Source: Candidatus Babeliales bacterium (GTDB taxonomy: Bacteria > Babelota > Babeliae > Babelales > JANWKD01). Taken from it: 64,000 nt of DNA. The DNA lies in assembly GCA_963762115.1 (NCBI GenBank), contig CAVXJH010000006.1:160001-224000 (forward strand). The letters are read 5' to 3'. Every line of letters starts with the position of its first letter. Within the stretch, counting starts at the first letter, position 1. The position numbers were made by a program, and so were the translations under genes. Under the pieces are notes generated by a model. It had not been told where the DNA came from, ran no database searches, and worked only from the letters and a program-made list of their open reading frames with translations. Shown here one piece after another: positions 1 through 64,000 of this stretch.

Positions 1-392
1 TCAAGACGAGAATTATGCCAATTTAAGCGCATCGGTCTCAAAAGCGCAGCATTTGCTATACTCAATGCTGAGGTTCCAAAAAAAACCGTACCAATAAATG
101 GACTAAATAAGTAAGTAACAGCTCCCAGAAAAAGATATCTACCATATGGCTGGTCATATTCAAATCTGTCACGATCTTCTTGAATTTCACGAATTTTTAT
201 GTTTCGTTCAGATATTTCTTGCTTTATAGATTCTAAATTTTCTCGTAATTTTTTACACTTTTCACTTTCAGAAAGTAATTTCGACAAGCCGTTATAAGGA
301 TTTTTACTTATTTCATCAGAAAAATAATCTGCAATTGCTGAATTCATCATAAAAAACATCAGACTAAAAACACATAATTGAAAAAATTTCAT
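1..392 (-). CDS. hypothetical protein with signal peptide, truncated by window edge
   Basis: Read manually: ATG at 392, MKFFQLCVFSLMFFMMNSAIA-DYFSDE..., open to position 1. Confidence 0.6.
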   Translation of the reverse strand, partial: MKFFQLCVFSLMFFMMNSAIADYFSDEISKNPYNGLSKLLSESEKCKKLRENLESIKQEISERNIKIREIQEDRDRFEYDQPYGRYLFLGAVTYLFSPFIGTVFFGTSALSIANAALLRPMRLNWHNSRL

Positions 393-526
393 AGAAAACC
401 TCTATAAATCAATAATAAAATAATTAAATAATACATTAATATAATATCACGAATTTGATAAAGAAAAAAATAAACCTAGCCAATTCTAGTGACAATAAGC
501 AAATCGATATTTTTATCAAATTCGCG

Positions 527-1834
527 TTATTTATAACGCAATAATGCAGGATGCCGAAAGGCAAGAACTACTATGCCGATAAGATTCGGTAACGCAACAA
601 GGGGCAAAACGGTATCCATAATTGCCCAGACTAAAGGTACTTCACTAACAGAACTGATAAAAATAATGCCGCCAACAAATGCATAATAAGAACGAATCCA
701 ACGATAATTAGTGAATGTTGCAAAACTTTGTCCGCCATTAAAGGCATTACCGAGCACTGTTGTGGTAATAAAAAGCGTTACACTAATAATAAAAAACAAA
801 GGGCCAATTGTCGGCAATTGTGCTTCAAAAACATTAAATACTAACGTGTTACTAAAAACACCTTGTTTCCAAATTCCTGTGGTTAACACAAGTAACCCTG
901 ACAATAAACATAAAAAAGTATCGGCACTCATTGAATACATCGCCAATATTCCCTGATCGATTGGTTTCTTTACGTCAGACATTGCATGAGCAATTGAAGA
1001 TGTTCCCATGCCAGATTCCGTAATAAATACACCTTTATACACACCTTCTTTTAATGCTGCAAAAATAGTGGATCCCAAGAATCCTCCAATAGGAGCGGCA
1101 GGTGTTAAAATTGAACTAAAAATTAATTTGAAAGCTGCAACAAGTGCTGGGATGTCATGCAATAAAATCCATAAGCTAAAACTTACATATAAACCAAACA
1201 TAAAAGGAACTAATTTGCTTGCAACATTGCCAACTCTTTGAGCTCCGCCAATTAAAATATAAAAAGCGAAACAAGCGAGCAAGAGACCTGTTGTCCATTC
1301 AGGAATTCCCTTTTTGAATAAAATCTCTGATAATGCCTTTGATTGAATACCTGACCAACCAGCAAACAAAAATAATGTTGCAAAACCATACCAATGAGCA
1401 AAAAATGGATGAACCATTTTCAAATATTCTGCCGGCCCTCCCAAAATACGACCATCAGCTGTTTTTTTTCTATACTGCAAGGCAAAAACAACTTCCGTTA
1501 ATTTAGTCACCGAGCCGAAAAATGCATACACAATTAACCAAAAAAGCGCTCCTGGACCACCAACAACAATTGCCAATGAAGGACCAACAATGGTACCAAT
1601 ACCAATCGATGTTGCCATTGCCGTAAATAATGCATGAAATGCATCAATCGTTTTTAAATTGCCGGCATGTGTTCTTTTTAAACCATCCTGAATAATCGTG
1701 ATAAAATAACGAAATGCAAAAATCTGAGGAAAACCTGTTTTCACGGTCAAAAGAATACCTACAACCAAAAAAAGAAAGGTAAAAGGAATACCAATAATTA
1801 TGTTTATCGTATTAAAAAATGATAATAAATCCAA
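527..1834 (-). CDS. alanine/glycine:cation symporter (AGCS) family amino-acid carrier
   Basis: ATSIGIGTIVG, GGPGALFW, GGPAEY, ESGMGTSSIAH, LPNL motifs; multi-TM. Confidence 0.9.
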   Translation of the reverse strand: MDLLSFFNTINIIIGIPFTFLFLVVGILLTVKTGFPQIFAFRYFITIIQDGLKRTHAGNLKTIDAFHALFTAMATSIGIGTIVGPSLAIVVGGPGALFWLIVYAFFGSVTKLTEVVFALQYRKKTADGRILGGPAEYLKMVHPFFAHWYGFATLFLFAGWSGIQSKALSEILFKKGIPEWTTGLLLACFAFYILIGGAQRVGNVASKLVPFMFGLYVSFSLWILLHDIPALVAAFKLIFSSILTPAAPIGGFLGSTIFAALKEGVYKGVFITESGMGTSSIAHAMSDVKKPIDQGILAMYSMSADTFLCLLSGLLVLTTGIWKQGVFSNTLVFNVFEAQLPTIGPLFFIISVTLFITTTVLGNAFNGGQSFATFTNYRWIRSYYAFVGGIIFISSVSEVPLVWAIMDTVLPLVALPNLIGIVVLAFRHPALLRYK

Positions 1835-1864
1835 AATAATTCTCCCTTGCTATGCTCAATGCTG

Positions 1865-2467
1865 TTAAACAATTCGCTTTGATAAAAATGAAAGTGCTTG
1901 CCGCAAAAGTTGATCAAACGTCGCGCTCTGATTCAACTCAGATTCTTTGATATATGCTAAAGCAGCACTAATTTCATTACGAGAATAATGTAAAGAATTA
2001 AGCACGTCGCTAATAGTACTCCAATGACCAAGCGTTACATCTTGATCAATAACAATGCCTGATTCAAGAAGTTTTTCAACTTTGTGGCGCAATTGCACAA
2101 TCATCTGCTCGGCTTTTTTTGCACCAATACCCGGCACAGCACTTAATGCTTTTTCATCGCCTATCTGTACCGCTTTTATAAAAACATTTGGTTGCATATG
2201 CTTTAGCACCGCTAAGGCAATTTTTGGGCCTATACCAGAGCAAGCAGTCACCACAAGAAAGAGCGAACGCTCTAATTCAGTTACAAAACCAAATAACGAT
2301 GGACCAGATTCTTGATTCCAATGCATATAAATATGCAATGAAATTGTATCATCTTTTTTAAAATTTTCTGTTCTTGCTAATGACACAGCAAAACCAACAC
2401 CATGCACATCAACTGTTAAATTTTGATCTTTTATTTCTTTAATTGTTCCCGTCAAACAGGTAATCAT
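1865..2467 (-). CDS. ruvA: Holliday junction branch migration protein RuvA
   Basis: MITCLTG start, VDVHGVG, GIGPKIAL and VPGIGAKKAE HhH motifs. Confidence 0.95.
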   Translation of the reverse strand: MITCLTGTIKEIKDQNLTVDVHGVGFAVSLARTENFKKDDTISLHIYMHWNQESGPSLFGFVTELERSLFLVVTACSGIGPKIALAVLKHMQPNVFIKAVQIGDEKALSAVPGIGAKKAEQMIVQLRHKVEKLLESGIVIDQDVTLGHWSTISDVLNSLHYSRNEISAALAYIKESELNQSATFDQLLRQALSFLSKRIV

Positions 2468-2647
2468 AGCAATACACACTTTGTTTAAATTTTTTTTCTT
2501 TGAGCGTACCGCTAAAAAAAAGCTTTAGCAAACAAAGATTGATTTTTTTATATTTCTAATTGTAAAATCAAAAAAATAGTTTGTTCTCTTTTTTTATCAC
2601 AACTGAGCAATAAAAACCAACTCTTATCGAATTTTACCAATCGACAA

Positions 2648-2675
2648 TTGACAATACCTATATTTTTGTTAGGAT
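2648..2675 (+). promoter_or_regulatory. putative sigma70 promoter of tRNA-Gly
   Basis: TTGACA-N16-TAGGAT just upstream of the tRNA. Confidence 0.55.
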
Positions 2676-2689
2676 TTAAATGTTTTTAC

Positions 2690-2764
2690 GCGGGAATAGC
2701 TCAGTGGTAGAGCGTTGCCTTGCCAAGGCAAAGGTCGCGGGTTCGACCCCCGTTTCCCGCTCCA
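2690..2764 (+). tRNA. tRNA-Gly(GCC)
   Basis: GCGGGAA/TTCCCGC acceptor stem, anticodon arm TTGCC-TTGCCAA-GGCAA, GTTCGA T-loop, encoded CCA. Confidence 0.97.
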
Positions 2765-2949
2765 TTTTATTAAAAATGGCTATTAAATTTACAACATCTC
2801 ATTAAAATCCCTGGTATAGTGAAGTTCTAAAAAACACTCTGAGCAAAAGACAACTTTTCCTTTTTTATGTATTCTTGTACAAAAAATGCTTAAAAGCGTA
2901 CTCTTAGAGATAGGTTGAGTTAAAAAATTAATATAAAGGTCTTATAACC

Positions 2950-3624
2950 ATGAAATCACTCATGCAAGAAGCTTCTTCAGTGATAAAAGCAATTGAAAAA
3001 GGTTGGGAAAGCGCTGGAAAACCAAAAGAATTTTCAATAAAAATCTTTGAAGAACCAAAAAAAAATTTTATCGGCATGACCGTTCAATCAGCAAAAATTG
3101 GTATTTTCTTTGACGAAAAAACACCATTGAAAAAAGCTGAAAAAGAAGAATTCAAAAAACGTGAGCAAGTAACGGCGAAAAATATTAGCTCAGCACAAAT
3201 AAAACAATCTCACGAACAGCCTCTTGCCCAAGAAAAAGCTAGGCCAGTTCAAAAGCCTACAGCACCTGCTTTCAAGGAACCTTTCAAAAAAGAAAAAATT
3301 GTTGAAACTCGCCCCGTTGAAACTCACTCAGTAATACAAGAGCCAAAACAGCATAAAGAAGTGTGGTCTGATGATATGGTGCACGTTGTTGATACCTGGT
3401 TACGCGACATGTTAAAACAATTAAATCGTTCTGATGTAACTTTTTCATTACAACCTTCATCATACCAACTTAATATTCAATTCAATGCATTAATCAACAA
3501 AAGCCCTGATAAAGATCAACAGCTTATGCGCAGCTTTGCCTTAATACTTATGCAAACATTGCGACACTCTTTCAAAAGACCGCTGCGTGGTTTTAAAATT
3601 ATGCTCACTACAAAAAATGTATGA
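2950..3624 (+). CDS. Jag/EloR N-terminal-domain protein (no recognisable R3H)
   Basis: N-terminus SVIKAIEKG...EEPKKNFIG resembles Jag_N; overlaps mnmE as in the usual jag-mnmE order. Confidence 0.7.
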   Translation: MKSLMQEASSVIKAIEKGWESAGKPKEFSIKIFEEPKKNFIGMTVQSAKIGIFFDEKTPLKKAEKEEFKKREQVTAKNISSAQIKQSHEQPLAQEKARPVQKPTAPAFKEPFKKEKIVETRPVETHSVIQEPKQHKEVWSDDMVHVVDTWLRDMLKQLNRSDVTFSLQPSSYQLNIQFNALINKSPDKDQQLMRSFALILMQTLRHSFKRPLRGFKIMLTTKNV

Positions 3625-4997
3625 TAAGCACTGATCAAGAAACAATTATTGCACAATGCACTCCCCAAGGTTCTGGAGCAATTGCTCTTTTGCGTATATC
3701 GGGTGATAATGCCTTTGCTATTGCTACAAAAATGAGCGTTTTAGCTTCAGGGAGCACACTTAATCGCGTACCAACGCATACGGTACACTACGGTTGGGTA
3801 AAAGATGAAAATGATATTCATATTGATCAAGTACTTTTTATTGTCATGCATGCGCCAAAAACTTTCACGGGACAAAATGTTGTTGAAATCACCTGTCACA
3901 ACAATCCATTCTTAATTGAAAGGATTATCAATCAAGCAATTAAGCATGGTGCTCGCTTGGCACAAGAAGGTGAATTCAGCAAACGTGCATTTTTGCACGG
4001 CAAAATTGATTTGGTGCAAGCAGAAGCAATTAATGAACTGATTCATGCTTCAACGCAAAGCGCCCTCAAACAAGCATTATCACAACTTGAAGGAACATTC
4101 TCCCACTGGATCAATACTCTTGAAAAAGAGCTCATAAAAAATCTTGCACTTTCAGATGCAAGTTTTGAATTTATTGATGAAGAAATGGAATTTGGTAAAC
4201 GCATTCAAGAAAGCATTGAAAATATTCTTGCTTCGATGATCACGCTCAAACAAGCATTCAATCAGCAACAACAAATTCGTCAAGGAATTCGTATTGCTTT
4301 GCTTGGTGCCGTGAACGCTGGAAAATCTTCACTCTTTAATGCATTAGTCAAAAAAAATCGTGCTATTGTTTCTCATGTTGCCGGAACAACACGCGATACT
4401 CTTGAAGCTGGTTTATATAAAGATGGTTTTTATATGACCTATGTTGACACCGCGGGCTTGCGAGAAACCAATGATAGTATTGAACAAGAGGGTATCAAAC
4501 GATCATTCCAAGAAGCACAACAAGCTGATATTATTTTACTCATTATTGATAGTTCGCGAGCAATTACCGATCAAGAAGCAGCTATTTATCAAGAATTATA
4601 TACGTTATATGCCCCAAAAATTATGGTGATTGAAAACAAAGCCGATATTGCACTATCACAACAAACATTTAGCTTACCAGTGACGGCACTTAAAACAGCT
4701 GCTCACAACAATGAAACTATTGAACATCTTGAAACAGTTGTTGAACAAAAAATTACCACGCTTTTCACCCATCTTGAATCACCTTTTCTTTTAAATCAAC
4801 GCCAATTCAATCTACTTCTCTCCTTAGAACAAAAATTATTAGCAATTGCACCACTTCTTGAATCAAGCTCAATTGAATATGAAATTGTTTCCTATCATCT
4901 TAAGGAAGCATTAGAAAATATCACCGAATTATCAGGAAAAACCGTTTCTGAGCAAGGCATGGATGCAATTTTCAGAGAATTTTGCATAGGAAAATAA
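3621..4997 (+). CDS. mnmE: tRNA modification GTPase MnmE
   Basis: GAVNAGKSS, GTTRD, DTAG, NKAD, C-terminal FCIGK. Confidence 0.98.
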   Translation: MISTDQETIIAQCTPQGSGAIALLRISGDNAFAIATKMSVLASGSTLNRVPTHTVHYGWVKDENDIHIDQVLFIVMHAPKTFTGQNVVEITCHNNPFLIERIINQAIKHGARLAQEGEFSKRAFLHGKIDLVQAEAINELIHASTQSALKQALSQLEGTFSHWINTLEKELIKNLALSDASFEFIDEEMEFGKRIQESIENILASMITLKQAFNQQQQIRQGIRIALLGAVNAGKSSLFNALVKKNRAIVSHVAGTTRDTLEAGLYKDGFYMTYVDTAGLRETNDSIEQEGIKRSFQEAQQADIILLIIDSSRAITDQEAAIYQELYTLYAPKIMVIENKADIALSQQTFSLPVTALKTAAHNNETIEHLETVVEQKITTLFTHLESPFLLNQRQFNLLLSLEQKLLAIAPLLESSSIEYEIVSYHLKEALENITELSGKTVSEQGMDAIFREFCIGK

Positions 4998-5097
4998 AAT
5001 AAAATTTTTTTTCAGTAAATACTCTAACTCTTGTTTACTAAAATCTAATTTTAGTACTCTTATTTTTGTAGCTTAGAAACAAATAAGGGAGAAAATA

Positions 5098-6747
5098 ATG
5101 CAAAAAACAAGTTTGATTGCAAGTTTAATGCTTGCAACTTTATTACAAACAATCTCACTCAAAGCAAATTTACAAGGTGAATTGATACACCTTACTGATA
5201 CCCTCACTGATCTTGAAATGGCATTAAACATACGACCTCAGCCCCAGCCTGAGCCTAGAAGACAAGTTACGCCAGCACCATCAACAACAACTGCATGCCC
5301 TGTAACGCCTCCCGGAAAAACTTTAAGACGCGTACAATCTGCTTACTTACCTAAACAACCCTTGTCTCAATCCGCTGAAACACCCACTGCGAAACCTAAG
5401 CCTGCCCCACAACCAAGAGCAACTCTTGCACAAACAACTCCTCCCGGCGGTATTCCTGTTGCAAAAAAAATAGAACCAGAAGAATCACCCATCGAAAAAA
5501 TTCAACGTTTAGCTAAAGAAAGACAAGAAAGAAGAAAGAGTCTTGGAGCGCCATTAAAACCATTATCAACTCCTGGAGAATTTCAAATACCTACCCTAAG
5601 ACGCAAACAAGTTAGCCCTAAGAAAGAATCAGTTTTAGATATTTTTCAACTGGTAGACCGAGGCGAAGGCCTTCAAAAAGATTTTATAGTCAAAAAAGAA
5701 ATAAAATTACCTAAACCATTAACTACTGGCATCGATCTATTTATTTCACAACAAGTAAATACCTTAAGTACAGCAGAAGATAAAAAAATAACTGCAGCTG
5801 AGATCAATACATTTATTAATACACGAGTTAAAGATAAAGATTCTACAAATAATCAATTGCAAATTTTTAAGGCTTTAGCAACCATTCTTACCATCGATCC
5901 ATTATTAATACAAACAAGTATAGAAACATTGCGTATTATTAATGTACCAAATGAAGATATATATCAATTGATGGCAGAACTTTACACAGGAAGAGTTGAT
6001 TATTTATCATATGAATTTGAACTTATGCAACAAAATTTAACAAAAAATCCAAATCAAGCTCTCCCAAAAGGAACAAGAGACGCTATAGATGAAGGATTAA
6101 CGTATCCAATTGAAATATCGGGTGAAGTGCAAGATGCACAAATTAAAGCAGAAAAAAACAATGATCGGCTTGCAGGAAACTTCTTCAATAATATAAATAT
6201 CCAATGGGAAAGATTGCTATTATTGCTTAGAGGATTATCAGGACAACAAAAAGAAGCATTACGTAAAGAGGGAATCGATATAGATCAATATATCACTAAT
6301 ATAGAAGAGAATAAATTACGAGCTTACTGTCGTTATGATCCAAAGCTTAGAACAAAAGAGTGTCAACCTTATATTTCTTTTTACCAAGAATTAAACAAAA
6401 TGGCACAAGCTGCCAATGATTTCAAGGAAAATAAATCAAAATATAATCGTAGTACAAGAACATTTGCTATCCAAAATATTATTAATAAATTAAATGCTTT
6501 TGCAATATATGCTCAAGATCCTAAAATTTGCCAAGTCTGTCTTAATGAAGATGCACAAAAAGCTAATGAAGAAAACACGAATAATAATTTTGCTGACATA
6601 GAAACATTATTTAATGATCTTCTTGTGCAAGAACCAAGTAACAAAAAATATTCCGAGACGTTAGAAGTAATAGAATCAATTAAAAGTGATGAAGCCAATC
6701 GAAGATCAAAAGTTAGAAGAGGTGGCGTAGGTTATCAATATCAATAA
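5098..6747 (+). CDS. secreted hypothetical protein with Pro-rich N-terminal region
   Basis: 549 aa, SD, signal peptide followed by NLQGELIHLTDTLTDLEMAL. Confidence 0.75.
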   Translation: MQKTSLIASLMLATLLQTISLKANLQGELIHLTDTLTDLEMALNIRPQPQPEPRRQVTPAPSTTTACPVTPPGKTLRRVQSAYLPKQPLSQSAETPTAKPKPAPQPRATLAQTTPPGGIPVAKKIEPEESPIEKIQRLAKERQERRKSLGAPLKPLSTPGEFQIPTLRRKQVSPKKESVLDIFQLVDRGEGLQKDFIVKKEIKLPKPLTTGIDLFISQQVNTLSTAEDKKITAAEINTFINTRVKDKDSTNNQLQIFKALATILTIDPLLIQTSIETLRIINVPNEDIYQLMAELYTGRVDYLSYEFELMQQNLTKNPNQALPKGTRDAIDEGLTYPIEISGEVQDAQIKAEKNNDRLAGNFFNNINIQWERLLLLLRGLSGQQKEALRKEGIDIDQYITNIEENKLRAYCRYDPKLRTKECQPYISFYQELNKMAQAANDFKENKSKYNRSTRTFAIQNIINKLNAFAIYAQDPKICQVCLNEDAQKANEENTNNNFADIETLFNDLLVQEPSNKKYSETLEVIESIKSDEANRRSKVRRGGVGYQYQ

Positions 6748-6759
6748 TTAAATTTTATC

Positions 6760-6787
6760 AGAGGGGATTTCATGCGAAATCCCCTCT
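6760..6787. terminator. intrinsic terminator between convergent genes
   Basis: AGAGGGGATTT-catgcg-AAATCCCCTCT hairpin followed by T-rich tract. Confidence 0.85.
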
Positions 6788-6793
6788 TTATTT

Positions 6794-7441
6794 TTATGCC
6801 GCTAATGCATACATCTCAACACGACGATTTGGCGCTTGACCTTCCAAACTATCATCAAAAGAAACTAGTTCTTCGTTGCCAACACCAAATACTTTAAGGT
6901 GTGATTCTGGAATACCTGCTTGCACTAAGTTTTCTTTGATGGTACTTGCACGCTTCATTGACAAAGCAACGTTATACGCATCGGTACCATGATATTTACA
7001 TGAATGACCTTTTACACATACCATGCGATCATTTTTATAAATCTCTTGTGCTTTTTTGGTTAAATCTTCAAGAGCTAATTTTTCATTTTCAAGTGGCTTT
7101 GAACTATCATAGGAAAAATGAACTACTTTAATTTCATCTTTCAAATGAGTTGGCTCTTCCCATGAAATATCAAGATCATTTTGAGCAGCGGTCATTGAAT
7201 CTTGCATAAAAGGGTTTTCTGTTTCTTCTTCAAGAACGAACGCCTCAATATCTTCATCAAAAAGACTGATCATGGTACTATCATTTTGAGCAAGAGGCAT
7301 AGCAACATCGCCAATTTGTTCTGTTTGATTCTTGTTATTTCTTGATGTAGAACTTCTTTTTTGACTCTTTTTACATCCTGATAACGCAATAGTTAACAGT
7401 ATCATGGCAAAAACCAAAGTTTTTTGGTGCATAGTTTTCAT
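6794..7441 (-). CDS. OmpA/Pal-like peptidoglycan-associated lipoprotein
   Basis: Lipobox LSGC; VHFSYDS, GHS, YNVALSMKRA, NRRVE. Confidence 0.9.
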   Translation of the reverse strand: MKTMHQKTLVFAMILLTIALSGCKKSQKRSSTSRNNKNQTEQIGDVAMPLAQNDSTMISLFDEDIEAFVLEEETENPFMQDSMTAAQNDLDISWEEPTHLKDEIKVVHFSYDSSKPLENEKLALEDLTKKAQEIYKNDRMVCVKGHSCKYHGTDAYNVALSMKRASTIKENLVQAGIPESHLKVFGVGNEELVSFDDSLEGQAPNRRVEMYALAA

Positions 7442-7680
7442 AGTATTTTACATCCTTATTGATAAGCTTTTATAGACGACACGTTACTAATAAAATGCAC
7501 TGTATCACATTTTTTTATGATTTTCTACTTCAATGCCTGCATTGATTTGATGAATTTCTACTATTTACAGATAAGTTTGGGTATACTAAGAAAAGAATAT
7601 AACAAACTATAATTCTAACAGTAACGTCGTCTATCTTAAAAATTGAACAACTCGTTGGAAAATAGTAATTGGAAAAAAGT

Positions 7681-9207
7681 ATGAAAAAAATTTTAATTAG
7701 TGCAAACCCTTGGCAAACAAAAATTGCCGTTACCCGTGATGATGAACTACAAAATATCTATTTTTCATCGCATGCAACAGAAAACTTAGAACGCTCATTT
7801 TTTAAAGGTACTATCATCAAGGTGCTTCCGGGTATCCAAACTGCTTTTGTTGATATTGGCCAAGAAAAAGCTGGCTTTTTACACATTTCAGAAATCGATC
7901 GTGAAATGGCTCTTCATAAAATGACAAGTACTGTTGAATTGGATGATGAAGAAACAGCGACTCCTGAACCTGAACGACAATCCTATCAAGCTATGGATAT
8001 TGGCAAAATCCTCAAAGAAGGCGAACCTATCTTAGTGCAGGTCAGCAAAGAACCGGTGTATGAAAAGGGTGCAAAACTCACAACATGCTTCACTCTACCG
8101 GGCAGATTTATCGTGCTTATGCCAAATATTCCTCGCATTGCCATTTCTAAAAAAATTGAAGAACGAGAAGAACGACAACGCTTAAAAGAAATTTTGGCTA
8201 AAAATCTTCCTGAGGGCATGGGAGCAATTATTCGAACAACCTCTGACGGAAGACAAGAAAAAGAAATTGCTCAAGATTTACACTTTTTAGTATCAACCTG
8301 GCAACAGATTGAAAAAAAATACAACGAGGCAGAGCGTAAAGAAAAAATTTATGAAGATTTGCCGCTCACGTTGCAAATTGTGCGCGATCATCTTGATGCT
8401 GATGTGGAAGAAGTTATTTCAGACAATCAACAAAATCAACAAGAAATTTATAAATTTGTAAAAAAAATAGCACCAGAATTTAGTTATAAAATTCATTTTT
8501 TTAGTGGCAATCAAGATCTTTTTGATAAATACACCATCAATCAACAACTGCAGCAGTCATTATCCGAAAAGGTACATTTACGCTCAGGTGGTTCAATTAT
8601 TATTGAAACAACTCAAGCAATGACGGTTATTGACGTGAATACCGGACGCTATATTGGTAAAAGTGACCTAGAAGAAACTATTTTAAAAACAAATCTTGAG
8701 GCAGCTGAAGAGATCACCCGACAATTGAGGCTACGCAATATCGGTGGGCTTATTGTTATTGATTTCATTGATATGTCCTCACCGGCAAATCGACAAAAGT
8801 TATTTAAAACCTTTGAAAGAATGCTCAAAGAACGTGATAAATTTCAATCAGTTGTCTTAAAAATTTCTGAATTTGGCCTTGTACAAATGACCAGAAAACG
8901 TTCAGGCAAAACGCTCATTCAAGAATTAACTGAATCATGCCAAACGTGCAAAGGCCTTGGTTATATTAAAACAATTCAAACAATCTGTTTTAATTTATTA
9001 CCAAATATTAAACAAGCATTATATGCAAATAAAGGACACAATATTCTTACCATTGAACTGCATCCAAGAACATTTGATTATATAACAAACCAAGAATATA
9101 ATTCGATTTTTTATTTTGAGAAAAATTTTGGGTGTAAGCTTATTTTGGAAACAAATGACGAAATGCCACTTGATGAATTTAAGATTGTGCGGGAAGAAAA
9201 AAATTAA
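7681..9207 (+). CDS. rng: ribonuclease G/E family
   Basis: VLPGIQTAFVDIG, VIDVNTG, QLRLRNIGGLIVIDFIDM, CxxC. Confidence 0.93.
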   Translation: MKKILISANPWQTKIAVTRDDELQNIYFSSHATENLERSFFKGTIIKVLPGIQTAFVDIGQEKAGFLHISEIDREMALHKMTSTVELDDEETATPEPERQSYQAMDIGKILKEGEPILVQVSKEPVYEKGAKLTTCFTLPGRFIVLMPNIPRIAISKKIEEREERQRLKEILAKNLPEGMGAIIRTTSDGRQEKEIAQDLHFLVSTWQQIEKKYNEAERKEKIYEDLPLTLQIVRDHLDADVEEVISDNQQNQQEIYKFVKKIAPEFSYKIHFFSGNQDLFDKYTINQQLQQSLSEKVHLRSGGSIIIETTQAMTVIDVNTGRYIGKSDLEETILKTNLEAAEEITRQLRLRNIGGLIVIDFIDMSSPANRQKLFKTFERMLKERDKFQSVVLKISEFGLVQMTRKRSGKTLIQELTESCQTCKGLGYIKTIQTICFNLLPNIKQALYANKGHNILTIELHPRTFDYITNQEYNSIFYFEKNFGCKLILETNDEMPLDEFKIVREEKN

Positions 9208-9232
9208 GATCAGCCCCGTAGAGGTGAAGATA

Positions 9233-9273
9233 GTCCAGCCGTCGCTTATCCACGCCTTCAGGCTTGGCAAGCT
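9233..9273. repeat. left part of a REP-like palindrome interrupted by IS110 (right part 10485-10495)
   Basis: Joining the flanks gives the hairpin gtcc-gccgt-gctt-cca-gcct-tc-aggc-tgg-aagc-atggc-ggac; 26/27 match to 12504-12530. Confidence 0.85.
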
Positions 9274-9350
9274 TGTATGTTAAATCAAAATGATTTTAAA
9301 GCTAAATTTTGTTAATTTATGATCAGTTGTTTTGAAATTAATTGTTTGAG

Positions 9351-9491
9351 AAGCTGATAGATCTCGTGTCAAGCTTGGTCTCAAAGGACCGTGTCATAGT
9401 TTGAGACTATCAGCTTATACAAAAATGACCTCGAACAATCACTAGAGACGTATCAAGTACATACGATCTCGCATGTCTACAAGCCAGAGGT
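9351..9491 (+). ncRNA. IS110 bridge RNA core (target- and donor-binding loops)
   Basis: Stem AAGCTGATAG/CTATCAGCTT encloses guides matching the target; stem ACCTC/GAGGT encloses guides matching the IS end junction. Confidence 0.85.
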
Positions 9492-9495
9492 ATTT

Positions 9496-10437
9496 ATGAA
9501 AAATATATCAAAAGTATTTATAGGTGTCGATATTTCAAAAAACACTTTAGATGTTTATATCCATCCAGTAGGAAAATCTTTAAAAGTATCAAACTCAGAA
9601 GTTGGAATAACGGAGATCATTAAAGAATTAGTTAAATATGATATCGAACAAATTGCATGCGAAGCAACTGGTGGGTATGAAAAATTACTTGCTCGAATAT
9701 TAAAAAAAAATTGTTATTATCTTTGGATCATCGATCCAAGAAGAATAAAAGGCTATATTGTTGCTAGTGGCTGCAAAAGCAAAACGGATAAAATTGATGC
9801 TCGAAAAATTGCTGAATTTGCTTCTAAAAATTCTCCTGATTATGAGATAATGAACAAAAGCGAAAATCAAGAAAAATTACAAGCTTTGGTCAATCGTAAA
9901 AATGACTTGGTAAAATTTTTAGTTGCCGAAAAAACAAGATCTAAACATCCATCTCATGCATTATATGCATCAAGTATAAAGAAATTTATCAAAATCTTAG
10001 AGTGCGAAATCAAATCAATTGATTTAAAGATACAAGATTTAATTCAGCAAGATGAAAAATTAAATACAAAATCAAAAATTTTGGAGTCAATTCCAGGAAT
10101 AGGCAAAACTTCAGCTGCAACATTATTATCATTCGTTCCTGAACTTGGTCAAATAAGTAATAAAAAAGTATCAGCACTCATTGGTGTTTGTCCTTATGAG
10201 AATGAAAGTGGAAGTTATAAGGGTAAAAAATTCATCAGAGGTGGAAGAACTATTCCAAGAAATATGCTTTATATGTGTGCATTAACAACTATTAAATATC
10301 ATCTCCCATTAAAGGAACTTTACGATCGTTTAATAACTTCTAAAAAACCTTTTAAAATAGCTATCGTAGCTATTATGCATAAACTTATTGTGATTGCTAA
10401 TTCTTTACTAAAAAAAGGTGAATTATGTAAAGCTTAA
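9496..10437 (+). CDS. IS110 family transposase/recombinase
   Basis: FIGVDISK, ACEATG, KTDKIDA (DEDD), SIPGIG, ESGS serine motif. Confidence 0.97.
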   Translation: MKNISKVFIGVDISKNTLDVYIHPVGKSLKVSNSEVGITEIIKELVKYDIEQIACEATGGYEKLLARILKKNCYYLWIIDPRRIKGYIVASGCKSKTDKIDARKIAEFASKNSPDYEIMNKSENQEKLQALVNRKNDLVKFLVAEKTRSKHPSHALYASSIKKFIKILECEIKSIDLKIQDLIQQDEKLNTKSKILESIPGIGKTSAATLLSFVPELGQISNKKVSALIGVCPYENESGSYKGKKFIRGGRTIPRNMLYMCALTTIKYHLPLKELYDRLITSKKPFKIAIVAIMHKLIVIANSLLKKGELCKA

Positions 10438-10543
10438 TATTGTTTAGCTTTATTAAAAAATATTTGACTTTTAACACAATCACTATGGCGGACAGCTTTC
10501 GCAGACATTTTCTTATCATAAATCATTTAAAAAAATGGCCACG

Positions 10544-10569
10544 CCAGCTGAAGCCTTGGCGAAAGCTGG
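10544..10569. repeat. REP-like hairpin overlapping the tmRNA 3' end
   Basis: CCAGCT-gaagccttggcgaa-AGCTGG; resembles the hairpins at 9233 and 12441. Confidence 0.55.
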
Positions 10570-11022
10570 TGGAGGCGATGGGAATCGAACCCATGTCCGC
10601 ATCATGTCGGACCCAAGGCGCTACATGCTTAGTTTTCGAATATACAAACGATAACCCTCAAAAACAAAAGATGAAATCGTAGGTTAGTTGCGTGATATTC
10701 TTTTGATTACCCAGCTAAGAAGTCTAACAAAAGAATCTTATCTGATATTATACGTGTCAGCTCAACTGATAAGCACGCCTCGCTGACAAGATCAAACAGA
10801 GGTATTAGCAATAGCCAACTACAGAAGATACTTCACTGAAAGCGTTTCTAAAAACGTTTTGAGCTGTAAATACCACTTCATTAGCTAATGTTTTAACTCT
10901 GGTTGATAGACCAATATTTTGATCTGCATTTATTGTTTTTGACCACTTTTTTTACGAGATCTCAGTCAAAACTCGACATGCTCCTTGCGTCATCTATAAC
11001 ACGTCGAAACCTGGACGCCCCC
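10567..11022 (-). ncRNA. ssrA: tmRNA (456 nt)
   Basis: 5' GGGGGCG pairs with 3' CGCCUCC-ACCA (G3-U), GGTTTCGAC, GTTCGATTCCC T-arm, ATAAAT-GCA resume motif. Confidence 0.95.
10805..10927 (-). other. tmRNA tag reading frame ADQNIGLSTRVKTLANEVVFTAQNVFRNAFSEVSSVVGYC*
   Basis: Translated from the GCA after ATAAAT to the first TAA. Confidence 0.75.
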
Positions 11023-11057
11023 AAAAATTTCAAAGAAATCTTAATTTTTCATTTCTA

Positions 11058-11086
11058 ATTGTAATGTTTATAGGGTGTTTTGTCAA
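11058..11086 (-). promoter_or_regulatory. sigma70 promoter of ssrA
   Basis: TTGACA-N17-TACAAT on minus strand. Confidence 0.75.
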
Positions 11087-11142
11087 GTATGCTTTAGCAA
11101 GCTACTAATTTTTTGATTAAAAAGATAGGCGCTTAATTTTAA

Positions 11143-11790
11143 CTATTTTTCTTTCTTCCGAGCTTCATAAACCTGACGGAATTTATCGAGAAAAGTTTCA
11201 TGGGACATTTTTTTTGTAATAAAAGACCAGGTAACATGATCTTCTTCATTTTTAACTTTTTTACCTTCTGTTTGCTCATCAAAAACAATATCAGAATCAA
11301 AACCATACATATTTTCAAATTTTTTGACTTGATCTGAACCTTCAAGGATAATTTCGGTTTCTATATGATCAAGATCACCTTGTTCATCAAAATAAATTTT
11401 ACTAAAAAACTCACTAAAATCTGCCAACTTAGAATGAAATTTATCAATAAAAACTGAGCAGGATTGACTTGGGATCGGTTTTTTAGTCGAATTCATTATT
11501 TGCCATTTTACATTATCATCAGGATTATCTGAAGGCCTCGTCCTAAACCTCAGCACTCCATCTTCTGTAAAACATTTCGGTTTTCGTTCAGTAAAATATT
11601 CCGATTTTCTTATAAAAGCACCTAAATAGTTACTCCATTGATATCTATCACTCCAATATAAATTATGAAAAATTAAAGCATTAGTTATTGATGAACCAGC
11701 CAACTGAAGTTTAGACCTTACCTGTTTCTCTTCCATTGCATTCATTGCTGGAACAATTAAAAAACTGAGCAAAAATAGTATTTTTTTCAT
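11143..11790 (-). CDS. secreted hypothetical protein
   Basis: MKKILFLLSFLIVPAMNA-MEEK signal peptide; start refined to 11790. Confidence 0.7.
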   Translation of the reverse strand: MKKILFLLSFLIVPAMNAMEEKQVRSKLQLAGSSITNALIFHNLYWSDRYQWSNYLGAFIRKSEYFTERKPKCFTEDGVLRFRTRPSDNPDDNVKWQIMNSTKKPIPSQSCSVFIDKFHSKLADFSEFFSKIYFDEQGDLDHIETEIILEGSDQVKKFENMYGFDSDIVFDEQTEGKKVKNEEDHVTWSFITKKMSHETFLDKFRQVYEARKKEK

Positions 11791-11865
11791 AACTAACTCA
11801 TAATATGACGGAAACATTACAACAAATATTTTATCTCAATCATTATAAAGAACACGGAATAAAAA

Positions 11866-12396
11866 ATGAAATCATCGTTATTATTTCTTTTTCTCATTAT
11901 TTTGCCAGGCTGCTCAATAAATAAACAACAAGAAACTTCTGAAAATAAAATTTCTGTTGAAGTATATGATCTTAACAAATCAACTGATATAATAATTTCA
12001 TTATTAAAAAAAGATGAGTTAAAAACAATTTTAGCCGAATCAGGTCAGGATCGAGAGGGTATAGATACATTAATTAAAAATTTTAGCCCATCAGAAATGG
12101 CTTTTGAAGCAGAAATCTTAAATCATAAAAATCCTGTAGTTTTATTATTTTATGATCCTAATGAAAATAACACTGAGATAATCGAACTATTAGCAGAGCT
12201 TGCAAAAAAATATGAAAATTCTCTAAAATTTATAAAAATTGATACAAAGAAATTATTTAGAGTTACTCAAAAAAGTGAAGTTGATATATTGCCAACCGTT
12301 ATGGTTATTCATAACCGCAATGAACTTGGCCGCCTCGAAAATCCGATAATAACAACCTTAGAAGATGAATTGCAAAAAATAATAACCGCAGATTAG
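11866..12396 (+). CDS. thioredoxin-fold lipoprotein lacking CxxC
   Basis: Lipobox LPGC; PVVLLFY...LKFIKID...LPTV. Confidence 0.7.
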   Translation: MKSSLLFLFLIILPGCSINKQQETSENKISVEVYDLNKSTDIIISLLKKDELKTILAESGQDREGIDTLIKNFSPSEMAFEAEILNHKNPVVLLFYDPNENNTEIIELLAELAKKYENSLKFIKIDTKKLFRVTQKSEVDILPTVMVIHNRNELGRLENPIITTLEDELQKIITAD

Positions 12397-12440
12397 ATTT
12401 TTTATGATTTCTGCTATAATTAAAAAATAAAATTTATTAA

Positions 12441-12544
12441 CTGGATCCTCCTTCGCTTCTCCAGGCCTTCCTACTTCGCTCCTACGGAGCTACGAAGGAT
12501 AAATCAGGCTTGGCAAGCTACGGCGGACAGGTCCCCACGATGAC
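12441..12544. repeat. nested REP-like palindromes
   Basis: GC-rich island; same hairpin as the IS110 target with a second hairpin (about 12471-12503) in its loop. Confidence 0.75.
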
Positions 12545-12574
12545 ATAACGTAGTTGTGAATACAAGGAATAATA

Positions 12575-14035
12575 ATGGCAGAACAATCTTCAGTTTTAAA
12601 TACCTACCCTGATTATGAATGCGTTATTGGCATTGAAGTTCATGTTCAATTAAACACAAAAAGTAAAATTTTTTGCTCATGTTCCAATGAACAATCAACT
12701 GAACAAAATAAAAATATCTGCCAGATATGCGCAGGATATCCAGGCGTCTTGCCCGTATTAAATAAACAGGTTGTTCATAATGGAATTATGGCTGGGCTGG
12801 CAACACATTCAACGATTTCTCCCGTTTCGGAATTTGCTCGAAAGCATTATTTTTATCCTGATCTTCCAAAAAATTATCAAGTGACTCAAAGCGATCGGCC
12901 AATTTGTCTTGATGGGTATATTCCTATCACCCTAGAAGATGGCACCATAAAAAATGTTCGCCTTATTCGTATTCACATGGAAGAAGATGCCGGAAAAAAT
13001 ATTCATGCTCCGACAACAAATGAAAGTTTCGTAGATCTCAATCGTACCGGCACCCCACTTCTTGAAATTGTCAGTCACCCCGATATTGCCAATGCAGCCG
13101 AAGCAAAAGCATATTTAAAAGCATTACGTCTTATTGTTATGTATTTGCGCATCTCAACAGGCAACATGCAAGAAGGTTCATTCAGAGCGGACACCAATAT
13201 TTCTGTGCGCAAAAAGGGTGATCCAAAATTGGGTACTCGAGCTGAATTAAAAAATATCAACTCATTCAAATTTATTGGTGATGCTATTGAATATGAAATT
13301 CAACGGCAAATAGAATTGCTCGAATCAGGCCAAAAAGTCCGTCAAGAGACACGTTTATGGGATGTTAAGGAGCAATGCTCAAAGCCGATGCGCTCCAAAG
13401 AAGAAGCGGCAGATTATCGTTATTTTGAAGATCCTGATTTGCCTCTTGTTGAAATTACTGAGGAAATGATTTCGCGCGTCAAAGAAATAATGCCAGAACT
13501 ACCCCAACAACGCTTCGAGCGCTATGTTAATATGCTTGGCATTTCGGCTTATGAAGCAGACGTGTTAATTGAAGATTTGGAATTGTGCATGTATTTCGAA
13601 GAAGCATTAAAACATACCTCCAGCAAACAACTCATTAACTGGGTGTTACGCGATATCATGGGTCTTATCAAAAATGAAAAAATTTCGTTAGCTGAATGCA
13701 AAATAACTCCTGAAAAATTAGCACAATTAGTTGCTTTAATTGATCAGGGCATTATTAATAACCGTACAGCACAAGAAATCTTTGCCATTATTGCTAAAAC
13801 AGGCCAAAATCCTGAAGAAGTTGTCAAAGAAAAAGGCTTACAACAAATTGGTTCAACAGAAGAATTAGAAAAAATTGTCAAAGAAATTATTGCGCAAAAT
13901 CCTGGTAACGTTGCTGAATATAAGGCGGGTAAAGAAAAATTATTTGGCTTCTTTGTTGGGCAAGCAATGAGTAAGTCACAAGGAAAAGCGAATCCTAAGA
14001 TTCTTCAAGAATTGTTGAAAAAGTATTTACAATAA
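12575..14035 (+). CDS. gatB: Asp/Glu-tRNA amidotransferase subunit B
   Basis: IGIEVHVQL, YFYPDLPKNYQ, HMEEDAGK, DYRYF. Confidence 0.98.
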   Translation: MAEQSSVLNTYPDYECVIGIEVHVQLNTKSKIFCSCSNEQSTEQNKNICQICAGYPGVLPVLNKQVVHNGIMAGLATHSTISPVSEFARKHYFYPDLPKNYQVTQSDRPICLDGYIPITLEDGTIKNVRLIRIHMEEDAGKNIHAPTTNESFVDLNRTGTPLLEIVSHPDIANAAEAKAYLKALRLIVMYLRISTGNMQEGSFRADTNISVRKKGDPKLGTRAELKNINSFKFIGDAIEYEIQRQIELLESGQKVRQETRLWDVKEQCSKPMRSKEEAADYRYFEDPDLPLVEITEEMISRVKEIMPELPQQRFERYVNMLGISAYEADVLIEDLELCMYFEEALKHTSSKQLINWVLRDIMGLIKNEKISLAECKITPEKLAQLVALIDQGIINNRTAQEIFAIIAKTGQNPEEVVKEKGLQQIGSTEELEKIVKEIIAQNPGNVAEYKAGKEKLFGFFVGQAMSKSQGKANPKILQELLKKYLQ

Positions 14036-14038
14036 TAT

Positions 14039-14293
14039 TTACCATAACACACAAGAATCACAACAGGGACAAATGTTTTGTTTTTCATATGATTGAATTT
14101 TGGCTAAATATTTTTTAGATTTTTTAAGTGTTTTTCGCAATCTTAGACTTTCTTGATAATCTCTTTGCAATGCTTGGGCAAGTGGATAATTACTTTCCGC
14201 CGCCAATTGCACAGAAGTTTTTGACTGTTGCATAGCATGCAATGAAAATGAAAATAATGTCATCATAAAACATGCCGCTAGTTTTTTTATCAT
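14039..14293 (-). CDS. small secreted hypothetical protein with Cys-rich C-terminus
   Basis: SD, signal peptide SLHA-MQQ, ends CPCCDSCVLW. Confidence 0.6.
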   Translation of the reverse strand: MIKKLAACFMMTLFSFSLHAMQQSKTSVQLAAESNYPLAQALQRDYQESLRLRKTLKKSKKYLAKIQSYEKQNICPCCDSCVLW

Positions 14294-14306
14294 AAATGTC
14301 CCTTAT

Positions 14307-14822
14307 CTATACGCTTTTCAATTCTTGAAAATACGGTCTCAATTTTGTATATAATGCATATAAATCTATTGAAATTTGTTTAGTATCAGCAAGAGTAACC
14401 ATAAAATTAGTATCTCCAATCCAACGCGGTAAAACATGCATATGAACATGAGCAGGAATGCCAGCACCAGATGCTCTGCCCAAATTAAGACCAACATTGA
14501 TGCCTTGCGCATGCAAAACATCATGCATAATTTGTGTACTCTGCGTTACTACTTCCATCATTTCAAAACGAACATCAGCAGATAATCCACTTAATGAATT
14601 ACAATGCTCAATTGGCAAAATTAATAAATGTCCACCATTATAAGGATACAAATTAAGCATCACGATAACATGTTTAAATCGACGCAAAATGAAATATTTT
14701 TCATCTTGCGTGTCAGCAATTTGCAAACAAAAAACACACGTATCTGCCGTCATATTTTCATGTCTTTCTTGATCTAATGTTGTTGTATAGTTATTTCTCC
14801 ATGGTGCATATAAACGATCCAT
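14307..14822 (-). CDS. HIT family hydrolase
   Basis: LYAPWR, CVFC, NLYPYNGGH, HVHMHVLPRW. Confidence 0.93.
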   Translation of the reverse strand: MDRLYAPWRNNYTTTLDQERHENMTADTCVFCLQIADTQDEKYFILRRFKHVIVMLNLYPYNGGHLLILPIEHCNSLSGLSADVRFEMMEVVTQSTQIMHDVLHAQGINVGLNLGRASGAGIPAHVHMHVLPRWIGDTNFMVTLADTKQISIDLYALYTKLRPYFQELKSV

Positions 14823-14826
14823 GTTG

Positions 14827-16317
14827 TTATTTTCCTGTCAGAATTTTTAGGTGTGGTTTTTTATCAAATACCCAAAACCACCATGTTAAGGTGAGAATAA
14901 TCATGAGCGGTTCAACAGGCATACGTAATCGAGCATACCCGAAACCGCCTGTCATGAATACTAACCCACCAATAAAAAAGCCAGTTTTTAACCATAGCGA
15001 TCGATAAAATTGTGTGTTAAGTGAAGCTTCATTAGTTGAAAATAACGGTTTAATCAAAAAGAGCCATATACCCCCAAATAAACCTAGCCAAAACCACACT
15101 AAAAAGAAAAATTCAAGCCAACAAAAAAAACCAAGAAATGGCGGCATATTTTGTGTAAATAACCACAAATTAATTTTTTCCAATAAAAATTCTTCGGGTG
15201 GATCATAAGAAAAACTATTATTGGCAAAAGCAACTAATTGGCTGGCATAAGGATCAAAAATAGTTTTTAAAACTTCTTTTATCCAATCATACATAAAATA
15301 AAAAGGGTGAGCCTTGATAATTGGCCATGCAATTTTTGAACATATCAATTCACGCGCAAGATATAGATGTGGTGCTTGCGTTTTTAAACGAGCTGTTTCA
15401 AGAGTTGTTTCTTGCACAACATGGTTCATCAAATATCTCATACAATCAAGCAAAGGCTTTCCTGTTAAAGAACGTAAAATTTTGGGCGCACAAAATGTTT
15501 GCAAATAAGCACCCGTCATTGGGCAGAAAAAAAGATGTCCTGTTAATTGATAGTTTCGAACATACCAACCCCCAATAATGGCAAAAAATAACATTAAAAA
15601 TAAAATAATTTTCTTTGCTTTTATGCGCCAAGCACATGCTCCTAACAAAAGAATAAACGTTGCTACAAGAACCGTAAACTGACCATTCGGTCGCAACCAT
15701 GTATATAACCCCAAAAAGAATGCTGCTAATAAAATATCAGCAATCATTGATTGGGAAGTGAGTATATGTATGATAGGTTCGCCAAGTAACCTGAAGCTAC
15801 GATAAAAGAAAATATAAAAAAGTAACAACAATACCGTTGCAAGAGCATCAGAGAGAATGTAACAACTAGCCAAAACAAAACCACCATGAAAAACAGCAAT
15901 CCAGGCAGCTACCCATGCAAGCATTAATGATTGTGCCAAATATAACGCCAAAAAAAAGAGTAAGATTGGTATCGTTGAACAAATAATAATCTGCACCCAA
16001 ATTGATGCCTCCAAAGCTTTCTTGTTTTGCATAAAATCAAAACCTTGTGGGCCAAAAAGAGAATAAAAAATACTTAAATATACAGGATACCCCGGCGTTC
16101 GCCAGAAAATTGGATAAGCATTATCAGGGCGCTGCATACCACGACCCATGGCAAGAGAATGTGCACAATAATGGTAATCACGTGAATCTGGTTGTAAATA
16201 ATAACCATGTGGCGCAATATAGCAACCAAAGACAAGAGCACGGACAATAACCGCTACAATAAAAATTAAGCTTAAATGATGCCAACGATTTTTTAATGAA
16301 AATGGTAGAAAACTCAT
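14827..16317 (-). CDS. polytopic membrane protein, ArnT/GT-C glycosyltransferase-like
   Basis: PDSRDY, RTPGYP, LRP, WYVRNY, ARLRMP; many TM segments. Confidence 0.65.
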   Translation of the reverse strand: MSFLPFSLKNRWHHLSLIFIVAVIVRALVFGCYIAPHGYYLQPDSRDYHYCAHSLAMGRGMQRPDNAYPIFWRTPGYPVYLSIFYSLFGPQGFDFMQNKKALEASIWVQIIICSTIPILLFFLALYLAQSLMLAWVAAWIAVFHGGFVLASCYILSDALATVLLLLFYIFFYRSFRLLGEPIIHILTSQSMIADILLAAFFLGLYTWLRPNGQFTVLVATFILLLGACAWRIKAKKIILFLMLFFAIIGGWYVRNYQLTGHLFFCPMTGAYLQTFCAPKILRSLTGKPLLDCMRYLMNHVVQETTLETARLKTQAPHLYLARELICSKIAWPIIKAHPFYFMYDWIKEVLKTIFDPYASQLVAFANNSFSYDPPEEFLLEKINLWLFTQNMPPFLGFFCWLEFFFLVWFWLGLFGGIWLFLIKPLFSTNEASLNTQFYRSLWLKTGFFIGGLVFMTGGFGYARLRMPVEPLMIILTLTWWFWVFDKKPHLKILTGK

Positions 16318-16399
16318 ACAATTCCTTTTTTAGTCATTTTTTTATGAGAGCTTAAAACAACTTATAGTATTTGCCAAGAATAACTCGATAAAATTTATA

Positions 16400-16456
16400 T
16401 TGACTTTTGCAAGAAAATTGAATTATAATGCAAATATAAGCGAATAACTATTCAAA
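16400..16456 (+). promoter_or_regulatory. promoter with tandem ARG boxes
   Basis: TTGACT-N18-TATAAT; ARG-box cores TGAATTATAATGCA (16419-16432) and CGAATAACTATTCA (16441-16454) upstream of argR. Confidence 0.8.
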
Positions 16457-16462
16457 AAAGAG

Positions 16463-16948
16463 TTGTTTATGAAGAAAAACAAAAAAGAAATCCGACATCA
16501 GGCACTAACAGAACTAATAAGCCTCTATCCAATTGAAGATCAAACAACATTAGCGGCACTTCTCAAGGAGAAATATAATATTGAAACTAATCAATCAATT
16601 GTTTCCCGGGATTTACGCGAATTAGGCGTCACCAAAAAAATTGTTGATGAAGCTTCAGTATATGAAATTGATTCATCCAATACTACTTATGAACTTTTAG
16701 TAAGATCCATTATTAATATCCAACACAATGAATCAATGATTGTCGTCAAAACAATACCAGGGCTTGCAAGTTTTGTTGGCGATTTTATTGATCAACAAAA
16801 CTTACCAGAATTACTTGCTACTTTAGCAGGAGAAAATGTAGTTTTTGTTGTTCCTAAAAGCATTCATGTCATAAAAGAAACGTATGTTGTCATCTGCAAA
16901 GCCTTGCACTACAAAATTAAAACAGTAGAGGATCATAATGTTAAATAA
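16463..16948 (+). CDS. argR: arginine repressor
   Basis: NQSIVSRDLRELG wHTH, VVKTIPGLA, ATLAGENVVF. Confidence 0.9.
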   Translation: MFMKKNKKEIRHQALTELISLYPIEDQTTLAALLKEKYNIETNQSIVSRDLRELGVTKKIVDEASVYEIDSSNTTYELLVRSIINIQHNESMIVVKTIPGLASFVGDFIDQQNLPELLATLAGENVVFVVPKSIHVIKETYVVICKALHYKIKTVEDHNVK

Positions 16949-17708
16949 AAATCTTGTGTTAATAACAATTTTTGTATCGGCAATCATTGCAGGCATAAGT
17001 TTACATACCTATTTTAAACAACGTTCCATAAAGTCCGATAACACCATTCTTATTGTGGGTACTAATGCAGAATTTCCTCCCTTTGAATATATTGAAAATG
17101 ATAAACTTGTAGGTTTTGACATTGATTTGTTACAAGAAATAGCAAAACGTATGGGCAAAAGACTTGAAATTAAAGATATGCCCTTTTCAACACTCATTTC
17201 ACAATTGCAAATGGGTGGAATACATCTTATTGCCGCTGGACTCACACCAACAAAAGAGCGCGCTGAACATGTACTTTTTTCGCATAATTACCTTGCCGGT
17301 GAACCACTTATTATTGTTAGCCTCGCAACAAAAACACCTCTTAAAAATATTGACGATTTAAAAACAAAAGAAATTATTGTTAATGATGGCTTTACGGCAG
17401 ATTTATATCTTTCAACATTGCCAGAAATCACCCTAAAAAGACTTCCTTCTGTTGCTGATGCTTTTTTAGCATTAACAAGTGGACGCGGAGATGCATTTGT
17501 AACGGCCCACAACACCGTTAAACCTTTTTTTGATCAATATGGTTCTGAAAAATTTATGATATCACCAATCGAGGGAACCAATGAACCGGCAGCATTTGCC
17601 ATTTCAAAACAGCATCCTGAGCTTGTTGAGCAGATCAATAAAGTTTTAGAAGAAATGCAAGAAGACGGTTCTCTAGAAGCATTCAAAAGAAAGTGGCACT
17701 TACCATGA
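16938..17708 (+). CDS. polar amino-acid ABC transporter substrate-binding protein (likely arginine)
   Basis: VGTNAEFPPFE, GFDIDL; in argR operon. Confidence 0.9.
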   Translation: MLNKNLVLITIFVSAIIAGISLHTYFKQRSIKSDNTILIVGTNAEFPPFEYIENDKLVGFDIDLLQEIAKRMGKRLEIKDMPFSTLISQLQMGGIHLIAAGLTPTKERAEHVLFSHNYLAGEPLIIVSLATKTPLKNIDDLKTKEIIVNDGFTADLYLSTLPEITLKRLPSVADAFLALTSGRGDAFVTAHNTVKPFFDQYGSEKFMISPIEGTNEPAAFAISKQHPELVEQINKVLEEMQEDGSLEAFKRKWHLP

Positions 17709-18364
17709 TGACTCTTAGCTTTATTCAACAAACATTACCCTTATTATTGCGCGGCACCTTAATCACTCTGCAGATTGCATTATGTGCAAGTTTAATAGGA
17801 TTTTTTTTAGGCACCTTATTGGGTTTTTTGCACAGTAGTTCAAACAAAATTGCACGATTTTTAGTGACTATGTATGTCACTCTATTTCGAGGCACGCCTA
17901 TGCTTATTCAAATTCCCTTTTTTTATTATTTATTGCCAAGCATTGGTATCGAGCTTTCATTAATTACTACAGCAATTATCGCAATCGGCTTAAATAGTGG
18001 TGCTTATATTAGTCAAACAATTCGATCAGGTATTGCCTCTGTTGGCAAAGGACAACTGGAAGCTGCAAAAGTTTTAGGATTTTCACCGTGGCAAACGATA
18101 CGTTTTATTGTTTTTCCACAAGCAATTCGCATTGTCATTCCTGCTCTTCTTAATGAAATGATCACGCTCATCAAAGATTCAAGCTTAGCGTCAACTATTG
18201 GCGTTGTTGAGTTATTTAAAGAAGGCACCATTATTATAAGCAGAACCTATAATGCTATTCCGGTGTATTGCTTGATTGCTCTTATTTATTTAACACTCAC
18301 TGGCATCGTTTCTATTTTTGCGCACTATATTCAATCGAGGATCAATCGTCATGTTAGTCATTAA
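17693..18364 (+). CDS. polar amino-acid ABC transporter permease
   Basis: FRGTPMLIQ, GQLEAA, PQAIR, IKDSSL. Confidence 0.93.
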   Translation: MALTMMTLSFIQQTLPLLLRGTLITLQIALCASLIGFFLGTLLGFLHSSSNKIARFLVTMYVTLFRGTPMLIQIPFFYYLLPSIGIELSLITTAIIAIGLNSGAYISQTIRSGIASVGKGQLEAAKVLGFSPWQTIRFIVFPQAIRIVIPALLNEMITLIKDSSLASTIGVVELFKEGTIIISRTYNAIPVYCLIALIYLTLTGIVSIFAHYIQSRINRHVSH

Positions 18365-19067
18365 AAATCTTTCAAAAAAATTTCAAAACAAAGTAGTACT
18401 TAATGCTATAGATTTACACATTGCAAAAGGTGAAATCGCTGTTTTACTCGGTCAATCAGGCGTTGGCAAATCAACGTTATTACGCGTTTTAAACAATTTG
18501 GAAAAACCTGATTCAGGTGAAATAAGTATTGATGGAAAACTTTTAGATCTTACTACCGTTAATCAAGATCACACTGTTGGTATGATCTTTCAACATTTTA
18601 ACTTATTTGAACATTTAACGGTTGAACAAAACATTACATTGGCCTTAACAAAAGTTGCACACAAATCAAAAATTGAAGCAAAAAAAATTGCGCGCACACT
18701 TTTAAAACAATATGGTTTAGAAAACTTAGAAAATGCTTATATCAGCCAATTATCAGGTGGGCAAAAGCAACGTCTTGCAATTGCACGAACGTTAGCACTT
18801 AATCCACGAATTCTTTGTGCTGATGAACCAACATCAGCTCTTGATCCGTTACTCACCAACTATGTTGCGCAAACGCTGCAAGAACTTGCACAACAAGGAT
18901 TAATCGTTTTAATTGCTTCACATGATGTTGCCTTGGTCAATGCACTTGATTGCACAATTTATTTAATGCAACAAGGATCAATTGTTGAAACTACAACTTC
19001 AAAGAAATTACGTGAGCGTCCTGAAAACTACCCTCAACTAAGCGCATTTATGCAGGGAAAAAGTTAA
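18351..19067 (+). CDS. polar amino-acid ABC transporter ATP-binding protein
   Basis: GQSGVGKS, LSGGQKQR, DEPTSALDP. Confidence 0.93.
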   Translation: MLVIKNLSKKFQNKVVLNAIDLHIAKGEIAVLLGQSGVGKSTLLRVLNNLEKPDSGEISIDGKLLDLTTVNQDHTVGMIFQHFNLFEHLTVEQNITLALTKVAHKSKIEAKKIARTLLKQYGLENLENAYISQLSGGQKQRLAIARTLALNPRILCADEPTSALDPLLTNYVAQTLQELAQQGLIVLIASHDVALVNALDCTIYLMQQGSIVETTTSKKLRERPENYPQLSAFMQGKS

Positions 19068-19069
19068 AA

Positions 19070-20239
19070 TTACCACTTAAATTGCGTTTTTTCTTCTCCT
19101 CCCAATCCAAGTTTTATTGGCTCAATAATTAAATTATAAAAACTCTCTTTATTTTCTTGTAATTGCGATAGTAAACCATCAATGAATTCGTAAATAGTAC
19201 CCATCTTTGCATTATATGGTGATAATCGATATTTTTCATCTCTCCAGGCGTCACTTCTATTATTACTCTTAAAATCACTTATTTTTCTATGCAAGACATC
19301 AAAATTATTAGATATCGCATATAAAAATGGCAATATTTCTTTTTTATAGAGATCAGGAAAGCGTTCCATTAATGATGTGTTAACAAAAACCGTAAATTTA
19401 GTTATACCAATATTTGGCAATAGTATAGAATCAAAATCTTTTGGCTTAATATCTTTATTTTTCAATATATTAAGATCATTTAAAAAATTGTCACTTGCTT
19501 CCTTGAATGTTTCTAATGCTTCTTTTGCTTTTTCAAGTTTATTTTTAAGAACAATCTCATCTGATGATTCTTCTTTTTCAAGTCCCAATCTTCTCCCCAA
19601 CTCTAACCTGAACTGTTCTGGATAATCTTTCATAAAAAATTCTGACAACGTTTCTACCATTTGCTTTATATTTATTGTTCGCATGCCCTGACCTTGCAAA
19701 GAGTGAACCATACTATTTTTATTATAATCTTGGTGATGTTGTAACCCACTCATTTGAACAACCTTGTTAAGACGATCTTTAGCATCCTGAAGCGATGTTT
19801 TTGCTTTTTCAAAAATGGCAAAAGCCTTTTTTTGTGTATCTTCTGAGACTTGAACTTTTTTCTTTTGCAAATCTTGGACAATAGCATTAAGCTTTCCCTT
19901 AAATGCATTAAGGGTACCTAATAAATCGCTATATTCTTCATACAAAGACTCTATTATTTTTTTATCAAAAGATGACACATCTTTTTGCTTATGAAGATGA
20001 TGCCCAAATCCTGCCGCATCCATTCCAAATCTTTTGATTCCTTCTTCAATCTCATTTAATGCATAAATTACTTTTTGGTCTGCATCACTAATAGAAGTGC
20101 TTTGAATTGGCTTTCCAGATTTTATTAAAGCGCTTTCTAATGCATTAAGCCTTCTATGCAATTCTTGCAATTCAGTTTGCAAAGAACCTTGCATTAAAAA
20201 TGGTCTTACTAAAAAAAATATTAAAAATAATCTCTTCAT
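19070..20239 (-). CDS. secreted helical hypothetical protein (SLQxELQEL family)
   Basis: Signal peptide + GSLQTELQELHRRLNALE; paralog of next gene. Confidence 0.75.
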   Translation of the reverse strand: MKRLFLIFFLVRPFLMQGSLQTELQELHRRLNALESALIKSGKPIQSTSISDADQKVIYALNEIEEGIKRFGMDAAGFGHHLHKQKDVSSFDKKIIESLYEEYSDLLGTLNAFKGKLNAIVQDLQKKKVQVSEDTQKKAFAIFEKAKTSLQDAKDRLNKVVQMSGLQHHQDYNKNSMVHSLQGQGMRTINIKQMVETLSEFFMKDYPEQFRLELGRRLGLEKEESSDEIVLKNKLEKAKEALETFKEASDNFLNDLNILKNKDIKPKDFDSILLPNIGITKFTVFVNTSLMERFPDLYKKEILPFLYAISNNFDVLHRKISDFKSNNRSDAWRDEKYRLSPYNAKMGTIYEFIDGLLSQLQENKESFYNLIIEPIKLGLGGEEKTQFKW

Positions 20240-20255
20240 TTAAACTTCTCCTATT

Positions 20256-21416
20256 TTACCAATCGCCCTTTTTAACACCCAATTCATCTTCAATTGGCTT
20301 AACAATAGAGCCATAAAGTATCGCATTGCGCCAAGCATCAAGCCTCTCTTTGATTTCATCAATAAAAGTAGGAAGATGTAATTCTTTTCCCTTATAAGTT
20401 TCATATTTAAGCACAGTTATTTGTTTGTAATTATTTCTGTAAAAATTAGTTAATTTCTCAATTAATTTTTTAATGTTACTATTGATGTGATATAAAAATG
20501 CACGAATATCTTTATATAAATCGGGAAAATAATTAGCCAAACGCTTATTATTAACAAATGATTGAAGCTTAAATTGATCTAAAGCAATAGTTGGATCAGC
20601 TTTCTCTAAGTCTTCAAAATCTTCTTGAGTAGGCATTCCCAACTTAAATTTTTCAAGTTCTTGCAAAAAAACTTTACTTTGATCATTAAATTGTTTAAAC
20701 ATTTCGTCTGCAAAATTCCATTGTTCTAGAATGTATTTTTCATCCACGGATTCTTCTTCTAGAACCCCTAATTTTCTACCCAAATTTTGTCTAAATCTTT
20801 CCAAACACTTGCTCATTGAAAGACCGAGCTTCATTGTAATAAAATCTGCCAAACTAGCATTATGTATAGTCTTACATACAAAACAAGCAATGCTATATTT
20901 TTGATCATAACCAGGTTTTTTCCTAATATTAGTTTCACTAACAATCTTATTCAAACGATCTTTAAAATCTTGAAAAGTGAAATAAATTTCTTGAACAAAA
21001 GCAAACAATTCTCTTTGAACTGACATTGATAAGAGCGCAATGTTTTCTTCAATCAAATTACATTCATTCTCCAATTGCTTATTAAGTTTTATAAATTTTT
21101 CACCCACTAAATCATTTTTAATAACAATATTTTCAACCATATTTTGATCAATTTTTGCTGCATTTCTTAATGCATAAATTTCATTTTCTACTTCATATTC
21201 TTCGTTAACCAATGCCTTTATTTCCATTTTAAATTTTACTAAATTCGCTCGTATTTTTTCTTCAACATTATTACTTTTTAATTGCTTGCTACTCACCCCT
21301 AAATTTAATGTGCGCTCTAGCGCACTAAGCTTTCTCTGCAATTCTTGCAATTCAGTTTGTAAAGAACCCTGTAACAACAATGGCGATAAAAACAATATAA
21401 CCAATAATTTTTTCAT
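20256..21416 (-). CDS. secreted helical hypothetical protein (SLQxELQEL family)
   Basis: Signal peptide + GSLQTELQELQRKLSALE; shares KDRLNK, LGRxLG, FPDLYK with the 19070 gene. Confidence 0.75.
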   Translation of the reverse strand: MKKLLVILFLSPLLLQGSLQTELQELQRKLSALERTLNLGVSSKQLKSNNVEEKIRANLVKFKMEIKALVNEEYEVENEIYALRNAAKIDQNMVENIVIKNDLVGEKFIKLNKQLENECNLIEENIALLSMSVQRELFAFVQEIYFTFQDFKDRLNKIVSETNIRKKPGYDQKYSIACFVCKTIHNASLADFITMKLGLSMSKCLERFRQNLGRKLGVLEEESVDEKYILEQWNFADEMFKQFNDQSKVFLQELEKFKLGMPTQEDFEDLEKADPTIALDQFKLQSFVNNKRLANYFPDLYKDIRAFLYHINSNIKKLIEKLTNFYRNNYKQITVLKYETYKGKELHLPTFIDEIKERLDAWRNAILYGSIVKPIEDELGVKKGDW

Positions 21417-21426
21417 CTACGTCCCT

Positions 21427-22089
21427 TTATTTTTGCCAAAGTTCACTATATTCATTCATCGCTCTTTGAGCCCTATCAGTTATTTTTTCAATATCATTTT
21501 GCATGCTAAAAAAAAAATTTTTTAAAATTATAGTTTTATCACCAAAAAAATTTATTAATTTTGCATCTTGCGTCCAATATTCTTTAATGAAAAATGCTGA
21601 TTTTTCATGTGCTAACAAAAATTCATTAAAAAAATTATTAAATTGATTCCAGTCATCTTTTATCTTTTGATAAAGTTGAATTACTTTTGCACCAAATTTT
21701 TCTTTAATATCAAGGTCGTAAGTATATTTATTAATTATTTCCGTAAGACCTATTAACTTATTATGCAGGGAAATTGATTTAGCTTGATATTCCTCAATAA
21801 ATCTTTTTATTTTAAATAATTTTTTTGTATCATCCATTTCTTTTAAAAAATTAATAAGATGATCAAAATTATTACGTTGTTTTTGAACAACCTTATTGGT
21901 CTTTTTTAATAACTGCTCAAATTCTTGTTCTATTTCTTTTTCTGTTTTTGGTTTTTGATGTAATAAAACTTGTTCTAGAGCAACAAGATTATCAAATAAC
22001 TCTTGCAAATTTTGTTGCAAAGATGCTTGCACTTCATAAAATGACATACTAAAAACAAAAATTATTCCCCAAGAAACTATTTTTTTCAC
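21427..22089 (-). CDS. secreted helical hypothetical protein (SLQxxLQEL family)
   Basis: Signal peptide + ASLQQNLQELFDNLVALE. Confidence 0.7.
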   Translation of the reverse strand: MKKIVSWGIIFVFSMSFYEVQASLQQNLQELFDNLVALEQVLLHQKPKTEKEIEQEFEQLLKKTNKVVQKQRNNFDHLINFLKEMDDTKKLFKIKRFIEEYQAKSISLHNKLIGLTEIINKYTYDLDIKEKFGAKVIQLYQKIKDDWNQFNNFFNEFLLAHEKSAFFIKEYWTQDAKLINFFGDKTIILKNFFFSMQNDIEKITDRAQRAMNEYSELWQK

Positions 22090-22190
22090 AAAAAAACCTC
22101 ATCAGTATTTTTTCAAGAGTTCTTTACAAAAAAAAATTAAAAAAGTAGGGTACTCAATGTCAATGTTATTGAATTATAAAAGGAGATTGT

Positions 22191-23582
22191 ATGATCAAGC
22201 GTCTATTATTTGTGATAGGTATTCTTACCCCAATAAGTACAACTTTTACCTCAGAATATAAAGTTGCTCAATTATGTGAGGATTGCGAATCAAGCAATGT
22301 ACAATTTATTGAATTTTGTTGCACAGATCGTGATGGAAACTATAAATCAGTCATACGACCAATTAACTATTTAAAAAATGATCTTCAATATGGCATATTT
22401 CTCGATGGTTCATCAATTCCAGGATGCACAGAAATCACCAAAAGTGATATTCAGCTCAAACCAGACTTAGATGCACCAATTACAAAATTACCATGGCATG
22501 ACAATCAAATTGGCATGATCCGCATTATTTGCGATATGTATCTTGATGATACTACTCCTTATACCTCTGATCCACGCCATATTTTAAAAAAAGAATTAGA
22601 AGCGGCTTATGCTCTTGGTTATGATTTTTATGTTGGTCCAGAAATTGAATTTTATGTATTCAATACTACCGATGACAAAACGTTAATTCCCCTTGATAAT
22701 AATAACTATGCAGCGTGTTCAAATGATTTTGCTCTTTCACAAGCGCTTGCTAATACCCTCAATGTTCTTAATGCAATGGGCTTGTATATTGAAAAAATTC
22801 ATCATGAAGTCGGACCTGGTCAATTTGAAATAAGTAAACATTATGACAATGCTTTAAATATTGCCGATCAAATTGGCACTATTGAGCAAGCGCTCAGTAT
22901 TGCAGCTCAAATTTATCATAAAAAAGTTAGTTTTATGCCAAAACCAATGTTTGGCAAACCTGGCAGTGGTATGCATCTCAATTTAAGCCTCTTTGACCTT
23001 CACCATAACTGCAATGCGTTCTTTAATCCTGAAAATCCTGAAACAATAAGCGATACAGCAAAATATTTTATTGCTGGTATTTTAAAACATGCACGCGAAT
23101 ATACTTTACTTCTTAATCCAAGCGTCAATTCCTATAAAAGGCTTGTAAAGGGCTACGAAGCTCCTATTTATATCTGTTGTGGTGAAAAAAATAGAAGCGC
23201 CTTAATTCGTTTGCCACACACAAATGCAATGCAACCCCAAGCATTTAGACTAGAAATACGGTCTCCCGATGCATTATGTAATCCCTATTTAGCTTTTGCT
23301 GCATTACTACGAGCAGGCATGGAAGGCATAAAAAATAAATATACACTGCCAACTTTAATTGATGAAAACATTTATGTAATGAACGAAGAAACCAGAACCG
23401 CTCAGCATATTGCTACCTTGCCACATTCACTACAAGAAGCAATAGAAGCGTTTGAAGAAAGTTCTCTTATGCGTGAACTGCTTGGCGAACATTTATTTTT
23501 AAGTTATTTAAAAGCAAAGAAAACAGAATTAGCGAATTTTGAACAAGCAGTTACCGACTGGGAATTGGAACGTTATTTATAA
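22191..23582 (+). CDS. glnA: glutamine synthetase type I family protein with hydrophobic N-terminal extension
   Basis: DGSSI, GPEIEF, HHEVGPGQFEI, FMPKP, GSGMH, NSYKRL, NRSALIR, EIRSPD. Confidence 0.85.
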   Translation: MIKRLLFVIGILTPISTTFTSEYKVAQLCEDCESSNVQFIEFCCTDRDGNYKSVIRPINYLKNDLQYGIFLDGSSIPGCTEITKSDIQLKPDLDAPITKLPWHDNQIGMIRIICDMYLDDTTPYTSDPRHILKKELEAAYALGYDFYVGPEIEFYVFNTTDDKTLIPLDNNNYAACSNDFALSQALANTLNVLNAMGLYIEKIHHEVGPGQFEISKHYDNALNIADQIGTIEQALSIAAQIYHKKVSFMPKPMFGKPGSGMHLNLSLFDLHHNCNAFFNPENPETISDTAKYFIAGILKHAREYTLLLNPSVNSYKRLVKGYEAPIYICCGEKNRSALIRLPHTNAMQPQAFRLEIRSPDALCNPYLAFAALLRAGMEGIKNKYTLPTLIDENIYVMNEETRTAQHIATLPHSLQEAIEAFEESSLMRELLGEHLFLSYLKAKKTELANFEQAVTDWELERYL

Positions 23583-23658
23583 AGGCTAAAAACACCAAGT
23601 AGCATTATTTAAAGAAAAATAGTATTCTTAATTTGCTTTAATCTATTTTCTCAACGTT

Positions 23659-24816
23659 TTGCTACTTGGTGTGTTACAAATTTTCACTCATTTTTTTTCA
23701 ATTACTTTTCATCCGTTATTATTCTTTGTGTTGGCATTCATAGGTGGTATTGCAACACAAGCTATTCTTAATGCTTCATATATAGAGATGACAATCGTTC
23801 TGAGTGTTTTAGTTGGCATTTGTATACTATTTTCAAAAAAATCAATTCCCGTTGCACTCTTTTTATTAAGTGGCTTTTTATGCGGAGCACTCTGTTACAA
23901 AAAACAGATCGATGATCACGAACATTTTTGCAAAACTTTTTGTAATCAAACCTATGATGTTATAGCAACCGTGACCGACAAACAATCCATAGAAAATTCC
24001 TATCAAAAAGAATTTTTAAAACTTTCAATTCAAGAGCTCTATAATGTTAAAACACAAGAGCAAAACCATATCAACACATCTTGTATTGCTTATTGTTCGA
24101 CCAAGATGGATACCATCACCATTGGTGATACGGTCAGGTTTTCGAATATATTTTTAAAAAAATCTAAAAACAATGCTTTTGTACGCCATCTTTTGAAAGA
24201 AGGTAACTCTATAAGTTTTTTTGCTAAAAATATTCCTACACTAGTGCATAGACCTAAATATTCATTACAACGAACTCTTTTTAATGAAAAAATATATTTA
24301 TTAACAACCATAAAAAACAAAATGTCATTTCGCTGTTACACACTATTCGCCTCTTTATTTCTTGGCAATAGAACCCATAATAAAAAATATCTTACAACCA
24401 TCAAAGAACAATTTAAATATTGGGGACTATCTCATTATTTGGCACGGTCAGGACTTCATTTAATTATTTTTCTTTTATTATTTACTTTTTTATTACGGTT
24501 AATACCATTTTCTCGCACGTTAAAATCTCTCATTCTCACCACCATCTGCTTTCTTTATGCGCTCTTTAGTTGGTCCAGTATTTCATTTATAAGGGCACTT
24601 TTAACCTATTTTTTTTATTGCTTATATATTTTTTTTAATTTTCAAATAAACACCCTTCATATTTTAAGTCTTATAACTTTTATCATCTTAATGACAAATC
24701 CCTTACAACTTTTTTTTCTTGATTTTCAATTGAGCTTCGGTCTTACTTTTGCACTTGCTTTTATTAACCATGCAAAAACAAATAAAGCAAAAATCGCACA
24801 ACTCTTGCCCAAATGA
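23659..24816 (+). CDS. comEC: ComEC/Rec2 competence membrane protein (no C-terminal MBL domain)
   Basis: GLSHYLARSGLH, SFIRA, NP, FQLSF. Confidence 0.8.
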   Translation: MLLGVLQIFTHFFSITFHPLLFFVLAFIGGIATQAILNASYIEMTIVLSVLVGICILFSKKSIPVALFLLSGFLCGALCYKKQIDDHEHFCKTFCNQTYDVIATVTDKQSIENSYQKEFLKLSIQELYNVKTQEQNHINTSCIAYCSTKMDTITIGDTVRFSNIFLKKSKNNAFVRHLLKEGNSISFFAKNIPTLVHRPKYSLQRTLFNEKIYLLTTIKNKMSFRCYTLFASLFLGNRTHNKKYLTTIKEQFKYWGLSHYLARSGLHLIIFLLLFTFLLRLIPFSRTLKSLILTTICFLYALFSWSSISFIRALLTYFFYCLYIFFNFQINTLHILSLITFIILMTNPLQLFFLDFQLSFGLTFALAFINHAKTNKAKIAQLLPK

Positions 24817-24849
24817 ACATCGATTTATTATGTTGAAGACAAATATTTT

Positions 24850-26367
24850 ATGAAAAAAGGGAGAAAAATGGTTTTTCTAAAAAAAATTATAGCTACAAAA
24901 AAAATTATTAGTATACTATTTGGCCTCTGTTTCTGCCTTAACCAAATGAATATATATGCAGAATCAAAAAGCAATGATTATGAAAGCCAAATAGTAGAAA
25001 CCTTAAATGAATTATTATTGCCAACACCTGAATATATAAGCACTGTTACTGAAATTGTTAGCCTTGAAGAAAGTTACAATGTATCAGTTCGCGCTATACA
25101 ACCTCAACCTAAAAAACATATCACTTTTATGACCTATATGGCTGCCGATAACAACCTAGCATTCTTTGCACGCAAAAATCTTGATCAACAAGCTCAAATT
25201 GGATCAAATAACTTAATAAATATTGTAACCGAGCTTGACACTCGGTTATCGGGAAATCAAAAAGTAACAAAAATTTATTATGTACAGAAAGATCAATTGA
25301 TAATATTAAACAATGACGATCCTTCAACACAAAAAATGGATAGCGGCAATCCTGAAACGCTCATTAAATTTTGTCGATTTGCCATCAAAAATTTTCCCGC
25401 TGACCACTATGTTCTTGTGTTGTGGAATCATGGTACCGGCATTATCGATATTGGACAATATAGCGCCTTTAACTCAAGTAAATTATTCCGTTACAACGCT
25501 GATATTAACATGCTTGAACTTGATCGCTCAATGCCATTTCTTGAATTTATCACTCAATCACTCCCCGATCCCCGCGGACTTTGCTTTGATGACACAACAG
25601 GACATTATCTTACTAATCAAGGATTAGAATATGCCCTAAAAACTATTTGCAATGAATGTTTAAATGGAAAAAAATTGGATATTATTGGCTTTGATGCTTG
25701 CCTCATGTCAATGCTTGAAATTGGCAATATCATTAAAGATTATGCAGACTATATGGTTGGATCACAGGAAGTTGAATTAGCTTTAGGATGGCGCTACGAT
25801 TTAATCTTGGCACCCGTTACGCAACATCGCATGAATATGAATATATTTGCGCAACATATTGTTGACACCTATCATGAAATGTATCATAAAATAACAAAGG
25901 ATTACACACAGTCTGCCGTTGCTTTAAAAGAATTATACCAACTAGAAGACAATGTAAACAATGTTGCGCTATTGCTTATTGAAGCCCTCAATAATGAAAA
26001 AAGCAACACGGTTCGTGATGCGCTCAAGGCAAGTAGGCATAAATTATTTTGCACTCATTTTGTTGAACAAAGCTTCATTGATTTATGGCATTTTTATAGC
26101 AACGTACTGAGTAACTGCCCTAAATTTCAATTTAAAAACAACACAACAGGAGCAACAATAAAAAATGAAATCGTCAAAACTTTGCAACAAGGAATCACCA
26201 TAATGCAACGCATAATTATTGCCAATGTTGTCGGCAGCGGACTTGCAAAAGCAAAAGGAATTTCAATTTATTTCCCCGAACAACGAATACATGGTTCATA
26301 TGCCTATACCAAGTTTGCACAGACAAATAATTGGGGAACATTTATTTCAAAATACATACAATTATAA
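24850..26367 (+). CDS. clostripain-family (C11) cysteine peptidase
   Basis: YMAADNNL, LWNHGTG, GFDACLM, GISIYFP. Confidence 0.9.
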   Translation: MKKGRKMVFLKKIIATKKIISILFGLCFCLNQMNIYAESKSNDYESQIVETLNELLLPTPEYISTVTEIVSLEESYNVSVRAIQPQPKKHITFMTYMAADNNLAFFARKNLDQQAQIGSNNLINIVTELDTRLSGNQKVTKIYYVQKDQLIILNNDDPSTQKMDSGNPETLIKFCRFAIKNFPADHYVLVLWNHGTGIIDIGQYSAFNSSKLFRYNADINMLELDRSMPFLEFITQSLPDPRGLCFDDTTGHYLTNQGLEYALKTICNECLNGKKLDIIGFDACLMSMLEIGNIIKDYADYMVGSQEVELALGWRYDLILAPVTQHRMNMNIFAQHIVDTYHEMYHKITKDYTQSAVALKELYQLEDNVNNVALLLIEALNNEKSNTVRDALKASRHKLFCTHFVEQSFIDLWHFYSNVLSNCPKFQFKNNTTGATIKNEIVKTLQQGITIMQRIIIANVVGSGLAKAKGISIYFPEQRIHGSYAYTKFAQTNNWGTFISKYIQL

Positions 26368-26391
26368 TTGAACACAGAGACTATTTTTTTT

Positions 26392-26961
26392 ATGAATACA
26401 AAAAATCAAAAACAGCAGCTCCTAAAAGAGCTTTATGCACCATTTACTGAATGCAGCAATTTTCCCCTTGAAACTACCGGCGCCACGCGTGTTGTCTTTG
26501 GCGAGGGGAATCCCAATGCGCAATTAATGATTATAGGTGAAGCTCCAGGGAAGCAAGAAGATGAACAAGGAAGGCCTTTTGTTGGACGCTCAGGTAAACT
26601 ACTCACAAAAGTTCTTGAAAATTTAGGTTTAAAGAGAGAGGAAGTGTTTATTACCAATGTGGCTAAATGTCGCCCACCCAACAACAGAACTCCAACAACG
26701 CAAGAAGTAGCTCTTTATAAAACACTGATCTTAATGCAAGAAATCAATATCATTAAACCAAAAGTTATTATTACTCTTGGCGCAGTAGCATTAGAGGCGA
26801 TTCTTGAAAATGGCGCAAAAATTGGCAAAATACGGGGAACAATACAGCATAAAAACGGCCTAACTATCGTTCCAACATATCATCCTGCATATATCTTAAG
26901 AAATCCAGCAAAATTAATTAATTTTAGCCACGATATACAACTTTCAATTTCCTTGCTATAA
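26392..26961 (+). CDS. uracil-DNA glycosylase family 4
   Basis: IGEAPG, PFVGRSG, KCRPPNNR, HPAY. Confidence 0.93.
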   Translation: MNTKNQKQQLLKELYAPFTECSNFPLETTGATRVVFGEGNPNAQLMIIGEAPGKQEDEQGRPFVGRSGKLLTKVLENLGLKREEVFITNVAKCRPPNNRTPTTQEVALYKTLILMQEINIIKPKVIITLGAVALEAILENGAKIGKIRGTIQHKNGLTIVPTYHPAYILRNPAKLINFSHDIQLSISLL

Positions 26962-26995
26962 AAGCAATTCTTGCCACATAATTTCACATAGAAAA

Positions 26996-27283
26996 TGTGG
27001 ATAACTATGTGGATAACTATGTGGATAACTTTAATGCATAAAATGATATAAGCGATTGAAAGATGCAATTCAGATGCAACCTTCGCAAACAAGGCAATAG
27101 AAGGCAAGATTGAACCTTCACAAAAAGTTATCCACAGGTTATCCACATAGTTATCCACATTAAAAAATGACAAAAAACCCTTTATTTATCGGTGTTTTTT
27201 TCCGAAATGGGCATAGTTATCCACAAAAATCGAAAAGCCTATTATTATAATTATATAATAAATTATATATATAACTAATAATA
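26996..27283. other. replication origin oriC
   Basis: TGTGGATAA at 26996, 27008, 27020; TTATCCACA at 27128, 27139, 27151, 27217; then GCC + TAT-TAT-TAT trio-like, AT-only stretch; apparent skew inversion. Confidence 0.9.
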
Positions 27284-27396
27284 CGCTTCCAAAAAATGTG
27301 GAAGGGGATTTTGTTTCAAGACATCCTTCTTTTTTTTTAAATTTTGCTAGACTTCTAACTACACACCTAAATTCTTTATTTTAGACAAAGGAAATC

Positions 27397-28473
27397 GTGA
27401 AACTTTTTCAGGTTATAGAAGAGCTCGTTGAAGAAAAAGGCCTAGAGCGGTCTGTTTTGAGCTCAATTATTTGCGAGGGCATGCTTGCTGCATATGCAAA
27501 AAGGTATCCAGATTTGCATTTCCAGGTAGATCATGACAAAAAAACTGATGAAATATCTATCAACGTTCAAAAGAAGGTTGTGGCATCAGTTGTCGACGAA
27601 GATACTGAGATTAGTTATCGAAAAGCCAAAAATATCAACCCTGCACTTACTATTGGTGATACTATTTGGGTTCCTTTCGAGGGAAAAATTGGAAGAATTG
27701 AGATCTTGCGTGCAAAACAGGTTATTGCAAATCAAATTCGCTATATTGAAGCTGAAGCTATTTACAACGAATTCAAAGATAAAAAAGACACAATAGTTCA
27801 CGGCGTTGTTCATAAATGTGAACGCAATGGTGCTATTATTAAAATTGATGATGCTTTAGCGTTTTTGCCGAAATCGCTTACTATTCCTGGGGAAAAATGT
27901 AACGTCGGCTTTTCAATTCGCGTTCTCTTAAAGGATGTTTTAACTGAACCAAGAAATGATAATCAGCTTATTTTAGATCGTGTTTCTCCTTTGTTTATTG
28001 AAAAATTATTTGAACTTGAAATTCCAGAAGTATTTGAAAAGCTCGTTGAAATTAAAAAGGTTGTTAGAATTCCTGGTTATAAATCAAAAGTTGCCGTTGT
28101 CTCGCATGACGCAAATATAGATCCTGTTGGCACCTGTGTTGGTGTTGGTGGTGTTCGCATTAAGCCAATTCTAAAAGAGTTAGGCACGGAAAAAATTGAT
28201 ATTATTTCTTGGAGTGATTCTTTAGAAAATTTTATAAAGGACGCTTTAAAGCCTGCAATTATAAATAGAATTGAGCTTATTGATAATAAAAATGCAAATG
28301 TTTTTCTTGAAGAAGATCAACGTTCGTTGGCCATAGGCAAGATGGGGCAAAATATTTCTTTAGCCTCTCAATTAACGGGAATTAATATTCATTTAGTTCA
28401 AAGCAACTCTCAAAGACTTGATCGTCATGAAGAGGAGCAGCAAGATTATTCAGGTGTGGATGATCTTAATTAG
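27397..28473 (+). CDS. nusA: transcription factor NusA
   Basis: AKQVI, RIPGYKSKVAV, DPVGTCVG, AIGKMGQNI. Confidence 0.96.
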   Translation: MKLFQVIEELVEEKGLERSVLSSIICEGMLAAYAKRYPDLHFQVDHDKKTDEISINVQKKVVASVVDEDTEISYRKAKNINPALTIGDTIWVPFEGKIGRIEILRAKQVIANQIRYIEAEAIYNEFKDKKDTIVHGVVHKCERNGAIIKIDDALAFLPKSLTIPGEKCNVGFSIRVLLKDVLTEPRNDNQLILDRVSPLFIEKLFELEIPEVFEKLVEIKKVVRIPGYKSKVAVVSHDANIDPVGTCVGVGGVRIKPILKELGTEKIDIISWSDSLENFIKDALKPAIINRIELIDNKNANVFLEEDQRSLAIGKMGQNISLASQLTGINIHLVQSNSQRLDRHEEEQQDYSGVDDLN

Positions 28474-28531
28474 CCATTAGTTTGGTAAAAATATAATGTA
28501 TTTATAATTTCATAGGGTAAAATTAAAGCTT

Positions 28532-30502
28532 ATGCGCGTATATGAACTCTCAAAAAAACTTGGTTTATCAAATAAAGAGTTAATCGATAAGTTGCAACAG
28601 GCAGGGTTTGATGAACTTACCCATATGTCTGCGCTTTCACAAGAAGCAATCGATATTGCTAGTCAGTCTATAAAAACAGAATCAGCTCCTATCGAAAGCG
28701 TTGAAACAAAAGTGGAAATAACCCCAAAAAAAGTTCAAGAAGAAGTTGATGCTAAAATAGCTGAACCTCAAAAAGTTATACAGCCATCAAATCAAAAAAA
28801 ATTAGACGAAGATACCATTGTGCTTGAACCAATGACCGTTGCACAACTATCTCAAAAAATACATAGACCTGTTAACGATATCATTTTAACACTTTTAAAA
28901 CAGGGTGTAGTTTCTCCAAAAAATCAATTATTGTCGACAAAAGTTATAGAACAGCTTGCAAAGCATTATCAATTTAAAACAATTGCACCATCCTCAGAAC
29001 AATTAGATACCACAAGGCCGCTTATAAGAGTTTCATCGCAAGCTCACAGTCGATCCCCTGTTGTTGTTGTTATTGGGCACGTAGATCATGGTAAAACAAC
29101 TTTGCTTGATTTTATTCGTAAAACAAAAGTTGCAGCAAAAGAGCAAGGCGGTATTACGCAACATCTTGGTGCTTATCAGGTTGAAACGCCACAAGGCAAA
29201 ATAGTTTTCCTCGATACTCCAGGACACGCAGCATTTACAAAAATGAGAGCGCGTGGCGTTAAGGTCGCTGATATAGCCGTTTTAGTAGTTGCTGCTGATG
29301 ATGGCGTTATGCCGCAAACTATTGAAGCGATAAAACATGCCAAAGCTGTGCAAGTTCCTATCATTGTTGCTATTAATAAAATTGATAAAGCAACGCCAAT
29401 GCAAATTGAAACGGTAAAGCGTCAATTAGCTCAACATGATGTAGTCCCAGAAGAATGGGGTGGTCAAGTTATTTTTGCACCTATTTCAGCTAAAACTGGG
29501 GCAGGAGTTGATCAATTATTAGAATTGATTGTGTTACAATCTCAGCTTATGGAATTATCAACAGATGAAAGTGCGCCGGCGCAAGGATTTGTTTTAGAAG
29601 CTCGTATGGAAAAAGGCCGTGGAGCTGTTGCGACAGTCCTTTGTCATGAAGGTACGGTTAAGATAGGTGATTACTTTATAGCGGGTCAGTCTCATGGGAA
29701 GATAAGTTCTCTTATGGATTCTCATGGTCGCATGCTAAAAAAAGTTGGACCTTCAATACCTGTTCAAATTGCAGGTTTTTCAATATTACCTGAAGCTGGT
29801 GATAGTTTTGAAGTTGTCTCACAAGATCGTTATAAAAATATTCGCTTTGAAAAATCTCTCGCAATGGAATCTGATATTGGTAAATTTTCTCAAGGTGAAT
29901 CAATTAATCTCTTGATTAAAGTAGACAGTAAATCCAGTAGGGAAGCCTTATTGGGAGCTATTGATCAATTGCCTGTAAATGATGAAAAACGTATACATGT
30001 TGTATATGCTGCGGTGGGCGATATTAGCGAAAGCGATGTTACTTTAGCGACGGCAACTGATGCAATTATTTATGGTTTTCATGTGAAGCCAGAATCAAAT
30101 GCTACGGTTTTAGCGCAGAAAAATAATGTTGCGATAAAGTTATTTCAGATTATTTATAGGCTTTTAGATGATATTGCCTTATTAGTTAAAAAAGATGTAA
30201 AAATAAAAATGATACGCACCAAGATAGGTGAAGCTATTGTTCGTCGTGTATTCGAAACAAAAAATGAAGGAACTATTGCAGGTTCTTATGTTAGAGAAGG
30301 TCGATTTGCGCGTAATGGTTTTGTTATTATCTGGCGTGGTAAAAGTAAAATTGGTGATGGCCCTATTAAGAGTTTGCAACGAGACAGAAAAGCAGTAAAA
30401 GAAGTGCATTCTGGCTTTGAATGTGCCTTTATTATTGATGGTTTCAATGCATGGGAAGTTGATGATAGAGTTGAGTGTTATCTCGATATGCCTGCTCAAT
30501 AA
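28532..30502 (+). CDS. infB: translation initiation factor IF-2
   Basis: [27 protein letters not shown]. Confidence 0.98.
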
Positions 30503-30581
30503 TTTTTATAATACTTTTTTTACTATTTCTTTGTAAAACGACATATTTTGTTCCAATATTGCCTAAAAAAAGGAGTGCATC

Positions 30582-31595
30582 GTGGCGACAATAATAATGA
30601 TCAAACTGTTTTTTGCAATTTTTATTTCTCTTCTTATTACTTTATATGCTGTCCCTATTATGTCTAGTTTAGCAAAGCGGTTGGGAGTCCTCGATATTCC
30701 CGATGGCAAAATAAAGAAACACGAAAAACCAACACCCTATTTAGGTGGTATTGCCGTCTATTTAGGGTTTATTACTTCTTTGGCTCTTGTCTTTCCCTTT
30801 GAGAATCAAATCCTTCTTTTTGTTCTTGGTTCAACATTATTACTTTTTGTTGGATTAATTGATGATTTATTAGTATCCAAACCATATCAAAAATTTTTTG
30901 GTCAATGTTTAGCAACGCTTTGTTTTTTGAAGGCAGGTTTTTTTTTAAAAGAAACATTTTTCCTTAAAAGTTATTGGAATATTCCCATTTCACTTCTTTG
31001 GATGCTTTCTATAATAAATGCTTTTAATTTAGTTGATGTTATGGATGGATTGGCAACAAGTTTAGCGATTTATGCAACATGTTCATTTATGATTATTGCT
31101 ATAGCATTTAATCAGGGAAATATAGCTCTTTTGTTAGGATCATTATTGGGGGCATTATTAGGCTTTTTTTGGTATAATAGACCTCATGCCCAAATTTATT
31201 TAGGAGATGCAGGATCTCTTTTTATTGGTGGATTTTTAGCTACAATACCTTTCCTCTTTAATTGGGGTTTGTATAACTGGCATGGATTTCTTACTCCGGT
31301 AATTATTCTCGCCATTCCCTTGCTTGAAGTATGTACTCTTATCATAGTTCGCTCTCGAAAAGGAATTCCTTTTTATCAAGGGAGTCCGGATCATTTTTCT
31401 TTGTATCTAAAATATAATGGTTGGAATGTCTATGAGATTTTACTATATGTTTTTAGCTTATCTATCGTTCTCTTTTTAGCAGCCTTTGCATTTGTCTTTA
31501 ATAAAGTAACTTTATTAGAGCTTATTGGTCTTGGGCTATTTTTTTTGATTATTTGGTATAGCAGTTTAGCCTATAAAAGGAAAAAAGCCTTTTAG
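30582..31595 (+). CDS. WecA/TagO-type undecaprenyl-phosphate GlcNAc-1-phosphate transferase
   Basis: PTPYLGG, GLIDD, NAFNLVDVMDGL, YLGDAGS. Confidence 0.9.
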   Translation: MATIIMIKLFFAIFISLLITLYAVPIMSSLAKRLGVLDIPDGKIKKHEKPTPYLGGIAVYLGFITSLALVFPFENQILLFVLGSTLLLFVGLIDDLLVSKPYQKFFGQCLATLCFLKAGFFLKETFFLKSYWNIPISLLWMLSIINAFNLVDVMDGLATSLAIYATCSFMIIAIAFNQGNIALLLGSLLGALLGFFWYNRPHAQIYLGDAGSLFIGGFLATIPFLFNWGLYNWHGFLTPVIILAIPLLEVCTLIIVRSRKGIPFYQGSPDHFSLYLKYNGWNVYEILLYVFSLSIVLFLAAFAFVFNKVTLLELIGLGLFFLIIWYSSLAYKRKKAF

Positions 31596-31766
31596 TACCA
31601 CCTCTTTTAAGCCTTATGCCCATTTTTTGTTGCTTTTTTGGTGTATAAAATGAAAACACAACATAAAAAAGAATTTTTGGCTTTTATAGAGCATTTTTTT
31701 GTTGTTGCATTTATTGTGCATATCAAGTTTGTTGTTTTTTGTTTTTTTTTAGTCAGATTATATAAA

Positions 31767-31931
31767 GCTTCATGTTTAGTTGGTTAATTAAACTCCATCC
31801 TACCATCTGTGATAGTTTGGTTTGGGTAGTATGAGTTGAAGCACTGCTTATTAAAGAGTAATAGCTCAAATTTTATTTACTACAATTCCTTCTTAGCCTT
31901 TCAAATTTCTTGAGCTATTACTCTTTTTTTT
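31767..31931 (+). ncRNA. candidate structured small RNA ending in a large-loop terminator
   Basis: GCTTCA/TGAAGC-closed domain, then 17-bp perfect IR (31853-31869/31910-31926) with 40-nt loop and T-run. Confidence 0.35.
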
Positions 31932-31961
31932 AATTCTCTTCAATGCCGAATTGTTTTCTTG

Positions 31962-32837
31962 TTATTGGATCAAAAGCTTTTTTAGAATCTGTAAGTTTTT
32001 ATAGTCATCTTCTAAAGTTTCTTTGGGTGTTTCTAGTATTTTTGGTATATCAATGAGTGCAGGATCGTTTATAAGGCATTCAAATCCTAATAACCCTATA
32101 TGTCCTTTACCAATATCTTCATGCCTATCAAGATGTGAACCTAATTTTTGTTTTGAATCATTAAGATGAATTGCTTTTAGATGCTCTAGACCAATAGTGG
32201 CATCAAAGGCTTTCCAAACATTTTGGTAAGATTCTTGTGTGCTGAGATCGTATCCTGCTGCAAATGCGTGACAAGTGTCAAAACAAAACCCAATTCTTTT
32301 TTTATGGTGTATATTTGCTCTTATGAGCGCTAATTCTTCAAATGTTGATCCAATCGCTGACCCTTGGCCAGCCATATTTTCTAGAAGAATCATCGTTGAA
32401 CTTGTTGTTTGCTCAAGTGCTTTATTTAAATTGGCACTAATTTGTTTGATACCTTCTTCTTTGGTGAGTGTTCCACAAGAGCCTGGATGCAACACAAGAC
32501 TTTTAATGCCGAGCAATTCGCAACGTTCTAATTCATCAATAAGGGCTTTTATTGCTTTTTCTTCTGTTGCTTTTTGTGCAGATCCTACATTGATAAGGTA
32601 ACTTGCATGAGCAATAACTGATTTAATGTTAGATTGTTCTAACGTCTTTTTAAAGAGAATAGCATCATCAATGTGTATTGGTTTTGCATACCATTGTCTG
32701 TTGCTTTTGGTGAAAATTTGGATTGTGGTGCATCCTATTGATTCTCCACGAATAAGAGCTTGGTCATAGCCTCCAGCAACAGACATGTGTGCACCCAGTA
32801 AGAGTGTTTTTTTAGAATTCATAAAAATACCTTTCAT
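31962..32837 (-). CDS. nfo: endonuclease IV
   Basis: GAHMS, HASYLIN, HPGS, ENMAGQG, DTCH, HLNDSK, DRHE, ETP. Confidence 0.96.
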   Translation of the reverse strand: MKGIFMNSKKTLLLGAHMSVAGGYDQALIRGESIGCTTIQIFTKSNRQWYAKPIHIDDAILFKKTLEQSNIKSVIAHASYLINVGSAQKATEEKAIKALIDELERCELLGIKSLVLHPGSCGTLTKEEGIKQISANLNKALEQTTSSTMILLENMAGQGSAIGSTFEELALIRANIHHKKRIGFCFDTCHAFAAGYDLSTQESYQNVWKAFDATIGLEHLKAIHLNDSKQKLGSHLDRHEDIGKGHIGLLGFECLINDPALIDIPKILETPKETLEDDYKNLQILKKLLIQ

Positions 32838-33062
32838 AATGTCATTGATTCTTTATTGTACTTGTCAGAGCGAGCAAATAGTAGCTCTTTTTAAGGTAAA
32901 TAGTGGTTTTATTTGACAAATACAGAGAAAATAGTAACTTTTGTACATATATTTTATGACACAATTGGCCATAAAGAAGCAAAAAAAAATACTTTATTGT
33001 AGAGGCAATCTAAGAGTTTTTTTGCGTATTATTTCTTTCTTATTCATTAATGTTACCCTGAA

Positions 33063-35294
33063 ATGGATTTTTTTATGCAAAGTACAAAAAATGTTTTTTT
33101 ATTATTTGGTTTTTTTTTAATAGCTGAGATGCACGTATTAGCAGAACAACTTGTTCCTATGCCGTTGCACAAAGAAATGCAAGAAAAAGTACTTCTGTAT
33201 GCCGCTCAAGATGATGTGCAAGAAGATCAAGAAGATAGTGCTAAAGAAGCACCCTTTAAAACTGAACTAAATAATGATATTTATTCTATTACCGAAGAAC
33301 AAGAAGCTTTAGTAAAAAAAGAAAATATTGCCGGAGCTGGTGAAGAGGCTATTAATCAAGATTTTGAAAAAACCCTTTCAAAGGGTCCGTTATATTGGAG
33401 TGCTGGTAATTTGACGGGCAAGTTCCAAATAAAATATAAGCCTGAAACCTTTTATGCTAAAAACGCAAATTTGCTTAATAATGCAAATAAGTCTGATGAA
33501 ATATTCTTTAGCCGTTGCACTATTGATATCAACATGGGTCTTTATTACGGTAAAGAGTTTTATGGTTTTGATATTATGGATTTCTTTGTAACGCTGCGTA
33601 ACAAATCAAATTGGGGTAATCCTGATACTGTTGCACGTACAACATCAACACGTATAAAAACACTTGATAGTCTTGATGGCGGCCACTTACATTTTATATC
33701 GCGTCAAATTTTTTGGATGCGTGAAATGTGGCTTAAATTTTCAATTAATGAAACATTTGGTATTCCATTTACGAATCATCATTATTTCACCTTGGGAGCT
33801 TTCCCATTTGAGTTAGGACGTGGTATTGCCTTGGGCTCAGCATATGCGGTGAACCCGGGTGTATTAGGTTTTTTCTCTGATAACTCAATTGATCAGTATG
33901 CATTTGGTTATAAGTTGAATGGTGAACTTGTCCCTTCATGGCTTACCTATGATCTTTATTTGGCAATGTTGCAAAATAAAGCCGATACTTTTTTTGCAAC
34001 AGGAGAAAATATTTATGGTCAGGAATATGGTCGCATTTTAGATCAAGCACGTGGGCCATGGCATATTAATTATGTTTTTGCAGGTCGTGCAAAATGGATG
34101 CCGATAAAAACTGATTGTAATCTCATTACTATTGAGCCGTATTTTTTATATAACAGTGATCCAGAACAAGTCGTTGAATTTCCTGCTGATGCACGTACAA
34201 AATTAGGCACTTTTGGTTGTGCTGGTGAATTTACTTTTGGTGCACTTGATTTTGGTTTTGATACAGCAGTGAACATTGGGCATCAACATGTATTAGGATG
34301 GGATAGAAATCAAGTTGATCGTATTAACAATGTTGGTGTTTTCACGGTTGTTGATAGTCAAGTGGTGACCGCAGATCCAAACGTAAATGCTAAAGCGCCG
34401 AATGTTATTTATGCGCCTACCAATGCAAATGGACGTGAAGTACAAAATATTATTGATTCTGCGTCTGAAAGTGCTTCTCAAAATGGTAAATTTATAGGGT
34501 TAGCGCCAAATCCAACCAATCCTAGCGATCCAACTAAAAATGTTACTTTATTTAATAGTTTAAATCGTTTTAGAGATCCTTATAACAATAAATTTGAAGG
34601 ATGGATGATTGTTGGTGACGCAGCATATTGGTTTTGTCAAAGATCTATGCGTGTTGCTCTCGGTGCAGGTGTTGCTTCTGGTGATGAAGATCCTAATGTT
34701 GATTTTGAAAATCCTAATGATAGTAATGTTGATGGTAATTTTAAAGGATTCGTTGGGTTACAAGAAATTTATACTGGTGATCGTATACAAAGTGCATTCC
34801 TTCTTGGTGGTGCTGGCAGAATTCCTCGACCTCTTTCAACGCCAACCGGCTTGCAAGTGATCGATCGTATTCCAACAAATGTTTCCGGTTTTACTAACTT
34901 GTCTTTTGTTGGAGGCTCATTTCTATGGTCACCAAAACAATTTAAACATAATTTTAATTTCCGACCAAATATTCTTGCTTATTGGCAACAACATGCAACA
35001 AAGAAGTTTGATATTGTAACCAAGCAAAGTTCAGCAACTGAATTTGCTCGTAATTTTTTGGGTACAGAAATTAATACTTTCTTTGATCTTGAGTTAGTGC
35101 GTGATTTCAAATTCTTCTTGGTTGGCTCAATATTCTTCCCCGGCGGGCACTTTACTGATATTAAGGGTACGCCATTGAGTAAAGATCAACAGCGTATTTT
35201 AGACCGTGCTGATGTAACTGGCGTTGATACTATTCCGTTGCTTGGTGATAATACCGCGTATACATTGAACGTTGGACTTGAATATAGATTCTAA
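33063..35294 (+). CDS. large outer-membrane beta-barrel protein
   Basis: Signal-like N-terminus, alternating aromatic strands, C-terminal beta-signal GLEYRF. Confidence 0.7.
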   Translation: MDFFMQSTKNVFLLFGFFLIAEMHVLAEQLVPMPLHKEMQEKVLLYAAQDDVQEDQEDSAKEAPFKTELNNDIYSITEEQEALVKKENIAGAGEEAINQDFEKTLSKGPLYWSAGNLTGKFQIKYKPETFYAKNANLLNNANKSDEIFFSRCTIDINMGLYYGKEFYGFDIMDFFVTLRNKSNWGNPDTVARTTSTRIKTLDSLDGGHLHFISRQIFWMREMWLKFSINETFGIPFTNHHYFTLGAFPFELGRGIALGSAYAVNPGVLGFFSDNSIDQYAFGYKLNGELVPSWLTYDLYLAMLQNKADTFFATGENIYGQEYGRILDQARGPWHINYVFAGRAKWMPIKTDCNLITIEPYFLYNSDPEQVVEFPADARTKLGTFGCAGEFTFGALDFGFDTAVNIGHQHVLGWDRNQVDRINNVGVFTVVDSQVVTADPNVNAKAPNVIYAPTNANGREVQNIIDSASESASQNGKFIGLAPNPTNPSDPTKNVTLFNSLNRFRDPYNNKFEGWMIVGDAAYWFCQRSMRVALGAGVASGDEDPNVDFENPNDSNVDGNFKGFVGLQEIYTGDRIQSAFLLGGAGRIPRPLSTPTGLQVIDRIPTNVSGFTNLSFVGGSFLWSPKQFKHNFNFRPNILAYWQQHATKKFDIVTKQSSATEFARNFLGTEINTFFDLELVRDFKFFLVGSIFFPGGHFTDIKGTPLSKDQQRILDRADVTGVDTIPLLGDNTAYTLNVGLEYRF

Positions 35295-36218
35295 ATGAAA
35301 AAGTTATTGTTATTTTTGTTGCTTAATTTAGTGACATGTGTTTCGGCAATGCAACTATTGAGACAGTGCATTTCACAGGTTGATGGAAAAAAAGTAGCAA
35401 TGACATCTTTGTCTGTAGGGTTAACGTGCCTTCATTATGTTTTGGCATATAATCCTTTGGGATTTATGATTGTTGAAATATGTCAGCCTGTCGATGAATC
35501 AAAAAAAGTTACTCCTGCGGTAGAAAACTTTGTAAAAGAAGAACTTACAAAGTGTGGTTATACCGCTTTCGATAGATTGAAAATAATTAAAAGTTTTGCT
35601 TTTTGCACAAAAGCGACTCCTTCACATGATTATTTATTTTTCAATAGCATGTATGAGCCACGATTGGAAACTGTCTTAAAAGGATCATGGTATAATCGTT
35701 TCTTAGATCGTATTGGCCCATATTTTATTAAGGATATGCAATCGAAACAAGAATATAAAAATACTGTTGCGGGTATAATTCAACATGAAGGTAGTCACCT
35801 TATTAATAAAGATTCTCAAAGATATGTTATAGCCCAGTTGGCAACCGTAGGTGCTCTTGAAATTTTTTCATTTTTTTTGAAAAAAAGAATGAGACCAATT
35901 AATAATTTCTGGATTAAGCAAAGTATGAAAATACCAACCGGAATGGTAAAATTTTCCCTTAATCTTGCAGGTTGTATGGCATTTCATCGTTATACAGAAC
36001 AAGAAGCTGATGATAGTATAAATGATGATATTGCATTGCTAACTGCGGTGAAGAAAGATTTGGAAAAAAAAATGTACTTTCCGTCTGGTGAACCATTTTA
36101 TAATTATATTTTCTTTCAAAATCATCCTTCAGATGGAGACCGTTTTGAACGGTTTACCAGACGTATAGGAAAATTAAAATTTGAAGAACAGCTAAAAAAA
36201 TCTAATAAAAAAATTTAA
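35295..36218 (+). CDS. M48-like zinc metallopeptidase, secreted
   Basis: HEGSH, EQEADD, NHPS..RF; signal peptide VSA-MQ. Confidence 0.75.
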   Translation: MKKLLLFLLLNLVTCVSAMQLLRQCISQVDGKKVAMTSLSVGLTCLHYVLAYNPLGFMIVEICQPVDESKKVTPAVENFVKEELTKCGYTAFDRLKIIKSFAFCTKATPSHDYLFFNSMYEPRLETVLKGSWYNRFLDRIGPYFIKDMQSKQEYKNTVAGIIQHEGSHLINKDSQRYVIAQLATVGALEIFSFFLKKRMRPINNFWIKQSMKIPTGMVKFSLNLAGCMAFHRYTEQEADDSINDDIALLTAVKKDLEKKMYFPSGEPFYNYIFFQNHPSDGDRFERFTRRIGKLKFEEQLKKSNKKI

Positions 36219-36277
36219 ATTTGTTGTATCTTCTTTAGAAAGAAGAAATTTTGTTATTAGGTAAGGAGATTTGAGTT

Positions 36278-36712
36278 ATGAAGCGTTTGTTATCTAGTTT
36301 TTTACTTTTGGTGTTATTTTCTACTCAAATATATGCACATGCACCAATAATTGATTATGAAAAAATTAATGCCTGGTGCAACTTTATCAAACTTTCAAAA
36401 GCAGAATTAACCTTATTTCAATCATATCTTCAAGATGGCAAGGAATTAGCCGAACAGTGCAGCAAAGATCCCCATTTTGTTGATTCGTCACAAGGCAAAG
36501 AGTTACAAAATCATATGGATAAATCGGTGCAAGAATTTATGCATGATAATGCTTTAAAAGAAGCGTTTCAGTATTTTGTGATTTTAGTGCGTGAAGAATT
36601 AGCTCAAAATATTCATGAACAAAACAGAAACAAAGTTAAACGTAATTATCGATTACTTGCCATGATATTTGGTGGTTGTTTACAGTGTGTTCAGGAAAAG
36701 TTAGTAAAATAA
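36278..36712 (+). CDS. secreted hypothetical protein
   Basis: AAGGAG SD, signal peptide ending IYA. Confidence 0.7.
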   Translation: MKRLLSSFLLLVLFSTQIYAHAPIIDYEKINAWCNFIKLSKAELTLFQSYLQDGKELAEQCSKDPHFVDSSQGKELQNHMDKSVQEFMHDNALKEAFQYFVILVREELAQNIHEQNRNKVKRNYRLLAMIFGGCLQCVQEKLVK

Positions 36713-36728
36713 AATTGAAGGAATTTCC

Positions 36729-36980
36729 ATGGATATCAGAAAATTATGTATGCTTTTTTGCGCCTGTACGCTTATTTTTGTGTCTTTTGCCGGTAAAAAA
36801 AATAAAGAAAGACGTCATTCTGCTCCTGTGACATTATCCCAAAATACTATGTATCACTATTTTGAGATGATTGAACATTGGGAGAATGAAAAAAAAACGA
36901 TTGTTTCTGCAGGATTTGCTGGTTATTTTCAACATTTGATAAGCGCAAGACTACAAAATAAAGAAAGAAAAAAAATATAA
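36729..36980 (+). CDS. small secreted hypothetical protein
   Basis: AAGGA SD, signal peptide ending SFA. Confidence 0.55.
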   Translation: MDIRKLCMLFCACTLIFVSFAGKKNKERRHSAPVTLSQNTMYHYFEMIEHWENEKKTIVSAGFAGYFQHLISARLQNKERKKI

Positions 36981-37037
36981 TAATTATTATATTTTGGTAT
37001 ACTTATTAATACTAAAAATTGTAAATTTCTGTTCTTT

Positions 37038-38813
37038 ATGAGAAATGGTATGCAAAAAAATTATCTTCGCACTATTGGATGCGGTTCAGTTGATGAAAAA
37101 ATGCTCAATACGACAATTCATCTTTCAGGTTGGGTTGATGGACGTCGTGATCATGGCGGTCTTATTTTTATTGATTTGCGTGATCGTAGCGGTTTAATGC
37201 AACTTGTTTTTAACCCTGTATTTTCAGCCCAAGCACATAAAAAAGCGCATGAATTGCGTTCAGAATTTGTTATTTCTGTAACGGGTACCGTTGTTGCACG
37301 AAGTGCTGAAACGGTGAATGAAGAGTTGCCTACGGGCAGATGGGAATTGCAAGTAACTGAATTAATGGTGTTAAATACCTCAAAAGCTTTACCTTTTTCT
37401 CTTGATGCTGATGATATTGATGAAGAATTGCGTTTAAAGTATCGTTATCTTGATTTGCGTCGTCCTGCTATGCAGCGACGTCTTGCTTTGCGCAATGATA
37501 TTATTTTTGCTATGCGTTATTTTTTGCAACATAACGGTTTTTATGAAATTGAAACACCAATTTTAACGAAAAATACTCCTGAAGGTGCGCGAGAATTTAT
37601 CGTTCCTTCACGGCTGCACCAAGGCAGTTTTTATGCATTACCGCAATCACCACAACTTTATAAACAACTTTTGATGGCAAGTGGTTTTGAGCGTTATTTC
37701 CAAGTTGCGCGTTGTTTCAGAGATGAAGATTTACGAGCAGATCGTCAGCCTGAGTTTACGCAGCTTGACATAGAAATGTCGTTTGTAAAAGAAAATGATA
37801 TTATTGGTCTTATTGAAAATTTATTTCAATTTTTATTCAAAAAGATTTTTGATGTTGAGTTGACGTTACCATTGCCTCGCATGAACTATGATGAGGCTTT
37901 TGCTTTATATGGTTCTGATAAACCTGATTTGCGTTTTGATTTAAAAATTGTAGATTTTACCTCTGTTTTTCAAAACACAGAACTAAAATTTTTGCGTGCT
38001 GTGCTTGATAAAGGCGGTAAAATTGGCGGGTTGCAGGTTAAGAGTAAAAACTTTACGCGTTCTGAATTAGATGCCTATGTTGAATGGGCTCGTAAAGCGG
38101 GTTCCTCTGGTTTATTGTGGGTTCGTGTTGGTGAAAATAACACACTCGAAGCACCTGTTGCTAAATTTTTCCCACCTGATTTTTTTAATCAGTTGAAAAC
38201 AATATGTCCTTCACTTGAACAAGGTGACACCTTATTCCTGCTTGCAGGTCAATATGATGAAGCATGGGTTCATATTGGCAGATTGCGCCTTGAATTAGCG
38301 CGTGATTTGGGAATTATTCCTGTTGGAAAGCTACATTTATCATGGGTTACTGATTTCCCTCTTTTTGAATATGATAAAGAATCGAAACAATGGAATTCCA
38401 TGCATCATCCCTTTACTTCTCCGCAAGAAGGTTGGGAAAAACTTGAGCCTGGTCAAATGAAAGCACGTGCTTACGATATCATATTAAATGGCGTTGAACT
38501 TGGCGGTGGATCAATTCGTATTTTTAATAGTGAAGTTCAAAATAAAGTTTTCCAATTGCTTGGTCTTGATGAAAAAGCAATGCATGATAAATTTGGCTTT
38601 TTATTAGAAGCACAAGAATATGGTTTCCCACCGCATGGCGGCATTGCTTTAGGACTTGATCGTTTGCTTATGTTATTAACAAATGCTACCTCAATTCGTG
38701 AAGTTATTGCGTTCCCTAAAACGGCACGTGGTTATGATCCTATGATGCAATCGCCAACCGGTGTTGATGATAAGCAGCTTAAAGAATATGGTTTGCAGAA
38801 GATCAAGAAATAA
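37038..38813 (+). CDS. aspS: aspartate-tRNA ligase (likely non-discriminating)
   Basis: RRDHGG, LPQSPQ, FRDEDLRADRQPEF, PPHGG. Confidence 0.98.
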   Translation: MRNGMQKNYLRTIGCGSVDEKMLNTTIHLSGWVDGRRDHGGLIFIDLRDRSGLMQLVFNPVFSAQAHKKAHELRSEFVISVTGTVVARSAETVNEELPTGRWELQVTELMVLNTSKALPFSLDADDIDEELRLKYRYLDLRRPAMQRRLALRNDIIFAMRYFLQHNGFYEIETPILTKNTPEGAREFIVPSRLHQGSFYALPQSPQLYKQLLMASGFERYFQVARCFRDEDLRADRQPEFTQLDIEMSFVKENDIIGLIENLFQFLFKKIFDVELTLPLPRMNYDEAFALYGSDKPDLRFDLKIVDFTSVFQNTELKFLRAVLDKGGKIGGLQVKSKNFTRSELDAYVEWARKAGSSGLLWVRVGENNTLEAPVAKFFPPDFFNQLKTICPSLEQGDTLFLLAGQYDEAWVHIGRLRLELARDLGIIPVGKLHLSWVTDFPLFEYDKESKQWNSMHHPFTSPQEGWEKLEPGQMKARAYDIILNGVELGGGSIRIFNSEVQNKVFQLLGLDEKAMHDKFGFLLEAQEYGFPPHGGIALGLDRLLMLLTNATSIREVIAFPKTARGYDPMMQSPTGVDDKQLKEYGLQKIKK

Positions 38814-38831
38814 TTTTGAGAAATATGCAAA

Positions 38832-40196
38832 CTATTTTTTTAAATGTTCATTAAGTAATTCTTGTATTTCAGGATAAAAGCTTGCCCTCTGAAGAGCGTC
38901 TTTTGTTATTTTAGCGCCTTTGGCTAATAACAGTTTTACCATTTCAGAATTATTTTTTAGTATTGCAAGACTTAATGCATCGATACCCTTATGATCTTGA
39001 ACATTTGGATCACCACCAAATTTGAGAAATTTTTTCACTTCTTCTAAAGAATTTTGTTCAATGATATACGGTAATATAAAACTTCCGTTTTTGTCTGGAT
39101 CATTAGGATTAGCACCAGCCTTGATTAAATATTTTATTGCTTTTGGACTATATAATGCTGCATATAATAATGCAGTACCACCAACTTTATTTTCGATATT
39201 AATATTAGCACCAGCACCAATCAGAGATTTTATTGCTTTTTGATTATTTTTGATTACTGCATACATTAATGCAGTTCTGCCTTTATTGTCTTGTGCATCG
39301 ATATTTTTTAATATTGCATCATTTTGTAGAAGAATTTCCACAGAATCGGGATTGCTTTCTGCTGCAAACATTAATGGAGTTTTACCTTCTTTATCTTTAC
39401 TATTAACTAATTTTTCAGAATCAAATAATAATTTTTTTGAATCAGAATCAATAAAGGGTTGTATGAGAGATGGATTAAATTTAGCGGCAAACATGAGTGG
39501 ATTTTGGCGATATTTATTAGTTTGATGCATATAAGCACCTTGCTTTAAAAACTTTTTAGCCAGTTTTGGCATATAGGCAATGGCTAAAGTAAAGGCAGAC
39601 CGAGCTGTAGTATTAAAATTACTTATTTCGTTTCTTATCTCGGATGAATTTTGTTTCAAAATTTTAAAGATACTTTTGGCAAGTTTTTCATCTTCGTGTT
39701 CAATTGCATTTTGTAAAGGAGTAATGCCGAAAATATCTGGTGAAGTAACATCAAGATTTTTGCCTTCTTTTTCTATTAAATAAAGGGCTGCATTGAGGAA
39801 ACCTTTTTCAATAAGGGCATTAAGAACGGTTCTTCCTCTTCGATCTTTTAGATTTGGATTAACTCCTAATGTTAAAAGATTTTCAACTTCTTGTGCAGAT
39901 TTTGCATTATGAAGTCTTGTTTGATCGAATGGTAGTTTTTTTTGGGCTTCAGCTTTTATCTCTTGCCTTACTTCTTCTGCCGGAATTGATTCTAAAAGTT
40001 CAGGTACATTTTCAAGCTCGGGTATTACTTCAATAAATTTTTGTTTAGCAATTTCTTTTAATGTTTTGATTGGTATTATTTTTTTTTCTTCTAACTTTTG
40101 CTTTTTAGCGGGAGATTCTTTTTTTTCTTCCATAGAAAAAAGTTCAAAAGATATAAAAAATAAGGGTAACGTGATATAGAAAATATTTTTTTTCAT
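38832..40196 (-). CDS. secreted ankyrin-repeat protein
   Basis: Signal peptide; repeated GxTxLxxA...GAxxN units. Confidence 0.92.
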   Translation of the reverse strand: MKKNIFYITLPLFFISFELFSMEEKKESPAKKQKLEEKKIIPIKTLKEIAKQKFIEVIPELENVPELLESIPAEEVRQEIKAEAQKKLPFDQTRLHNAKSAQEVENLLTLGVNPNLKDRRGRTVLNALIEKGFLNAALYLIEKEGKNLDVTSPDIFGITPLQNAIEHEDEKLAKSIFKILKQNSSEIRNEISNFNTTARSAFTLAIAYMPKLAKKFLKQGAYMHQTNKYRQNPLMFAAKFNPSLIQPFIDSDSKKLLFDSEKLVNSKDKEGKTPLMFAAESNPDSVEILLQNDAILKNIDAQDNKGRTALMYAVIKNNQKAIKSLIGAGANINIENKVGGTALLYAALYSPKAIKYLIKAGANPNDPDKNGSFILPYIIEQNSLEEVKKFLKFGGDPNVQDHKGIDALSLAILKNNSEMVKLLLAKGAKITKDALQRASFYPEIQELLNEHLKK

Positions 40197-40225
40197 TGTT
40201 AATCCTTTTTAAGTTTTTTAATTAA

Positions 40226-41920
40226 TCAATCAAATGCTGATGCAAAGTTCTGAGCAATTAAATTGAATATTTCGACATTGCCTTGAGCTTTTTCAATTGA
40301 TTGATCAGTAATTTCTGCTCCACCTTCTAATAATGCCTTTATTATTTCTGGTTCATTTTTTTCTATAGCAATCTCTAAGGGAGTTTCGCTGCTTATTTTA
40401 TCTCTGAAGTTAGGATTTGCGCCAACTTTTAACATGTTTTTAATTATCTCTACATTATTTTCTCTAACAGCTTTTATCAAATAACTTCCCAAGAAAGGGA
40501 TTATCAATTCTTTGATTTCACGGTTACGGGCAGCAAGTGCAAGTGTTTTTTCAGTTATTTCTGCTCCATGTTCTAATAAAACTTTTACTATATTAGATTG
40601 ATCCTGGGCTATTGCCATAGTTAATGCATCAAGACCTTCATTATTTTTGCCATTAGGATCAGCACCAAATTCAAGAAGTTTTTTTACTGCTTCTGATGAA
40701 CCTTGAGATACAGCAGCTAATAAAGGAGTTTCGCCATTTGTACCTTTTTCATTAGGGTTGACACCAGCTTTAATGAGTGGTTCTATTGTATTAGGATTAA
40801 ATCGAGCAGCATGATATAACGCTGTTTCATTATCAAGATCTTTAATGTTAATATTGGCACCAGCATCAATGAGTAATTGTACTGCTTCAGTATTATTTTG
40901 TGCTGCTAACATCAATGCAGTTTCCCCCTTTTTGTTTTTAGCATGGATGTTAGCTCTAGCTTTAATAAGGGTTGGAATGAGGGATGGATTATATGTTGCT
41001 GCAAACATCAAGGGCGCTTCACCATATTGATTTTTTTCATTTACTGAAGCTCCTAAGCTAATAAAGTTATCAATAAGTTCAGGCATATAACGAATTGCTA
41101 GGGTAAATGCTGACCATTCAATTTTATTAGTGGTATTTAATGCAGCAGGTAATTTGATATTTTTTGCTTCTTGAGGAAGAAAAAGATAATAGCCTTTTGC
41201 CTCATCTTTCTTTGCTTTTAATTTTTTTTGTTCTTGTAGAATTTCAATGATAAGATTAACAAGATCTAGATCTTGTTTTTGTATTGCACGTTGTAAAGGT
41301 GTGACGGCATATTCATCAGGAGAACTTACATCAAGTCCATTTCCTTGTGTTGCTAGTAAATATGATTTTATTAAATGATGAATATTTTCTTCTGTTAGCT
41401 TCTCTAAAGGAATTGTCTGATAAGGTATTGCTGTAAGAGCAATTGATACTAAATGAAATGCTGCATTAAGATGGCCTTTATCAATAAGTGCATTTAAAGC
41501 AGTTTTGCCGCTTCGATCTTTTAAATTTGGGTCAACGCCAAGCGTCAAAAGATTTTCAACTTCTTGTTCAGACGTTGCATTATGAAGTCTGGTTTCTTCA
41601 AAGCACAATTTTTTTTGAGCTTCAGCTTTTATCGCTTGCCTTACTTCTTCTGCCGGAATTGATTCTAAAAGTTCTGGTACATTTTCAAGCTCGGGTATTA
41701 CTTCAATAAATTTTTGTTTAGCAATTTCTTTTAATGTTTTAATCTGAGGTGGTTTTGTTGATACCCTTCTTCGTTTAATGGGAGGTTGTTGAGGTTGTTT
41801 TTGTAGTAGGCATCCCTTTTCTTCTTCTTCAGGTTGTTTCCGTTTTCGAGACTCTTCCATTGAACAAAGTTCAAAAGATATAAAAAAGAGAAATAAAAGA
41901 ATAAAAAATAGTTTTTTCAT
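40226..41920 (-). CDS. secreted ankyrin-repeat protein
   Basis: Signal peptide; GETALMLAA, GETPLLAAV, GADPN. Confidence 0.92.
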   Translation of the reverse strand: MKKLFFILLFLFFISFELCSMEESRKRKQPEEEEKGCLLQKQPQQPPIKRRRVSTKPPQIKTLKEIAKQKFIEVIPELENVPELLESIPAEEVRQAIKAEAQKKLCFEETRLHNATSEQEVENLLTLGVDPNLKDRSGKTALNALIDKGHLNAAFHLVSIALTAIPYQTIPLEKLTEENIHHLIKSYLLATQGNGLDVSSPDEYAVTPLQRAIQKQDLDLVNLIIEILQEQKKLKAKKDEAKGYYLFLPQEAKNIKLPAALNTTNKIEWSAFTLAIRYMPELIDNFISLGASVNEKNQYGEAPLMFAATYNPSLIPTLIKARANIHAKNKKGETALMLAAQNNTEAVQLLIDAGANINIKDLDNETALYHAARFNPNTIEPLIKAGVNPNEKGTNGETPLLAAVSQGSSEAVKKLLEFGADPNGKNNEGLDALTMAIAQDQSNIVKVLLEHGAEITEKTLALAARNREIKELIIPFLGSYLIKAVRENNVEIIKNMLKVGANPNFRDKISSETPLEIAIEKNEPEIIKALLEGGAEITDQSIEKAQGNVEIFNLIAQNFASAFD

Positions 41921-43243
41921 GATGCGATACCTATTAAATTAATGATTTATTAAATTTTTTCTTTATAAATAATCTATAGGTATAATTTTAACAAATACGC
42001 TATTCAAATTGCAATAATTAACTTTTTTATAATTAAATTATATGCGCCGTACTTTAATTTTTTCTATTTTCTTAACATATACTCTGTTATAATCTTTGCG
42101 TTATCATAGCTTTTTTAGAGAAAAAACAAGTCTGATTAAACAACTTAAAGAATATGGTTTGCAGAAGATAAAGAAGTAAAAATTACTTCTTTCTTTGTAT
42201 GTATTCATTAACTATTTCCCATAGTTCGGGATATTTATCTTTTTCGCGCATTACTCTATTTCTTGATCCAAGTGGTATTATAGCTCCTGCATTTATTAAG
42301 AGTTTTAGAGCGTTAGCATTGTTATTATTTATTGCTATTGCTGCAGCCTGAGAAGTTGTAATACTATTAATTTTTTTTGAATAAGGACATGTCCAGTATG
42401 AAGTTGTATTGGGATTAGCACCTAACTTAATTAAAAGTTCAACTAATTCTGGTAAATGTTGTATTGCTAAAGTAAGAGCAGATTCTTTTTGATTATTAAT
42501 ATTATTTATTGAATCAAGTTTATTTTGCTTTTGTAAAATAGATATAATTCTTTTTGCAAGTTCTAAATTTTTATGTAAAATTGCTCTTTGCAAAGGAGTA
42601 AAAACATCATTATCTGGTGTACTAACGTCTAAATTTAATAGACCACCTTTTTCATTTATTAAGTTAATTAAATGAAGAGCTTCATTATCATGTTCATTAT
42701 ATATAAGTGAATTTATAGCTGTTTTACCAGATCGATCTTTAATATTTGGATCAAAGCCTAAAGTAAGTGCAGTTTCAATTTCTTTCTCAGTTTGAGCATT
42801 ATGTAATCTTGTTGGAGCAAAAGGAAGTTCTTGTTGTGCTGCTTCTCTTATTTCATGTTTTAGTTCTTCTTCTGGAATTGATTCAATAAATTCTGATAAT
42901 TCTTCTATTTCAGGAGCTATCTCTGCAATCTTTTCAGCAGCAATTTGACGTAATGAAGGAACAGTTGTTCTTCTTCGTTTAATTCGAAGTTGTTGGCAGA
43001 CATTCTCTTGTTCTTGCTCTTTTTCTTTTTCAGGCTCTTTTCGCTTTCGAGATTCTTTTTGGTATTCTTCTTGCTGGCCTTCCATTGCACAAAGTTCAAA
43101 AGATATAAAAAAGAGGGATAAAAGAATAAAAAATAGTTTTTTCATGATACGATACCTATTAAATTAATGATTGATTTAATTTTTTCTTTATAAATAATCT
43201 ATAGGTATAATTTTAACAAATTTATTATTCAAATTGCAATAAT
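41857..43243. repeat. 162-bp duplicated signal-peptide/upstream segment (41857-42018 and 43082-43243)
   Basis: Ungapped, near-identical alignment by eye. Confidence 0.9.
42183..43145 (-). CDS. secreted ankyrin-repeat protein (short paralog)
   Basis: Signal peptide; TRLHNA, DRSGKTA, TPLQRAI, GANPN. Confidence 0.88.
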   Translation of the reverse strand: MKKLFFILLSLFFISFELCAMEGQQEEYQKESRKRKEPEKEKEQEQENVCQQLRIKRRRTTVPSLRQIAAEKIAEIAPEIEELSEFIESIPEEELKHEIREAAQQELPFAPTRLHNAQTEKEIETALTLGFDPNIKDRSGKTAINSLIYNEHDNEALHLINLINEKGGLLNLDVSTPDNDVFTPLQRAILHKNLELAKRIISILQKQNKLDSINNINNQKESALTLAIQHLPELVELLIKLGANPNTTSYWTCPYSKKINSITTSQAAAIAINNNNANALKLLINAGAIIPLGSRNRVMREKDKYPELWEIVNEYIQRKK

Positions 43244-43258
43244 ATATTCTTTTTAGAA

Positions 43259-43648
43259 TTATTGAGAAGATTTAGATAAGGTTTTTAGTTTTTTCAAATA
43301 ATGCAAATGTTTGTTGTAATATTCATTATTTTGATTTGTTAATTGATGATACTCTTGAGCAAGGCATGAATTTAAAATGATCATGGCTGGAAGAGTAAGA
43401 GAATTATATTCTTCATGTTCTAAGTCATTCCTTCTTTTCTGATTGAGTTGTGTATATTCGTTGAATTTTTTAATGTTGCTTTTCGATAACGTATAGCATG
43501 ATAAAAATTGTTCATTATTATTGTTAATTTCTTGAAGGGTAGCAATAAGAGCTCGTTGAATAGATGTATTTTGATTTTGAATATGTATCTGTTCCATTGC
43601 GGTGCATAGCATAAAGCAAAAAAACACAATAAACATATTTCTTTTCAT
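43259..43648 (-). CDS. secreted hypothetical protein
   Basis: SD, signal peptide CTA-MEQ. Confidence 0.6.
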   Translation of the reverse strand: MKRNMFIVFFCFMLCTAMEQIHIQNQNTSIQRALIATLQEINNNNEQFLSCYTLSKSNIKKFNEYTQLNQKRRNDLEHEEYNSLTLPAMIILNSCLAQEYHQLTNQNNEYYNKHLHYLKKLKTLSKSSQ

Positions 43649-43793
43649 TGTTTTATCCCTTAAGTAGTGTACGTTAGTTTTTTCTAGTTGCTTAGCATAT
43701 ATTCTTTTATAATTTTTACATTATCTTAGCTTTTTTAGAGAAAAAACAAGTATGATTAAATAAAGTAAATGTGATGATATAAAGGGGTTCTTA

Positions 43794-45047
43794 ATGAAAA
43801 TAATAAAAATACAGGGAAGAGAAATTTTTGATTCTCGAGGATTTCCAACACTCGAATGTGAACTCACGTTAGATGACGGTTGTTCATTTATAGCATCAGT
43901 TCCTTCAGGAGCTTCAACGGGAATTCATGAAGCAATTGAATTGCGTGATAATGATGCGCAGCGATTATTTGGTAAGGGAGTATTAAAGTCGATTGATATT
44001 CTTGAAAATGTTATAGCTCCTGCCTTGATTGGTAATGCCCCACAAGTTTGTAGCATAGATCGATTTATGATTGATCTTGATGGAACGCCAAACAAAGCAC
44101 GATTGGGTGCAAACACCATTCTATCAGCAAGTATTGCGGTTCTAAAAGCGCAGGCGCATCTTGAACAGGTTGAGCTCTATGAATGTATCGCACACCTTTA
44201 TAATGCTGAAGCGGTTATGCTGCCTATTCCTCTTTTTAATATGATCAATGGTGGTGCACATGCAGATAATAATTTGCGTATACAAGAATTTATGGTTGCT
44301 CCTCTGGGTGCTAAAAATTTTAGGCATGCATTAGAACAAGCTTCGCTCGTATTCCATCATTTAAAACGATTACTTAAAGAAGCTGGCAAAACTGTTTCTG
44401 TTGGTGATGAGGGCGGATTTGCACCTCATTTTGAACATGAAGTAGAAGCGATCGATTTTCTCTTGAAAGCAATTGATGAGGTTGGTGATCAAGATATGTT
44501 TAGAATTGCCCTTGATGTTGCAGCATCAGAATTTTATAATGCACAATCTCGCACTTATTTGTGGCATAACAAAGAATATTCATCAACTGATATGATCGCT
44601 TTTTATCAAGAATTGCTTGCGTATTATCCAATTTATTCAATTGAAGATGGTCTTGCACAAGATGATTGGGATGGTTGGATGACATTGAATCGTACACTTG
44701 GTGAAACAACACAAATTGTTGGTGATGACCTTTTTGTTACTTCAAGTTCGCGCATAATTCACGGTGTAAAAACACATGCAGCAAATGCAGCAATAATCAA
44801 ACCCAATCAAGTTGGCACGGTTACTGAAACATTGCAAGCAATTCAAACGTGCCAAGAATATGGTATGGGCACGATTATTTCGCATCGTTCAGGAGAAACT
44901 GAAGATTCGTTTATTGCTGATCTTGCTGTTGGCACGAGTGCAGGTCAAATCAAAGCAGGAAGTTGCTCACGTGGTGAACGAATGGCAAAATATAATCGTC
45001 TTTTGCGCATTGAAGATCAACTCATTTATGGATTACTTGAGGGCTAA
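43794..45047 (+). CDS. eno: enolase
   Basis: DSRGFPT, VPSGASTG, GDEGGF, SHRSGETED. Confidence 0.98.
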   Translation: MKIIKIQGREIFDSRGFPTLECELTLDDGCSFIASVPSGASTGIHEAIELRDNDAQRLFGKGVLKSIDILENVIAPALIGNAPQVCSIDRFMIDLDGTPNKARLGANTILSASIAVLKAQAHLEQVELYECIAHLYNAEAVMLPIPLFNMINGGAHADNNLRIQEFMVAPLGAKNFRHALEQASLVFHHLKRLLKEAGKTVSVGDEGGFAPHFEHEVEAIDFLLKAIDEVGDQDMFRIALDVAASEFYNAQSRTYLWHNKEYSSTDMIAFYQELLAYYPIYSIEDGLAQDDWDGWMTLNRTLGETTQIVGDDLFVTSSSRIIHGVKTHAANAAIIKPNQVGTVTETLQAIQTCQEYGMGTIISHRSGETEDSFIADLAVGTSAGQIKAGSCSRGERMAKYNRLLRIEDQLIYGLLEG

Positions 45048-47789
45048 CAACGGATTATTTGAATCCTGCATAAGTTGTTTTAATCGTTCAGCACGATATT
45101 GCATAGCATTATTTACTTGCTGCATCCCATTTTTTTCGGGTATCGCGTTTTCATATTCTTTATAATCATGTTGTATTCCCGATTTAATAACTTTTTCTTG
45201 CGCATTTTCATTCTCAGGAATAGCATTTTCATATTCTGTGAAATCATGTTTAATGTTAGCTTGATTGAATTCTTGCTCTGGAACGGCAATTTCATCTTTG
45301 CATGTTGCAGCTTCTTCACAATCATAGGTGACAGGAATAGTCTTATTTGTTGCATTACATGTTGGTTTTATGATGCTGCAATAGCCAGGATCATTACACA
45401 TATCACGTTTATCACTGCAACGTGAGCCACGCGCTTTACTCTCAGAGTGAACGTTCCATTCATTTTTCATTTCATGATTAACAAAATTGCCAATAACGGT
45501 ATCTGCATAGGTGAGATTTGGTTTAAAGAACCAACGAGTGACAGGATCGCGTAATGTTTCAAAAGCAAGTTCTTCAGTAAGTTCATTTTTTGCATAACAT
45601 AATTTGTCTTTTGTATAGCTGCCAATGCCGCCTTTCACCTTTGGATACATGATGCGTGGTGAAATAAAAATCATCAGATTATTTTTTGTTTTATTATCTC
45701 CTTTTCGTTTGAAGAACCAACCAAAGATAGGAATTCTACTCAATAATGGTGTTTCATTTTCACTGATTGAATCATTGAGGCTAATTAAACCACCTAACGC
45801 TAAAACTTCTCCGTTACCCACATTGGCGTTTGTTTGTACTAAACGTGTTCTTCTATTATTATTTTCGGCAAGAAATTGTTCAACTTTTACAATAATATTT
45901 AAATTAATATTATTATTATCAACACTGATACGTGGCAAAATATCAATTGAGGTAGCCGCAACAACATCATCTTTTTGGACTTTAATACCACCAGTTTGAC
46001 TTACTGCATCACCATCAACCAATCGTTGTTCGGCGATGGTGATTGAAGCTTGTCGATTATCTGCAGTCGTTATGAATGGTTGTGCAAGTAAGGTGCTGTT
46101 GGTATAAGCATCGAGAACCTGCCAAACACTCCAAATGCCGCTGTTATCAGGATCATTGAATGAGATTACCATTGATCCAACACCGCCTTCGGTGGCAAGA
46201 TTGAAGTTGCCGGTTTCGCCTTCTTGAATGCGCAATAAGTTTGCCATAAGTGCATGATTTGGATAGAACGGAATACTACCATTTGCAGTGTCTATACTGC
46301 CATTACCAGGACGAAGCACCGGAGAATCGATCATTGCTGTTTGAAAATCAACATTATCTGACCCTACGTTAAATAAACTACCTTTATTTCTCATTTGGCT
46401 GCCAAGGATTTTATCATTATTGAGCGTTAAGTCGACAACAAGAACTTCAATGGCAACTTGTGGTTGCGGTTTATCAAGGTCTTCAATGAGTGCCTTAATA
46501 CGAATCCAATCTTGTTTGCGCGCAGCAACAATAAGACGATTACCCGCTTGTTCAATACCTTGCGTTTCACCACTCACCGATTCACTACCATGAACTGCAG
46601 AAGGCGTCTCGCTTGGCGTGATTTGTGTGGCTTCGCTTTTTTTCGGTGCTTTTATGCTAAGCGTTGATTTTTCTGCAACAATGATGACATCTTGGAAATC
46701 TCGCTTTGGTCCTACTGTTTGACCTTGTGTTTGTGCTTGTCCTGTTACTGATTTGCTGATTAAATCTTGTAATATTCCTTGGAAATCTTCCGCATTAAGA
46801 TATTGCAAATCATAAATATGTAAGATTGATTCACCTGTTTCTAAGGGATGATCAATATATTTTATAATAAAATCTTTTACTGTTCTGATTGCCTTTATTG
46901 ATCCCATCACGACGATGGCATTTGTGCGTCCGAGTGCTAAGACTTTGGTGTTAGGGGGAAAGTAAGAAACTTGTTTGGTTGTTTCTCGGGTAGGGGTTGC
47001 ACTTGGTGTTGCTACAAATAATTTATTTTTAAAAAGATCTTCAACAAATGCGGCTTCTGTATAAAAAAGTGGAACAACTTCAATAGCATCGGGAATACCC
47101 TCTAAATCAAGTTCTTTGATAATAATCATTGCTGCACGAATATTGTCGGCTTTATCAGTTATAATAAGTGCATTTGTTTTATCATCACGTTTTATATCAG
47201 CCATAGGAGAAAGCATTGATTTTAAGATCGCTTCAATATTGGTACGTGTTGAATCATTGCTTAATTTTAGATTAGCAAGATAAAAAATTGTTTGTATGAC
47301 AGTGCCATCATTTGGCAAATCTTCAATTTGTGGATTTTTATAAACAGTAAGGGGTTCACGTTTAATATCATTGCTTATTTTAGTGAGTATCAGAAGATCA
47401 TCGTGGGGAATCCAAGAATAACCAAGAAATTCGAGAATTTTATTAACTTCTCGCCATGCTTGATTAAGAGTGACTTTTTTGGGTAGTTGATACGTTAACT
47501 TGGTGGTTAATGCATTGGGACTTTGTGGTTGGGGTAAAATAATATTAACTTTTTTTTCAGCTGCATATTCATTAATGACATCAGAAAGGGGAATATCTTT
47601 ATAGTTAAAAGAATATAGTTTTTTGGGTGCTTCTTGTGGAGCATCAGCTTTTGATTCGCTCGTATTTGGTTGATTTAATTTTTGTTCAAGAACTTTTTTT
47701 ACTGCCGTTAGCTCTTCAGTTGCTTTAGCATATATCGCACTATGTGCTAGCAGAATAAATAATGCTTGATAGATTATTTTAGTTTTCAT
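45033..47789 (-). CDS. gspD: type II secretion secretin GspD-like (second copy)
   Basis: N0/N-domain repeats (TNALII), LDKPQPQVAIEV, LGGLI, PLLSRIPIFGWFF, NLMIFISPRI. Confidence 0.85.
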   Translation of the reverse strand: MKTKIIYQALFILLAHSAIYAKATEELTAVKKVLEQKLNQPNTSESKADAPQEAPKKLYSFNYKDIPLSDVINEYAAEKKVNIILPQPQSPNALTTKLTYQLPKKVTLNQAWREVNKILEFLGYSWIPHDDLLILTKISNDIKREPLTVYKNPQIEDLPNDGTVIQTIFYLANLKLSNDSTRTNIEAILKSMLSPMADIKRDDKTNALIITDKADNIRAAMIIIKELDLEGIPDAIEVVPLFYTEAAFVEDLFKNKLFVATPSATPTRETTKQVSYFPPNTKVLALGRTNAIVVMGSIKAIRTVKDFIIKYIDHPLETGESILHIYDLQYLNAEDFQGILQDLISKSVTGQAQTQGQTVGPKRDFQDVIIVAEKSTLSIKAPKKSEATQITPSETPSAVHGSESVSGETQGIEQAGNRLIVAARKQDWIRIKALIEDLDKPQPQVAIEVLVVDLTLNNDKILGSQMRNKGSLFNVGSDNVDFQTAMIDSPVLRPGNGSIDTANGSIPFYPNHALMANLLRIQEGETGNFNLATEGGVGSMVISFNDPDNSGIWSVWQVLDAYTNSTLLAQPFITTADNRQASITIAEQRLVDGDAVSQTGGIKVQKDDVVAATSIDILPRISVDNNNINLNIIVKVEQFLAENNNRRTRLVQTNANVGNGEVLALGGLISLNDSISENETPLLSRIPIFGWFFKRKGDNKTKNNLMIFISPRIMYPKVKGGIGSYTKDKLCYAKNELTEELAFETLRDPVTRWFFKPNLTYADTVIGNFVNHEMKNEWNVHSESKARGSRCSDKRDMCNDPGYCSIIKPTCNATNKTIPVTYDCEEAATCKDEIAVPEQEFNQANIKHDFTEYENAIPENENAQEKVIKSGIQHDYKEYENAIPEKNGMQQVNNAMQYRAERLKQLMQDSNNPLLALK

Positions 47790-47800
47790 TATTTAATTCC

Positions 47801-48379
47801 TTAGCTCTCAATTTCTTTTGGTGTTTCTACTTTTGGTTCAAGGGTCGCAATAGTTAGTTTTACATTGATAGCATTTGGATTTGTTGTTGAGCGTTCAACT
47901 TCAACATCCTTTGTATAAATTCTTTCTTCAAGTTCAATAGCATGGAGCAATTCGCTCATTTTTTTTGTATTCATATTGGTAAGATTAGCATACAATGTCC
48001 ACTCAGTATAATATCCATCCAGAACTTCTTGTGACATAGTTTCAACGTCTTGTGTTTTATTACTCATGAGTCCTAATTTTTGGAGTAGTTGATCGAAATA
48101 TTGAGAAATTTTGAAGTCTTTCTCTTTTGCTAATATCGCATCAACACCTACTTGTAGTTTTTTGACCAAATCATAACGACTGACCAATTCGCGTACGGCA
48201 ACGCGATGTTTATTCACTATAGCTATGCGAGAACGTAATGAGGAAATATTTCTATAATAAAGAAATACAATGAGTCCCATAAGAGCAATCAAAACACCAA
48301 AAGCAATAAGAATGTAATTTCTAAATTCTTTTTGATCCCAGTTATCGATATAGTTCTTTAACGAAGTTAAGATATTCAT
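47801..48379 (-). CDS. GspM/PilO-like inner-membrane platform protein
   Basis: Single TM, coiled coil, ferredoxin-like C-terminus; follows the GspL-like gene. Confidence 0.6.
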   Translation of the reverse strand: MNILTSLKNYIDNWDQKEFRNYILIAFGVLIALMGLIVFLYYRNISSLRSRIAIVNKHRVAVRELVSRYDLVKKLQVGVDAILAKEKDFKISQYFDQLLQKLGLMSNKTQDVETMSQEVLDGYYTEWTLYANLTNMNTKKMSELLHAIELEERIYTKDVEVERSTTNPNAINVKLTIATLEPKVETPKEIES

Positions 48380-50013
48380 TGAGTAACACCATTTTTCTTT
48401 AAAGGCATTTGCAAGGTGAATTTTGTAGTTTGTAAACTTGGTATAGTGAGGAATAAGTTAGTATTTTTTAACTCTCTTTCAAGTATTTTGAGTGCGTCAA
48501 AATCTTTTACTTCACCTTCAAGAGTAAGACTACTTGGTTCTTGTTGACTAATGATTAATTTTGTTATTTTAAGCCCAAGAGCATTTCTATCAATCGCAGC
48601 ACTGAGTTTTTCTAAATACTTTAAGAACGATACTCTTGTTTGCTGTGAGAATGCAAACCAAATAGCTTCTTCTTCGGTAACTTTTTCTTCTGCTTCGCGT
48701 ATGCCAACAGCTACTGATTTTGCATTAGTAAGCCCAAGTTTTTTTAAAGTTGAAAGTACTTCTTGCTCGGATGCTGCTACTTCTTTTTTTACCGTTTTGG
48801 TACGGAGAAAATTATTAACAAGCAGACCGATAAAAATACAACCAATAAGGAAAAAGCTCGTAATAATTTGTTTATTAAAAAGAGAATTTTCTGATGGTGC
48901 GAATTCTTGCCTGAGTAGATTGAACTCTTGCATGCGAGGTGTTATGAGTGCCGTACTTAAGCTTACTATGGTAGATTGCGGTATTTTTTTGCCATTTTTA
49001 ACAGAAAATCCCGGAACGTCCAAAAGAGCATTTATAGCGAATAATTCAGTTGAAATACCCAATTGTTCATTAAAAAATGAAACCATGTTGGGTAATTCTG
49101 CACCATCACCTAATAATAAAATGTTATCAAGTTTTTTATGGTTTGGATTTTGTGCAATAAATGAATCTAAAGTAAATCGAATTTCATTAAGATATGAGGT
49201 TACAACAGTATGAATAGCCTTACTATAAGGATCTTCAGTGTTTTTTTCCAAACCAAATCGAATAATTTTTTCTAACGTATCTTGTGGTGTTGCCGACAAA
49301 GATTGAGCAATTGTTTTTGCCCAGTTGGTGATTCCTTTTGGCAAGGTGCGAAGTAAGGTGAGTTGTCCATCAATGACGTAGGCAATGCTGGTAAAGTTAT
49401 AGCCGAGGTCAATAATTGCTGTTGCGCCTTTTGATGATGCATAACGAGGAATTATTGTGTAGAGGCCATATAAATCAAAAAGATCAATGGTAATAGTGTT
49501 TGGCGTAACTCCTGCAGCTTGAAAATAACTTACATGCTCAATAATATGTTGTTTTTGCAGAGCACACACAAGAACTTCAGAAGTATGTTGTTCAGGATTA
49601 CTTTTTGTAATAATAAAATCAATGATTGCATCTGAGGTAGGAAATGGCAAATATGGTTCAATTTCATAATTAAGAACCATGCTAATTTTATCACTCTCTA
49701 AAAAAGGTAGTGTTAACCCTTTAAAAATAGCATTTGAGCTTGCAAGTGAAGTGCGTATTAAATCATAACGATCAGCAGTTGCAAGAATTTTTTTTATGGC
49801 CTGTGCTACACGATCAGCAAAGGGAATAGACATATCTGTTGTTAATGATTCAGTAAAAAAACGTTCTAAAGTAACTTTATTTCCGTGCATCAGTACTTGT
49901 GTAGCATGTACCGATGATTTGTTAATAGAAAATCCTATTATTCTTTGTGAAATAAGATAATTGGTACCGAATTTTTCAGGAATAAAAATATTTTTTACAA
50001 GATTAGCTATCAT
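48376..50013 (-). CDS. GspL-like protein (PilM-like cytoplasmic domain, TM, PilN-like domain)
   Basis: LPF..EIEPYLPF, IIDLGYNFT, LLGDGA, NLLR, TM, TLEGE. Confidence 0.75.
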   Translation of the reverse strand: MIANLVKNIFIPEKFGTNYLISQRIIGFSINKSSVHATQVLMHGNKVTLERFFTESLTTDMSIPFADRVAQAIKKILATADRYDLIRTSLASSNAIFKGLTLPFLESDKISMVLNYEIEPYLPFPTSDAIIDFIITKSNPEQHTSEVLVCALQKQHIIEHVSYFQAAGVTPNTITIDLFDLYGLYTIIPRYASSKGATAIIDLGYNFTSIAYVIDGQLTLLRTLPKGITNWAKTIAQSLSATPQDTLEKIIRFGLEKNTEDPYSKAIHTVVTSYLNEIRFTLDSFIAQNPNHKKLDNILLLGDGAELPNMVSFFNEQLGISTELFAINALLDVPGFSVKNGKKIPQSTIVSLSTALITPRMQEFNLLRQEFAPSENSLFNKQIITSFFLIGCIFIGLLVNNFLRTKTVKKEVAASEQEVLSTLKKLGLTNAKSVAVGIREAEEKVTEEEAIWFAFSQQTRVSFLKYLEKLSAAIDRNALGLKITKLIISQQEPSSLTLEGEVKDFDALKILERELKNTNLFLTIPSLQTTKFTLQMPLKKNGVTQ

Positions 50014-52829
50014 GTTCTCACCTCGTTATCTTTAGCGTTATCGATGGGTAAGAACTCCATAATCGATTTTCGTTTTTTTTGTTGAACAGAAGGCCGTTCT
50101 CTTTGTTCATTTTGCGTTATCGCGACCGCATGGGATGACACTGCTGCAGCTTCTTCATCAGCTTCAAGTGCTTTTACGGCACGTGGTTTTTCTTGTTGCA
50201 CAAATTCAATATCTTCTTGTTCAGGTTTTTTTTGTGCTTGTTGTGCTTCTAATTTTTCTTTTTTTGCTTCTTGTTCAACGGCTAATGCATTTACATCTTC
50301 TTCATCTTCTAAATCTTCTTGTTCAAGAGGTTCTTCTAATGGGGCTTGTTCTTCATCTTCTAAGAGTGCGTTTAATTTGTCTATCGAAGACACACAATTT
50401 GATTTAGCCAGACAACGTGGCTCTCGAGCGCAGGTATATTTATCTTTGCACGTTTGACCAGTGCAACGACAACGATAAAGATCACTATCAAAAACATCAT
50501 TTATGCGACAATCAATAACCTTTCCTGGTTCCAAGCAAGGGCTTTGTGGATGCAGGAAGAATTCAACTTTTTCTGTATCTTCATCGGGTCTATCTTTGAA
50601 GAACCAACGATGAATTGGGTCACGTTGTTCATAAGGTTGTCTCATATCACGTAAAGCATTTTTAGAATAATCGGCTTTTTTCACGGTGTAATTGCCAATA
50701 CCGCCTTGAGCCATTGGTTGTACGATTTGTGGTGAAATAAAGACTAATAAATTACTCTTATTTTTTGCTTTATTTTTATTTTTAAAAAACCAACCAAGAA
50801 TGGGAACTTTGCCAAGCAAAGGAACTTCAAAAGTTGCATCACTATTTTGATTTTGTAATAAGCCGCCGATGGCAAGAATTTCTTTATTAGCAACATTTGC
50901 ACTTGTTTTAATTGTTTTAGTATTTCTTGTTGCACTTGTTGCTAGAGCATCAGTAAAGGTATCAACGTCAATTCTAATTTCAAGATTAATTATGCCATCA
51001 TTATTAATTTGTGGGGTAATTTCCACCGTTAAATTTGCTGATAAATCAGCTTGTGTTGCGACCGTAGCATTACTTTGAACCGTACCCGTTGATACACGTC
51101 TCGTTTCACCAAGCGAAACACGTGCGGTAAACTTGTTGGTTGTTGTTAAAAATGGGTATGAGACAAGACTTGAATAGGTATAGGTTTCAAGCATTTTAAA
51201 GAGGGCCCAAACACCACCAGCAATGTTGCCGCCAATAGAAAGTAATGTTGTGCCGGGGTTTTGACCTTGTGCTAATGAAATTAAATCTCCCATAAGTCCA
51301 CCACTTGCATTTGTTATTATTCCTGATGTGCCGCCGCCAGTGATGCCAGAATTTTGAAATTCAACATTTCTTGTTCCTAAGCTGCCACCAAAACCGGGAG
51401 TTTTTGTTCGTATTTGTGATCCTAATGATTTAAGTTTGGTGGTATTAACGTTAACGACCAATACTTCAATAGCAATTTGTGGCTGTTTTACATCGAGTTG
51501 TTCAATGATAGTGCGAACCTTTAAATAATCTTCTTTTTCAGCACGAATAAGCAATCTGTTGCCGGAGGGCTCAGAAATGAATTGCATTTGTCTAAAAAAT
51601 TTATTGCCATCGCGAACGCCGCCATATATTGCAGCTTTTGAGTTAGGAGCAAATGCGGTGACTTGATTGAGAATTTGTGCAATATTATCCGAATTGGCAT
51701 ATTGCAAATCATAAACATAGAGAGGTGAATATGGTTGTTGTAGTTCTGTATCAACATAATTAAGAATAAAATCTTCAACTTTTTCTATGCTTGCGCGGGT
51801 ACCAAGAATAATAAGTGCATTGGTGCGCGGTTCGGCAATAAGTTTTGTATCTTCAGGAAAATAAGCTGTTGTTGATTGTTTTTTTGCGCCGAATAATCGT
51901 GCTGCTATGCCAGTTTTTTGCTCTTCTCGCGCAACAAGATTTTCATAAAGTGATACAACATCTTCGGCATTAGCATGTTTTAATTTTAACACTGAAAGTG
52001 CTTCGGGCATACTAACATTATCAAGTTCGCTGAGTATTGCCATTATTGAACGAATGTTTGATGATTTATCTGAAAAAATTAAAGCATTTAAGTCTTCAAA
52101 AGGTTGTACGATACCACTTTTGCTTTTGAAATCTTGCGCTATGGTGTTAAGTGTTGCCAATTGACTGTTTTCAACAAAATACACAAAACGAATTTTAGTA
52201 TCGTTGTCGGGTAAATCGCGCCACTTAACCCCAATAAAAACGGGAAGTGGTGCTTGATTGGCAACATCAGCAGGTAAAACAGTATAAGAAATAGGATGAC
52301 CATCAAGATATTGATTTGGCACGAGGGTTACACCAAAAAGATCGAGAAAACTTAAAAACAAATCCCAAACTTGACGTTTAGTCATTGATTTTTGTGTTTT
52401 ATAGGTAATAAGATTGCCGGCAACTTTACCTATGGCAGGGGGGGTAAAAGCATCGCCCGTTAAAAAATTAATTTTGAATATTTTTTTTATCCAATCTAAA
52501 AGATTGAGAATATCGGTTTTATCAAGATTAACTTCAATCGTATCATTGATGTTATGTATTGCTTCTCGTGGCATAAGTGAATTTAAATCTTTTTGAAGAT
52601 GAGCTTCATCATGATCATCAATCGTGCCATCTTTTAATTTTTGTACTTCTTTTTCTTCTTTTTTTGCTATTCGTTTTTTTTGTTTTCTTTTTTTTTGACT
52701 CTCAAGAGAATCATGATCAACTTTTTGTTTATTAGTTTCAATTGCACCATGCATGGTAAAGAATGAATGCCACATGATACTATGAAAATAAAGAGTGATT
52801 AAACAAATGAGTAAGGATCTTTTTTTCAT
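50010..52829 (-). CDS. gspD: type II secretion secretin GspD-like (first copy)
   Basis: EPRTNALII, LDVKQPQIAIEV, IGGLL, VPLLGKVPILGWFF, NLLVFISPQI. Confidence 0.88.
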   Translation of the reverse strand: MKKRSLLICLITLYFHSIMWHSFFTMHGAIETNKQKVDHDSLESQKKRKQKKRIAKKEEKEVQKLKDGTIDDHDEAHLQKDLNSLMPREAIHNINDTIEVNLDKTDILNLLDWIKKIFKINFLTGDAFTPPAIGKVAGNLITYKTQKSMTKRQVWDLFLSFLDLFGVTLVPNQYLDGHPISYTVLPADVANQAPLPVFIGVKWRDLPDNDTKIRFVYFVENSQLATLNTIAQDFKSKSGIVQPFEDLNALIFSDKSSNIRSIMAILSELDNVSMPEALSVLKLKHANAEDVVSLYENLVAREEQKTGIAARLFGAKKQSTTAYFPEDTKLIAEPRTNALIILGTRASIEKVEDFILNYVDTELQQPYSPLYVYDLQYANSDNIAQILNQVTAFAPNSKAAIYGGVRDGNKFFRQMQFISEPSGNRLLIRAEKEDYLKVRTIIEQLDVKQPQIAIEVLVVNVNTTKLKSLGSQIRTKTPGFGGSLGTRNVEFQNSGITGGGTSGIITNASGGLMGDLISLAQGQNPGTTLLSIGGNIAGGVWALFKMLETYTYSSLVSYPFLTTTNKFTARVSLGETRRVSTGTVQSNATVATQADLSANLTVEITPQINNDGIINLEIRIDVDTFTDALATSATRNTKTIKTSANVANKEILAIGGLLQNQNSDATFEVPLLGKVPILGWFFKNKNKAKNKSNLLVFISPQIVQPMAQGGIGNYTVKKADYSKNALRDMRQPYEQRDPIHRWFFKDRPDEDTEKVEFFLHPQSPCLEPGKVIDCRINDVFDSDLYRCRCTGQTCKDKYTCAREPRCLAKSNCVSSIDKLNALLEDEEQAPLEEPLEQEDLEDEEDVNALAVEQEAKKEKLEAQQAQKKPEQEDIEFVQQEKPRAVKALEADEEAAAVSSHAVAITQNEQRERPSVQQKKRKSIMEFLPIDNAKDNEVRT

Positions 52830-52842
52830 TTTTATAATCCGT

Positions 52843-53982
52843 TTAAGTTCTAAGTGGTACAGAATTCATAAGCATATTTCTTTGTCTATCACCGGTTGAT
52901 CCGTACTGTACAATATCGCGCTTTTGTCTCATGCGTAACTCGTCTAAAGTTGGTGCAAATTGTTGCCGTTGACGTAAAATTTCGATTCTTTCTGCTTCAA
53001 TCTGCTCGGCTGATTTTATTGGAAGGCCAGAAGTTTCTTTTCCTGGCGTCGTTGCCGTTTTTTCAATTGATTGTAACGTGTAGTGTAGCATAATTTCTTG
53101 ATTATTTCTCATGAGAGTAATGTTGATAGTATCGCCATTATTCATAGCAATTATTTTTTGATAGATTTCGAATCGCGAATCGGTTGTAGTAGAAGGAATA
53201 TTGTTAATTGAGGTAATAATATCACCTTGTTGTAATCCTAAGGCAAGACCTATTGATTTGGGCTGCAAAGCGCCAACGCGGCAACCAATACTTTTACCTT
53301 GCTTATACACAGTAATTAAATTAAATGAGTCAATACACTGACTTAAATTCGAAATGTGTTTTATAAAACTCATTGGATCAACTGCATAGGAATTTTCTCC
53401 CGTTTTTTGTACAACTGAGGTCCAATCATTTGGAGCAAGTAATTGTTGATCAAGTTCTGCATCATATTGATTAACATATAGTGTTTCTTGTTGACCATTT
53501 GAACGGATGAGGATTATTTTATTTCTTAAAATTCTAATTAATTGAGCATCTTCAATTTTATCGCCAATCATATAATTTTTTGCCGTAGTTGATTTTGTGT
53601 CTTGAATAATGGCGATATTTTCTGTTTCATTATTCAAGGTAATGATTCCCTTAAGCGTGATTTGAAGGGGTTCTAGAAATTTTGGTGGCGATGCAATAGG
53701 CACTCTTACCGGTTGTGGCATTGGTGGTTCAGGAATGGCGATTCTTGTTTCAACGGGAGCAAGTATAGGAGAAGGTTGTTGATACGTGCCAAAAAGATCA
53801 TTCATATAAATCTTACTTAAATCAAGTCCTGAAACATCTTTTTTAGGAGGTTTAACCTCGGATTCTGGTTTTAAGCCTGCACGCTTTGGCATTGTTGGCG
53901 CAGACAACATTATAAAGCCTATAACGATAAAAAATAACAATAATAATGCGTCATTAAGCAGCCAAAAGGGATGTTTCATCAA
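52843..53982 (-). CDS. gspC: type II secretion protein GspC with PDZ domain
   Basis: N-terminal TM, HR domain (LKGI..AII..GDKI..GQQETL), PDZ (LGLQQGDIITSIN). Confidence 0.8.
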   Translation of the reverse strand: MMKHPFWLLNDALLLLFFIVIGFIMLSAPTMPKRAGLKPESEVKPPKKDVSGLDLSKIYMNDLFGTYQQPSPILAPVETRIAIPEPPMPQPVRVPIASPPKFLEPLQITLKGIITLNNETENIAIIQDTKSTTAKNYMIGDKIEDAQLIRILRNKIILIRSNGQQETLYVNQYDAELDQQLLAPNDWTSVVQKTGENSYAVDPMSFIKHISNLSQCIDSFNLITVYKQGKSIGCRVGALQPKSIGLALGLQQGDIITSINNIPSTTTDSRFEIYQKIIAMNNGDTINITLMRNNQEIMLHYTLQSIEKTATTPGKETSGLPIKSAEQIEAERIEILRQRQQFAPTLDELRMRQKRDIVQYGSTGDRQRNMLMNSVPLRT

Positions 53983-54109
53983 ACTTTCCTTTTTTTGATT
54001 TTATTCTCAAACAATAACCCTGTTGTCTTAATCTTGTCAAGCGGAAATTTGGTGTTTGATTTTTGGCGATTAATTCTTGCGAATGATTTCATAAAATGTA
54101 TCCCAATAT

Positions 54110-55096
54110 CTATGGTACCGGAATAGTATTGAGAATGCTTTTAATAATATCATCAGAACTTATTGATTGCATATCTGCTTCATACGTTAAAATGATTCTA
54201 TGTCGTAACGCAGGTATCGCAACGGCTTTTACATCGTCAGGAGTTACAAAATGTCGATTTTTTAAATAAGCATGTGCTTGAGCGGCAGCATATAAAGTGA
54301 GACTTGCTCGGGGAGAAACACCATAAGAAATAAGTGGTTTTATATGCATTAAATCAAATTTTTCTGGTGATCGTGTTGCAAAAATTATGGCAACAATATA
54401 ATCAACAATTTTTTCATCAACATAGATTTGTTTCACTAATGCTTGTTGGGCAAGAATTTCTTCTTTTGATAGTTGTTGCACAATAGCAGTAAGTAGTGAT
54501 GATTTTTTTATAATTTCTTTTTCTTGCGCCATCGTTGGATACGTGACTAAGAGTTTGAACATGAATCTATCAATTTGTGCTTCTGGCAAACGATACGTGC
54601 CTTCTTGTTCAAGAGGATTTTGTGTTGCAAACACCAAAAATGGTTTATCAAGATGAAAGGTTGTTGAACCAATAGTTACTTGCTGTTCTTGCATTGCTTC
54701 AAGTAGCGCAGCTTGCACCTTTGCAGGCGCACGATTAATTTCATCGGCCAAAATTAAGTTTGCAAAAATTGGCCCCTTTTTAATTTCAAAATCTTGTAAT
54801 TTAGGATTATAAATTAAAGTTCCAATAAGATCTGCTGGTAATAAGTCTGGGGTGAATTGAATGCGTTGGAATGATAACCCAAGTGCTTTGGTAATTGCTT
54901 TGATCATCGTTGTTTTTGCAACACCAGGAACGCCTTCTAAGAGGACATGTCCTTCGCATAACATACTAATAATGATAAACGTAATTATATCAGTATGACC
55001 TACAACAACTTTTGCAACTTCATTAATCAAATGATTAAATCGTGGTTCTTGTTTTATTTGTTCGGCAATGGTAACGGGTGTAATATAAGTTTCCAT
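54110..55096 (-). CDS. MoxR family AAA+ ATPase
   Basis: HVLLEGVPGVAKT, RIQFTPDLLPAD, DEINRAPAKVQ, ATQNP. Confidence 0.95.
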   Translation of the reverse strand: METYITPVTIAEQIKQEPRFNHLINEVAKVVVGHTDIITFIIISMLCEGHVLLEGVPGVAKTTMIKAITKALGLSFQRIQFTPDLLPADLIGTLIYNPKLQDFEIKKGPIFANLILADEINRAPAKVQAALLEAMQEQQVTIGSTTFHLDKPFLVFATQNPLEQEGTYRLPEAQIDRFMFKLLVTYPTMAQEKEIIKKSSLLTAIVQQLSKEEILAQQALVKQIYVDEKIVDYIVAIIFATRSPEKFDLMHIKPLISYGVSPRASLTLYAAAQAHAYLKNRHFVTPDDVKAVAIPALRHRIILTYEADMQSISSDDIIKSILNTIPVP

Positions 55097-55248
55097 TGTT
55101 GATACCCTTATTAAAAAAAGTTATGCATAAAATAGATTAAATAAGTGTATCAAGGTTAACTAATTCTTACAAGACGGGTTTTTCATGCATAGAAAATGAT
55201 ATTTCGATGCACTATCAGTTATTTGTTATTGCTAAATTTCTAACTTTT

Positions 55249-58155
55249 TTATTGAATTTTTGTTAGCTGTTCTTTTAAAGATGCAATCTTTGATTTAATG
55301 AATCCTACTTCTTGCTTTTTGTTATCTTTAAGCTGTTTTAAAAGAGTTTTGATTGTTGCTTTAACTTTAGCAGTTAATTGTGTATTTTTTTCATCGTCTT
55401 CTAAAACTGTTTCATATATATGAGTAACTTTTTTAATTAATGTATCCCATAATTTTTTAATGTTTTTTAATAAGGTAATTTCTGCTGTTGCAAAATCTTT
55501 ATTGGAACGAGGTAATTTTTTTCTGAAATCTTCTGACATATTTTTAAACAACATAATCTCGTCAACAAATTCTTTGTTCGTGCTTTCAGTAGGTTTTTTC
55601 AATAATGTTCTGAAAGTTTTTTTTAATTTTTTTTGAACTTCAGAGAGTTGGGTTACTTGTTTTTGAGCTGAAAAAACTTTTTTTAATTTTTTTTGCATTG
55701 CATGAGGTAATTCTGGCTCTAATTGTTCCACAAGGGGGTATAATTCAGCGCGTCTTTTTTGCATAATTTTTTTTATAAGTTGTAATTGCTCTTCCTGATT
55801 TAATAACAAAATATCTTTTTGAATGAGTGGATAAAAAATTTTCGAATCAAATTTAATTATTAGTTTAAAAAAACTAAATACTTTTTTCTTATTTTTGGGG
55901 TTATAGGATTTTTCTAGTACGAAAAAAAGATCATTATTAGCATTCTTTAAAATATATTTTGATAAAATTTGGCTAAAATTTGGAAATTCTTTTTGTACTA
56001 AGGGGTAAAATTCAGAAACTTTAAAATTGATACTATCTTGTAAAACTAATTGCTGATTTTCTTTTGAAAGTTTAGAGAATGAATTTTGTGCAACATCATA
56101 AAGCTCTTGAACATGGTTTTCTAATATTAATTTAAATAACGCTGGAGAATTTGATGCGATATTTTTTTGTATAAATTCTTCAATAATAGCATAAAGTTTT
56201 TTTCTTTTATTAAGGATAATTTTTTTTGCAAATAACAAAGTATCTTCAATGCCAAGAAATGGTGTTATAGCTTTTAATAAGGGGTGTATTTTTGAGGTGA
56301 ATAGTGGGTCTTGCGATAAAGTAATAAGCCAAATCTGTGCTTCTTCAATGTTGAATAAAAGTATATTTGTTATTTTATTATTATTGATAAAATCTTGATA
56401 ATGAGATGGATTAGGTTCGAAATTGCTTATCAGAGATGAAAAGTTTATTTGATATTGTTTAATAATTTTTAACAATGAGGTAAGATAACAGTGTGCAGGT
56501 TCAAAAGCTAATGAAAATATTGGGTTATGGTTGTGTTTGAAGGTAATAATCACATTATTTAAATTTTTAGTATCCAACGAAGCACTTGGTTCCCAAGTGA
56601 GATTTAATTGTTGTGCGCAAGAGCATAGAGTATCAAATTTCTCTTCGAGTGAAAGATTTTCAAAAGTCGAAGCATTGCCAAACATGCAGTAACTAATAAC
56701 GTTCATAACATTGTCAGCACTTGTTGTCATTTCACAAATAGGTTTTTCCTCAGGTTTATTATATATGACTCCTGAGCGTTCAGATACAACTTTATTCCAA
56801 GCATTATGCACTTTTAGAAATTGTGCTTTTAAAGGATCAGAATGTTGAAGATAAAAATTATTGAATTTTTTATCAAAAACGACCCCTTTTTTAATAAGAT
56901 CTTCATTAAGCGTAAGTTTAAAATTAAATAAATTTGGATTAAACATAATACTATTAATAAGGTTTCGTATTGCTGTTTCGACACAATCAGGAAATTTTAT
57001 ATTTTTATACTTTGATTCTGCAACACTATCAATTAAAGGTGGTAGTAGGTTATCCCAAATAGTTGATGCAAAGAGAAAAAAGACCGTTTTCTCGTAATCT
57101 TGCAAAACATTCTTTATCGTGATATCAGGTGAAAATGATGTTTTTAAGTATTCAAAATCATTTCGTGTATATGGAAGTAATGTTAAATAGGTTTGAAGTG
57201 CTTTTTCATCAAAAACTTCAGTATCAATTTGATAATGATCTTTAAAATTTTTTATAAAAAGAATAAGAGGGTCTTTAGATTCCATAATTTTCCATAAAAA
57301 TGATAAAAAAATCTGTTGGATGGTAAATGGTGGATATTGGTTTTTCTTTGATAAATTTTCATCGAAAGCATTAATGATGTGATGTATGAGATCATGTAGA
57401 TTTTTCTTTGATAAATCTTCTTTATAAAGTTGTTCATGTATTTTTTTTATGTCTGGTTTTTTTTCTAGCTGAATCAATGAACCATATTGCTTGGTTAATT
57501 TTTTTTGTTTCTTATATTTTTTTGTTAATTTTGCAGCAATACTCATAAATATATTTTTTGGAGCATCTTTTTGTTGTTCTTTAAGTGTTATTATATTGTT
57601 ATTTATTTTTTTTAAACGTATTAGATGAGCAAAATCTTCTGAAGAATTTATTGCACTTTTTACTATTTCTTCTTTTGTTATTTTAGCTGCATAATATAAA
57701 TCTTTAAAATGAATATCGCTTTTTATGCTTGTTTTAAGTTTCATAAAAAGCTCTTTTTTTATTTCTTCAGTTAATGAACTATCTTTTGTGTAAGGCTCCA
57801 AAATCGCCAGAATAATACCAATTGTTGACTCTTTAAAATAACGCGCTGGGTTTCTGTTTAAGGTCGTTATATCAAAGGTAACAAGATCTCTTTGTAAATA
57901 AAAAAGATTTCTTAAAAGTTGTATGGTGGCATGTTGCTTATTGCCATTTTTATATAAATTTTCAATAACATGATTATCCCACCAAAGAGCACCTTGTACT
58001 AAAGAAAGATGTTTATAATTTTCATGCACAATTGCATCAAGCCCATGAATGTCGGTGATTGAAAGTTCAGATTTAACACTTGTAACGTTGATTAAAAAAC
58101 AAAGGAAAAATATTTTTAATATGTTTTTTTGTGTGGTGATTTGAATGTTTTTCAT
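55249..58155 (-). CDS. large secreted hypothetical protein with FPDCVET motif
   Basis: 968 aa, signal peptide, central FPDCVETAIRNL...HNAWNKVV domain, helical C-terminus. Confidence 0.75.
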   Translation of the reverse strand: MKNIQITTQKNILKIFFLCFLINVTSVKSELSITDIHGLDAIVHENYKHLSLVQGALWWDNHVIENLYKNGNKQHATIQLLRNLFYLQRDLVTFDITTLNRNPARYFKESTIGIILAILEPYTKDSSLTEEIKKELFMKLKTSIKSDIHFKDLYYAAKITKEEIVKSAINSSEDFAHLIRLKKINNNIITLKEQQKDAPKNIFMSIAAKLTKKYKKQKKLTKQYGSLIQLEKKPDIKKIHEQLYKEDLSKKNLHDLIHHIINAFDENLSKKNQYPPFTIQQIFLSFLWKIMESKDPLILFIKNFKDHYQIDTEVFDEKALQTYLTLLPYTRNDFEYLKTSFSPDITIKNVLQDYEKTVFFLFASTIWDNLLPPLIDSVAESKYKNIKFPDCVETAIRNLINSIMFNPNLFNFKLTLNEDLIKKGVVFDKKFNNFYLQHSDPLKAQFLKVHNAWNKVVSERSGVIYNKPEEKPICEMTTSADNVMNVISYCMFGNASTFENLSLEEKFDTLCSCAQQLNLTWEPSASLDTKNLNNVIITFKHNHNPIFSLAFEPAHCYLTSLLKIIKQYQINFSSLISNFEPNPSHYQDFINNNKITNILLFNIEEAQIWLITLSQDPLFTSKIHPLLKAITPFLGIEDTLLFAKKIILNKRKKLYAIIEEFIQKNIASNSPALFKLILENHVQELYDVAQNSFSKLSKENQQLVLQDSINFKVSEFYPLVQKEFPNFSQILSKYILKNANNDLFFVLEKSYNPKNKKKVFSFFKLIIKFDSKIFYPLIQKDILLLNQEEQLQLIKKIMQKRRAELYPLVEQLEPELPHAMQKKLKKVFSAQKQVTQLSEVQKKLKKTFRTLLKKPTESTNKEFVDEIMLFKNMSEDFRKKLPRSNKDFATAEITLLKNIKKLWDTLIKKVTHIYETVLEDDEKNTQLTAKVKATIKTLLKQLKDNKKQEVGFIKSKIASLKEQLTKIQ

Positions 58156-58254
58156 TGCAAAATAACCTCTTTGATAAAAAAAATAATATTTTGTAATGAA
58201 TATATCTAAAATATAAAAATAAAATCAATAAAAACAATTAACGCTAATGCATCA

Positions 58255-59325
58255 TCAATGAGATAGTAAACAATACGCTGCGCCATATAAACTAATCTTT
58301 GGTTCAGTGATAACAAATATTGGCATATCGAGCAGCATTGCTTTCATAAAAGGATGTTGACAACCAAAAAGCTGTTCAAAGAATTCAGGTGTTGCAAACA
58401 ATGAACTATGCTTTATAGCAATTGCATTCGTAATATAAATGCCGCCATGAGGCAGAACTGCATATGCCATATTTCTGATTAATCGAGCATATAGTTTCAA
58501 ATAAAAATCAACAGCATCTTTGCATTGCTCGTCACTCGATGCATGAGTAAAAATCGCATCAGCATTTTTTGTCTCAAGCGTTGAATTATACTCTTTTTTG
58601 GTGTCGACAAAATCATAGGCTGCAACAATACCGCCTGTTGAACCAAGAATTTTTCCCCAAGTAATGATGTTTTCATCGATTCTTTTTTTCAAGAATGCAA
58701 TATATTCGAGTTCTTTAAGTGTTTGCGGGGCAAAATCCATATAACAAGCACCTAAAGGGAGAATGGTAGAGCTGCTTTGTTGTGGATTTTGAGTAAGTAA
58801 AGCAGACCCTAACCCTGCGCCTGCACCAATAATAAGTTTTGGTGCATTATTGCGCATAATGCCTTTGTTGATTTGAATGAGATTGCTTTCGTCAAGGGCA
58901 TTAATCCCATATGCTTGCACTTCAAAATCATTAATAACTAACACATGTTTTATTATATTTTTTTCAATAAGTTCATGACCATCAACAGCAAAAGTTAAAT
59001 GGGGTGATTGAATGAACATACGATCTTCTGAGGTGTTACCGGGGACGCCAAAACAGGCACGAGTGATGGTAATATCATTTTCATTTTTAAGACCTTCAAG
59101 GATATGTTGCATAAAATCACTAAAATGAGTGATCGAGGCTGTAGGATAGTATAAAGTCATAACATGCTCAGCTTTATTTTCATTAATTTGAAAAATACCA
59201 AGCTCAGTTTCATAGCGGCCAATATTTCCACCCATGATATATTCAGATTTAACTAAGTTGGCGTTAGTTAGTATGCCTAAAAGACTGAATACAAAAACTT
59301 TCCAGTTCATATTTTTTTCTTTCAT
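58255..59325 (-). CDS. glucokinase-family protein with signal peptide
   Basis: ACFGVPG, INDFEVQAYG, GAGAGLG, GGIYI, LYGAA. Confidence 0.8.
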   Translation of the reverse strand: MKEKNMNWKVFVFSLLGILTNANLVKSEYIMGGNIGRYETELGIFQINENKAEHVMTLYYPTASITHFSDFMQHILEGLKNENDITITRACFGVPGNTSEDRMFIQSPHLTFAVDGHELIEKNIIKHVLVINDFEVQAYGINALDESNLIQINKGIMRNNAPKLIIGAGAGLGSALLTQNPQQSSSTILPLGACYMDFAPQTLKELEYIAFLKKRIDENIITWGKILGSTGGIVAAYDFVDTKKEYNSTLETKNADAIFTHASSDEQCKDAVDFYLKLYARLIRNMAYAVLPHGGIYITNAIAIKHSSLFATPEFFEQLFGCQHPFMKAMLLDMPIFVITEPKISLYGAAYCLLSH

Positions 59326-59410
59326 TAAAATTGCATGAAATGTTCTTGAAAAGAGTAGCTTGAAACAAGCGAATTGTATACTCTATTGTTATAAAGTTAA
59401 TGGTGAATAA

Positions 59411-59839
59411 GTGAAAAACTATAGGGGTAAAATAGTGAATTTTCGTGCATTTAAACAAAATAAATTATGGAGAGATAAAGCAGTTGATATGACTGAAGCA
59501 AATGGCTCTAGAGTTCATTGGGAAAGGTTAAATGATGTTGAATTTTCTGAGCAATTAAAAATAAAATTTATGGAAGAAGCGCATGAGGTTTGTGCAGCAA
59601 AAACTAAAGAAGCATTGGTCGAAGAGCTTGCTGATATTTTAGAAGTTATTGGCTCACTATGTGAAGCTCATGATTTTACTTTACAGGATATTATGAATGC
59701 GCAATCCAAAAAACATCAAGAACGTGGTGGATTTGGTGGTCGAAAGTTTGTTACTCATGCAGAACATGAAGTTGGTAGTTTTGGAGAAAAATATTGTTTA
59801 GCTGATCCTGAAAAATATCCAGAAATTGAAAGTTATTAA
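59411..59839 (+). CDS. all-alpha NTP pyrophosphohydrolase (MazG/HisE superfamily)
   Basis: KLWRDK, KFMEEAHE, EELADILEV, ERGGF. Confidence 0.85.
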   Translation: MKNYRGKIVNFRAFKQNKLWRDKAVDMTEANGSRVHWERLNDVEFSEQLKIKFMEEAHEVCAAKTKEALVEELADILEVIGSLCEAHDFTLQDIMNAQSKKHQERGGFGGRKFVTHAEHEVGSFGEKYCLADPEKYPEIESY

Positions 59840-61280
59840 AATAATGAATCGGACTTCATGTTAAAGAAAATTAGTATAAAAAATTTATTTTTAATGGTGA
59901 GTTTTATATCTGCGATGACGAATGGCTCTACTGAAATAGCAGGTAAGCCAGATAATATTAAGACTATGAGCAAACAATTAGATGTATACATGGATGCATT
60001 AACAAAGCTAAATCGTTTTAGTGGTACGGTTATTGTTACAAAAGGAAATGAAATATTACTCAACAAAGGCTATGGATTTGCAAGTTTAGAATTTGAAGTT
60101 CCTAATACAGAACATACACTCTTTAGAATATGTTCAATTACTAAAATGGTTACTGCCGCAGCTCTTATGCAATTGCAAGAAAGAGGTTTGTTAAATGTTC
60201 ATGATGTTGTAAATAAATATATTCCTGATTTTCCTAGAGGTAATGAGATAACGATTCACCAATTGCTTTCGCATACTTCTGGAGTATCCTCTGAGAATTT
60301 TCCGCTTGAGATGGTTGTTCAACCAGCACATTTCGATCAAATAATCTCTTTTATTAAAAGTAAACCACTAGAATATGATCCTGGTTCAGATTATCGTTAT
60401 AGTAATGGCGGTTATTATGTGCTTTCACATATTATTGAAAAAGTTTCTGGAAAAACGTATGAATCATTTGTTAAAGAAAATATTTTAGTACCGAGTGGCA
60501 TGAAAGAGAGCTTTTTTCGTGAGCAAGAGTATGCAATTTTAAAAAATTGTGCTGTTGGCTATTGCTTGAATGAAAAAAATGAAATAGTAAATGGTCATTA
60601 TATTTATGAAAATTTTAAAGGCGGTGGCGGATTATTTTGTACAGCGCTTGATCTTTATAAATTTGCTCGATCATTGAATGCATTGGCATTGATTAATCAA
60701 AAATCTTTGAAAGCTATGGTTACGCCTTATCACCATCAAGAGAATTATGGGTACGGCTGTCACATTCAAGAGTTAATGAAAAAAAGATATATAGAACATG
60801 GTGGTATGTTATCAAGTGGATTTAAATCAAATGTAACTATATTTATCGATGATGAAATTTATATCGTGCTTTTAAGCAACCTTTTTTCTTCATGGGTTAA
60901 TGAAGCGCGTAATTCGCTTGCAGCAATCGTCTTAGGATTACCATATGACATTCCAAGTTTGCAAGTTATCAAGCTAAGTTCAGATGCCTATAATGATTAT
61001 GTAGGTTTGTATGACCATCCAGCTTTTAAGTTGGGTTATAAAATTGAAAGAAAAGGAGATTCACTCTATTTACCAGATAACATAGAACTTTCGGCCGTTG
61101 CAAAAGATCAGTTTATGACTTTAAATCGAAATGCAAACAATGTAGTTTATAGGTTTGCAAGAGATGAAACTGGATTAATAATACAATTGAGAATTATAGG
61201 TGGCGCACCTTATTTTGAAATACGATGTGATAAAATTAGATAAAAAATATCCAGAAATTGAAAGTTATTAAAATAATGAA
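59811..61280 (+). repeat. 38-bp perfect direct repeat (59811-59848 and 61243-61280)
   Basis: AAAAATATCCAGAAATTGAAAGTTATTAAAATAATGAA flanks the serine hydrolase gene. Confidence 0.92.
59858..61243 (+). CDS. serine hydrolase, beta-lactamase class C/PBP-like
   Basis: SITK, LLSHTSG, YSN, HGG; signal peptide. Confidence 0.92.
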   Translation: MLKKISIKNLFLMVSFISAMTNGSTEIAGKPDNIKTMSKQLDVYMDALTKLNRFSGTVIVTKGNEILLNKGYGFASLEFEVPNTEHTLFRICSITKMVTAAALMQLQERGLLNVHDVVNKYIPDFPRGNEITIHQLLSHTSGVSSENFPLEMVVQPAHFDQIISFIKSKPLEYDPGSDYRYSNGGYYVLSHIIEKVSGKTYESFVKENILVPSGMKESFFREQEYAILKNCAVGYCLNEKNEIVNGHYIYENFKGGGGLFCTALDLYKFARSLNALALINQKSLKAMVTPYHHQENYGYGCHIQELMKKRYIEHGGMLSSGFKSNVTIFIDDEIYIVLLSNLFSSWVNEARNSLAAIVLGLPYDIPSLQVIKLSSDAYNDYVGLYDHPAFKLGYKIERKGDSLYLPDNIELSAVAKDQFMTLNRNANNVVYRFARDETGLIIQLRIIGGAPYFEIRCDKIR

Positions 61281-61956
61281 ACAAATAATTGCAATTGGTG
61301 GCGGTGGTTTCACCAAAAAAGGTTGTTCATTAGCATTGGAAAGATATATCCTTGCGCAAACAAAAAAAGAGAATCCTAAGATATGCTTTTTGCCGCAAGC
61401 AAGCAATGAATCGCCTACTTACATTCTTAAATTTTTTGAATCCTTTCTCAGTTTGGATGCACAGCCTTCTTGGATTTCATTGTTTGGCAGTGTAAAAGAT
61501 TCTTGGAAAGAAAAGTTATTACAAGCCGATATTGTCTATGTTGGCGGTGGCAACACAAAAAGCATGATTGCATTATGGAAAGCATGGGGCGTTGATCATG
61601 TGTTGAAAGAAGCATATAACAAAGGTGTTGTAATGGCAGGATTAAGTGCCGGCATGATTTGTTGGTTTGAACAAGGTATTACTGATTCTATGTGGCCTTT
61701 GGGGTTTGTTGAAGGACTAGGCTTTTTGAAAGGAAGTGGTTGTCCGCATTTTGATTCTGAAGTTGAGCGTCAAGATGTGTATAAAAATTTGGTTGCATCT
61801 GGGCAAGTGAGTCCCGGTATTGCCTTGGAAGATGGGGTAGCAGCTCATTTTATTGATGGAAAATTATTCAAGATTGTTACTGAAATACAACATAAAAAAG
61901 CATTTCAAATTACTGCAACTGGGCAAGAAGCATTAAAAGCAGAGTTTATTTTGTAA
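61276..61956 (+). CDS. peptidase E (S51) family
   Basis: IIAIGGGG, YVGGGNT, GLSAG, PHFD. Confidence 0.9.
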   Translation: MKQIIAIGGGGFTKKGCSLALERYILAQTKKENPKICFLPQASNESPTYILKFFESFLSLDAQPSWISLFGSVKDSWKEKLLQADIVYVGGGNTKSMIALWKAWGVDHVLKEAYNKGVVMAGLSAGMICWFEQGITDSMWPLGFVEGLGFLKGSGCPHFDSEVERQDVYKNLVASGQVSPGIALEDGVAAHFIDGKLFKIVTEIQHKKAFQITATGQEALKAEFIL

Positions 61957-61995
61957 AAATCAACGAGATAAATTGGTTTATATCAGGAAAATTGT

Positions 61996-62361
61996 ATGTA
62001 TTACATTCCTATAAATGATGGTTCTACTATTTCAATACATGAACATGAACTCAAGGATAATGTTAACATTGCAGAGTACGAAAAAGAAGTAGCAGATACC
62101 TTAAAAAATTTGAAAGTGCCAGGTTTACTGCATGCATATTTACTTAAAGGTTTTAAAGGTGAACGAACGAATAGCTATTCAGTTGTGTGGGTTTGGAAAA
62201 ATAAGCAAGTAATTAAAGAGAATTTTGGAACTCTTGATAATCCCAAATGGCCTGAAGATTGGCTTTATTATGAAAATGAAATATTGGCAAAATATTTGAC
62301 GTGTCATCCTGATAAAATTAATTTTACTTGTTATGACATTATTGATGTGATTAATTTTTAA
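61996..62361 (+). CDS. hypothetical protein
   Basis: 121-aa ORF with AGGA SD. Confidence 0.6.
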   Translation: MYYIPINDGSTISIHEHELKDNVNIAEYEKEVADTLKNLKVPGLLHAYLLKGFKGERTNSYSVVWVWKNKQVIKENFGTLDNPKWPEDWLYYENEILAKYLTCHPDKINFTCYDIIDVINF

Positions 62362-62430
62362 TGAAAATACGTGAAAAATATAGCAGTTGTTGAGTTGTCG
62401 ACAATTTGTCGATAACTGAAATTAATCGCT
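62361..62430 (+). pseudogene. possible remnant of a Bro-N/antirepressor-like gene
   Basis: Reads MKIREK..(frameshift)VELSTICR*LKLIA over palindromic DNA GTTGTCGACAA-T-TTGTCGATAAC. Confidence 0.4.
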
Positions 62431-62467
62431 TTAACAAACAAAAAAGACAATAGAAAAATCAAAGAAG

Positions 62468-63007
62468 ATGTTTAAATCTAAAAACTTTTTACTCCTATTT
62501 TTGTTCATATCAACCATAAGTTATGGTGTTGATAAGCCTCTATTTTCAACTAACCAAAAAAAATGTACTGGATGCGCATTATTAAATCGTGAAATTGAAA
62601 GCGTCGGTGGAATTATTGCTTCAACCCTATACTTTGAAGCACAACAAGATTGCTTCATTCCTATTCCAGGATTTATTACTATAAACTCAAGACGACATGT
62701 TCAAAGCATTGATGATTTTACTCAAGAAGAACGAGCTGATTTTATTGAATTTTTGTATAAAGTGAGAAAAAATATGCGAGAGACATTGAACATTGAAACA
62801 ATATACATGATACAAGAAGAAGATGCTTCACATTTTCATGTGTGGTTATTTCCACACTATGATTGGATGGAAAAGTTTGAAAAGAAGGTTTCTTCAATTA
62901 TTTCTATTATGAGGTGGGCAAAAGAACATTTAAAAACAGAAGAAAATTTGGAACATGTTCTTATGTCTGCCCAAATTTTGAAACAATCATTTGCCATATT
63001 TCATTAA
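62468..63007 (+). CDS. HIT-like protein with signal peptide
   Basis: CTGC, PIPG, RRHV, HFHVWLFP; hydrophobic N-terminus. Confidence 0.75.
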   Translation: MFKSKNFLLLFLFISTISYGVDKPLFSTNQKKCTGCALLNREIESVGGIIASTLYFEAQQDCFIPIPGFITINSRRHVQSIDDFTQEERADFIEFLYKVRKNMRETLNIETIYMIQEEDASHFHVWLFPHYDWMEKFEKKVSSIISIMRWAKEHLKTEENLEHVLMSAQILKQSFAIFH

Positions 63008-63013
63008 AGATCT

Positions 63014-63583
63014 TTATTTATAAAAAATGTTTAAATTTTCTGGCCCAAAACGGAACGGCAATAAATCTTCAATAGTGGCACAGGCAACAATACCATTACC
63101 TTCAAGGTTGAGAATTTTTACTTTGGTATCATTGCAACAATTTTCCCAAATAATTTGTAAGCAATGTCCGCAAGTAACGTTAGAAATAGCAATATTGCTT
63201 GGTTCTGTTAAGGAGATCTTAACATCTTTAAGCGCTCCTACCACGGCAATTTTTTCAATTTTTGATGGTCCGATCGTTGCAATCATACTATCAATAGCGT
63301 TTTGTTCTGCGTGAGTGGTTTGTGTATAAGTGCAACGTTCAACATTGCATCCAACATGAATTGTCCCTTTATCACTTAAGATGGCAACACCAACATGATA
63401 GTTTGAATAAGGTGCTTGAGCATTATTGCGCACTTTAAGTGCTTCTTGAAATAGATTTTTTTCATCTTCTGGTAATTGATCAAAAGGTATTTTTTGAATA
63501 CGAACTGTTTTTTCGATTTTGTGCACTTTGATTTCTTTGAGCGTTGTTTTTGTATAAAGAAATTTTTTTACTATAATTACCAC
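63014..63583 (-). CDS. cdd: cytidine deaminase
   Basis: APYSNYHVG, GCNVE, HAEQNAI, CGHCLQ, LLPFRF. Confidence 0.9.
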   Translation of the reverse strand: MVIIVKKFLYTKTTLKEIKVHKIEKTVRIQKIPFDQLPEDEKNLFQEALKVRNNAQAPYSNYHVGVAILSDKGTIHVGCNVERCTYTQTTHAEQNAIDSMIATIGPSKIEKIAVVGALKDVKISLTEPSNIAISNVTCGHCLQIIWENCCNDTKVKILNLEGNGIVACATIEDLLPFRFGPENLNIFYK

Positions 63584-63651
63584 AATAATTAAAAATAGTT
63601 AAAAAAATCTGTATATTTATAGAAATAGCACAATTATGAGAAGGAAATAGT

Positions 63652-64000
63652 ATGTATAATGCAATTGAGTTGAATAAAAATGCGTATATAAATCAAATGA
63701 TTATTGCATGGCAAACGTACATACATACAAAAGCAAATTGGCATGAATTAGTTAATAGTGTTGTGCCAAAATATACAGGCAACGGCGCAATTTATGAACT
63801 GCCTAATTTTTTGAATCGGCCAAACGAAAGTTTTGCTGTTTGTGATATGCGAGAACTACTTTTTAGTGAACCGCATTATCATCCTGATAATGATATCGAA
63901 ATTTATTTTGTTCTTGAGGGAAGTGCCCTTGTTGTAGTTGGCAATAATGAACAGCATGCACATAAAGGGGATGTGATAATTATTCCTTCAAATACGGCAC
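63652..64000 (+). CDS. cupin domain protein, truncated by window edge
   Basis: Read manually: EPHYHPDNDIEIYFVLEG...GDVIIIPSNTA. Confidence 0.8.
   Translation, partial: MYNAIELNKNAYINQMIIAWQTYIHTKANWHELVNSVVPKYTGNGAIYELPNFLNRPNESFAVCDMRELLFSEPHYHPDNDIEIYFVLEGSALVVVGNNEQHAHKGDVIIIPSNTA

Follow-up and report, generated by a model that had tools for sequence, protein, structure and literature searches.

The closest described systems to the element analysed here are IS621 (PMC11208160, PMC11208158) and ISCro4/IS622. Our element has in common with them a recombinase with the domain pair PF01548 and PF02371, a DEDD site and a catalytic Ser, and a long left and a short right end. Further shared features are a predicted two-loop RNA carrying left and right target guides (LTG, RTG) and left and right donor guides (LDG, RDG), a CT core, handshake bases, a putative promoter split over the junction, a palindromic repeat as target, the right donor arm TGTAT and one natural mismatch of the LTG. 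Pairing of a handshake base with a target base is described for IS621 in PMC11208158, and the bridge-RNA system has already been mapped on 5,511 target pairs. A further study of IS621 (10.64898/2026.08.31.748434) describes half-matches, which comprise the core and one arm only. Since the RTG of IS621 spans only 4 bp, sites matching in the right arm alone (RT-only) were omitted from its genome classification.

Three other systems are of interest for comparison. ISPpu10 (10.64898/2026.03.19.712850) likewise inserts at a CT core within a palindromic intergenic repeat. The IS1111 group has in common with our element a DEDD recombinase and a subterminal inverted repeat, which is perfect over 7 bp here. 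The GTAG-family REPs, as portrayed in PMC3733652, are short, intergenic, imperfect stem-loops like the host repeat of our element, which carries CTAC (GTAG on the other strand) in 6 of 14 copies.

Structure, copies and recombinase of the element

Dependentiae is a phylum of intracellular protist parasites. The window, i.e., the whole stretch of 64,000 nucleotides that was analysed, stems from a Candidatus Babeliales genome and harbors an IS110-group insertion sequence (Table 1). Its neighbours are the end of an RNase E/G gene on one side and the tmRNA gene on the other. Excision of 9274-10484 in silico restores TGGCAAG-CT-ATGGC, and joining of the ends gives ACAATCA-CT-TGTA. All nine segments quoted in the original prediction were re-read in the window, and both their coordinates and their sequences are correct; new relative to this prediction are the four other copies, a putative promoter split over the junction and an inner hairpin in each loop. 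A second GC-rich palindromic repeat (10537-10570) separates the element from the tmRNA gene, whose 3' end faces it, and related stretches occur elsewhere in the genome.

Table 1. Features of the IS110-group element and its surroundings (positions in the window).
Feature	Position	Strand	Details
Left part of host palindromic repeat	9236..9273	+	left target TGGCAAG 9265-9271; CT core 9272-9273
IS110-group insertion sequence	9274..10484	+	1,211 bp, one CT core included; 5 copies
Left terminus	9274..9284	+	right donor arm TGTAT 9274-9278; predicted -10 box TATGTT 9276-9281; subterminal inverted-repeat arm TGTTAAA 9278-9284
Predicted target-binding loop	9351..9416	+	outer stem 9351-9360/9407-9416
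Target loop, inner parts		+	LTG 9367-9375; inner hairpin 9377-9390 (9377-9380/9387-9390); RTG 9393-9399; handshake UU 9400-9401
Predicted donor-binding loop	9428..9491	+	closing stem 9428-9432/9487-9491
Donor loop, inner parts		+	LDG 9435-9443; inner hairpin 9445-9470 (9445-9452/9462-9470); RDG 9478-9483; handshake CC 9484-9485
IS110 recombinase, 313 aa	9496..10437	+	PF01548 and PF02371; NF033542 above cut-off
Right end	10438..10484	+	predicted -35 box TTGACT 10464-10469; inverted-repeat arm TTTAACA 10470-10476
Right end, donor part	10438..10484	+	left donor ACAATCA 10476-10482; CT core 10483-10484
Right part of host repeat	10485..10500	+	right target ATGGC 10485-10489
tmRNA gene, neighbour outside the element	10567..11022	-	RF00023, 148 bits
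Partial repeat copy, unoccupied	12504..12530	+	CT-ACGGC, one extra mismatch to RTG

The 1.53-Mb genome (95% complete) contains five full-length copies of 1,211 bp each, and as they differ by only 1-2 SNPs, a recent spread is suggested. Four of them reside in a common palindromic repeat at TGGCAAG-CT-ATGGC and have different outer flanks. The fifth copy is inserted at GCCTTTG-CT-ATGAT, inside a gene scoring best as an IS481 transposase (E 3e-14 over the N-terminal part, which is under the full-length cut-off). In silico excision of this copy restored the reading frame of the gene, and the empty site, 40 nt long and containing a single CT, is found unaltered in three uninterrupted alleles of the gene. 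These alleles fix the element ends and the single CT core independently of the guides. A single core in the empty target and a core at both element ends (five copies, three empty alleles) are characteristic of the IS110 group, and the same holds true for the non-coding ends, which measure 222 nt (left) and 47 nt (right) with the RNA situated in the left one. Left ends of 207-243 nt were found in all 16 related elements examined. The element occurs in four sequencing runs, all of them DNA, with no RNA run among those listed, and no circle joint was seen in their contigs; neither observation has a bearing on activity.

Four copies of the IS481-type element are present (C6 about 253000-256100; C5 85127-86319; C3 197475-198823 and 347542-348878), one of which is interrupted by the IS110 element. 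Together with five PF01797 genes, they amount to a large number of mobile elements for a genome of 1.5 Mb. The one PF01797 gene that was scanned is of the IS200 type and reached 32.5 bits with the RAYT model (cut-off 80).

The recombinase scored 190 bits with NF033542, the NCBIfam model of IS110 RNA-guided transposases (cut-off 140), and can be aligned to the chains of IS621 (E 1e-32) and ISCro4, for both of which structures have been solved. Residues D12, E56, D98, D101 and S238 align with the catalytic residues of IS621 named in PMC11208158, and all five are invariant in 43 of 43 aligned proteins, a set drawn from among 120 of 1,169 recombinase matches. By its protein, the element is a member of the IS110 group of the IS110 family, and the recombinase is intact, as had been claimed, with the Pfam pair, the NF033542 match, the DEDD site and the catalytic Ser all present. 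Its 313 residues had also been called compact. This was dropped as a special feature: the family ranges from about 300 to 460 aa, IS621 has 326 aa (PMC11208160, PMC11208158), and a 201-aa member has been reported (10.64898/2026.08.14.744561). Named relatives of the recombinase as well as of GatB belong to Ca. Babeliales or Dependentiae, which makes this phylum the likely one for the host.

Among the five copies, only that in the window has a G at 9568, resulting in Val25 instead of Ile, and in the C6 copy at 303523-304733 a change at the position corresponding to 10277 replaces Cys261, which is nearly invariant, by Tyr. The sequence GAGGT (9487-9491), which forms the 3' arm of the donor-loop closing stem, also resembles the ribosome-binding site of the recombinase gene; the ATG follows after 4 nt, and the aligned relatives have this sequence as well. 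Judging from this overlap, folding of the bridge RNA could block translation of the recombinase.

Predicted bridge RNA and its agreement with donors and targets

A bridge-RNA layout of the IS621 type had been proposed for the left end, and the two loops, the four guides and a fold that covaries in 16 relatives support it. The outer stems of the target and donor loops are exact inverted repeats. The LTG matches its target at 8 of 9 positions and the LDG its donor at 9 of 9, while the RTG forms six Watson-Crick pairs and one G-U pair and the RDG matches at 6 of 6. Shuffling the left end 20,000 times never produced all four matches together; single guide matches arose by chance at frequencies of 0.001, 0.014, 0.07 and 0.15. 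When folded separately, the target loop had a z-score of -3.9 and the donor loop one of about -2, and in the full-length minimum-energy fold the closing stem of the donor loop was not formed. RNAalifold applied to 16 aligned elements recovered the two-loop layout typical of the IS110 group. For the 32 stem pairs, 96.3% of the cells pair and 11 pairs show two-sided (compensatory) changes, values not reached in 500 shuffles; the slide control of the fold is inflated because the structure was derived from the same sequences. An Rfam scan of 8000-14000 detected the tmRNA only and no bridge-RNA family.

The joined ends create the sequence TTGACT, 17 nt, TATGTT and a perfect 7-bp inverted repeat around the donor. 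The TTGACT motif is present in 14 of 15 readable right ends of related elements, whereas conservation of the -10 box is circular, since this box served as search anchor. A linear promoter scan returned 8 sites compared to 5.8 expected and is not informative. The junction promoter and the inverted repeat were considered as novelties and dropped; similar junctions are contained in the published donor set of PMC11208160.

Of the 261 genomes of the phylum, 32 had a recombinase match, a partial metagenome scan yielded 80 loci, and a scan of genome contigs one locus, a duplicate of L004. Scoring covered 25 loci with at least 55% identity. Two of these are views of a single fragment and another is a duplicate, and these three were removed; in two more, a flank was missing. 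Six of the 80 metagenome loci, those at 57-70% identity, were scored. The final set comprised 24 insertions with 15 distinct guide sets and included the four other copies of our genome, and copies within this set are not independent. The left guide matched its own flank at 4.42 of 7 positions on average compared to 2.50 after permutation, and the right guide at 4.24 of 5 compared to 1.97; none of 20,000 permutations reached either value, although these figures overstate the case, as we are dealing with kindred elements and the flanks were already known when the rule for the guide register was defined. Alignment of left ends and a search for guide-flank covariation had been named as a check of the original prediction. 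Its outcome is positive for both target arms as well as for the fold with its compensatory pairs.

Agreement was strongest close to the core. Position -1 matched in 24 of 24 insertions, +1 to +3 in 22-23, and -7 to -5 in only 8-14. At +2, the flank agreed with the guide in 22 of 24 insertions (T in 10, C in 7, A in 5); the relatives L005, L046 and L048, for example, have guides reading C and flanks with CT-AC. The first donor-loop handshake base complements target position -1 in all 24 insertions, with three states represented, as in IS110-group bridge RNAs, whereas the target-loop handshake base is uninformative because it is nearly invariant. The donor and the donor loop are nearly fixed and change together, from ACAATCA to ACAATTA in two elements, and with this variant included the LDG equals the left donor in 25 of 26 rows.

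The left arm matched at no more than 3 of 7 positions without gaps in six of the 24 insertions, all six of which had a right-arm match of at least 4 of 5; the reverse was seen in one insertion. A one-base bulge improves the left match in L007 and L038, but not in L008 and L046. Alternatively, the uneven left-arm match could stem from decay of the flanks following insertion, from rearranged repeats or from an error in the register. In L010, the right guide matched at only 2 of 5 positions and flanking sequence is duplicated. A 26-nt stretch is repeated upstream and at the right flank of this element, which suggests that its ends result from a rearrangement.

Several relatives show further peculiarities. 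In L005, the left end has its first 18 nt duplicated in tandem. L008 has a right guide for CT-TCGTC, is inserted at CT-TCGTC and has an empty CT-ATGGC repeat just downstream, a mirror image of the situation in the window. G110 (L003, L032, L033, L034), from the same genus, carries two elements of the clade with different target guides and a common donor, so that their RNAs could cross-mobilise each other. At about 41-42% identity, L014, L041, L042, L020 and L013 have right ends reading ACAATCG-TT rather than CT, and in some of these the left junctions and guides disagree on the CT core; they are possible natural core variants, judging from their ends. Loci at 40-44% identity were read by eye and left out of the counts, and some among the loci listed have guide-like matches, others a left donor and core at odds with CT.

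Target choice in the genome and the fifth insertion

With the boundaries, the catalytic residues, the two-loop fold and the agreement and co-change of guides and flanks established here, we are highly confident that this is an intact five-copy IS110-group element whose predicted IS621-type bridge RNA likely steers the recombinase to sites matching the target loop. Transcription, circles and catalysis are transferred by analogy from IS621 (PMC11208160, PMC11208158). Excision would thus join the ends to ACAATCA-CT-TGTAT, and the promoter built at the junction would drive transcription of the bridge RNA. The donor loop would pair with the junction and the target loop with TGGCAAG-CT-ATGGC, and the DEDD and Ser sites would exchange strands at the CT core, assisted by handshake pairs. 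The presence of five copies fits the copy-type route proposed in 10.64898/2026.08.31.748434, without proving it.

To compare filled with empty sites, all five copies were removed and every CT site was scored against both target guides. The four repeat insertions occupied ranks 1-4 of 148,293 CT sites (10 Watson-Crick pairs and one wobble of 12). One site in C3 with 10 of 12 Watson-Crick pairs and four sites with 9 Watson-Crick pairs and two wobbles are empty despite their good match. The repeat itself was counted in 14 copies matching GGCTTGGCAAG-CT with at most one mismatch; its tag reads CTAC in six, CTTC in four and CTAT in four, and the copy in the window forms a stem-loop. All four CT-AT copies are filled and all ten others (six CT-AC, four CT-TC) are empty (Fisher p = 0.001). 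The suggestion that a CTAC instead of CTAT mismatch keeps the repeat at 12504-12530 empty is thereby supported, and the +2 base follows the guide throughout most of the clade as described above. Because the right guide reads T at +2, the element would have filled every CT-AT copy and left CT-AC and CT-TC empty. Inspection of the other copies, likewise proposed at the outset, gave a divided result: four copies lie in the guide-matched repeat and one outside it, at a site matched by the right guide only.

The CT-AT pattern might have arisen independently of target choice, either by duplication of a unit of repeat plus element or by a C to T change at or after insertion. In line with this, ATGGCGGA is found on the right side of all four filled repeats, C3 contains an empty CT-ACGGC repeat that is nearly a twin of the one in the window, empty CT-AT copies do not remain in this genome, and CT-AC is commoner than empty CT-AT in the phylum, occurring in 11 compared to 2 of 261 genomes. 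Yet the four insertions have different left flanks and different distal right flanks, the ATG of the fifth site is already present in the three empty alleles, C-reading guides of L005, L046 and L048 go with CT-AC flanks, and two other genomes, G005 and G006 (96% and 66% complete), have empty CT-AT repeats. No recombinase homologue was found in these two genomes, so the CT-AT variant can predate insertion, which makes guide-directed choice the simplest reading and an origin by duplication or base change very improbable. Structure could also contribute, with the hairpin of the host repeat as a second determinant that selects sites together with guide pairing. Such a mechanism has been reported for ISPpu10 (10.64898/2026.03.19.712850), the restored target in the window folds better than 199 of 200 shuffles, and the five well-matched sites outside the repeat are empty. 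However, the hairpin arm is present in all ten empty repeat copies, the fifth insertion is in coding sequence, and only 3 of 21 restored targets of the clade fold better than 95% of shuffles (mononucleotide, 48-nt windows), so that conservation of a target hairpin across the clade was not supported. We consider such a dual requirement unlikely and retain guide pairing as the basis of target choice.

A close relative of the element was detected in run X3 (second study) in the same repeat, as a left end with A9396G and G9368T in its target guides. This left end was aligned to window positions 9243-9577. A9396G makes the right guide read CTAC; the right-flank base at +2 falls too close to an alignment end to be read, and the two ends of this relative are on separate contigs with a depth below 5.

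The fifth insertion, in the IS481-type gene, likely represents a natural right-arm-only half-match, judging from the pairing of its flanks, and probably occurred via this arm. Its right arm is within the top 0.33% of CT sites. Its left arm offers one Watson-Crick pair and one wobble of 7, which is background, as 95% of G-CT sites do equally well ungapped. Allowing one bulge raises the left arm to four Watson-Crick pairs and one wobble of 7, and tolerance to target insertions is mentioned for IS621; the event might therefore be a bulged full match, or else guide-independent or an assembly error. Against these alternatives, which together appear clearly less probable than a half-match, 29% of G-CT sites reach the bulged left score, and a contig of run X1 has the identical right junction, although X1, possibly the source sample itself, is not independent.

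A right-arm-only insertion would be in keeping with a more general but tentative idea, to which we give less credence than its negation: in this Dependentiae clade, the target may be read mainly by the 7-nt right guide and the core-adjacent bases, with a relaxed distal left arm. Since mismatches were poorly tolerated at each of the nine positions in screens of IS621 (PMC11208160, PMC11208158), relaxation of the left arm would truly set this clade apart. Combined with a 7-nt right guide, it would allow natural insertions that match in the right arm alone, a half-match class inaccessible to scoring in IS621. If this holds, related elements would divide the variants of one host repeat among themselves by a single guide base (+2), and their guides would drift toward unfilled repeat variants, as hinted at by the close relative with the right guide CTAC.

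Comparison with known systems

Our literature search, which covered largely open papers, retrieved no paper joining Dependentiae or the donor with IS110, and the donor junction is absent from the searchable supplement parts of PMC11208160; the clade may already have been catalogued. What is added is a recently spread clade of bridge recombinases from a phylum of intracellular protist parasites. Its 15 naturally different target guides on a nearly constant donor provide an orthologue panel for recombinase screens, and the element is likely usable as a natural test of target choice by guides. It offers two natural bench tests, namely single-base discrimination at +2 (4 filled, 10 empty) and a right-arm-only candidate off-target with empty control alleles.

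With respect to the host repeat, the target had been described as REP-like. This stands for a REP-like palindromic repeat in four of the five copies, whereas membership in the GTAG REPs is not established: the copy number is low for the subtype, the tag differs in 8 of 14 copies, and no RAYT was found, the one PF01797 gene scanned being of the IS200 type. The IS1111 group was rejected as an assignment, as its members have a long RNA-bearing right end; here the right end measures 47 nt and it is the left end that contains the guide RNA, and the inverted repeat does not reach the 11-13 bp that are usual in this group (PMC11187229). ISPpu10 differs in that its target hairpin is conserved across its homologues, in contrast to 3 of 21 in this clade.

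From IS621, the element is distant in sequence (E 1e-32), its recombinase has 313 instead of 326 aa, and both the repeat and the host phylum differ. Compared to the IS621 donor ACAGTAT.CT.TGTAT, 4 of 14 positions differ, with the left arm being ACAATCA here and ACAGTAT in IS621. The RTG comprises 7 nt here and 4 nt in IS621, longer RTGs having been noted in other orthologues, and left-arm matching at natural sites looks looser here. In relation to the IS621 half-matches, the fifth copy is one event and a candidate for RT-only insertion in nature, for which the guide spans 7 nt and three alleles represent the empty state. In summary, the element is a real, well-supported and ordinary member of the known RNA-guided IS110 family, and it leaves the bridge-RNA model unchanged.
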